Assembly: GCA_951406725.2 (NCBI GenBank)
Contig: OX597826.1
Coordinates: 21,576,001 to 21,640,000, forward strand
DNA from: Octopus vulgaris
Lineage: Eukaryota
Length of the DNA: 64,000 nucleotides
Reading direction: 5' to 3'
Shown: positions 1 through 64,000 of the stretch, in pieces
Position numbering within the stretch: the first letter of the stretch is position 1
Layout: the number at the start of each line of letters is the position of its first letter
Notes under the pieces: generated by a model
Databases searched by the model: none
Told to the model about the DNA's origin: nothing
Seen by the model: the letters and a program-made list of their open reading frames with translations, nothing else
Made by a program: the position numbers and the translations under genes

Positions 1-274
1 GTGGAGGCATCATATCAGCTGTCTAACTTTCAGGACAAACAGACAGCAATGATGTCTAGATAAGCTGATTGGGTCTACAACTATGATAAAATGTAGTTAG
101 CTTAAATAATACGATTTTTGTCTCGGATGACATCTAGAAGAGACCTTGGCATTAGTTTTCAGTGATGTTTATGTTTGATATACTTTAGTTGGTGTTCAAT
201 AAATGAAGTTAGTTCGATAATTTCACTAGAAGCATATTCTCTTTTCCTTATATAACAAAGAAAATTTCTTTTTA

Positions 275-415
275 TCTTCTTCTTCTTCTAACCGCTCAGT
301 CAAAGTTGACTCTCGGTCACTCGTTGGATCAGTGTCCTCCAGTCAGTTCTATTCTGGGCCGCTTCAGTATCACTCATAATGGTGTCAAGCCAGCGGGTTC
401 TTGGTCGGCCTTTTT
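275..415 (-). mobile_element. RTE-type LINE 3' end fragment
   Basis: Minus strand reads GRPRTRWLDTI...AAQNRTDWRTLIQRVTESQL, a typical RTE ORF C-terminus, followed by a (GAA)n tail. Confidence 0.6.
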
Positions 416-543
416 TTTATCAGGATCTCATTATTACAAGACTAATAAGTTTTATTATAGGACTATATATTAAGGTTTATTAGAGCTGAAAGCATTTACA
501 GAGATTTAAATGTTTTAAACTTATTTCTTTTAAACATTATTAA

Positions 544-752
544 CCCTTTAGCATCCAGCTTACTCTTTAAAATGTAATGCTTCTTTATTGACATTGTTTT
601 GAATTAATCCTACATCATCTCAAAGCTCTGTGATTTCAATGATTTTTTAGAATGTCATTGTAAGGCAGGAGTGAGAGGTGGAATCTGGTCAGATTGAACA
701 TAAACCAAATGGAATATTTGGGCCGAATATGGCCAGTTTAAATGCTAAAGGG
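544..752. mobile_element. piggyBac-type MITE
   Basis: Terminal inverted repeats CCCTTTAGCAT...ATGCTAAAGGG. TTAA on the left flank; the right flank is TTTT (degenerate TSD). Confidence 0.55.
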
Positions 753-1769
753 TTTTATTGCAGTAGAAAGCATTTACACAAGTTTTAAACTTATCCTCAA
801 AATATTCAGAAAGTTTAATTTGAATTCATCAAACCTGTGTACTGCAATTCATTCAGACAAACATCTAAACATATTCATAATTTAAAATATTACATTATTG
901 AACTAAACAAAATAATAACAGCTTAATAATCAATGAAAATGCTTTATTAATGAAAATATTATCAGCTTATGTCAACCAGCCTTCAATCCAGAAGGAATTC
1001 TTCAAGTAGAATAAAACTTTAGTTTACCCTTTCACTTTTAGTTGTGTTTCAAAGTAAACCAATAAAATTATTATATTTCCATAAACAGAATATGAAATCG
1101 ATTTTGTTGCAGTAAAAAGCCAAGCCATGTGTGCTACACGCATTTTGTTTGATTCAACACCTGGTTTGTGATTTTATTCCACCCCAACACCACCCCTCAC
1201 TTACCTGTGGTTTCTATTCATATTTGTGTTTTGGGAAACGACTACATCTTCATGCCTAGCAAAAGCTTTGTGCAAGTCAAGTGCATTCCTCATCAGGAAA
1301 TCTGAAATAATGAATGGCAATGGTTGGTTTGGATATTCAAAGATAGTCAGAGCATTTTAATTGGTTGTGAAGGTGGTCAGGTGACTGGTCATGTGATAGT
1401 ATTGTTAATGATATTCAATCATTAACTGCTGTCAGTAGTTAGTTACATGACCACTCACACAACCCCACCCTGCAAGACAAGTCACTTGATCAACATTATC
1501 ACATGACCAATCATGGTTCTAATTCAATGTTAATTAATATGTTGATTCCTGATTGGTCATGTGATAATGGTGAACATGTGACTGGTCATGTGGGAGATAG
1601 CATCTGTTTTTTATGTCCATTATCAAGACATGAGTCAACAGGACTTGGAAGTTAAAAGGACGTTTGGTTGATGGTGGCAAGTTGAGATGAGTTTAGGTTT
1701 TTCATTTAAGATTGGGGGGAATATTGTGGAGTTTCAGACATCATAGAACTGTGTGGGGGGAGGGGGTGC

Positions 1770-1840
1770 ACATGTGTGTGCGTGCATGCGTGTGTATGTG
1801 CATGTGTGTGTGTGTGGGGGGGTGCATGTGTGTGTGTGTG

Positions 1841-1893
<53 letters not shown>
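1770..1893. repeat. (TG)n microsatellite
   Basis: Directly visible dinucleotide repeat. Confidence 0.95.
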
Positions 1894-1895
<2 letters not shown>

Positions 1896-3761
1896 GCATT
1901 TGTATATACTTAAAAGCAATATTTATTAAAAGCAATGTTTATAAGCCAATCAGCAATGTTTTGCTGAATGACTTATAAACAAATCCCAGCTAAACAAAAT
2001 GAACACGATTTTTTACTCAGCTGAGTGAAAAAGAAGATAGAGAACTCTAAACACACACAAATTCTGAGTTCATCTCTAACTGCAGGCATCTTGTTAAGTA
2101 TCTGTATAAGATACTCTCTTCTACATTATTTCAGTTTACCCAGCATATAGATAGCAGACTTTCAGAGAAAAGTTACCTATAGTGGACTGTTACCTTATCC
2201 TGGGTGAGATTTGTCTCACATTTGTTTATCACAAAAGAAATCAGAATTAAAGTACCAAAAATATCAAAAGAGGAAGATCTTTGATTCCTTTGAACAATTA
2301 TCAAATTCCTTCAAATATTTCTGCTAAATCCTATCTTTATTGGCTCCCGTTTTTCACATATCTACAATGGTTTTCTTGCATGATTTCAAAAATTTGCTTC
2401 ATATTTTTGCTTTCAATGAACATTCTAACATTTTTTATGATTTCAGAGCTTATTTTTCACATTTGATTTTTTTTTCTCATCTTTGCACAGCCAGTCTTCA
2501 AGGGACCATTCCTATTGCAGCATTCTAAAAATAAGAGAAATTGTTAATATATCTGTTAAGGAAAATACTGATCCATTTCCAGATCAATTTTAGCAAAAAG
2601 GAAAAACAAGATTTTGTTACAAAAGGTTTTCCACATTAACATAATCAAGAAAATATATATTCAAGTTTCTTTCATTTCACTGGTTTTAGACAAAAATTCA
2701 AAGAATTTCTTTCAATACACTGCTATACCTGATGTATTTTGTTGTTTGCTTACAAAAGAGTGAGAACCTTAAATCAGGAGAGATGAAAAAAATTGAAACA
2801 TCCTTTTATCAAAATGAATTTACTGATGTTTTGATAGAATAACTGATATGTCAGCCATTATGGCAACTTAGTGTCCATCAACTCAATAACTGGTGGACAA
2901 TCTCCAAAAAAAATAAAAGTCTTTTGAATGATTTATCTTTCAAAGAAAAGAGTCAAAAAACCATTCCAACAATCCGTGTTACAAGTATACCACAAACAGT
3001 GTCACGACTATAATCATCTCTTTACAATTTTGTGTTACAGCTGTAATTATCTCTGAGAAAGCTGGATCATATCACAAACATTATCATTAACTAGAGTCAA
3101 GTCTTAACAGCTGTATCACATTATAATTTTTGACAGCATAAAACAGTAAAATAATTACAAATACTTTCAGGAAAATAATTAAAATCCTGCTTCTGACGTT
3201 GGCAGAACAAAACATAGTCTTTTTTTTTTATCAAGGATGTTTTAGAATTTAAAGTTCTGAAATATTTTCAACAAGTCTGAATCAATCTTAAAATGGCTAA
3301 CCTTTTCCATGCACATTTGCAATATTCCCACCCTTGATGAAACTGCTTTTCAACACAAAGCTTACAAAATGCAGGCACAGTTTTGACAATGCCTTATCTC
3401 AGTAATTTCTTTATAAATAGCTTTTGCTAAGCATCAACACTTTGCTGAGTCATTTGCTAAAAATGCAAGCATACTTTTGAGAGGTTTCATAATAAATAAT
3501 GTTTTTGTTTAACACAAGAAAAAGCAAATATCTTTCTCTAAATACTTCATCAAAAATAGGAAGATATATCCATAATTTCTGACTAAATTTATATACTAAA
3601 TATTTTATTAAGTTTAAATAGATTAAAAGTAATTAAAACCTGTTTTTAACAATCATTGTGATCTGACCTTTGTTTTTCTGAATTCATTCCCAGCAAATCG
3701 TTGCCATATGTCTGACATGATTGGTGTCTTTATATTATTGGTTGTTTCCTTTTCTTTCCAG

Positions 3762-3957
3762 TCTTTTTGAGATTTTGCAGAGTTTATATTGGGCAGTTTA
3801 TGGCCTTGTCGATCTAGAACACGCACATTTGGACGAACCGCACAAACTGACCGAACTGATTGGCAAGCTGATGTTTGGCAGTTACAGTATGATAGCCATT
3901 ATTATTCTGCTTAACTTACTTATCGCTATGATGAGCAATTCCTACCAACTCATTTAT
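3762..3957 (+). CDS. TRPC/TRP-like channel, pore-S6 exon variant A (mutually exclusive)
   Basis: ttttctttccag|T...TAT|gtaaga, 196 nt, phase 2 to 0. Encodes LFEILQSLYWAVYGLVDLEHAHLDEPHKLTELIGKLMFGSYSMIAIIILLNLLIAMMSNSYQLIY, matching the TRPC pore helix (LFW-like LYW) and S6 (LLNxLIAMM.NSYQ). Confidence 0.92.
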
Positions 3958-5281
3958 GTAAGACTCATTCCTTTGTCTACAACATTTTCATTCTTTACAC
4001 ATCATTTTTTTCATCACATTTTCATTTTCATGTTTATGATTACAATTTTACAGTTTTAATGAAATTTTACAGTTTTAATGAAATTTTCAGACGTGTGTGA
4101 ACTTTTATAACTGCTGTTGCTTTAACAATTTCTTTTAAACAGGCAAAATATCAAGTATATTTTTTTTCTTTCAGTATAGATATTTCAGAAAATAAAAAAA
4201 ATGGAAAATTTTTTACCAGGCTGAACTGTTTCAACTCCATCATTTCCAGAACTGTCCAAAATGCCAGCACTCACTAAATCCAGTCATTTGTTGCAATTTC
4301 TTTCAAGATTTACCAAGGCAGTTTAACCATTTTTCAATTTTATACAGATTTCCAAACCTGACCATTTGGCAAATTCCTAAAAAAAACCTGCTTCTATACA
4401 ACCTCTGCACCATTTCAGACCAAAATAATTTGGCACCAAGAAACTTAATTTCTTGATTTTGTCTCTTTGACTTTAATTACAATTAGAATATAAAAATAGC
4501 TAATTAGTTACTGAGATAATTTTATGAAATATTTAAATTTTAATTTTTTAAAGAATTAATTATAAAATAGTTAGAGAAAATAATTGAGTTTATTCAGTAA
4601 GACAGATCTATCAAGTTAAAAAAAGAAAACATATACTTTCAGTAAAGCAAGGAATGAGTGAAAGTCTTTGATTCACACTTGATAAAAAATGTTATAAATA
4701 CTATTATATTCACCAGTTTGAAAGTGACATAAAGCAGAAGTATAGAAGTCTAGTTATGATTAAATATATTTAATACATAAGATAATTATGGCTGTCTAGA
4801 TTTAATGTATGAAGATAATAAATTAATATTGGATATATCAATATAGCTGTGATGGTAGATTATTTTGCAAGCAATAAAACTTTTATTATAAATAAAGTCA
4901 TCACAGATTTTTCTGAAGACATCCTATAGTACCATATGGCACCCTGATGTTGCTAAGTGCTACACTCTGGTTGGTAATTAGCATCACCTAATTAATTATT
5001 TATTTTCTGGTGATATTTGATTCTAAATAGGTATCACAACAAAATCTTATAAGCTTCATAGAAAATAAGGAATTTAATTATTTACTGGAAGTTTTCCCAA
5101 ACAATATCCATGATATTCTATGGCAACCTAAATATAAAATAATTTTGTTTATATTGACCAAACCTTTTTCAATTTTCAGACTGCTAAGAGCAAATATTTA
5201 ACACTGAAATCACAGAAAAAAATCAGATTGAATATTCTTAGAAATACTGAAGATTTCTGTAACTTTTTCTTTTCTTTCCAG

Positions 5282-5477
5282 TCTTTTTGAAATCTTGCAG
5301 AGTTTATATTGGGCTTTTTACGGCCTTATAGAATTGGACAACGCTCACTTGGACGAACCACACAAACTGACTGAGCTGGTTGGCAAACTGATGTTTGGAA
5401 GCTACAGTATGATAGCAATTATAGTATTGCTCAATCTGCTAATTGCTATGATGTCACTATCATATCAAATGATATCT
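5282..5477 (+). CDS. TRPC/TRP-like channel, pore-S6 exon variant B (mutually exclusive)
   Basis: ttttctttccag|T...TCT|gtaaga, 196 nt, phase 2 to 0. Encodes LFEILQSLYWAFYGLIELDNAHLDEPHKLTELVGKLMFGSYSMIAIIVLLNLLIAMMSLSYQMIS. Confidence 0.92.
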
Positions 5478-5535
5478 GTAAGAAAGTCTTTTACTTTCTC
5501 CTTATTGATCATAACTTATTCTGCTTCTTTTGCAG

Positions 5536-5731
5536 TCTTTTTGAGATCTTGCAGAGTTTATATTGGGCAATTTATGGTCTTATTGATCTGGAAGACGCCC
5601 ATCTGAAAGAACCTCACCATTTCACTGAGCTTATTGGGAAATTGATGTTTGGCAGTTACAGTTTGATAGCCATAATTGTACTTCTGAACATGCTAATTGC
5701 TATGATGAGCAACTCATACCAAATAATATCT
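5536..5731 (+). CDS. TRPC/TRP-like channel, pore-S6 exon variant C (mutually exclusive)
   Basis: cttcttttgcag|T...TCT|gtaaga, 196 nt, phase 2 to 0. Encodes LFEILQSLYWAIYGLIDLEDAHLKEPHHFTELIGKLMFGSYSLIAIIVLLNMLIAMMSNSYQIIS. Confidence 0.92.
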
Positions 5732-7721
5732 GTAAGAAATACAATTTAAGTCTGCTCTACCTAAGTTACAGCTTACTGACAGCATGAAGCTCTGACAAGA
5801 CAAACTCGCCACACAGTCCAACAGTATTTTCACATGGTACACATATAAACCATGTTAACATTTGTAGTTTCTGCAGTATAGAAACTGTATTAATATTAAT
5901 ACAAGTAAAAGTGCATGTTAGATCTATATTCTATAGTCATACTCCATAGTTGTTTAGTTGTTAGGCCTTTAATAGAAATCCCTGTCAAATTAGTGGATAG
6001 CTGTCACAGTTCAAGACATTTCTAGTAAAGTTATTTGTTTCTTCATCAAAATAGTTTTAGTTTCTTTACCACTTCACAGCAAGCTCCTGATAATTCTTTA
6101 AAAATACATTTTTCTTTAAAATTTTATTAAATTTAGGACATCTAAAAGAATGAAGAATTTTCTGCCTTAGAAACTTTTACATAAAGACGTTTTTAAACAT
6201 CTGTTAATCTAAGAACACCAGAGTTAATATTTCTTATTTAAAATATTGTTTTTTTTTTCTAGAGAAGCTAAAAGAATTGAGAAACCTAGTATGGTAAAAA
6301 ATTAAAAATTTTTCACCTTAACATAAATAAGTTTTGAAACCTCTTTGGAGAATTTAAAGTTAATATTTCCAATGAAAAATACTGGGTTTTTGACTATGAA
6401 TGAGCAAAGAGATTTGAGATAAAGTTTTTTCAAACGATATGTAAGCACCAAATTACATTAAATTTTGATTACACATATGTTCTAGGTTTGTTAGCAAAGT
6501 TTGGAGTTTTGCATAAATAAAAACTAAAGAAATATTTTACAACATTAAGAATTAAGTTGGAAATCTACTTCAGGAAGAATGGCTAGGACAAATGGCTATA
6601 ATATACCTAACTATATGCCTGATCTAATTTATATACAGGTTTTAAAAGTCTGAGGGACATTTAAATGTAAATATAATTGAAGCACAAGCCCTACCTCCTC
6701 TTAATGTCTTAAGCAGCACCTCCCTTGTTACACAAACCTTTTGCTCAACCCTAATCCCTACACAACCCCTTACTTTATTGCTTTCCTTAGAAATGCATTC
6801 TCCATTGCATCATCCCCCATCTGGATCTCAAAGAACTTTAGATCCACACACTCTTTTCTCACAATTTCTTTTTGAATGTGAGTCTGAGAACAACAATGAT
6901 TGGATAAGTTCATAGAATGGCTTTGATTCATCCATTTTCTGCTCATTAACACTTTATTCAATTATGTTGAAGTTTTGGGGTTCTGTTGAGAGAATAACAC
7001 ACTGGAATCTTCAAATCCACTTACAAATATGTAAAGTATTCTCAAAATATAATTTAATAATTTTTTCATTTAAAATTAATTACATGCATACATATGTATA
7101 TTTATACACATGCATAATTACATGTGCATACGTGCATATATACAGACAGACAGACGGATTTTCTGAAAAGAGTCAACAGATTTTATTACAATTTAACATC
7201 AGATAAAATTATAATTATCTTCATGAGAATACATTTATATAGAATTACCTGAAAAAATGTTTAAATATCCAGAAACAAGAGAAATGCAGAGAAGAGTCTG
7301 CAACTATTTAAGGTTTAAATATTTAGAAGAAAAACAACCATAAACAGACATTAAACCAGTTCATTGTTAAATATTTAATAGAATATGCTATGTATTTAAA
7401 TATAATAAAGAATTATTTTAATAATTGAATATATAACTAGTTTGAAAACAACTTCAAGTAAATCAAAAAAATAGTTTTAAAATTTTGCAAGTCTTACATC
7501 TTAGAAAGTTTGTAAATTTCTAGTTGATGTAAAAATTGATGCAGCTTTCAAACCCTCCTTATATTTGTGTTTGCACCAATAAGTTTGTCTGGCCAGAGCA
7601 ATGTAGAGGTAAGCTGTAAAAGGTTGGTTTGTTGCGAATGCTTTTCTTGTTCAGCTTTCGATTCATTTTCCATCTAACATACTTTATCTCTCCAACGAAT
7701 ACTCAATAAAGATGTACATCA

Positions 7722-7741
7722 AATATATATATATATATATG

Positions 7742-7795
<54 letters not shown>

Positions 7796-7953
7796 TATAT
7801 ACACACATACACACATATATATATGTGGTGTGTGTGTGTATGTGTGTACGTACACATACATATATTCATATATACATTGTATACATAATTATATGTTTGT
7901 ATTATATGTATTTGTATATACATAATATATATATATATATATATACATGTATG

Positions 7954-8001
<48 letters not shown>

Positions 8002-8037
8002 TATATATATATGTATATATATATATATGTATATATA

Positions 8038-8116
<79 letters not shown>
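7722..8116. repeat. (TA)n/(TATG)n microsatellite tract
   Basis: Directly visible. Confidence 0.9.
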
Positions 8117-8117
<1 letters not shown>

Positions 8118-8165
8118 CAAAGTTGAGTTGTGGGGTATCGCACGAGTGGAATTATATACGAAAGT

Positions 8166-8915
8166 AGGTTTGAAAATGCAATTTAAAAGATGTTTATTTA
8201 CTTTACCGGTTTCACTCTTTGGAAAAAGATTGTCAAAAGTAACATGTGGAAGTTTGGTTGCGTTAATTATTGGTTGTTGCAAATTGCTACATTACATATA
8301 TATATACAGTCTTTGGTAACAGGGACATGTTAAGGACATAAAAAAGTACAACAGTATGTTGAGAATATAAAGAGGTTTAACAAGCTCATTGAACAAATGG
8401 GCAGAAAAGATTAAAACAAATATATTATACATCTCAGGGTAATTTCCAGGAGGAATTATTAAAAAAAGTTCAGTACAGAATATTATGAATTCAAAAAGAT
8501 TTACATTAATGTAGTGGTGAGGTAGTTACTGACCTGTCTGTTGGACAGGTCAGTAACTACCTCACCACTACATTAATGTAAATCTTTTTGAATTCATAAT
8601 ATTCTGTACTGAACTTTTTTTAATAATTCCTCCTGGAAATTACCCTGAGATGTATAATATATTTGTTTTAATCTTTTCTGCCCATTTGTTCAATGAGCTT
8701 GTTAAACCTCTTTATATTCTCAACATACTGTTGTACTTTTTATGTCCTTAACATGTCCCTGTTACCAAAGACTGTATATATATATGTAATGTAGCAATTT
8801 GCAACAACCAATAATTAACGCAACCAAACTTCCACATGTTACTTTTGACAATCTTTTTCCAAAGAGTGAAACCGGTAAAGTAAATAAACATCTTTTAAAT
8901 TGCATTTTCAAACCT
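8166..8915. repeat. Near-perfect long inverted repeat (about 370-bp arms, 5-nt loop)
   Basis: Centre GACCTGTC-tgttg-GACAGGTC at 8531-8551. Arms read as reverse complements out to AGGTTTGAAAATGCA / TGCATTTTCAAACCT. A related single copy begins near 25900. Confidence 0.9.
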
Positions 8916-8919
8916 TCTT

Positions 8920-8966
<47 letters not shown>

Positions 8967-11900
8967 TTTTATTCTTTTGTTCTTTAATACATTTCAGCCC
9001 AAAGGCTGTGGCCCTGCCTGCTAGGGCACATACATGACATACATATATATACACACATGTGCATGTGTGTGTAAGTATGTATATATGTGTATGTATATGT
9101 ATATATATATATTTATGGGATAATTTGAAGTGAAATTTTTCAAGCTGCAATAATCTTGGTTATCTTTCTGCCTTCATTGTTTGTGATATCTTGTTGTGAA
9201 AATTCTTGCTGTTTGCTTTTTTTTTTTTACCAATGTAATAAGCATGATGTTGAATTTTATTCTAATGTGGCCACACTCTTAATGTTTTTATTACATTATT
9301 ATTTTCATTAATATCATTACAATTCATTCTAATTTGGACTAACAACATAAAATTTCTATATTAATTATTGTTAATTTATTGTTATGTATTATGGTAAAGG
9401 GAAACCAAAGAAATAGTTAATTAAAAAGATGATTTTATTATTTTAAATCATTAACTATGGAGAAGAGTCTATGGAGAACATACAGAAGAGTCAAAGATAT
9501 AATTTGTTTTCTATTTTATTTATAAACTCAGAACAGCAACTAATCTCTGGTTTCATTTACTGAAATTTCTGTTAATTAATTAGAAGTTTAGAAATATCTT
9601 TTATGATTTCTTCATAATTAATTACAAAACTAATTAATTGTGAGAACTTCATCAACAAGAGGTAGATATCTCATAGTTAAGACAACTGCATTTCCCCCCC
9701 TAATTAACACAATTTACCATTCTGATGACAATTATGGTCAGTTGACAGAATCATTAAAGACATGGACAAAATTCTTTGTTAGAATTCAGCTACAGGACCT
9801 TACCTTCTAAATTCAAATCAGGCCAAGGTCAGTTTTGTTGTCCAGCTTTCTAAGATTGATAAAAATCAAGTACCAGTAATGTGTAGGGGGAAGATACAAC
9901 CGTCCTCATAAATGAGGGTGGATCTGTAATTAAATAAGAAATCAATGAAATGATTTCATCTAATTAACTCTAATTAATTAGTTATACTGAATACTTTTGA
10001 CACTAGTTAATTAAACACTGTGTTTACCTTTGGATTATCTAAATATTACTAAATTAACCAATTTACTTACAACTTTAAAACCTCTTACCAATTTCTAGTT
10101 CAAAATCTCTCACCAACATTATAATTATAATCCCACCATTTATAAGATATCCACTTGGTTAACTGTGTCCATGTTATTTGCATTTATTTTCCTTTGTTTA
10201 TTGACTTTCCATTCCACCCTACCTCAGCTAACCTTCCTAATCTTCCATAATTTGTCGCATATTTATTTCATAGATTAAACAAAAAGTACAATAATTATAT
10301 CTGAAATTATGTCATTAATATGTAATTAGCATATTTTATTTGAATATCTTTAACACTATCAACATCACCTTTAATTTTATAATCAGTATAAATAGATGCT
10401 AAAAAATTCACCGTTTTTTACACCCCTGCCACTAACAGTACCCCACACTTGTTGCCAACACTTGTTACCAACAACAACACCTTAGAATGCTTCTATTATG
10501 TAAACCCCCTCCTTCAAAACAATTTTTTAAATACCCAACCCTCACTCAAGGGTTATTAGAGTATTTCAGCTTTGTCGTTTGTAGGTTCTTTTATTTAGCT
10601 GCAAATTACTTCCTTTTGGAAATATTCCCTTTAGGAAGCAGTGTCTATATTAAACAATCCCTTTCATAAACAGTCCCAGATTAATCGTTTCTGTTTCCTT
10701 CCTTTTTTTTAATTCCAATTTTTCATCAGTTTTCAGTGTTTCCCTTCATTCATTATTAATTATTATAATTATTTATTGAAGAATAATTTACTACTCTTAC
10801 AAAGAAATAACACAATTATTTTCAGTTTTTTATTTTGTTAATGGTTCATAGGTAAAGAATTGTTATCAGCTGATTTAGTAAATAATTCTTGTAGTGGGAT
10901 CAGTTGATCAATTGTTGCTAATTAGGCTGATTTTTGTGGACTAATTAACCTTATTTTTAAATATTTTTGTGATATTTACATCAACACAATGTTTCAATTC
11001 ATTTCATCTGTCGTTGTCATCGTCATCATCATCATCATCCTAGATATATAAAAATAATTCATATCCAGGAATAACTACTGCAATTAGAACACCTGATAGC
11101 TGTGGTTAGAATTCCTGCCAATGATTCATTACTTTGAAAATAATAGTTCCAAGAGGGAATCCAATTGGATACCCTGTCCACATTATGGCAAAAGCAATGA
11201 TCAGTCAATCAGACCAGTTGAACCATTGTGTCAATGTAAATATGAAAATATTTTTCATTTCTAAAAATGGAGTTAAATAGTCTGGAGAATTATAATGGAA
11301 ATATAAAGATGACAAACAAGGAGCATTGATATGCTGCTCTGGTTTCTCAGCAGCATGAGGAGAATGTACCAATTGTATGAATGTGATTTGAAACTTGTTT
11401 ATTAAAGATAACATTTATTGCTTTTATACTCAGCCCCCTGTCTAGCTCAGCTGGATCTTCATACACTCAGCCAAACTAATCAGTATCAAGTTATTTATCT
11501 CCAGGAATATTGATGGAACATTTTTACCTTCTAGAATATGTCATACATTCTCTGAAATAGTGGAATATCTCAGACAAGATTAAGAATTACAAGAGAAAGT
11601 GTTTAAGCCCAAAATATTGAGATTTTATAGAAGAATTTGGTATGATGCAAGATTAAGAAATTTTAATCACAACAAAAATATATTCCACTACTTGAAGAAA
11701 CTTGTAAAGGAATAATGAAACCATTTTGTGGTCACCGTTTTAACAAAAATATTTTTACCAGTTGTTTCAATTTATTTTGAAAATAATCAAGAATTTGGTG
11801 GAATATTGCAGAACAAGTTGGCTTTTCCTCTTTAACAAATTACTGTTTAGAATACATCTCTAAAAGAATCTTATGCAAAACGATGATGGAAGATTCTCAT

Positions 11901-12823
11901 TTAAATGTGGACACATTAAAATGAAGAGTTTTATAGTATGAAAGTAGAGGTGGTCTTAGACAAGTTGGTACCAGAAGGATTAAGTTAGATGAAGTAATTT
12001 ATATCTCTCTTGGAGAATGTGTAGATTTTTGAAAGGAAAGTTGGTAGCTAATAATGTTAAATCTGAAAGGTAAAAACGAAAGATTTTGTCAAGTAATTCT
12101 TGATTTATGAAGTATAATGGAATATATCTGATTAATACCATTAGAAACTTTGATGGAACTATTAATCCTGATGTTATTTTAGAGTTTGTTAACAAATCTT
12201 AACAGGAATTCAATATTTGGAAATGAATGAATATCAAAAAACTATTTCCTTTGTTAAAAGTTTTTCATCAAAATATTCTTAATGTTAGTTTTTCTTAATC
12301 TCAGAATTGAAATATTTAAATGAATTATTTGGTGTATAAAGAAAACTATTTTTCCACAGATATTAACAACCTTTCAAATTTAATTTTAGTAAATGTTCCC
12401 ACCACCCCTCCCCACCCCTCACTATAACCTGATTTTGTAACTGAAATATTTCTTTAAATTCTTTCATTACTAACCTCGTTTATTATTTAGAATTTGCATG
12501 TTTACCAAACTTCTAGTTGATTCCTTCTTTATTAAATACACATCAGTCTGTGTCTTTACCAAACTTCCAGTCAATTCCTTTATTGTAGCAGCATCAGTTG
12601 CCTTTAATGGACAAACTAACTATTATTCAAATGCCATACAACATTATCATCATCATCATTAACGTTTTCCTTCTGTTCTTCCATACTTGCATGAACTGAA
12701 CAGCTTTTCAACAAAGCATCTCACTACATGTTGTGATCTCGTGTACTAATTGTACTAGTCTCACTCTACATGTCTACATATACACATATGTACATTACAT
12801 ACATTTATGCATACACACACACA

Positions 12824-12867
<44 letters not shown>

Positions 12868-13189
12868 GATATATATATATATGTATGTATGTTTACATGT
12901 ATGTATGTATGTATGTATGTATACACACCACACACACATATATATATACATCAATCTGTGTATCATTCTTAAAGCAGAAACATGGAAAGTCTAATTAACT
13001 GGCAGTATTTGTCCTGAGACAGAATATCTTGTAGACATACAGGGGTTTAAAAATATATCAGTAGCAGAGAAATCTATAAGCAATACAACTGCAGGACAAA
13101 CAACAGTTAATCAGGCTTTTCATGATGGATCTGCATTAAGCATGAGACACAGATTACTATTTTAAACTAATACTGTTTCTGTTGCACAT

Positions 13190-13245
<56 letters not shown>

Positions 13246-13252
<7 letters not shown>

Positions 13253-13550
13253 TAGAGAAGAACCAACCTTTTATCAATTCAACAATGAAATAACAATGAT
13301 ATAATTAAATTATACCATATAGAAAAAAAATTAGATATACAATAAAAACATATACCAATAATTAAGTAAAGTATAAAACAATAAATAAAAAGTATATAAT
13401 AATATTTATTATTTATTATTTTATACATTACTTAATTTTTGGTATATGATTTTATTGTATATCTAATTTTTTTCTATATGGTATAATTTAATTATATCAT
13501 TGTTATTTCATTGTTGAGTTGATAAAAGGTTGGTTCTTCTCTAATTTATA
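13246..13550. repeat. AT-rich inverted repeat (about 140-bp arms)
   Basis: ATAAATTAGAGAAGAACCAACCTTTTATCAA...TTGATAAAAGGTTGGTTCTTCTCTAATTTAT, flanked by (TA)n. Confidence 0.85.
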
Positions 13551-14277
13551 TATATATGTATATGTTAAATGATGATGATGATGATGATGATGGTGGTATG
13601 TACATACACACACACACACACACACACACACTCATATACACACATGTTCTTGACATACAATCCAAGTCTTTTCTCTAAGTTCATTCTGGTAAGTATTTCA
13701 AAATGAATTACTTTATAAGGCTTTATTATTCTTGTTCATGTTTCACCAAAATCTCTTTTCAATTTCTTTTCAATCATCACCTTTTCAATCTCGTATCATT
13801 TTTCATGTTATTTATCCTGAGTGTTTTCCTCTTTTGCATGTCATCTTTGCATGACTTAATGCTTTAATGAAATAAATATTTTACCTCATTAGAAGACATA
13901 ACTGAATGAATTTATAAAATTATTTTTAGCATATGATAATTTTTCATAGATTGATTAAAATGAAAATATGCATGCTATGAGATAATTAAAACCTCTTGTG
14001 AAGCAAAGTTGTTCATTAAAGCCACAGCGCTATTTTCTTACTGCCAGCTCCAGATATTTTATGCTTCAACATAACACTGCTTTAGAAGCAAAGTATAATG
14101 GTCAATTAGTATAATGGTCAATTAGTATAATGCTCAATTCCAGTTAGTACCGTGTCTGATACTAGTGAAACAGAGTCTTTCTTTTGACCATCTTTTGTTT
14201 ATTTTAAATATTTTAAGTCCTTTTAACAAGGACTTTCTGCAGACTAATCAAAGGTCTTTCACTTTAAGGAATCAAAA

Positions 14278-14328
<51 letters not shown>

Positions 14329-14380
14329 CGCTACCGCTGCTGCTGCTAACAATAATAATAATAATAATAATAATGATAAT
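14278..14380. repeat. (TAC)n/(AAT)n compound microsatellite
   Basis: Directly visible. Confidence 0.9.
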
Positions 14381-16585
14381 CCTTTCTTTTTTATTGCATT
14401 ATCTACTTTTGTCATCTTTTAAGGTTAATTGTGCATTCCTCTTTTGAAGTACATTTAAGTTCAGGTACTCAATCCTTATGGGGGTGAGTCCCTCCCTTTG
14501 AAAGACTTCTGGTCACTTTCTTGCCATTTGTTTGGGCTCACTTTGTTTATGTTGCTCTCCCTCTCTCATCATTTCTTTTGTTAGTTGCTCCCCATCCTTT
14601 CCTGTTTTTTAACTCCACAAAAGCACACAAAGTATTGTTACTCATAATTTCTGGCTGGTCTTGTGCTAAAGTGGAGAGACCTCTCCACTTCACATTCATC
14701 ATTAGTTCTTGATGCTGATGGCACTTAAGAAAAGATGATTTTTCTTGTCTCTGCCCTGGCAATTCCAAAAGCTGTAAACAATGACACACAAGAAATAGCA
14801 ATGAAATCAGAAGTGTGCTGCACCAAGTTGAACTGTCTCATCCCCTCACCTTTAGTCTTAAAAACCAGTCTCACACTGGTTTCCATCAAGCATCAATCAG
14901 GGCAACCTCTTACACTTCCTCTGTGAATATATGGAACCGCTTCTGTAGAGACGTTGCATGTTACTTTCCTCTTTCTGTTCTGGGATTCATCAAAGAAAGA
15001 GTACTGTTCCTTGTAACGTAATTGACCATTCCATCTTTTCCTTGAGTTGCATCAACTTAGGCTTCTTGTTTTATTCCATGATATTAGCAAATTATGGAAT
15101 ATTTTCATTACATTGTGTTTGCCTTTTGTCCTGTTTCTTTTGTTTGTTTTTCTTTTGTTTCCCACCCTTTTTTTTGTTCTTTTTTTAAGTGTTTCGCCTT
15201 GTACATGAGTAAATGCTTAAGTCTGAAGCTCTTTCTGAAATGTTGACTTATAATTTTAGAGTATGTTTGTTTACTTAAGTGCTACCACCACTGTTAGGAA
15301 GTACCTCTTCCTGCCACTCCTGAGGTAGCCATTTTGGAATACATGTGAATATTGCAAATGGCTGTTTCTCAAAAAAACTTAATTTGAACTTCTACCCCAG
15401 GTAAAAGGGTGTTATTCATAAATTTTAAAGCCATTTGATAGTAAAAGATAGAAATTAATTCTGCTAGAAGAAGGGTTAATCATTTTGTTAATTATTTTGT
15501 TAAACAGAAACTAGAAAAAGCAAGTCAGTGGGGTCAGGGTTAGCTGTATGGTTTGGAAGTTCAGCAAGTAACCACAGAGTTGCAGATATGATCCCACTGT
15601 ATGGTGCCTTGGGAAAATATCTTCTATTGACCTTATGGGTAGAATTTGATCAATAGAAACTGTGTGGAAGCCCAACACACACAAAAGCAATGAAACAACG
15701 AATATAAACATCAGTGAACAATCCAAGAAATTTCTGCATCTCAAAGTTCTTTGTAATACATATTCTGCACTGAGTAATAAACACTCCCTTGTTAGTCTCA
15801 CTATGAAAATGCAATGAACCAGTGATTGGTTTGTTGGAAACCGATAACCAGTAAAGACACTGATGTTCACCAATTGCCATATCTATAATAAATTGTAAGC
15901 AAGAAACTCGAAATATTTTTGAAATCTGAGATGTCATTTTACCTTCTGAGACTGTTAATAAAACAAGAATTAATGGATGAGACTGATAAAAGAGATCTAA
16001 TTTGAGAACAGCTCATCAGATAGTGTATGACTTGATAAATGTCAAATATGTTGTTGGAAAGTAAGGGATGACAATAAATATTGATCTCTTGGCACGTGTT
16101 ATCTAGCAGACTTTCATCTGGTTTATCACTTGCAGATCAAAATAAACTGTTTGGAATGTGAAGGAGTGGGAGTGTGTAGAATTGATTATTATCAATCAAT
16201 TACAAGATTGCTGACTGCTACATGGAACAGAAGTCAACTAATGCTCAATAGTTCAATAGAATATTGTATTGGTCAAAATATGAATTATTGAGTTGATACA
16301 GAATAATGTATACAATAATCATTTGTCTGGTTAAATGTTTTGTGTCATTAATTTATATCAATGACTAATAACACTGGCTCAACTAATGAATTAGGCTCAA
16401 TTAATAACACTGGCTCAACTAGTGTAGCTCAAATAATATCATGGAGTTTTTCTGCATAAATTAATGAGTGAATCAAATATCACTAATGGCAAACTCAACT
16501 TTAAGGAGTAAATCAACTAACATGACCCGAAATTCAACTCAAAACTCTGTTAACAAATTAATCAGTTATGACTCTGTGTGTATGC

Positions 16586-16616
<31 letters not shown>

Positions 16617-17099
16617 TGCATATTATGGTTGCTGTTATCACTACATGTTTTATGTTATGCAAAGTTCCATTTTGTATCTGGAACCATGGCCATCTCTACT
16701 TTTATTTGTTTGTTTTATTATCTTTTCCCCTATTTATCCTTAAATTCGTTTTCACACATCTTCAAAGGTTGAATGATCATTTTCTTTCAAAGGGGGGGGG
16801 GGGAACGACCGCAATGCTGGTCCCTTTCTAGTCAGGGCCTCTCACTATTCGTCTGGTAGAGGAAGTTATCTTGTAAAATATTGGAAATGCAACAAAAGTT
16901 AAAGAAAAGGGTGAAATAATGTTTAAAACAGACTTTCTATTTAGTTCCAGGGTTAAAGTAAATGTACCAACATTCCAATGTCTGCTGTTTAGTTAAAAGG
17001 AGTCATTTTCAGTCAATAAATGTTGTTAATAATCCAAAACTTTGAGGAGAGTTTTATAACATTTCCAAGCATAAATATATAAATAAATAAATAGATAAT

Positions 17100-17275
17100 A
17101 ATAATAATAATAATAATGATCCTTTCTACTGGATTTTGTGGGGATGGGGGTAAGTCGATTACATTGACCCCTAGTACTTGACTGGTACTTAATTTATCGA
17201 CCCCAAAAGGATGAAAGGCAAAGTAGGCCTTGGTGGAATTTGAACACAGAATGTAGCAATGGGCAAAATACCACT
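17100..17275 (-). mobile_element. tRNA-derived SINE, degenerate copy of the 34679 family
   Basis: Reverse complement of the CTTTCATCCTTT.GGGGTCGATAAA.TAAGTACCAG core. Confidence 0.6.
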
Positions 17276-17285
17276 AATAATAATA

Positions 17286-17329
<44 letters not shown>

Positions 17330-17484
17330 TAGAGCAGCAATAATGGCGTTAAAGATGACGATAATGATGTTAGAAAGAAGGATAATGGTCTTATGACTAT
17401 TATATGTTTATGTGGCAAAAAGTTTAATTTTTTATATAACTTTATGTATTTTTATAACTTTATATTTTTGTTTTTTAAATTCAG

Positions 17485-17679
17485 AGCCAAGCTGATGAAG
17501 AATGGAAATTTGCCCGTTCCAGACTCTGGATAAGTTACTTTGCAGAGGGAGCCACAGTTCCTCCACCATTTAACATTTTTCCAAGTCCAAAGTCTTTTAC
17601 GAATACAGTTGCATCCGTCAAGAATTTGCTTTTGGCTCACACAGCAGAACAGAAGACAGCCAAATGGAAGAATGTTCGG
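17485..17679 (+). CDS. TRPC/TRP-like channel, TRP-box exon
   Basis: ttcag|AGC...CGG|gtgagt, 195 nt, phase 0 to 0. Encodes [37 protein letters not shown]..., with the invariant EWKFAR TRP box and PPPFN box 2. Confidence 0.95.
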
Positions 17680-17730
17680 GTGAGTCCATTAATTCAAACA
17701 TTCAGGAAGATCCATTATTGTAGTGCAGAC

Positions 17731-17840
17731 CCAGTCAATTTTGGTCAAGCCCTGATCAGCCCTAGTCAATCCTGGTCATCTCTAGCCATTCTTGGTCAAG
17801 CCCTGGTCAGCCTTGGACAGTTTTGATTAACTCTGGCTCA
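17731..17840. repeat. Degenerate 10-bp tandem repeat (CCTGGTCAGC-like)
   Basis: Repeated cctgatcagc / cctagtcaat / cctggtcatc / ccctggtcag units. Confidence 0.6.
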
Positions 17841-18646
17841 GTCGACTTATGACATAAAAAAACTCCTCCAATGTCTATGTTAAAATTAGTCTTCAACAAT
17901 AATTCCGCTCCCTTCCAGAACGTTTTCTAGAAAATATTAAATAATCCGATATTTACTTGGTTCTTCATTTATATTGTGCCTGGAACAATGACAGGCAAAG
18001 ATGACCTCAACAAGATTTGAACTTAGAACTTGAAATAACACAACTCAAAAAACCACAAATATTTTGTCTGTTGCTCTACTGATTCTCTCGAGTCATTGCC
18101 TGGAATAAATCCAGAGACATTTAGGAAGGTTCATATTGTTGATGTTGTTGTTGTGTCCCTTTGGTTGTCCCTGGTCAGCTTCATTGAAGCAAACTAACAA
18201 TTCATAGGAAATGGATAAAAAGTCTAAATACACCCAACACATTTTTCTGTATGGATATTTCACACCTTAATTATTATTATTATTTCTTGAATTCTTTATT
18301 ATTGCTTTGAAAGTTATTAGAGTATCTGACAAAATGCCTTGTGGTATTAAATTATGGTTCCTTAATTCAGAGTTCAAATCTTGCTTGAGTCAACTTTACC
18401 TTTCATCCCTCTGAGGAGACTAAAATAAGGTACAAGTCAGCTCCTGGGGTGGATTTGTCTGCCCCTTCCACCCTACCTTGTCCCACCCCCTCCAACTTGT
18501 GTCTTGTTAACAATTGCTTTTTTACTATTTTTTATTACTTTTTCTTTATTGTTACATTAATTTTTTTCAATTCTTTATGATTCTATTGTTGTTTTAATAT
18601 TCTTCATTATTATTTCAATATTGTTTCTCTCATGTCTATTTTTCAG

Positions 18647-18688
18647 TCTACTGTTTCCAACATTAACAAGAGAGAAATCCGTTACCAG
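18647..18688 (+). CDS. TRPC/TRP-like channel, 42-nt exon
   Basis: tttttcag|TCT...CAG|gtgaag. Encodes STVSNINKREIRYQ and joins in frame to give YQ-VVIRKLISRYI, the TRPC rib helix. Confidence 0.8.
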
Positions 18689-19355
18689 GTGAAGTTTGAT
18701 ATTTATTATTTCTGAGAGAAATTACTGTAAGCTTTATATTGACCTTTAAAAAACATTAATTGATAAATTTGTTATTGGTTGTTGAGGTAACACATAGCCC
18801 TTTATTTCAAGATTCTAGGGAGTTTATTCAGTGGGTAGAAATGTTAGTTAAGTTGAGTTCTACTCTAGAAGCAGCCATCTACTCCCTTAAGAATTCCCCT
18901 CCCATATACTCCCCCACACTCCTGCTCTATTTTTTGAAACAGACATTAATAAAATCAATTTTCCATTTGGGAGAGTTTGAACTAAACACTGTAAGGTAAC
19001 AAAACATCTTGTTCATTCTACAGTGCTCCAACCTCAGATTTATGGAATGATAACTAACCTAGACAGACTTAGCTCACCGACGACATAACACTATGTATAT
19101 AATGATATGAAAATAATAAACAACCATTCCCCCTCCCCTCTTCAACTAGAAGACTTACCTCCCCAGTTAAGTTCACATCTAGTTTTCTTCATTCTTGAAA
19201 TAGAGAGAATACCTACACCCCCTTCCTCCCATCTTTTCGATCTGTATTTTGCTTTCTATGTTTTCTCTTTGATATTTTGGTTGTAATCAAAGAATTTTTG
19301 TGATTTATCTGAGTTTCCAATTAACAGCTGCTTTGGTTATGTTTTTCTTGCACAG

Positions 19356-19634
19356 GTGGTTATCCGTAAACTTATTAGTCGATACATCATGAACAAACAA
19401 CGCCCACAGAAAGACGAAATAGTCTCCCAAGATGATGTTAATGAACTTAAACAAGATATTTCAACATTCCGTTTTGAGCTGATGCAAGTGTTAAATAGTA
19501 ATGGTTTCGAAACACCTGTAATACATCAAGCGAAAACCTCGAGTAAGAAAGATCGAATGTGGAAGAACCTTTCAGTGGCAACTGATACTAATCCCGAACA
19601 GCTTTTGGAAGAAGCTGGCTTGATTGATGAATAG
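19356..19634 (+). CDS. TRPC/TRP-like channel, coiled-coil exon and terminal exon of the short isoform
   Basis: ttttcttgcacag|GTG...; encodes VVIRKLISRYI...DDVNELKQDISTFRFEL (TRPC C-terminal coiled coil), stop TAG ending 19634. Internal donor TCGA|gtaaga after 19542. Confidence 0.9.
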   Translation: MVIRKLISRYIMNKQRPQKDEIVSQDDVNELKQDISTFRFELMQVLNSNGFETPVIHQAKTSSKKDRMWKNLSVATDTNPEQLLEEAGLIDE

Positions 19635-21224
19635 TTACTTGGTTGCCTGGAAACACTTTAAAACATTCCTTTTATTAATTAGCATATAAAACAAGATAAT
19701 TAAATATAATTTTTAAAATGATTTTTTAAAAAAATAGTAAGGTTTAAAGTTTTGTCTAGCTATCAGTGAGGCTGTGCAACTTGTTCAGTGTTTACTTTTG
19801 GTTTTCCTGTCTGAATGGAACAAAACCTTTCGTTGAGAAACACAATCAGAATTCTCATAATAAGAGAAGATAACTCGTCTTGTCTTAATTCCATCCAGTC
19901 TATGTTGCCTAGCAACACGTTGTAGGTGTGATCATGGCGAGCTTTGACCATTTCCATTTCCAGCTCACTGAAATGTCTGTCTTCCTTTGCACCAAACATA
20001 CTTTTGAAAGAATTCATGAAAGTCATAAATTTCCATTTCTTTCCCTCCTTTTCTACTGAAATGGTGGGTCAAATAGGCTGAGATGGGCTCCAACATAGAA
20101 ATGGTAGCTTCTTTGATGACCATTTATTGGTTGGTGGAACAGCTTTCTGTTAAGAAAAGCAAGAATACATTCCAACCAAAAACTTTCCTAAAACCCACTT
20201 CAGTTCTCAGTCTCAGCAATCTGTATTCAGAATGTTGGCCGTTTCTTAAGTCTTCTTTCACAATATTCCAATGGGCAGTCTTCTCTCAAACCTTCAAGAT
20301 TTCCTTGAATCCAGATTTCTTGAGGCTGAAATGGAATTTTCAAGGAAGATATTTTCGTATTTGAAGGATGAACAGAGAACATGTGCAAAACCAACATAAA
20401 CGCCAGTTTCTACTCAAAACATTAAACTATCCTAAACATTCCCAACCTTTTAAATTTCTCTTCTCTGTTGTTTAATCTTGGCTTTGCAACATGCCTGGGG
20501 CTATTGTTAAGAAGACTTCTCTCAAATACAGAATTGTTTATGTACATAATAGTGACATCATAGCAAATATCATCATCATCATCATCATCATCATTATCAT
20601 TGTTACCACTTACATCATTATCACCTAATTATTTTGAGGTGTATACAGCCTCCTCCTCTTCATCCTGCTCAGCCTCCTCCCATCATCATCACCATTATCA
20701 TCATCATCATATAGGATGTTTGGAGAAAAATCCTCTTCCACTCCCATCCCCTCTAATCATTAGGGTCAGAAGTGACAGGAGGCTAATTGGTCGTCTTCTC
20801 ATTAAATTGTGAACACTTCACTAATTGCACATGACTGATTGACAAGACAGATATCATATTTCAAAATATGATTTCTTTTCTATATTCTAAGCTTATATTT
20901 AATATTTCCGAATCTATTATAAATGCTTCTATTTATTTTGGCCTTTAAATTCGAATCAAACAAGGAATTAGCCATAAGTTCAGTTCCATCCTCAGACAAT
21001 AGTTCTTTCTACAGAACTTTTGATTCACCACTCTAACATTAAAGACCCAAAATGTACGTACACACACACACACACACAAGTAAATACATACACACATACA
21101 AAAACAAACATTTCTCTTCACAAATGAGATCACTGCATCAAAAGAAATGGAAATCTTTCAAGAAGCAAAGGACAAAATATTGTTTTGGCAAGGACTCACC
21201 TGGAGGTATGAATAATTAATTTAA

Positions 21225-21485
21225 CAAACCCACACTAGCCACAACCCATACACACTTCCCAATTTAGACACACCCGTACAGTCTCCATCGCACTCACTTT
21301 CTTCCCAAGTAAACTTAGACACATCTAAATGGTTATATTTTATATTAGCCACACCCACACACTTTCCAAGTAGTTTAGACACACCCAAACAGTTCTGTTT
21401 TATGTTAGCCACACCCATACACTTCCCATGCAATTCACACACACCCATATAGTGTCTATATTTGAGTTAGCCACACCCACTCTCT
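21225..21485. repeat. Minisatellite, about 60-bp unit
   Basis: About four degenerate copies of TTAGCCACACCCA.ACACTTCCCA...TTTAGACACACCC. Confidence 0.7.
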
Positions 21486-22481
21486 TCTCATGTGGTCCTG
21501 TTAATCACATACACCTTCAATAGTTGAAAATGTTTCTAAAATTTATCGAGTTCAATTTACAGAAACCTCACAATAATTCCTTACCATAAGCGGTTTTTTT
21601 TTTTATTAAATATAATTTATTGGAAATAATTACTTCATTTACCTAACAATTTCAATTTTGCTTTATTACATAAAAAATAAATATTTAATATTGGTCTTTA
21701 GTCATGTTCCTTAATAAATACAATTCCAGTTTCTAATTGATAGATCAAAAAGGGAAAGTGTTCACAAGGTTTTCATTGAATCAGTCAAATATAAATCATA
21801 AATTTAGTGACCCTGAAGGACAATGCAGTCACTGGGATGACCAAAATTACTGGCAAGTTCTTCAAATCCTAACCTGCTATCACAAAATTTAATTTGATGA
21901 GTTAAATATAAAATTACTAATTTATTTTGATATTATACATGAACCTTCATTTAGAGTTTATAGAATATATGACCTATCCGATAACAATTTAACGATGTAT
22001 TTTCCAGACAGCAAAGTATGCATGAAATAGCAGCAATGTAATTATTTTGTGACTGCAATTATTGTTTGACTTTATGCTTTTTTAAAAATTATATTTTCTA
22101 ATTTAAACGCTTTTGTGAATGGTAATTTAATTTGAATGTGTTAACCCTGGAATGGAACCAGTGACAGAACTAGTGTCTTGAATGTAAACTGGGTGTGAAT
22201 GCTTTAACTATGAAGAGTGATATATCTATGGAGGAGTTAAATAAAGTTGTGAGACATTTAGAAGTAGAAGGTTTCATGTTATGTGAATGGATGATGCACA
22301 GACAATGGAGAGCTAACTTTATCAGGGGAGGGTAACATAGTTGAAGGTAAACCACAGAAATGTAAAGAAAATGAAACTGAATCAGACTTTGGGATTTCAA
22401 GTCATGAATATGTACATACATACATTTATATATATGAATAAATGAAAGAATGGAGTCGAATGAAGATGTTAACAAAATTCC

Positions 22482-22572
22482 TTTACTCTCGACATATATT
22501 TCGAAGACAGCATGTTTTCATTCCAAAAGAATAAAGGGTGCATTATGCAATCTTCTCATCAGGAAAGAAAGG
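22482..22572 (-). ncRNA. Hammerhead ribozyme in the Penelope 3' pLTR
   Basis: Minus strand CTTTC-CTGATGA-GAAGAT...GTCTTC-GAAAT-ATAT-GTC-GAGAG. Confidence 0.65.
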
Positions 22573-22845
22573 GAGCCTCTCTCGACAACAAGACAAACAA
22601 AAATTTCGATGATTGCCTACATGGTAAACAAAGCGATAATGAGTGTTTTTTTTTTAAAAACCGTTAGAAGAATTGGCGTCAAAAATAGATAGTAGGAAGA
22701 GAAGGGATAAAGGAATAATAGGTAGGGAACAAGTGGAGAGGGAAGGGTACGTTGATTGAAAGAATGTTCGAAGGCTTAGGAAGGAATTTCTCTATAGAAG
22801 TGGGGTGGACGTAAAGCTAATTGTTCAAATCAGTGACTATCGTTA

Positions 22846-24279
22846 TCATTTATATGAGTAGAAAGTGTGTTTCTGCCATTTGTATGATTTTTCTATGAGT
22901 GTGTTTACTAGGGGAACCTTAGAGAAAAGAATATGGAAGAGTTCAGAGTTACAAATGTTACAAAATCTCCTGCCCTTATCAAAAGGAAAGAATACAGACA
23001 GTATGAACCAATCTAACTTGAAAATTATATTGTTGTCTTTAAGACGCCAAACTAATTTACTTAGCCCTGTACTATGTCGTTTTTTACTATCCCTGAATGT
23101 TGAATAGTGGTTTGAAATTCTCTTGGATAACTGGGAAGTGGACGCTCCTATATAGAAGAAGACATCGTTACTGGAAGAAATTCTACACTGGTAAATAGAA
23201 TTCTTAATCTTAGAATTACTAGACAAAAATTTAGTTCTGTTGGGGTTGTCCTCCGAGATTGAAACGAAGTTTTTATTGTTATGATTGTTGTTACTATTAT
23301 TATTAGCGCTAACAACTACACTATTTCTATTATTAGTAGTATTATTAATGGTACTACAACCAGTAATACCACCGACAATAATACCGTTATTGCTGTTACC
23401 ATCAACACTATCATTGTTATTAACACGACTAATACTATTATTAATATTATCATTGTTAACACTTTCGCTGCTACTAATGCTGTTACTATTAATACTATTC
23501 CTATTATTATGATTGTATGATGGGTTGGAATTAGCAAGATTAGTGTTGGAACTCCCGGGTGAAGAATCTTTGTTTAGCAGCTTGGTATTGTGGGAAGATA
23601 TAATTTGTGAAAGATTCCTAGTGTTAGAGAAAGCGATTCTGACCTTATGTGAATTGATAATAGAATGATATCTAGAATTTCTGGGAAAGTTCCTAGCAAC
23701 GGCTTCACGGAACTGTAAGGGAAGGTTCGATTTAATTTGTTTTCCGAAAGGTATTACGAACCAGATACAGTTTTTTGTGGCCTTTGAATTGTTCTTAGTG
23801 TTATTTGTGATAGTAAGGGGAAAATTTCTGGGTTGAAAATTTGGGGTTGCATGGCGCTTACCTCCCCTAGTCCGTAAAGAATTTATTTTATGTACAGGGT
23901 TGCTGGCACTATTAGAATTGAAATCATTATTCCTATTACGAGTAACTTTATTATCTGGAGAAGCAGATGTTGGTTTAGAATGAGCTGGGTCGATGTATGA
24001 CACTTTCTCCTTATAACAGGCTCTTAACAAGGCGGCATTATAGAAGTCTGCCTTTTGGTTAAAGATGTCGACATTAGCAGATAATTTGGACAGTCTCAGA
24101 GATATGTTTTTAACTAAATTATCGGTAATTCGCCTGGCATGATTACTGAAAATGCTAATATACTTAAGATTTGTGGAAGGTTTATGATAAGGGAAGTATG
24201 AGTTATTCTGCAAATTGAGGGTAATGTCTAAGAAGTTGGCTTTAGTTAATTCATCGTCAAAAACTATGCGCAAGCCCAT
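22846..24279 (-). pseudogene. Penelope ORF C-terminal part: RT thumb, Asn-rich linker, GIY-YIG endonuclease
   Basis: 477-aa ORF in the track. Upstream RT motifs lie in other frames at 24290-25250. Confidence 0.8.
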
Positions 24280-25413
24280 TCTACTAAAAAAACCTAACTA
24301 ATCTGTTCTTAACCTTCGGTATGTTTTGGTTCGAAACGTTTTGGAGGTAAAGCAGACAATCGTCGCGATAAAGACCTCCCCAGATGTCTGGGAATTAGTC
24401 GGCCATTTCATAAAGAATATAAATTCCGACCAAATCGGCTATCTGGGCGCTGTCTGTACTTCCCATTAGTACATCAAACGCATTAGGGGTATCTCTACAG
24501 ACCCACAACTTGCTATCGAACTGGATGAAAGATTTCCTAGCAGTCAATATCACACTAATTTCCTCCCTGGAGAGGCCTGCCTTATTGTGTGCGTGCCATA
24601 GGGCCTTATTAAGTATAATAGGGTTGATTGAAGAATAGAAACTAGATATATCGAATTGGATAAATTTAGTGTTGGCCTTATCAGTAATAGAAGTAAACCA
24701 ATCTACGACTTGAACAGAAGTTTTAATTTATTAATTAATATAGGGATATACTTATCTAATATGTATTTACTAAGGGTACCGATGTCTGAACTGGAAGGGC
24801 ATATGAGCCGCAATGCTGGGTTAGTATGAAAGTTCTGTTTGTGGTCCTTTAAGATGAATCTGGGTTGCCTAGGGTTCAATGGTTCCGTCTTCATCTGTAA
24901 TCCGTAAGTCTCCATAATCTGCTTAGTTTCTAAGTTGGCCTGCCTGAGAGTATTCCTACTGGTGGTTCTGTAATTCTTATGTATCTTCTTTTCGAGCAGT
25001 TCCAAATAATGGCTCTTGGTAAGCTTATAGATGTTGCCGGTTTTATCTGATTGGACCAGGATAGAATCTAAGCTGTTTATATCTCTAGAGACGTTATCGA
25101 GGTATCTGAAGTGCTTATTCCTGACGGGTGATTTATGAAATTTAATATTCTTTACGATGTCCCAAAGATCATCTTCGAATTTCTTCAATCTAGGATTAGG
25201 TGGAGGAGTTCCCCTCGACTTAAATAGTTTTTTATATTCAAGGGAGACGTCGTTACTGGTCCGTTTTAGGTCCTCATTGTTGTGGAAGAAGGCGTCTATC
25301 TATTTTTGACGTCAATTCTTCTAACGGTTTTTTAAAAAAAACACTCATTATCGCTTTGTTTACCATGTAGGCAATCATCGAAATTTTTGCTTGTCTTGTT
25401 GTCGAGAGAGGCT

Positions 25414-25508
25414 CCCTTTCTTTCCTGATGAGAAGATTGCATAATGCACCCTTTATTCCTTTGGAATGAAAACATGCTATCTTCGAAACATATGTCGAGA
25501 GTAAAGGA
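25414..25508 (+). ncRNA. Hammerhead ribozyme (type I) in the inverted pLTR
   Basis: CTGATGA 25425-25431, stem II GAAGAT/ATCTTC, GAAAC 25485-25489, palindromic stem III ACATATGT, cleavage triplet GTC 25494-25496. Confidence 0.75.
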
Positions 25509-25674
25509 ATTTTGTTAACATCTTCGTTCGACTCCATTCTTTCATTTATTCATATACAACACACAAATTTCTGCACATGAACCTGGAGTTTCTACCCTTG
25601 ACAGGTCGCTTCAAGCGTGTTTCTGACGTGAATTTGCTACCCAGGTTTCGGTTAAACGAATTTTCCATACTTAA

Positions 25675-25730
<56 letters not shown>

Positions 25731-25857
25731 ATATCAATGTGTATGTGTGTGAGAGAGAAATCTAAAAACCAAGCTGTAAAATTATATTATTAGAAAATTA
25801 AATTGATTAGAACTACCAGTAAAGTAATTCTTTTCCTTTTTCAAATATATATATGTT

Positions 25858-25902
<45 letters not shown>

Positions 25903-26419
25903 AGGTTTGAAAATGTAATTTTAAAGATGTTTATTCACTTGACTGGTTTCACTTTTTTAGAAAAAGATTGTCAAAAGTAAAATGTAAAGCTTTGTATAAG
26001 CTTTGTTGTGTTAAGTACTGGTTGTCACAAAAGTTATAAAATACAGTTATACAGTCTTTGATAATAATAAGAAAATGTTAAAAACAGTTTACAAGAAAGT
26101 ATTTAAGAGAGTATTCAGAACAGGACTACAAGAAGTATTTTGAGTTCAATAAAAATCATGTTTGTTTGGAAGTATATATATACATAGAAAGAGATATATT
26201 TAAGAATTTACAAAAAATTGGAGATGAATAACTAACCTGTCTTTCTGACATTTTCTATCTTATGTGTAGCTAAAGAATGTTTGTTATTTTAAGGGACAGT
26301 GTGGGAGATTGGTTGGTGGGGAAGGAAGAGCAATGTGGAATCAAAAGGATTTTTTGTTTCTGGGCCAGTCTGTCATGGTTCAGTGGTTTGTGGGACTGGT
26401 CTTAGAGGTGAGAATGGTG

Positions 26420-27286
26420 TGAGTGTGTGTGTCTCTGTGTACGTCTCTATGTGAGTATATACATGTGCTTGTGTTTGTGTATGGGCCGATTTTGATTGGT
26501 CCCAGAGTTTATTGTGGTGTGTGTTTTATATTTGGTAGGATGGTGTGTATATATGTGTGCACGTTTGCGTGTGTGTCATTAGTATTTGTCAGGGTGTTGT
26601 GTGTGTGTATGTGTTTGTATGCATGTATGTATGTGTGCTTCTGTGTGTATGTTTGTGTTGGTGGGGATGTTATGTGTGTGTACGTGAGTGTGTGTGTCTC
26701 TGGCTGAGTATGTTTGTGCTGTTATAATTGTCCTGGTGTATGTGTGTGTGAGTGTGTGTAAGCAACCATATGTGTGTGTGAGGGTGCATATGTATGTGTG
26801 TGTGGGTATATGTGGATGTGAATGTGTTGTATTTATCAGGGTTTCTGTGTGTGTCCGTGTGTATTGGGTTTATCTGGGTGATGTGTATGTGTGTGTGTGT
26901 GTACGTTCTGTGCATGTTGGTACTGAGTATGCATTTGTGTGTGTGTGTATATATGTGGGTATGGTTTATGTAGTTTCCGGGTGTGTGTGTCTACGTGTGT
27001 GTGTGTGTGCTGTATTTGTGAGTGATTTGTTTTGTTTGTATTGTTAGTGCAGTGTGTGTGTATACGTGTGTATTGTTAGTGCAGTGTGTGTTTGTGTGAG
27101 CGTGTCTATGTGTCTTATATTTGTCAGGGAGGTGTGTGTCATTGTGTGTGCATGCTTGTGTGTATGTGTGTATGTCTGTGTGTTTGTGAGTGTTTGTTGT
27201 GATTATTGGGATTGTATTGTGTGTCTATGTGTGTGTGTGTTTTCTTTTGAGCGTGTGTGTGTGACTTTTTACTGGAGAATGGGCGT

Positions 27287-27321
<35 letters not shown>

Positions 27322-27556
27322 ATATATGCACACATATGTACACACATGCACTCAAACACAATATGCCCATTCTCCAGTAAAAAGTCACACACACACGCTC
27401 AAAAGAAAACACACACACACATAGACACACAATACAATCCCAATAATCACAACAAACACTCACAAACACACAGACATACACACATACACACAAGCATGCA
27501 CACACAATGACACACACCTCCCCGACAAATATAAGACACATAGACATGCTCACACA
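26420..27556. repeat. Degenerate (TG)-rich tract ending in an inverted repeat (27093-27556)
   Basis: TG-rich low-complexity sequence. 27093-27295 is the reverse complement of 27356-27556. Confidence 0.8.
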
Positions 27557-27564
27557 TATATATA

Positions 27565-28027
27565 TTCTTTTGTTCTTTAATTCTTTTACTTGTTTCAATC
27601 ATTTGACTGTGGCCATGCTGTAGCACCAACTTTAGTTGAACAAATCGACCCTAGAACTTACTTTTTCTAAGCCTAGTACTTATTCTATCGTTTTTTTTGC
27701 CGAACTGCTAAGTTACAGAGATGTAAACACACCAACATCAGTTGTCAAGCGGAGTAGGGGGATGAATACACACACAAATATATACATATATACGACAAGT
27801 TTCTTTCAGTTTCCATCTACTAAATCCACTCACAAGGCTTTGGTCGGCCCGAGGCAATAGTAGAAGAGACTTGCCCAAGGTGCCATGTGAAACCATGTGG
27901 TTGGGAAGCAAGCTTCTTTGTAATCCTAGTACTTATTCTATTAGACTCCTTGGCGAACTGCTAAGTTACAAGGATGTAAACAAACCAGCATCGGCTGTCA
28001 AGTGATGGTGGGGGACAAACACAGACA

Positions 28028-28077
<50 letters not shown>

Positions 28078-28255
28078 GATATAGATATATAGATATATAT
28101 ATATATACAATGAGCTTCTTTCAGTTTCCTTCTACCAAATCCACTCACAAGGTTTTGGTTAAGCTGAAGCTATAGTAGAAGACACTTGCCAAGGTGCCAC
28201 ACAGTAGGACCATGTGGTTGGGAAACAAGCTTCTTATTGCACACCCATGCTGTGC
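27565..28255 (-). mobile_element. Two tandem copies of a tRNA-derived SINE
   Basis: Shared blocks CCTAGTACTTATTCTAT, AAATCCACTCACAAGGCTTTGGTC and CTTGCCCAAGGTGCCA; same family as at 34920, 41721, 47944 and 62380. Confidence 0.75.
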
Positions 28256-28297
28256 CTATATATATGTGTGTGTGTGTGTGTATGTGTGTGTGTGTGT

Positions 28298-28592
28298 GGA
28301 GGCGCAATGGCCCAGTGGTTAGGGCAGCAGATTCGCGGTTGTAGGATCGCGGTTTCGATTCCCAGACCGGGCGTTGTGAGTGTTAATTGAGCGAAAACAC
28401 CTAAAGCTCCATGAGGCTCCAGTAGGGCATGGTGGCGATCCCTGCTGTACTCTTTCACCTCAACTTTCACTCTTTCTTCTGTTGGCCTGCTAGCTTAGCC
28501 AGCGGGGTGGCGTCATTTGAAGGTTAAAACAATGCAAAGCGCATTGTGACTAGCGATATGTAGCAACATCTGATAGCCTGGTCGGTCACATT
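28298..28592 (+). mobile_element. tRNA-derived SINE
   Basis: Pol III A box TGGCCCAGTGG and B box GGTTTCGATTCC at the 5' end; inserted in a (TG)n tract. Confidence 0.75.
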
Positions 28593-29001
28593 GATATAGA
28601 TATATATGATGATGATGATATAAAAATGGCATATTGCTAGATGGCTCAAGATATGCTTATTTAGGTTAATATTCCAATAAATATAATTATTTTTACTTTA
28701 CTAAAATCCTTCAAAAGTATTGATTATTTTAAAAGTTAATTAAAACATTCAATTAATTTATTATTAATAAAGAATATGGTCAGAAAATTGTTTTGGGAAT
28801 ATTCTTTGATATCTACATTTAATTTTTCCCTCTGCATGTTTTTACACAGTTTACATATTATTTGCATATTATTTACATATGATTATTTGCATGCTTTTTT
28901 ACCACTTTCCTTCATATTTCTTTTGCCCTGCACCCAAATACCTTGCATCTTATGTCTGCACCTTCTGTAAAAACTGCAAATTGTGCCACATTTTATTTCA
29001 G

Positions 29002-29022
29002 AGACATTCCAAGACTGGTCAG
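29002..29022 (+). CDS. Candidate 21-nt microexon of the TRP channel long isoform
   Basis: ttttatttcag|AGACATTCCAAGACTGGTCAG|gtattg. Frame-preserving, stop-free in phase 1. Confidence 0.35.
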
Positions 29023-29842
29023 GTATTGTACACATTAGATTAAGCAAATTTAATTAACCAAAAATAGATTATTAATATTTTTTATTAAATTTATTATTAA
29101 TTATAACAATGTATAATCGTTATTTGTAAATGTACAATTAGTATTTTTAATAAATTGATAATTAAGCTATAATTATTGTTTATAAATTTATAATTAAATC
29201 TTTATAATAAATTTATTATTAATCTAAATTTGTAATTCAATTCTATAATAGATTTATAATTAATATTTAGGCATATGATTTATAATTACGATTTTAATTT
29301 TAGTTTATAACATAAAACATTCAAGTCCCTAAATTTGTAAATGTCTATTCAAATATGCTGTGTTTATAACATCACATATCTGAACCGAATTGGAAGCAAA
29401 TACAGCAAATATAAATTAGAAGCAGGGCCAGTGTAAATATAACTGAACACAGATACTTGTTGATAAGCCACAAAAATGGCAAAATATTGATAAACATTTA
29501 AAAAACAAAGTGTTTTGAAATAACTTGCTCTAAGGAATAAACAAGTGATTATCCAATCGATACTTGAACTGAAGATAGTCTGCATCTAAATTAACGTACA
29601 GTTTTACATCAAAGAGAATCAACATAAAACTTTAAACAGTTAAAGGATATTAAAGTGAAGACCCTGAAGAAACTGCCCCTGTATTATAGTAGAGTTGCAA
29701 CTGCAACAGTTACTAATCAATGCATCAGAAACAATCATCTGTAGGTCTATTTGAGGCCGTAGATATATATATATAAAGGAATTAAAGGTAATGCTCATGC
29801 TACTTTGTAATAATCCTTATTATCTGATGTATACATAAATAC

Positions 29843-29894
<52 letters not shown>

Positions 29895-30476
29895 GCATAT
29901 TTATGCATGTATGTATGTGTGTAAAATAAATCACTATTTAAACACACACACACACACACAAATTGTAAAGTGGTGGGCATTAGGAAGGGCTTCAAGCTAT
30001 AGAAACCATGCCACAGCAGACACTGGAGCTTGGTGCTATTCTTCAACTCATCAGATCCTTCGCAAGTCATTCAACCCAGCATGGAATATGGTCGTTAAAT
30101 GAGGAGAATGATTACCAACCTTTTTCTGCTCACAGTTGAATGATTTCTGTGAAATAACAGGATTTCTCATCAGTTATGACTTTATAAACCTTTGCAACCC
30201 TGTTTATTGGAAATTGCAATGATAACCTAATGAAATATTTAGTTTTAATGAATCCAACTATGAAATAGGTTGTTGAAGACATAGTTGAAGAAATTAAAAG
30301 CCAAGAATGACAAATTGGACCATGTTGGTTTGGTTTGGGTGAAAGATTTTTATGGCAGATCAGTTTGATCAGAGATAACATAGAACTAAAACAACAACTC
30401 AAACATTGTCTTATTTACAGCAGAATGCCTGTTCAAAAGCTGTTCAATGATATTTGTGTAATTCTTCTATTTCCAG

Positions 30477-30715
30477 TTAGAAAAGCCATCAAGAGGAAGA
30501 ACAAATCAGTTGATAAAACTCCTCCAAGTACCAAAGAATTTGAAAGATTTTCCATTCATAAAAACAAAAACAAAAAAGATGGTGAGGATTCTAAATCTGC
30601 ACAGTATCCATTCAAAAAAGCAAGGAAAAAATCTGTTATAAAGAGAGAAATCTCCAAAACATTTCTTCAAGATTGTCCAAAAGCAAAATATTTAAAATAT
30701 TCAAATTATACATAA
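30477..30715 (+). CDS. Candidate alternative terminal exon of the TRP channel (Lys-rich tail)
   Basis: ttcttctatttccag|TT AGA AAA..., phase 1, matching the donor after 19542. Open to TAA ending 30715: RKAIKRKNKSVDKTPPSTKEFERF...YSNYT. AATAAA near 31102. Confidence 0.5.
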
Positions 30716-32040
30716 ATTGTAAAAAAAAATTTTTCTTAAACTATAAACAGAGATGAATGCCGAGAACAATTGGAATAAAAGAAAAAATAGTTGAAATAAA
30801 ATGGACAAAAGAATCAACAATATTGTAAAGAATTCTAGTTTGTGTTTGTTAGATGAATGATTGATTATCAGAAAGTTAATTATCAGAGACTTAATTTTCA
30901 GAGAGTTAATTATCAATAACAAACTATTTATATTTTAGTATTGTTGATTAAGTAGTAGTTTTTTTGTACAAATATCTAAATAAATTTGTCTGATTTATAG
31001 ATTTGTATTTTATTTTATTTTATTTTATTTTGTTTCATGAATTTTCTTGTTTGTGCAATTATTTTTAATATGATCAATCATACTTAAACCACTTTTTGAT
31101 TAATAAATACATTTTATCAATACCCATTGATAAAATATATCAATGTTTGATGAACATATTATAAGTTTCTTTGAAATATTTCTCATTTGTCTGACTTAAA
31201 TGTTTCACTTCTATGAACCAAATATTATTTGTATACAAGCATGAGTTAGAGGAGTATAGTCGTATATAGCCAATTGATTGGGAAGTTTGCTTCACAACAA
31301 CAAGGCTCCAGGTTCGATTCTACAATTGGGTACGAATCTTTATTCTAACCTTGAATCTACCCAAAATTTATGAGTTAAGTTGGCCAAACTTTACTGTGAA
31401 CTGTAATTCAGAGGATAGGAAACCTTGTCACACATTGTATCATGTCAATTCTGCTTTGAGATTACTTTAAGGATGCAACACTCTGTGGAATATTCGGCCA
31501 CTTACACAATAAACCACTGACTAGATGCTCAAGTTCAGCAAACAACTGATACTAACTGGCAATCTGTTTGGGACATATATTTATCGTCTCAGGAATGGCT
31601 GTCAACTTGGCTGTCCTTCTGAAATTATTTCAAAGAAATATAAAACATTTATAGATTGAGAAAGTATTCAACTTCAAAAAAAGATTCTTATAAAAAAATG
31701 TCTGGTTAATAAAGACAAATTATTAAATTATCCTAATTAATATTATTATTAAGCTCGTGATCTGGCTGAATCAGCAGCATGTGTGTCGTCTTTTTTTGCA
31801 GTTCTTTATGTTTTGCATTCAGATCTCACCGAGGTCAACTCAGCCCTTCATCTTTAAAATACCAGTAAAGTACTGCAGTCAATGTAATTGGCTTTCCTCT
31901 TTCCTCTAAAATTGCTGGCCTTGTGCCAAAATTTGAAACAATTATTATTGTTGTTAGTTTTATTATTATAAAAGAAATCTTTAATAAAAGAAATGATTAT
32001 TAAAAAAATAAAAGAAATCACTATCATCATCATCATCATC

Positions 32041-32071
<31 letters not shown>

Positions 32072-32574
32072 CTATTACTATTATTATTATTATTATTATT
32101 ATTATCATTATTATCATATAAACTGATCTTATGCAATATTTATGGAGTACTTTTTCTGTGATAATTGTTTGAATTTTTAATAAAAAGATTTCCAAAACTG
32201 TTATTGCCATTTGTCTTTGTTGCAAGAGGCTCAAATAAGCAGACAGCTGGTATCCACACTGTATATGAAAGAGGACTGTCACATCATTAATTTATTCAAT
32301 GATTCAGAGTTTGGAAGCACTGACAACTTCTATATGTTCCTGAAATATCCTGTTAGGTGTCAGATTGGGATCAGAATTCCATTGCTCATTTTCTGAGCTT
32401 TAACAACCTCTCCCCTCCTGTAGTCTGTCTGTTCTTGGTTTGATGTCTTTCGTGAAAAATCTCTCAACAGAAACTCTCTTCTTTGAGTCTTGGTTAATGC
32501 CAAAGTTCATGAAAGAGGCTTTTAAGGGTGTCTCACCATCCAATCGTGGTCAATTTTAGCTCCTTTGGTCCTTG

Positions 32575-32762
32575 TGTTGGTGGCACATAAAAAGCACCCA
32601 CTACACTCTCGGAGTGGTTGGCATTAGGAAGGGCATCCAGCTGTAGAAAACTGCCAGATCAGATTGGGGCCTGGTGCAGCCTCTTGGCTTCCCAGACCCC
32701 AGTCGAACCGTCCAAACCATGCTGGCATGGAAAACAGACGTTAAACGATGATGATGATGATG
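32575..32762 (+). mobile_element. RTE-LINE-type 3' tail fragment
   Basis: Near-identical to 55765-55950; ends in (GAT)n. Confidence 0.75.
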
Positions 32763-32897
32763 AAATCTTTTCCCATTTCACCAACCAAACCATTGTAGGC
32801 AAGATATTTCTGGATGTGTTCAGAACGCAAACATTTGGTTTATTATAATCAATAATATTAATATGCCAACTTGTTCTTTTTATATGTACTTATTTCA

Positions 32898-33790
32898 AAG
32901 GAGAGAGTGAAAGAGAAAGAGAGAGAGTTGGAGAGAAAGAGAGAGTGAGAGACAGTGAGAGGTGATGGTGTTCATTTTGTTTTTAAATGTTTCAGAGAGG
33001 AAGTAAGAGAGGAAGAGAGGAAATGAGAGAGAAAAGGGAGAGGGTGAAAGAGACAGTGAGTGGTGACAGCATTCGTTTTGTGTTTTTAAATGTTTCAGAG
33101 AGGAAGTAAGAAAGAAACAGAGAAAGTGAAAGAGAAAGAGAGAGAGTGAGAGAGAAAGAGAGAGAGTGAAAAAGACATTGAGTGGCGACGGCATTCATTT
33201 TGTGTTTTTAAATGTTTATCACACTGCAAGAAAAGTAGATACATATATCCAAAGAAAAGTTGATACATAGATACATACGCACATTGCTAAATTAAAAGAA
33301 GTGGGAGAGAAGAGAGACACAGAGGAAGTAAGAGAGAAAGAAAGAAAGTGAGAGAAACAGTAGATACATAGCTACATAGACACAGCAAATATTGGATGTC
33401 ACTTTCACTTTTCATTACCATACGAGGATAAAATTAACTCGTAAGTGGCTGAGTACTCCACAGACATGCATATCATTAACATAGTTCTGAGGGAGATTCA
33501 GCTTCACACAGAATATGACAAGGCTGGCCCCTTTGAATTACAGCTACAACACATTTTGGCCAGCTGAGTGAACTGGAGCAAGACAAACCTTTAAATGGTT
33601 GGAAGAAAATGAAAAAAAATCCTATATAGAGGCAGGAAAATCTTTTTAGTAGTTAGGGTCACTATGGGTGTTAATCCAGTTCTAACAGCGATAGTTGTGG
33701 GTCTCACAGATCTGGAGGCCGAGCACCCAGATAAACACCGATGTGCAGGCTGTTGATATCAAACTGAGTGTGAGTCAAGGGCGAATACAC
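32898..33790. repeat. GA-rich about 100-bp tandem units plus a dispersed repeat; inverted homologue at about 59130-59720
   Basis: Three ...GACAGTGAG.GGTGA...TTTTAAATGTTT units. 33180-33760 matches the reverse complement of 59150-59700. Confidence 0.65.
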
Positions 33791-34678
33791 AACAGAACAG
33801 CAATTATTTTGTCTTAGCTTTCACTGCTTATACTAAACACATGATACTTTTGCCTTACAATATGGAACATTTCTTTTTCTTTCAGTCTTTTTAAAAAATG
33901 GCACTCCGTCAGTTCCTGTTTATTCAATCAACCAAACAGCCTGCTCATTAAGTAGGAATCACAGGAATCCATTTCTACCCCAACCAAGATTCTGATTTGT
34001 GTTTATCAGACAATAACCCTTTCTCCCTACACACATCATTACTCATTCCTAAATAAGGGCCATGCCCTATAACAATGATTCTCAACCATGCTTCATGAGA
34101 CCCCTGGGGGTCTATATAAGATTTTTGGGGGTCCACGCAAACAAAATAGTAAATTGGGGGTCCACAGAAGTAATATTAGGGTCCAGGGAAAAATGCATTT
34201 CTTGCAAGAAACAGATAAGTTTCTTTCTCTAAAGTTTTACAAAGATTAATAGGCTTCCAGCCACTGAGCATAATTTCTCAGAGAGTACTATTGCAAACCT
34301 ACATGAATGCGTGAAAACAAAAGGACAATTTGGAAAGAAGTACCTATATAACTAGTTTTTAAATATCAAATGGCTAGGGAGCAGATAATATCCAGGCTAT
34401 AGTGAGCAGAACCTCAGGAGTAGTTTTGGTCGAATCATCTGTGTGTCGACATGTAACTTGTTACGACAATGTAAGCTCCTGGTTGAAGTGTAGCCTGCGA
34501 TATACTCCTCACCTGGATATTTTCCAAGTCCAAGGTTCCACTTGCTATGAAACATATGTAGCCCAGATACTGTCTACTAAATTCCCTAACTCTTGTATGT
34601 GTGTGTGTGTGTGTTTGAACCGATGCTAGCATGGAAAGCAGATGTTAAACAACAATGATGATATATGTATATATATAA

Positions 34679-34907
34679 GGCGGCGAGCTGGCAGAAACAT
34701 TAGCGCGCCGGGCGAAATGCTTAGCGGTATTTCGTCTGTTGTTACGTTCTGAGTTCAAATTCCGCCAAGGTCGACTTTCCCTTTCATCCTTTCGGGGTCG
34801 ATAAATAATGTACCAGTTTCGCACTGGGTTGATGTAATCGACTTAATCCCTTTGTCTGTCCTTGTTTGTCCCCTCTATGTTTAGCCCCTTGTGGGTAGTA
34901 AAGAAAA
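34679..34907 (+). mobile_element. tRNA-derived SINE, near full length
   Basis: GGCGGCGAGCTGGCAGAA head, B box GAGTTCAAATTCC, central CTTTCATCCTTTCGGGGTCGATAAA domain, A-rich end. Confidence 0.8.
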
Positions 34908-35141
34908 TATATATATATTTTCTTTTTCAGCCATTTGACTTTAGCCATGCTGGAGCACCGCCTTTAGTCAAACAAATCAACCTCACGACTTATTCTTTGT
35001 AAGCCTAGTACTTATTCCATCGGTTTCTTTTGATGAACTGCTTAGATACGGGTACGTAAACACACCAACATCGGTTGTCAAGCAACAGTGGAGGGGGTGG
35101 ACAAACACAGACATACAAATATATACATATATATATATATA

Positions 35142-35299
35142 CTTTATTTTAAGCAGCAGAAAATTCAACAAAATCTGTTACTCTGAGTTTCTCGTTGCCG
35201 TTCATCAGACAGCTTTTGCTAGCAAAAGCTGTCTGATGAACGGCAACGAGAAACTCAGAGTAACAGATTTTGTTGAATTTTCTGCTGCTTAAAATAAAG
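35142..35299. repeat. Perfect 158-bp spacerless palindrome containing hammerhead motifs
   Basis: Centre GCT|AGC at 35220/35221; arms are exact reverse complements as read. Confidence 0.9.
35229..35266 (+). ncRNA. Minimal hammerhead ribozyme (mirror copy on the - strand at 35175-35212)
   Basis: CTGT-CTGATGA-aCG-GCAA-CGa-GAAAC-tcaga-GTA-ACAG. Confidence 0.6.
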
Positions 35300-35779
35300 C
35301 ATATTACTCTACCACTGGTATTTGAGTACTCTTTTTTCCACCTTGTTTCACATTTATGTGTTTACTCCGGTATATATATATATATATAATGGGCTTCTTT
35401 CAGTTTCCGTCTACCAAATCCACTGACAAGGCTTTGGTCAGCCCAAGGCTATAGTAGAAGACACTTGCCCAGGGTGTCACACACTGGGACTGAACCGGAA
35501 CTATGTGGTTGGGAAGGAAGCTTAACCACGCATCTATGTGTGTGTGTATATAAACAAATAAAGTAATTTTATACAATTATTTTCGGATCTTTTCCCTTTC
35601 AACGGCAGATCGAAAAATTTTCCTAAAACAAAGTTAATTTGAATGAATTTCGCTGCTCTTTCTAGCAGTTTCAAGAAACACGTAGAATTCCACCCGTGTG
35701 ACTCGGGGTTATATTTCCTGTCACATCCAACTGTAATGCATGAGTTAACTCCCTTTCAACAACACAAAACAGTTTATTT

Positions 35780-35793
35780 GTTACCAAGGCAAC
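35780..35793 (+). promoter_or_regulatory. RFX X-box upstream of the FAM47-like gene
   Basis: GTTACCAAGGCAAC fits the 14-bp X-box consensus GTTRCCATGGYAAC with one mismatch, about 55 nt before the ATG. Confidence 0.65.
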
Positions 35794-35847
35794 TGGTGCT
35801 CTGTCAATGAAATGTCTGCTTCAGTAATTTGTCAGGAACTTTAAATA

Positions 35848-52904
<17,057 letters not shown>

Positions 52905-53829
52905 ACAGCTTTGAGAAATTTCAGATTCTTTCAATTATTTCAGAAAAGTTTTGTTTTTGTTCCTGATAAAAGTATTTTCTGGAATTTTGTAGTAAATTCA
53001 GCTCAAAGATATTTGATTCAAAATAAAGTTTCTAAGTGTTAAATACATGTTAATGTTTAATAGAATTACCATTTTCCAAACTATTAATCTCATTCTCAGT
53101 TATTCTGTTTCGGTTTTGGCTAACAGTTCTCACCTGTGTTCTTCATCAGTTGAATATTATTCCATGTTTTTTTTTCCCAGAGTCTCTTAACAGACTTCAA
53201 GTCCTTCTGAAAGGTTTCATACTATGTGCCCCATGATCTTTCCCTGTCTTTTGCATTCTCCTGTTGGTGCCTAATGTTGCTTTAACATATCAATTATCTA
53301 TTTGTGGCAGGATGGAACCAACCAATCACATTTCTTGTTCCACTGCCAAGTATTGGAGACTTTGCAGCAACAAAACCCTTCTAAAGAATTCTTTGTTTCT
53401 TATATGATCAGGATACAAAATTCTAAAGATTTTTTCCATGCAGCATTGGTAAAAGACCTTCAGCATTTTGATGAATTTTTCAGTTATCTCTCACATTTTG
53501 CTTGCCACTGGGTTAGGGTTAGGGTTATTCACTGAAATACTACTGTCACCTTTCCAATTCTGAATTTAAGAACAGTTCTGGCATGTCCATCATTGTAAAG
53601 AACACTGTCAACACATCACCTCATGTCTTTCACAGTCTTGTCTTCAACTATCAAAGTCAGTTTCATAACCAATCTCCAAGCTCATTATCTTTTCTACATT
53701 CATTCTCAGTCTAGTTTTCTTTGTCACCTCATCCAGCAGTTGAGGCTGTTATAGACATTGTCAGGATTCTTCCAGCTTGAAGGTATTGTCAATGAATGCC
53801 ATATTAAACAAACTTTTATGATCTTTTCA

Positions 53830-55950
53830 CAGAGGGACTAGCTAGTCTGCCAAATGTCAATCCAACAGAGGGACCAGCTATCTGAATTGACAGTAGCTTG
53901 GTAGATAAAGCAATTAAGGATATTAAGACAAGGGAAAGCCTCCAGCCCATTAGGAATCACTGCTGAGATGCTTAAAATATCTGGCAGCATAGGCTATAGT
54001 CTAGTCACCTGTATAGTCAACCAGGTGATACATGAAAGAGTCACACCCAATGACAGGTGTGGCAGCACCATAGTCAACTGCTACAAAGGTAAAGGTGATG
54101 CATTAGATACAAATAATTACAGAGGTATCAAATTGTTGGATCAGGTGATGAAAGTTACAGAGAGGGTCAAAGCCCAATTAATTAGGGAGAGAGTTAATTT
54201 AGACAAGATGCAGTTTGAGTTTGTGCCAGAAATATAGCACCACTGATGCTATATTTCTGGTAAAACAGTTTCAGGAGAAATTCCTAGCCAAAGATAAACC
54301 TCTGTACTTGGCTTTCATTGACATGGAGAAAGCTTTTGACAGGGTCCTCCAATCCCTTATTTGGTGGTCAGTGTCAAAACTAGGGATAGATGAGTGGTTA
54401 GTGAGAGCTGTACAAGCCACATACAGGGATGCTGTCAGTAAGGGGAGGGTTGGCAACAAGTATAGTGAAGAATTCTGGGCAGAAATAGGGGTCCACCAAG
54501 GATCAGTCCTCAGTCCTCTCTTATTCATCATAGTCCTCCAGGCAATAACAGAGGAATTCAAGACAGGATGCCCCTGGGAGCTTCTCTATGCTGATGATCT
54601 TGCTCTAATAGCTGACTCACTACCAGAACTGGAAGAAAGGTTTTAGGTGTGGAAGCAAGGTCTAGAATCAAAGGGCCTTAGAGTCAATCTAGCAAAAACC
54701 AAAGGCTTAGTAAGTAGGAAGGCAGACAAATCACAAATCCCCTTCAGGTAGATGGCCCTGCTCAATCTGTAGAAAAGGCATAGGTAGGAACTCCATAATA
54801 TGTATCCTGTGTAAGCTACAGACACAAGAGGTGCTGCAATATCAAAGGAAGGTTACCTGGGAAGATAGTTTTTGCATGTGGCAAATGCACAGGAGCAATA
54901 AACACTGAAAATGCGCAGAAAACAGCTTCCATCAAATGCCAGAGGGTAAAACTAGAAGTAGTTGATAGCTTCCATTACCTAGGTGACCAAGTCAGTTGTG
55001 GGAGTGGATACTCTGAGAGCATAGCTGCTAGAATAAGAAAAACCTGGGAAAAGTTCAGAGAGCTCCTACCTCTGCTGGCAACAAAGGGCTTCTCACTCAG
55101 AGTGAAAGGTAGACTGTATGATGCATGTGGGTGAACAGCCATACTACACGGCAGTAAAACATGGGCTGTGACTGCTGAGGACATGTGTAAGCTTGAAAGA
55201 AATGATGCTAGTATGCTCTGCTGGATGTGTAAATGTCAGTGTGCATACATGACAGAGTGTAAACGCCCTGAGAGAAAAGTTGGACCTAAGAAGCATCAGA
55301 TGTGGTGTGCAAGAGAGACAGCTGTGCTGGTATGGTCATGCGTTACATATGGATGAGGACAGCTGTGTAAAGAAGTGTCACACCCTAACAGCAGAGGGAA
55401 CCTGTAGAAGAGGTTGACCCAGAAAGACATGAGATGAGGTGGTGAAGCATGACCTTCAAACGTTGGGGCTCACAGAGGCAATGACAAGCAACTGAGACCT
55501 TTGGAGATATGGCTGTGCTTGAGAAGACCCAGCAAGCCAAGTTACATCATAGCTGTGGCCTATGTTAGTGTTGCATAACCAGCCCATTTAAGAGTACTCT
55601 TCAAGCGTCAGACAATATGCTGTGATTGAGAAGACCTGTTGACTCAAGAGAAATCATTGTCATAGCCAATGCCAGTACCACCCAACTGGCACCTGTGCTG
55701 GTAGCATGTAAAAAACACCCTTTGATCGTGGTCGAATACAGTGCTGTCTGAATGGCCCCCTTGCTGGTGGCATGTAAAAAGCACCCACTACACTCTCAGA
55801 GTGGTTGGCATTAGAAAGGGCATCCAGCTATAGAAACCTTGCCAGATAAGACTGGAACCTAGTGCAGCCTCCCAGCTTGCCATTCCTCAGTCAAACCGTC
55901 CAACCCATGCCAGCATGGAAAGTGGACGTTAAATGATGATGATGATGATG
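53830..55950 (+). mobile_element. 5'-truncated RTE-clade LINE with 3' UTR
   Basis: YKGKGD, NYRGIKLL, DMEKAFDRV, HQGSVLSPLLF and YADDLAL, then a Cys-rich segment; several stops and frameshifts; (GAT)n tail. Confidence 0.9.
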
Positions 55951-56498
55951 TTCTAAGCTCAAGCCATTCTTAGGTTGGATTTTACCATTCATGTTTTTTT
56001 CAAGGTTGATAAAAGTAAAGACTAGGATCAACTTAAACACTTGAAGGTATTGCTCCAGCATGGGCACAGGCCAGTGACCAAAACCAGTAAAAGAATAAAC
56101 CAATATAATTCTTTACAAAATTGTGCTTAAAGTTGAAAAATTGAACTTTTTTTTTTCAATTATTTTTTTGTAATTTGAAGAAATTCTAGAAACTGTTGAA
56201 AATTTTGGTTTGGTCAGTATGGCCAACATGGCCACAGTGAAATTGTATGACACTTGCCGGTGGCACACGGTGTCCCATTAAACTGGAGATTCAACAATTG
56301 TTCTTCTATTCAAACAGTGGAACATGCTGTCCCATTCTTTGGTGTTTCATATTCTTGATATTCTCTGCAGACAGTGCAACATGTTGACCAACAATTTAGT
56401 TTGTGGATCATCTTGTCCTTGCTTCAGAAATTGTGTTTACGTAAAATTAAGTGGATGATAACATAGAAATTCTTTTGATGGTCAGATGACATTTGAAA

Positions 56499-56499
56499 G

Positions 56500-56533
<34 letters not shown>

Positions 56534-56636
56534 GGTGGTGGTGGTGGTGGTGGTGGTGGTGGTGGTGGTGGTGGCGGTGGTGGCGGCGGCGGCTGTTGTT
56601 GTTACTGCTGCTCTCCTCCTCCTCCTCCTTCTTCTT
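56499..56636. repeat. Compound trinucleotide microsatellite (GTT/GGT/GGC/CCT)
   Basis: Directly visible. Confidence 0.9.
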
Positions 56637-56957
56637 AATATTGATAAAACTGACATATCTAATTTCCATTTACTGTAGATTGCTCAGCCCCACTTGATAA
56701 AGTTTACAGCTGTGATGTCTTATCATTGCTTTGAGAAGTGTGACATCTGTTTTAAGCTGGGACATGTCTTAATGTCTAAGACTGTCTTAACTCTGCTACA
56801 TTAGAATTAGACTATTGCAGATTCTTTTCCATTTACTTGTTAACTGCTTCATAAATGCATTTCTCACTCACCACAACTACCTGTCAACACCACCACCGCC
56901 ACTATCATCACTGCCACCATATATATATACACATACACACATATACATATATATATG

Positions 56958-58282
56958 GAGTTGAGAATAAACCATTGTACTTGACATTCGTTAACTTACA
57001 GAAAGCCTTTGACAGAGTATCCCACAGTATGATATGGTGGGCTCTGAGGAAGTTAGGGGAAGATGAATGGCTTGTGAAAGCTGTACAAGCCAAGTACAGA
57101 GGTTCTGTTAGTAAGGTGAGAGTTAACCATGAGTATTGTGATGAATCTAGTGTACAGGTAGGCATTCATCAGGGTTTGATTCTCAGTCCCCTCATATTCA
57201 TCAGTGTCCTCTCGGCCATAACAGAGGAATTCAAGACTGGCTGCCCCTGGGAACTACTGTATGCTGGTGATCTTGCTCTTATAGCAGATTCTGTAACAGA
57301 ACTAGAAAAGAAATTCCAGGTGTGGAAACAAAACCTGGAGTCAAAGGGCCTTAAGGTTAACTTTTAACAAAGACTAAGGTTATAATAAGCTAGAAAACAG
57401 ACAGGACCCTTCCCACATCAGGTAAATGGCCCTGCTCGATATGTAGAAAAGGTGTAGGCAGGAATTCTATATGGTTTACCCAGTGTAAGCTATCGACACA
57501 CAAGGGGTATAATGGAATAATAGGGAGGTTATCAGAGAAGATAGTGTTTGTGGGTGGAAGACGCATGGGAGCCATAAACACTAGAGATACTTGGGAAATC
57601 CATTTTGTCAAATGCTCCAGAGGCTCTTTAGAGGTTGTGGATAATTTCTGTTATCTAGGGGACCAAATTAGTATTGGGGAAAAATGTACAGAAAGTGTAA
57701 TAAGAATAAGAATGGAAAAAATTCAGAGAGCTTTTACTTCTATTGGCAACCAAAGGCCTCTCTCTCTCTCTCTCTCATTGAAAGAAAGATTGTATGATGC
57801 ACATATATGAACGGCAATGCTGCATGGTAGTGAGACGTGGGCCCAGATTGCAGAAGACATGCAAAAGCTGGAGAGGAATGAAACTGGTATGCTCTGCTGG
57901 ATGTGCAATGCCAGTGTACACATGCGACAGAGTTCAAGTGTATTGAGAGAGAAGGTGGGCATAAGGGGAATTAGATGCAGGGTGCAAGAGAGGAGACTGT
58001 GCTGGTTTGGTCATGTGATACAGATGGATGAAGACAGATGCATACAGAAGGGCCAGTAACTTAAAGTGGATGGAACTCAAGGAAGCAGGAAACCCAGGAA
58101 GACATGAGATGAAGTATTGAAGGCCGATCTCAAGGCACTGAGCCTTATGTAGATGATAAAGGACTGAAATATTTGGTGCTTTGCTCTACTCAAGAAGAAC
58201 TGTCCACCACAACAAGTGGATACTGGTGTTGGTACCACATAAAAAGCCAGCATGGAAAACAGACATTAAATGATGATGATAG
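56958..58282 (+). mobile_element. Second, more diverged RTE-clade LINE fragment
   Basis: NLQKAFDRV, HQGLILSPL, YAGDLAL, LHGSETW and RRLCWFGHV; collinear with 54290-55950; (GAT)n tail. Confidence 0.85.
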
Positions 58283-58289
58283 ATGTTAT

Positions 58290-58800
58290 TGATAACACCT
58301 AAAAGAAGGTTCTTTGACCTGGAGGAACTGATATCACCAGACAGCATCCAAAAACCATCAGGTGTTTCAACCCTGAACCATAACACTTTCCCATTAGCAA
58401 CCACACGGGTTCACCTGTTGTCTGTGAACTTTGTGACATATCCATCCCCGCAAAAGTTGAGCTTTCAGTATTCTGCGATGTCATCAATCACTCTGCCCCA
58501 TTCTCAAATTATCTCGTTTTGGATATATGCTTTCGCAATGATATCCCTAATATGGATAATTTAATGGTTCCTTGCATCACATTCAATTGATGTTCTTCCC
58601 TTTTTGTAGCATCCCATGTCTTGCATTTCAAAGCACAGCCAAGACAATGCAAACGGACGGTGTGGAACACATGGCTTTCATCCAGCTCCGTCTTGAGCAC
58701 ATCATGCTAATATTCTCTTCAAAATTTCAGCATCCATATATCAGAACATATTCACTGTGTATCCCAAGTAGACCTATTCCTTTACCTCCTTGATTTCATG
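58290..58800 (-). mobile_element. Old RTE-like LINE remnant
   Basis: Degenerate minus-strand similarity to an RTE C-terminus (ILGISLR.HI; CKTW). Confidence 0.4.
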
Positions 58801-58840
58801 GCTTTCCTCCTCTATTTCCACCCTGTGCTATCTCTTCAAA

Positions 58841-58879
<39 letters not shown>

Positions 58880-60344
58880 GGAGGAATTCTGCATGATGTC
58901 CCCAGTGCAAGCCTTGTCACATTCTGCATGAGGCTGAATCTCCCTTAGAACTACATTATGGTATGCAGTACTCAGCCACTTGCACATTAATTTTATGAGC
59001 AGACTGTTCTGTTGATCAGATAACAGGAACTTCATCATAAGCAACAGAATGCCATTTTTTAAAAAGAGTGAAAGAAAAGGAAATGTTCCATATCGTAAGG
59101 CAAAAATGTCTTGTGTTTAGTATAAGCAGTGAAAACTAAGACTTCGCCCTTGACTCACGCTCAGTTTTTATAATAACAGCCTGTGCATCAGTGTTTATCC
59201 AGGGGCTTGGCCTCCAGATCTGTGACACCTAAAAACATTTTCCTGCCCCTATATAAGAATTTTTTTCATTTTCTTCCAACCACTTGAAGGTTTATCTTGC
59301 TCCAGTCCACTCAGCTGGCCAAAATGAAAGGGGCCAGTCTTGTCATATTCCTGAGAACTACGTTAATGGTATGCATGACTGTGAAGTACTCAGCCACTTG
59401 TAAGTTAATTTTATCCTCATGTGGTAATGAAAAGTGAAAATGCTGTAGTTATTTGTCTTTGATTTAACAATGTCTCTGTGTCTACACATCAACTTTTCTT
59501 TCGGCCTATGTATCTACTGTCTCTCCACTTTCTCTTACACTTCCTCTGTGTCCCTCTTCTCTCCCACTTCTTTTAATTTAGCAATGTGTGTATGTATCTA
59601 TGTATCAAATTTTCTTTCGCTCTATATATTTATTTTTCTTGCAATCTGATAAACATTTAAAAACACAAAACGAATACCGTCACCACTCACTGTCTCTTCC
59701 ACTCTGTCACTCTCTCTACTCCTTCTCTCTCGCTTTGCCACTCACTTCTTCCTTTGAAATAAATGTGACACATACCACAGGTATGTACAAACACAAAACA
59801 AAGCATATTGATACTATTGATAAATACTAGGCAGTGGCTTTCATGGCTCCTGATCTTAACTGATTGGAAGTACATGTTTTGGCTTAGTATAAAAAAGATG
59901 AGCTACAGCAAATATTCTGCTCAATACCACTTGTCAGTTGTTGACCATAACCAGTTGAGCATGTCCCTTGGTGGCTGATGATATGTGCATCTCTGATCAT
60001 AAGCAGAAGTAATAGGGGAGCATAATAGCCATGTGTTGAGAGGAGTTTTTTTTTTTTTGAGTTTGGATAATTCACCTTTGGAAACATGGGTGTTTCATTC
60101 AACAGCCCTTAGTGAAGGACCTTTTGATTGGGATAGGCAACTCAGCCTGAAGAAATGCCTAACTGGACTTCTCCTGCAAGGTCATGCACTGTTTGCTCTT
60201 TATATAAGGTCACTATGTTGCACGCATGGTTGTAATGCATATGCTTAGTGCACCCTTATCAGACGGGTGCTCATGAGGGCTCCATATATTTGTACCCCAG
60301 ACGAAATTTGATGGTGTGTGCTGCTCTCCCACTCAATAATAATT

Positions 60345-60560
60345 TCCACTATGACCGCAAGAGCTATAACTTTGATGGAAGGGGTTAGGCTATTACATCA
60401 ACCCCAGTGCACCACTGGTACCTATTTCATTGACCCCGAAAAGATGAAAAGCAAAGTCAACCTCAGCAGAATTTGAACTCAGAACATAAAGACAAACAAA
60501 ATGTTGATAAGCATTTCGCCTAGTACGCTAGCAATTTGGCCAGCCTGCCACTTTGGAGGT
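60345..60560 (-). mobile_element. tRNA-derived SINE, 34679 family
   Basis: GACCCCGAAAAGATGAAAAGCAAAGTCAACCTCAGCAGAATTTGAACTCAGAAC is the reverse complement of the family core and B box. Confidence 0.7.
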
Positions 60561-62379
60561 GTAAAATATTAATGTTCCATGTTGCATCACTTTGTCGTTT
60601 GTTTTGTAGCTACTAAATCACTATTTAGTAGTAAAGTGATATATTTCTCTATATATTTCTATTTTTGTTGTAGGAAAAAAGATATGGGGATTATGGTAAG
60701 GTATTTGCATGTCTGACAGTTTAAGAGATGTGTATAGCGCCATTCCTCCTTCGTCAGAAACATTTGTCACCTCTAAATGCCACATTTTTTCATGTGACCT
60801 TAAAAACGTATGCGTATTAAAGCTTCCCAATAAGAATGACTATCAGAAGACTGTTTAAAAGCATTGCTTGTCAGCTGAACAGAGATAAAAAAAAAACGTA
60901 TTTATGAGTCTGGTGAAAAGAGGATTGTAAAAGATTCAGCTAAAGGAGGCAAAAGTTGTTAAGATAAAAATGGGGCAAGGACACAATACAAGCAGAAAAA
61001 TTATTGCCATGCTTTCAGCGAAAACACCAGCCCTCCCCTACACACACACACACACACAACCTCGTCCTCCACTACTAAAGAATAGGAATTTGTTTCTACA
61101 TGACAATTATATAAAATTATTGAAGGTGTACGAGTGTCTTATCTCACATTGATACTTTCCTAATTTGGTCTGTCAACTACCCTAACCAATAAAAATAATG
61201 GACATGTTTTTATTATAAAGACAGAGTTATCAACTTAATAAACCCTAGTTCAGAAAGTGCCAACACGTAAAAGCCATGCTACGCGCTAGAATTCCTGCTA
61301 AAGTTTGGAATCGTAAAACCTCTCACATTAGGAACGGACTTTTTATTTATAGCAAACATACCGGATTGGACAGCAGAAGGTAAGTGAACGAAAGGTTTAC
61401 GGTTTTGAAAATTATTTACAATTTTATATTCTCGATAATTTGGCGGTTGCAAGCCGGAGTTCCGAGATTATTTTAGTCACACCTGCAACTTGAGTCCTTT
61501 TAATAGTAGGGGCTTCAATTGTTTGACCCAGAATGTATTCTGTCCCTGCAGTCCAGTGTCAAAGATGTTCCAGCCAACCCCATCTTGTCTTTTGAGTATA
61601 TTTACGGCTACATTTTCCAATATATCCTGCTTTTATTTTGTTTTTGTTCGTTTGTTATTTTTTTAAGACGGCGGAGCGGCGTAATTTTCCAGAAGAATTG
61701 ACTGTTATTTCGAGCAGGTCCAGCTGTATATTGTAAATGGCTATAGGGGCCGAGTACTGTCCCTCCACATGGATAAACAAATACAATTTTACTTAATTGG
61801 TTCCATTAATTCCATCCTCGTTTGACTTATGAAGAAAATCTTCATTAATTAATTAGTTTTCTCTTCGCATAAACTCCTTTCTATCAGTAAAGAGTTGGTT
61901 TTGAGTGTGTAGGAAGTGAGTTACATAACAAATATTGAGACCTGCTCTTATTCATCATGTTGACTGTTAAAGCATATTGTAATTTTATTTGTGGAGATTT
62001 CTAAGGCATAATAATGTTGAGGTGTTAATTATAATGAAATGTTAACTTCGTCGTTCCGAAAGTGTTTGCCGATGTTGACAACTTGTCTTGCCCTGTTCTG
62101 TTGAAGGGGAAAACTCGCACTTTATTTAAATAGCAAAAATAATAAGTTAAAGTAATTCGACGATGCACAATTACAATAAAAGTTCGGGTGGGGACAACGT
62201 AACAGCATCATCGTACTTTGGGGGCAAACAATTTACTTCTTAAAGTAAAATGTGATGAGGTGGGTACACTGCCCAACCCCTATCGACCTTGTTTCCTCAT
62301 AACTTTCAGAAAAATGAATATTTTGTTAATTAAATTTTCTACAAATAGGTGCTGAGGGGACTGTGCTAAAAGGATTATT

Positions 62380-62575
62380 TCCCTACCATATGATTCTGGG
62401 TTCAGTCCCAGTAGAAGGCACCTCGAGCAAGTGTCTTTCTACTATAATCCTGAGCCGACCAAAGCCTTATCAGTGAATTCGTAATCATAATCTACGGCCT
62501 CTGAAAAGTATTTATCCTTTCTTTACTTGTTTCAGACATTAGACTGCGGCTATACTGCAGCACCGCCTTGAAGAA
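62380..62575 (+). mobile_element. Partial SINE, 41721 family
   Basis: GGGTTCAGTCCCA...CAAGTGTCTTTCTACTATA...CCGACCAAAGCCTT. Confidence 0.55.
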
Positions 62576-64000
62576 CTCATTGTGATATGTAGTTTATACA
62601 ATTATAACACTGTACATATTTGAGGCATTATCTCTTAGCCACCTCCACCATACATCTCTCTCTCTCCTCAACCACCTCACCTACTCTTTTTCTTCTCCTC
62701 CTCCCTTTCTCGGCAAGAATTCCTCCCCACCCCAAAAAACCCTTAAATTTTTTTTTTACACCCCCCCCCTTCTCGGCTGCGGGGAATATGAATCTGCAAA
62801 AGAATTGGCAAAAATCAACATTTCTAAATTACCCCCACCCCTCCCACCCCATTTCCTTCAGTTTTTACTTTTTACAGATCTTTTTTTTATTCAAAATATG
62901 CGGAAAAATACGGAGATTATGATTCGGACAAAAATTTCAAAACATTTCTGTAGTTACAGTTACGGTTTTAGGGTTAGGGATTTAGGGTTAGTGTTGGGGA
63001 AAAAAGTCAAAATTGAAGAAGTTGGGGGGAACTGTGGGGGTAATTTTCCCAATGCCTATTTTTAGCAATTTTCCGGAACCTACGTATCCGAAAACGGAGA
63101 TTTTTGGCAAAAAAATTACAAAAATAAACAAATTTGGGAGAAAATGGTGGGGGGACGGACGGAAGTCTTTCCCCTTTCTCTCCTCATCCACTCACCTACC
63201 CTTATTTCCTCTCCTCCCTCTCTCCCTTCATCCACCTCACCTAACCTTGACCCCCTCTTTTCTATTCTCCCATCATTACTATTCTGCTGCTCTCCCCTCT
63301 TTTTTGTTTTTCTGTTGTAAGTCATCATCAACACCCCACCGCACCTCCAGCTCGTTGCTCATCCTCCACCCTTGAATCTTACCCGACTTTGTGGTCACCT
63401 ACCCTCCTTTCTCCTCACCCATTCCCCTTCTCTCCCTCCTCCATACACTCTTGCCACCTCCACTCACCTACACTACTTGTCCCTCTGTCCCCACTCCTCC
63501 TCCTCATCTCATACCTTAAAGATTCACCTTCATGACACCTATTTTTATTTCTTCCCAGCTTCACCCTGATCACTCTGCCCTCTCTTCTTAGCATAAAGCC
63601 ACATCCTTCAGAGTATGTAGGGGATCTCATTAGTGCCAATGCCATGAAAAAAAGGCATCCAGTCCATGTTGCAAAGTGATTGGCATCCAGCCATAGAAAC
63701 CATACTGAAACGGACAGCGAAGCACAATGCAGTCCTTGGTCCTCTCAGATCCTATCGATTTGGCCAACCCATACCAGCATGGAGCTTGGACATTAAATAA
63801 GGATGATTACATAATTTGTGGAAGTATTTTTATTCATTTCTTCTGAAAACAGATTTCTGCTTCCATAAAATTTTTATTTTTAAAATTACAAAAACAACAA
63901 GCTTGTCTATGAAGTCTCTGTCCGTTTATTTGTATTCCTTGTACTTAGTTTTGTTGTCTTCAAGGTTGTATTCTTTATTAAATTATAACTGAATCACCAA

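What the first reader, a model, noticed from the sequence alone, without database searches (positions are those of the whole stretch)
3762..5731. Three mutually exclusive exons swap the entire pore loop and S6 of a TRPC/TRP-like channel
Seen: three tandem paralogous exons, each exactly 196 nt with intact AG/GTAAGA sites and the same phases (2 to 0), 53-55 of 65 aa identical pairwise, with many synonymous differences and no stops. The flanking introns are unrelated, and the downstream TRP-box and coiled-coil exons are single-copy. Including 0, 2 or 3 exons shifts the frame; only one preserves it. Established: this segment forms the pore helix, selectivity filter and gate of TRPC channels, and TRP-type channels carry the rhabdomeric photoreceptor current. 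Inference: one gene yields three pore isoforms, and more as heterotetramers. I know of no described triplicated pore-exon cassette in TRPC genes but cannot search the literature.
Basis: partly seen in the sequence, partly recalled or inferred. Interest (0 to 1): 0.92.

Follow-up and report, generated by a model that had tools for sequence, protein, structure and literature searches.

The report
Swappable pore exons in octopus TRPC
An octopus gene for a TRPC ion channel, the counterpart of the squid photoreceptor TRP channel, carries three alternative copies of the exon that builds the channel's pore and splices in one at a time, and the same exon is also duplicated in mussels, abalone, worms and nematodes.

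Summary
Three 196-nt exons (A 3762-3957, B 5282-5477, C 5536-5731) each encode the pore helix, filter, outer loop and S6 of an 802-aa octopus alpha-TRPC (TRP-gamma-like) channel. RNA-type contigs show each exon joined singly to the upstream and downstream exons, with no exon-exon joint. O. sinensis RefSeq X1/X3/X2 already carry A/B/C. A is 65/65 identical to the Loligo trp-like protein. C has squid-type orthologues; B looks decayed there.

The 58-nt B-C intron is probably too short to splice. Any double inclusion stops at codon 634.

Copies group by lineage, so the duplication is recurrent or homogenised.

Functional difference is unshown: gate residues are invariant, and only B changes the Ca2+-filter position (D to E). 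Mutually exclusive ion-channel exons are a known kind, and a Limulus TRP pore variant is recalled. Ten searches found no description of this cassette or its recurrence.

The parts
3762..3957 (+). Alternative pore exon A (pore helix, filter, outer loop, S6). 65/65 identical to Loligo trp-like protein CAA11261; RefSeq isoform X1.
3958..5281 (+). A-B intron, 1324 nt. Long enough to splice; no convincing docking/selector pairing found.
5282..5477 (+). Alternative pore exon B. E at the TRPC5-N584-equivalent position; L at position 59 (0 of 179 non-cephalopod exon peptides). RefSeq isoform X3; remnant looks decayed in squid-type records.
5478..5535 (+). 58-nt B-C intron; the other ten introns of the gene are 667-11753 nt. 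Branch-point-like adenosines at 5508 and 5514, 31 and 37 nt from the donor: likely steric block to joining B and C.
   Evidence: <50-nt criterion from PMC5740500
5536..5731 (+). Alternative pore exon C; RefSeq isoform X2. Orthologous exon (59-60 of 65) in squid-type records.
17485..17679 (+). Constitutive exon with the TRP box; common acceptor for A, B and C.
   Evidence: loose ends match its first 24-29 nt
18647..18688 (+). Constitutive 42-nt exon
19356..19634 (+). Last coding exon with the stop codon (C-terminal region)

Best explanation
This is a functional cluster of three mutually exclusive exons, made by two tandem duplications of the ancient phase 2-0 pore exon of the alpha-TRPC gene. 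Both duplications probably predate the octopus/squid split: first C versus the A/B ancestor, then A versus B. SHOWN: each exon is spliced alone between the constitutive upstream exon (ending about 2.1 kb before the window) and 17485, giving three 802-aa subunits that differ at 15 of 65 pore/S6 positions. INFERRED, exclusion: B and C cannot be joined because their 58-nt intron puts the branch point under 50 nt from the donor. A versus B/C is settled by regulated splice-site choice, backed by decay of double-inclusion and skipped mRNAs (premature stops 427 and 191 nt before the last junction). INFERRED, function: A is the main, eye-type pore. C and B tune outer-pore charge and histidine layout, Ca2+ share or gating in other cells or stages, while the filter glycine and the gate stay fixed. 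The same exon was duplicated repeatedly in other protostome TRPC genes.
For:: six contigs carry both junctions around exactly one exon (X11: A, B, C; X9: A, B; X2: A). X8 bridges upstream exon to A with 255 or more letters. No joints within the cassette in 4 of 4 runs, from 4 studies. RefSeq isoforms X1-X3. dN/dS 0.035-0.11. A identical to Loligo. A+B+C form one clade at 99/87 and 97/90, with A+B sister at 98/92 and 97/92. Exon maps without gaps to TRPC4 564-627 and TRPC5 568-631. Position 17 equals TRPC5 N584, whose change to D doubles Ca2+ permeability (PMC7565274). Short spacers of 24-74 nt in 11 of 12 tandem ORFs measured. Cephalopod alphaTRPC is eye-enriched (PMC13402157).
Against: No electrophysiology and no tissue labels. 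Most differences are conservative and fall in columns that vary across the whole family; filter G and gate I/S/Q are identical, and A and C both keep D at position 17. Net outer-loop charge is the same in all three (my count). Junction overhangs in X11, X9 and X2 are 18-29 nt, below the tool's 31-letter bridging standard, and contigs drop rare variants, so rare double inclusion is not excluded. The runs are 'RNA?' by guess. B looks dispensable: decayed in P0003/P0009, a 1-nt deletion at 5307 in organism B (with 20 indel rows not shown), and no B isoform among the 2 O. bimaculoides proteins listed. The branch points are consensus matches only.
Confidence: 0.72

Rival explanations
1. Real mutually exclusive exons but functionally equivalent. 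A short duplicate of a frame-shifting exon is automatically exclusive and harmless, and is kept under purifying selection only because it is sometimes spliced. The recurrence across phyla reflects tolerance, not adaptation.
For: Conservative differences with invariant filter G and gate. Decay of B in squid-type records and a degenerate second copy in P0010. Many relatives show one exon in all listed isoforms: oysters, scallops, Ruditapes, Mya, Patella, Biomphalaria, Physella, Lingula, Trichinella, Steinernema. [quoted passage not shown]
Against: A is unchanged between octopus and Loligo (65/65) while the whole protein is 84% identical. A and C have been kept distinct in both lineages. It is the same exon that recurs, in several phyla.
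Confidence: 0.2
2. One ancient (protostome or molluscan) duplication, kept alike within each lineage by gene conversion or birth-and-death turnover, rather than many independent duplications. This rival concerns history only.
For: Mytilus copy 1 falls with Patella, chiton and cephalopod exons (85/76, unstarred) and copy 2 apart from them, hinting at an old molluscan pair. The nematode first copies of Toxocara and Mesorhabditis form one clade (100/96-97). Only 64 columns are available.
Against: The AU test rejects a clade of all upstream copies against downstream copies (p = 0.0004), though conversion would also give that. Lineage-specific insertions are shared by both copies in Haliotis (+2 aa) and Lineus (+8 aa). 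Spacer lengths differ widely, and duplicates also occur in other TRPC classes (P0437, P0523, P0527).
Confidence: 0.25
3. Artefact or pseudo-exons: misassembly, or only one exon is used.
For: In run X8 only exon A has a spliced contig; B and C lie in an unspliced contig.
Against: Near-saturated dS rules out haplotype duplicates. All three exons are spliced in X11. The B-C arrangement recurs in an independent octopus-type record (P0005).
Confidence: 0.02

Closest known systems
Limulus TRP cDNA variants (Bandyopadhyay and Payne 2004, pmid 15525336)
   Same: Recalled, not read (paper not held; title seen in the reference list of PMC3250099): one variant has an alternative stretch of about 63 aa in the pore domain of a photoreceptor TRPC channel, very likely the same exon.
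   Different: As recalled: two pore versions, cDNA only, in a chelicerate, with no genomic cassette, exclusion mechanism or cross-phylum view. I could not retrieve those sequences.
Insect nAChR alpha6 exons 8a/8b/8c (PMC1919356, passages read)
   Same: Three tandem duplicated, mutually exclusive exons in a neuronal ion channel, about 300 My old, with a usage and conservation hierarchy and lineage losses. That exon 8 encodes the pore-lining helix is recalled ('TM2' had 0 hits in the text).
   Different: Pentameric ligand-gated channel, one insect-wide origin. Here a tetrameric TRPC, with the whole pore helix-filter-S6 swapped and lineage-wise recurrence.
Convergent tandem exon duplication in ion channels (Copley 2004, seen only as cited in PMC3342872 section 'Tandem Exon Duplications' and PMC5740500)
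   Same: The same exon duplicated independently in different lineages and used exclusively.
   Different: Those cases compare flies and mammals; 'TRP' has 0 hits in the main text of both papers read.
RefSeq models XP_036364088-91 (O. sinensis TRP-gamma-like X1-X3) and equivalents in O. bimaculoides, Mytilus, Haliotis, Lineus
   Same: The isoforms themselves are already in the databases as automatic annotation.
   Different: No description found. The 2026 cephalopod TRP survey (PMC13402157) kept one sequence per locus, and its main text has 0 hits for 'splic', 'exon' and 'pore'.
Drosophila TRP / TRPL / TRP-gamma, TrpA1 alternative exons, TRPM3 pore splicing
   Same: Pore or gating diversity within TRP channels. 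Arthropod TRP and TRP-gamma form one gene clade related to this single lophotrochozoan gene.
   Different: Insects diversified whole genes. TrpA1 exclusive exons are exon 1 and exon 10 (PMC11471635, search listing only). TRPM3 pore variants differ by a short insert (recalled), not by exon duplication.

Membership tests
TRPC (alpha-TRPC / TRP-gamma-like) channel | N-terminal ankyrin repeats, TRP_2 domain, 6-TM ion transport domain | tested here: met
   PF12796, PF08344 and PF00520 above cut-off for all three isoform proteins
TRPC (alpha-TRPC / TRP-gamma-like) channel | Pore-helix LFW-type motif, filter glycine, gate residues, TRP box after S6 | tested here: met
   LYW, G, I/S/Q aligned without gaps to TRPC4 L571-W573, G577, I617/N621/Q625; EWKFAR at the start of exon 17485
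TRPC (alpha-TRPC / TRP-gamma-like) channel | Closer to TRP-gamma and TRPC1/4/5 than to TRPC3/6/7 | tested here: met
   863 bits TRP-gamma, 779 TRPC4, 768 TRPC5, 550 TRPC3, 530 TRPC6
One-to-one orthologue of Drosophila TRP-gamma | Groups with arthropod TRP-gamma to the exclusion of arthropod TRP | tested here: not met
   (quick tree, SH-aLRT only, TRPL not included): arthropod TRP and TRP-gamma form one clade (100); the octopus gene lies in a lophotrochozoan clade (96). It is best called a co-orthologue of both.
Squid photoreceptor TRP orthologue | Orthology to Loligo forbesii trp-like protein | tested here: met
   84% over 802 aa, exon A 65/65, clade support 100. That CAA11261 is the Monk et al. 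1996 sequence is my inference.
Squid photoreceptor TRP orthologue | Carries the light-activated current | not testable with these tools
   Only eye-enriched expression in print (PMC13402157)
Mutually exclusive exon cluster by tandem duplication | Neighbouring homologous exons of like length and phase | tested here: met
Mutually exclusive exon cluster by tandem duplication | Each exon joined to both flanking exons; none joined to each other | tested here: met
   (contigs; rare variants invisible; overhangs 18-29 nt); RefSeq X1-X3
Steric-interference MXE | Donor to branch point under 50 nt | tested here: inconclusive
   B-C: candidate branch points at 31 and 37 nt, consensus match only. Does not apply to A-B (1324 nt).
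Docking-site/selector MXE (Dscam type) | One docking sequence pairing competitively with a selector beside each exon | tested here: inconclusive
   2 of 15 flank-intron pairs beat 20 of 20 mononucleotide shuffles, but at different sites and GU- or AT-rich; no shared docking site; no comparative genomes to test covariation

The most novel reading that the evidence does not exclude
The pore exon of invertebrate TRPC genes is a hotspot of recurrent duplication: at least six separate events across molluscs, annelids, nemerteans, nematodes and arthropods, and in more than one TRPC class. It is usually locked by a spacer too short to splice. It is the exon-level counterpart of the insect TRP/TRPL gene duplication: cephalopods, with one alpha-TRPC gene, set the Ca2+ share or kinetics of photoreceptor and extra-ocular currents by choosing a pore exon, and could mix pores within a tetramer.
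Probability: 0.35. Interest if true: 0.8.

Novelty: new variant of a known kind. Interest (0 to 1): 0.6.

Why it matters
It gives three natural pore swaps on an otherwise identical channel, in the gene most likely to carry the cephalopod photocurrent. That makes a direct test of how rhabdomeric eyes with a single alpha-TRPC gene set ion selectivity, which varies widely among invertebrate photoreceptors (PMC3250099 passage). Gene-level surveys collapse these isoforms, so expression and knockout work on cephalopod TRP can miss or mis-target them. The cross-phylum recurrence with 24-74-nt spacers would be a clean case of convergent exon duplication with a built-in exclusion mechanism.

Tried and rejected
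Repeat finder on the whole window: swamped by microsatellites, uninformative.

Docking/selector RNA pairing: nothing convincing.

Fourth or degenerate copy in 264 kb: none. Duplicated pore exons within 1.5 kb of the four other TRPC-like loci L004-L007: none (one weak hit, E 0.055).

Of 608 proteins held, 18 had two exon-like hits. P0008 and P0173 were dropped as multi-exon duplications with identical copies. P0499 and P0508 are left as unclear. P0010 has a degenerate second copy.

The idea that the two copies in P0006 match the Drosophila and bee trp exon types rests on 2-3 residues and was unresolved, which left out the bee row; not claimed. Among 118 insect TRP proteins inspected (117 matched the anchor motif) I saw no species with two exon versions. 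Strongylid, Steinernema and Trichinella isoforms showed only one exon.

Brugia trp-2 lead: nothing on splicing in the passages read.

No RNA holder was listed as RNA on record, so tissues are unknown and contig depth was not used to rank isoforms. Papers not held: Bandyopadhyay and Payne 2004 and Liu et al. 2007. Earlier scan findings: none. No structure or complex prediction was run, as the gapless match to solved TRPC4/5 sufficed.

Full report
Observation. The three exons are exactly as described: 196 nt each, AG and GTAAGA borders, phase 2 to 0, 152-158 of 196 nt and 53-55 of 65 aa identical. Synonymous divergence is near saturation and dN/dS is 0.035-0.11, so they are old copies under purifying selection, not haplotype duplicates. 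There is no fourth copy in the window plus 200 kb upstream. The genome has only four other, distant loci at 35-47% (14 of 14 candidates scored).

The gene. A homologue search and mapping to the genome give ten coding exon positions. Six lie upstream of the window (the last ends 2113 nt before base 1), then the cassette, then 17485-17679, 18647-18688 and 19356-19634. With exon A the product matches O. sinensis RefSeq isoform X1 at 801 of 802 residues, so the window is from the Octopus vulgaris/sinensis group (inference). Pfam domains and PDB ranking (TRP-gamma 863 bits, TRPC4 779, TRPC3 550) make it an alpha-TRPC. A quick tree built without the pore exon places it with the Loligo trp-like protein (support 100) in a lophotrochozoan clade, while arthropod TRP and TRP-gamma form their own clade. 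'TRP-gamma-like' therefore means co-orthologue of the insect genes. A TRP protein was reported from squid rhabdomeric cells (Monk et al. 1996, as cited in passages of PMC3250099); linking it to CAA11261 is my inference. Cephalopod alphaTRPC is eye-enriched (PMC13402157, section 3.5 read). Squid TRP transcripts also occur in skin (PMC4564192, one passage).

Splicing is mutually exclusive. I laid 4 of the 24 listed runs on 1950-7000. Run X11 has three contigs of 243, 241 and 238 nt, each made of the last 18-21 nt of the upstream exon, one whole cassette exon, and the first 24-29 nt of exon 17485. X9 (another organism code) has such contigs for A and B. X2 has one for A, both junctions of B on separate records, and the upstream junction of C. 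X8 has upstream-A bridged by 255 or more letters. No joint between cassette exons was found in any of the four. Limits: the runs are RNA by guess, overhangs are below the tool's 31-letter standard (as expected where contigs end at a branch), and rare forms are dropped. RefSeq lists O. sinensis X1 = A, X2 = C, X3 = B, and O. bimaculoides X1 = A, X2 = C.

How exclusion probably works. Skipping all three gives a stop after 581 aa, 191 nt before the last junction. Any two or three give a stop after 633 aa, 427-623 nt before it. Both are decay substrates by the general rule (inference). The B-C intron is 58 nt, against 667-11753 nt for the gene's other ten introns, with branch-point-like adenosines 31 and 37 nt from the donor. 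That is inside the under-50-nt steric criterion used in PMC5740500 (passages). A lies 1324 nt from B, so another control is needed; I found no shared docking sequence.

What changes in the protein. The exon aligns without gaps to TRPC4 564-627 and TRPC5 568-631. It covers the pore helix, filter, outer loop and S6; the cysteine-bearing stretch before the pore helix is constitutive. Fifteen of 65 positions vary, 8 of them in positions 12-29. The filter glycine and gate positions (TRPC4 I617, N621, Q625) are the same in all three. Position 17, equal to TRPC5 N584, a Ca2+-permeability determinant (PMC7565274 passages), is D in A and C and E in B (E in 6 of 179 distinct non-cephalopod exon peptides). 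B also has L at position 59, seen in 0 of 179. Against over-reading: the variable columns are variable in the family at large and most changes are conservative.

History in cephalopods. A, B and C form one clade (99/87, 97/90) with A and B as sisters. A is identical in Loligo. A full-length record 90% identical to Loligo (P0130) carries a C-type exon. Two genomic ORFs with that type of C exon show a decayed copy 62 nt upstream, which keeps the L diagnostic of B though it scores about equally with A and B. So both duplications probably predate the octopus/squid split, and B was probably lost in decapodiforms. In organism B a 1-nt deletion is listed inside exon B (20 indel rows not shown, so uncertain). 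B is intact in another octopus-type record (P0005).

Same-length isoform pairs differing only inside this exon exist in Mytilus galloprovincialis and M. edulis (15 residues), three Haliotis species (12-13) and Lineus longissimus (4). M. trossulus isoforms also show both versions, and Owenia has both. Gene models fuse two copies in M. coruscus, Owenia, Toxocara, Mesorhabditis belari and, in another TRPC class, the moth Eumeta. Unnamed genomic ORFs read through tandem copies of arthropod TRP type (P0006/P0559, P0038), annelid type (P0434, P0435), bivalve type (P0017, P0436, P0439, P0010) and other TRPC classes (P0437, P0523). Spacers inferred from ORF read-through are 24, 28, 30, 31, 35, 38, 41, 47, 62, 62, 74 and 242 nt. 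This is biased towards short spacers, because only those read through. In the exon tree copies group by lineage (Lineus 100/95, P0434 99/98, Owenia 91/84), and an upstream-versus-downstream clade is rejected (p-AU 0.0004). Gene conversion could mimic this, only 64 columns are available, and the two Mytilus copies do not group together. Many relatives show one exon in all listed isoforms; annotation is not proof of absence. Vertebrate TRPC4/5-type ORFs show the same exon borders, with one copy per record.

Comparison with what is known. Tandem duplicated, mutually exclusive exons in ion channels are a known kind, including triplicated nAChR alpha6 exon 8 (PMC1919356 passages) and convergent cases (PMC3342872, section read). 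I recall, without being able to read it, that Bandyopadhyay and Payne 2004 found a Limulus TRP cDNA with an alternative pore of about 63 aa; this is the nearest precedent. Ten literature searches returned no description of the cephalopod cassette or of its recurrence. The 2026 cephalopod TRP survey collapsed isoforms (abstract, passages, section 18 part 1 of 2 and section 25 read). Its supplements were not read and could list the isoforms. PMC13483504 and PMC7387335 (passages) were irrelevant. The library lacks most subscription journals.

Verdict. A real, expressed, conserved three-way pore-exon switch; a new variant of a known kind, already implicit in automatic annotation. Splicing is shown; steric exclusion of B and C is likely; functional divergence of the pores is plausible but untested. 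Interest 0.6.

Noticed in passing
P0150/P0156 (Lineus longissimus isoforms X1 vs X3), residues 513-553: A second same-length alternative segment (15 differences) upstream of the pore in the nemertean orthologue, probably another mutually exclusive exon pair in the transmembrane region.
   Followed up: no
window 22849-25299, minus strand: Two long ORFs (198 and 483 codons) that look like a reverse-transcriptase retroelement, Penelope-like by recall, about 3 kb past the stop codon.
   Followed up: no
window 37029-38341 minus; 50083-50556, 54203-54643, 56855-57807 plus: Fragments resembling LINE reverse transcriptases, by inspection of translations only.
   Followed up: no
window 27770, 28085, 35364, 41927, 48109: Five copies of a 176-nt dispersed repeat next to (CA)n/(TA)n tracts, probably a SINE (family D18).
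   Followed up: no
window 5536-6223 and 3928-6085: Partly spliced or unspliced contigs: upstream exon joined to C and running on into the 11.7-kb intron (X2); an unspliced A-B-C stretch at depth 52 beside spliced A at depth 891 (X8). Possible slow removal or retention of these introns, or DNA.
   Followed up: partly
P0030/P0033 (Babylonia) and P0029/P0034 (Nucella): These neogastropods each have two near-identical full-length proteins on different contigs, suggesting gene rather than exon duplication of the same channel.
   Followed up: no
P0014 vs bivalve and gastropod orthologues: Cephalopod proteins (802-804 aa) lack the long C-terminal tail and some N-terminal residues of other molluscs (about 1020-1090 aa) and sit on a long branch (0.56) in the gene tree.
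   Followed up: no
P0017, P0005 (ENA/Logan ORFs): These predicted ORFs seem to read TGA as W across out-of-frame exon copies, so they are gene-calling artefacts that happen to reveal exon spacing.
   Followed up: yes

Follow-up and report, generated by a model that had tools for sequence, protein, structure and literature searches.

One of the closest described precedents for the arrangement considered here lies in NALCN, where exons 15a/15b and 31a/31b are tandem, mutually exclusive duplicates of pore exons within one gene, as set out in the available text of PMC3557258. According to the same source, pore-exon duplication in NALCN occurs in molluscs, arose more than once, and was lost in some lineages, and in one of the four domains the exchange puts Lys in place of Glu at the filter. 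Among TRP channels, the pore region of TRPM3 (alpha1/alpha2) and TRPM1 is also spliced, by a 12-residue insertion in the pore loop that changes divalent permeability in TRPM3 (available text of PMC4435931). The Drosophila channels TRP, TRPL, and TRPgamma align without gaps over the octopus exons described below, with TRP residue D621 at exon position 17, but are the products of separate genes. A two-copy TRPgamma-like pore cluster of Mytilus is known from isoform records. The octopus locus resembles NALCN in carrying duplicated tandem pore exons, very likely mutually exclusive, in one gene. Unlike NALCN, it has three copies and encodes subunits of a tetramer, and its filter site shows no exchange of charge, reading Asp, Glu, and Asp at position 17. 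It differs from TRPM3 and TRPM1 in that equal-length duplicated exons that include S6 are swapped.

The window, a 64,000-nucleotide stretch of Octopus vulgaris DNA, contains the 3′ part of a gene annotated as TRPgamma-like in relatives (Table 1). The O. vulgaris protein model P0126 (802 aa) was placed exon by exon on the window and on six exons lying up to 15.1 kb upstream. The preceding exon ends 2.1 kb before the window, and three pore exons, A, B, and C, sit between that exon and the one carrying the TRP box. A preliminary description of the region had the variant exons span 3792 to 5731; its end coordinate is right, but exon A begins at 3762. Neither a fourth nor a degenerate copy was found in the window or in 150 kb upstream, and a genome search with the pore exon returned seven matches, namely A, B, C, and four other TRP genes at 35–47% identity. 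The intron after exon C contains a perfect palindrome at 8341–8741 (within 8159–8922) whose 198-nt arms flank a 5-nt loop and continue outward as 186-nt arms at 99%, the product either of a fold-back in the assembly or of a very recent inverted duplication. TG/TA microsatellites lie at 1780–1890, 7720–8115, and 8920–8965 and account for long spurious open frames in the window.

Table 1. Features of the alpha-TRPC gene in the window.
Feature	Position	Strand	Details
Pore exon A	3762..3957	+	196 nt, phase 2/0; encodes octopus residues 567-631 (pore helix, Asp-containing filter, turret, S6)
Pore exon B	5282..5477	+	196 nt; Phe12, Glu17 (D621 site), Leu59; same as O. sinensis RefSeq model X3 (P0123)
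B-C intron	5478..5535	+	58 nt; candidate branch points about 30-37 nt past the B donor
Pore exon C	5536..5731	+	196 nt; Asp17, Asp20, Lys24, His28, Leu43, Met52
Next constitutive exon, with TRP box	17485..17679	+	
Short constitutive exon	18647..18688	+	
Last coding exon, through stop codon	19356..19634	+	donor-like GTAAGA inside at 19543

The gene encodes a protein of TRPC architecture, with ankyrin repeats, a TRP_2 domain, and a six-helix Ion_trans domain (Pfam; P0126, P0123, and P0127). The best matches of the exons are TRPC4/5 (E 2e-18) and TRPgamma, aligned without gaps, and the TRP box lies in the next constitutive exon. The earlier reading of A, B, and C as alternative pore exons of a TRPC channel holds. 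The trp-like protein of the squid Loligo forbesii (CAA11261/O46129; P0127), which we take to be the photoreceptor clone of Monk et al. (1996), has the same Pfam architecture and matches O. sinensis model X1 at 608 of 738 residues outside exon A and at 65 of 65 within it; exon A falls in a run of 109 identical residues. By these comparisons, the octopus gene is an alpha-TRPC (the group of TRPC1/4/5, TRP, TRPL, and TRPgamma) and the ortholog of the squid photoreceptor TRP. In the available text of the relevant sources, all 13 of the cephalopod species examined have one copy of alpha-TRPC (PMC13402157, Table 1), alpha-TRPC is enriched in the eye (PMC13402157), and in situ hybridisation shows squid trp-like to be specific to photoreceptors (PMC9839350). 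The octopus protein is likely the photoreceptor transduction channel, and its orthology together with the squid expression would make it a PLC-activated cation conductance.

Exons A, B, and C share a length of 196 nt, AG/GT ends, and phases 2 and 0, and any two are identical at 152–158 of 196 nucleotides (78–81%) and at 53–55 of 65 residues. Their nucleotide differences fall mostly at third codon positions, with a between-copy dN of 0.09–0.13 and dS of 1.2–2.6, and purifying selection acts on all three. The reading frame is open only when a single exon is included; splicing in none, AB, AC, BC, or ABC leads to early stops. The cluster thus combines equal length and phase, canonical splice sites, and a frame kept by single inclusion, the marks of tandem mutually exclusive exons, and as judged from these features A, B, and C are very likely spliced in this manner. 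Exclusivity might arise from the destruction of mis-spliced products by nonsense-mediated decay, and steric hindrance in the short B–C intron possibly prevents splicing of B to C. We also scanned for docker/selector pairing of the Dscam type. The best common duplexes had energies of −15.7 (upstream) and −15.4 kcal/mol (downstream), compared with −16.4 to −17.3 and −14.1 to −14.9 kcal/mol, respectively, after shuffling (three coarser scans each); the best matches were G-runs in the DNA of a single species, and these energies contained no convincing signal of pairing.

Protein records carry exactly one pore exon each: A or C in spliced squid-like proteins, and A, B, or C in RefSeq models. In O. 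sinensis, A is found in model X1, B in X3, and C in X2, and these predicted models differ only within the exon. In O. bimaculoides, model X1 carries A and X2 carries C. Exon A is identical at all 65 residues to Loligo forbesii trp-like CAA11261 and to the X1 models of both species, while exon C is that of both X2 models and of the O. vulgaris model P0126. Among full-length squid-like proteins, P0007, P0128, P0129, and P0127 carry A and P0130 carries a C-type exon; the A and C proteins differ at 12 positions in the exon and at 4–5 elsewhere in residues 300–760. Since P0007, P0128, P0129, and P0130, which cluster with Loligo, are full length on short assembled contigs, they are probably spliced transcripts. 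Exon B is the least supported of the three, with one RefSeq model and the signature of selection. P0130, which uses exon C, also changes to a long alternative C-terminus at the point corresponding to window 19543 (GTAAGA), and no match to this squid-like terminus was found in the window or upstream, nor, with one query, in the genome. Long and short tails occur in mussels and clams as well.

Duplicated pore exons are already known for NALCN, and we found no report, and no published description of such a cluster, for a TRPC channel in literature that lay mostly outside subscription journals; the supplements of surveys could list one. The strings "splic" and "exon" occur 0 times in the main text, as available, of the 2026 cephalopod TRP survey (PMC13402157). 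The splice events described in the available parts of PMC6137742, PMC13483504, and PMC7143563 are others than those of the octopus pore cluster. In the material found, the alternative octopus pores are known only as RefSeq isoform models.

A tree of 34 exon rows (65 columns) places the eight cephalopod rows on one branch (96/97), in which A clusters with the Loligo and Argonauta rows, B attaches to that group at 85/87, and C and squid-like C fall in an unresolved fork. This topology points to duplication within cephalopods, before the octopus–squid split; gene conversion may also have shaped the history read from this short alignment (65 columns). As far as sequence comparison goes, A and C are older than that split, and nine A-versus-C differences are common to octopus and squid-like C. 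A decayed B-like stretch lies directly before C in four squid-like genomic ORFs (P0002, P0131, P0132, and P0010), at about the spacing seen in the window. It keeps Leu59, and the donor-site residue pattern is lost in three of the four ORFs. B therefore predates the octopus–squid split and appears to have been lost in those lineages.

The pore exon has been duplicated outside the cephalopods, too. The RefSeq isoforms X1/X2 of Mytilus galloprovincialis and M. edulis differ only in the pore exon, at 15 residues that include Asn59 to Ser and Gln62 to Ile (pore-exon records P0001, P0015, P0034, P0141/P0145, and P0142/P0146), and unnamed ORFs hold two tandem copies. Because the cephalopod exons form their own clade, the tree suggests a separate mussel duplication, and the two events are apparently distinct by sequence; since the tree does not pair the two mussel exons as sisters, the mussel duplication may be old. 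Arthropods mostly lack such a duplication: none of 80 metagenome loci, many of them short, contained a tandem pore exon, and none of the named insect isoforms retrieved had an alternative to it. Insect TRP or TRPL genes with alternative versions of the exon are not supported by these loci or by the closest pair, P0111/P0419, whose 106 differing sites indicate two different species. P0008 and P0035 are exceptions, each being an arthropod-like ORF in which two TRP pore exons lie in tandem.

The preliminary description gave the peptides of A, B, and C, the invariant pore helix (positions 1–11), and the MMSLSYQ of B exactly, and proposed that the differences concentrate at the filter, outer vestibule, and lower gate. 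Fifteen of the 65 positions vary. The pore helix accounts for one of them (out of 13 positions), the filter for two (out of 4), the turret for five (out of 12), upper S6 for three (out of 21), and lower S6 for four (out of 15). Eight of the 15 do fall in positions 12–29, but their concentration in these 18 residues is not significant after correction. The one-sided Fisher test gives P = 0.016 with limits chosen post hoc. Allowing any 18-residue window raises P to 0.21, and a null in which sites are weighted by their variability in 29 non-cephalopod mollusc exons gives P = 0.10. The octopus variable sites follow this mollusc background (Spearman 0.51), for which the exons were hand-picked, with close relatives included and turret insertions of one or two residues collapsed. 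The proposed concentration at the lower gate is absent in this octopus, as only one of the nine positions 54–62 varies (P = 0.67). The pore-lining positions 51, 54, 58, and 62, which correspond to N618, I621, N625, and Q629 of TRPC5, read N, I, S, and Q in A, B, and C alike, and the N-to-L change of B is at position 59, beside a constriction residue. The proposal fares better outside this octopus. Squid-like C differs at gate positions, with Gln62 to His in P0130 and P0010 and Ile54 to Val in P0130, and the second mussel exon has Ser59 and Ile62. The gate Asn of TRPC4/5 (N621/N625) is Ser in A, B, and C (3934, 5454, and 5708) and in fly TRP, and Asn in fly TRPgamma.

The equivalence of the variable D/E/D site with D621 was confirmed, since exon position 17 (codons 3811, 5331, and 5585) aligns without gaps to D. 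melanogaster TRP (P0327). It likewise aligns without gaps to TRPC4 N580, and TRPC4 residue 580 is directly above the filter glycine in the available text of PMC5951680. In fly TRP, D621 sets Ca2+ permeation (available text of PMC4164786 and PMC6061713, citing Liu et al., 2007). Our literature search for D621 mutants found no Asp-to-Glu data. Such a substitution reportedly has a far smaller effect than one to Gly or Asn. Fly TRPgamma, a channel of low selectivity, has Asp at the D621 site, so Asp alone is insufficient to define a TRP type. The site is Gly in named Anopheles TRPLs and presumably in D. melanogaster TRPL, and Glu is common there in arthropod TRP-family exons. The insect TRPL-like proteins P0094, P0111, P0419, P0405, and P0413 have Asp, Glu, or Gly at the site, depending on species; TRPL is thus not uniformly Gly.

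Other variable positions, passed over in the preliminary description, can be placed by sequence alignment on TRPC5 residues. Positions 12 (V/F/I) and 43 (M/M/L) correspond to TRPC5 V579 and V610 in the lining of the pocket from which a xanthine displaces phospholipid (available text of PMC7683545); the pocket comprises about a dozen residues, and two hits among 15 variable sites do not amount to an enrichment. A DAG analogue activates fly TRPL, according to the available text of PMC10093889. Position 28 (K/K/H) corresponds to TRPC5 E595, and neutralising E595 together with E598 changed PCa/PNa from 1.79 to 4.28. This alignment would lend some basis to the earlier idea that charge and His changes tune block or pH sensitivity. 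Charges are redistributed, without a net change: positions 14–32 hold five D/E and one K/R in each exon, with three, two, and three His in A, B, and C, respectively. Net-charge tuning was rejected on these equal counts of acids and bases. Among the exons retrieved, Lys24 and His28 of C were found in Octopus only. None of the 29 background mollusc exons has the Phe12 or the Leu59 of B, and one of the 29 has Glu17; Leu59 was seen once among 129 distinct S6 segments, namely in the exon B model itself. Positions 12, 16, and 19 tolerate change, since the Argonauta A-type exon departs from A at each of them. A structure prediction for isoform B made without an alignment had a pLDDT of 41 and was unusable.

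We favour, at a little better than an even chance, the reading that the octopus pore exons tune gating and block modestly. Such tuning is likelier than a switch of Ca2+ selectivity because the acidic filter residue and the gate residues are common to A, B, and C, and the two variable sites in the TRPC5 lipid pocket and the one at E595 point the same way. Subunits with A, B, or C are predicted to have a common gate and to keep an acid at the filter site, with modest differences in how lipids gate them and in how they are blocked from the outside. A would be the main eye form, C an old second form, and B a minor form retained in Octopus that has the most unusual residues; mixed tetramers could grade the effects. 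Against tuning, most of the differences appear conservative and lie at sites that vary across molluscs.

That objection leads to a second reading, possible but on balance unlikely, in which the three pores are nearly equivalent and are kept by purifying selection on channel function and by divided expression, their differences being mostly neutral drift at tolerant sites and B being on the way out. The match between variable sites and family-wide variability, the background-weighted test, the largely conservative changes, and the degenerate B of squid-like ORFs all fit near-equivalence. However, Octopus and Loligo have an identical A, and nine states specific to C survive the split, so A and C were neither homogenised nor lost. 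B combines its three states that are rare or absent in the 29 background exons with a low dN/dS and intact splice sites, and Mytilus has duplicated the same exon and changed the same S6 position 59.

Modest tuning is also to be set against a switch of Ca2+ selectivity as large as that between fly TRP and TRPL or between the EEEE and EKEE forms of NALCN, with splicing replacing paralogues, which we regard as improbable. The variation of position 17 at a determinant of Ca2+ permeation, the altered divalent permeability of spliced TRPM3, and the divergent gate of squid-like C speak for such a switch, and the preliminary suggestion that splicing stands in for paralogues does fit the single alpha-TRPC gene of cephalopods. 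Its further suggestion that the differences mimic those between TRP and TRPL fails, because an acid is kept at position 17 in all octopus exons, as opposed to the Gly of named Anopheles TRPLs, and the net charge is equal. The invariant gate of octopus A, B, and C, the Asp of fly TRPgamma, and the frequent Glu of arthropod TRP-family exons weigh against a selectivity switch as well. It is highly improbable that misassembly produced the copies, or that B and C are pseudo-exons without use: the long palindrome in the window is maybe an assembly fold-back, but copies only 78–81% identical, with differences heaped at third codon positions, recur in models of other Octopus species and in squid-like spliced proteins.

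Work on cephalopod phototransduction generally assumes a single TRP channel. We can sketch, as a speculative and rather doubtful extension, cephalopods running a whole rhabdomeric TRPC repertoire from one gene by pore swapping. A would serve retinal photoreceptors, and C (with the long tail in squid) and B would serve brain, skin, or other extra-ocular cells, each form with distinct lipid gating and Ca2+/proton block; splicing would then do the job of fly TRP, TRPL, and TRPgamma, and mussels would have arrived separately at something alike. The mussel parallel suggests that the pore exon is a recurring target of duplication. With three alternative pores, expression studies of alpha-TRPC pool different proteins. 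The exons also provide natural variants, identical outside 65 residues, with which the roles of the filter, vestibule, and lipid pocket in rhabdomeric TRPC channels may be tested.
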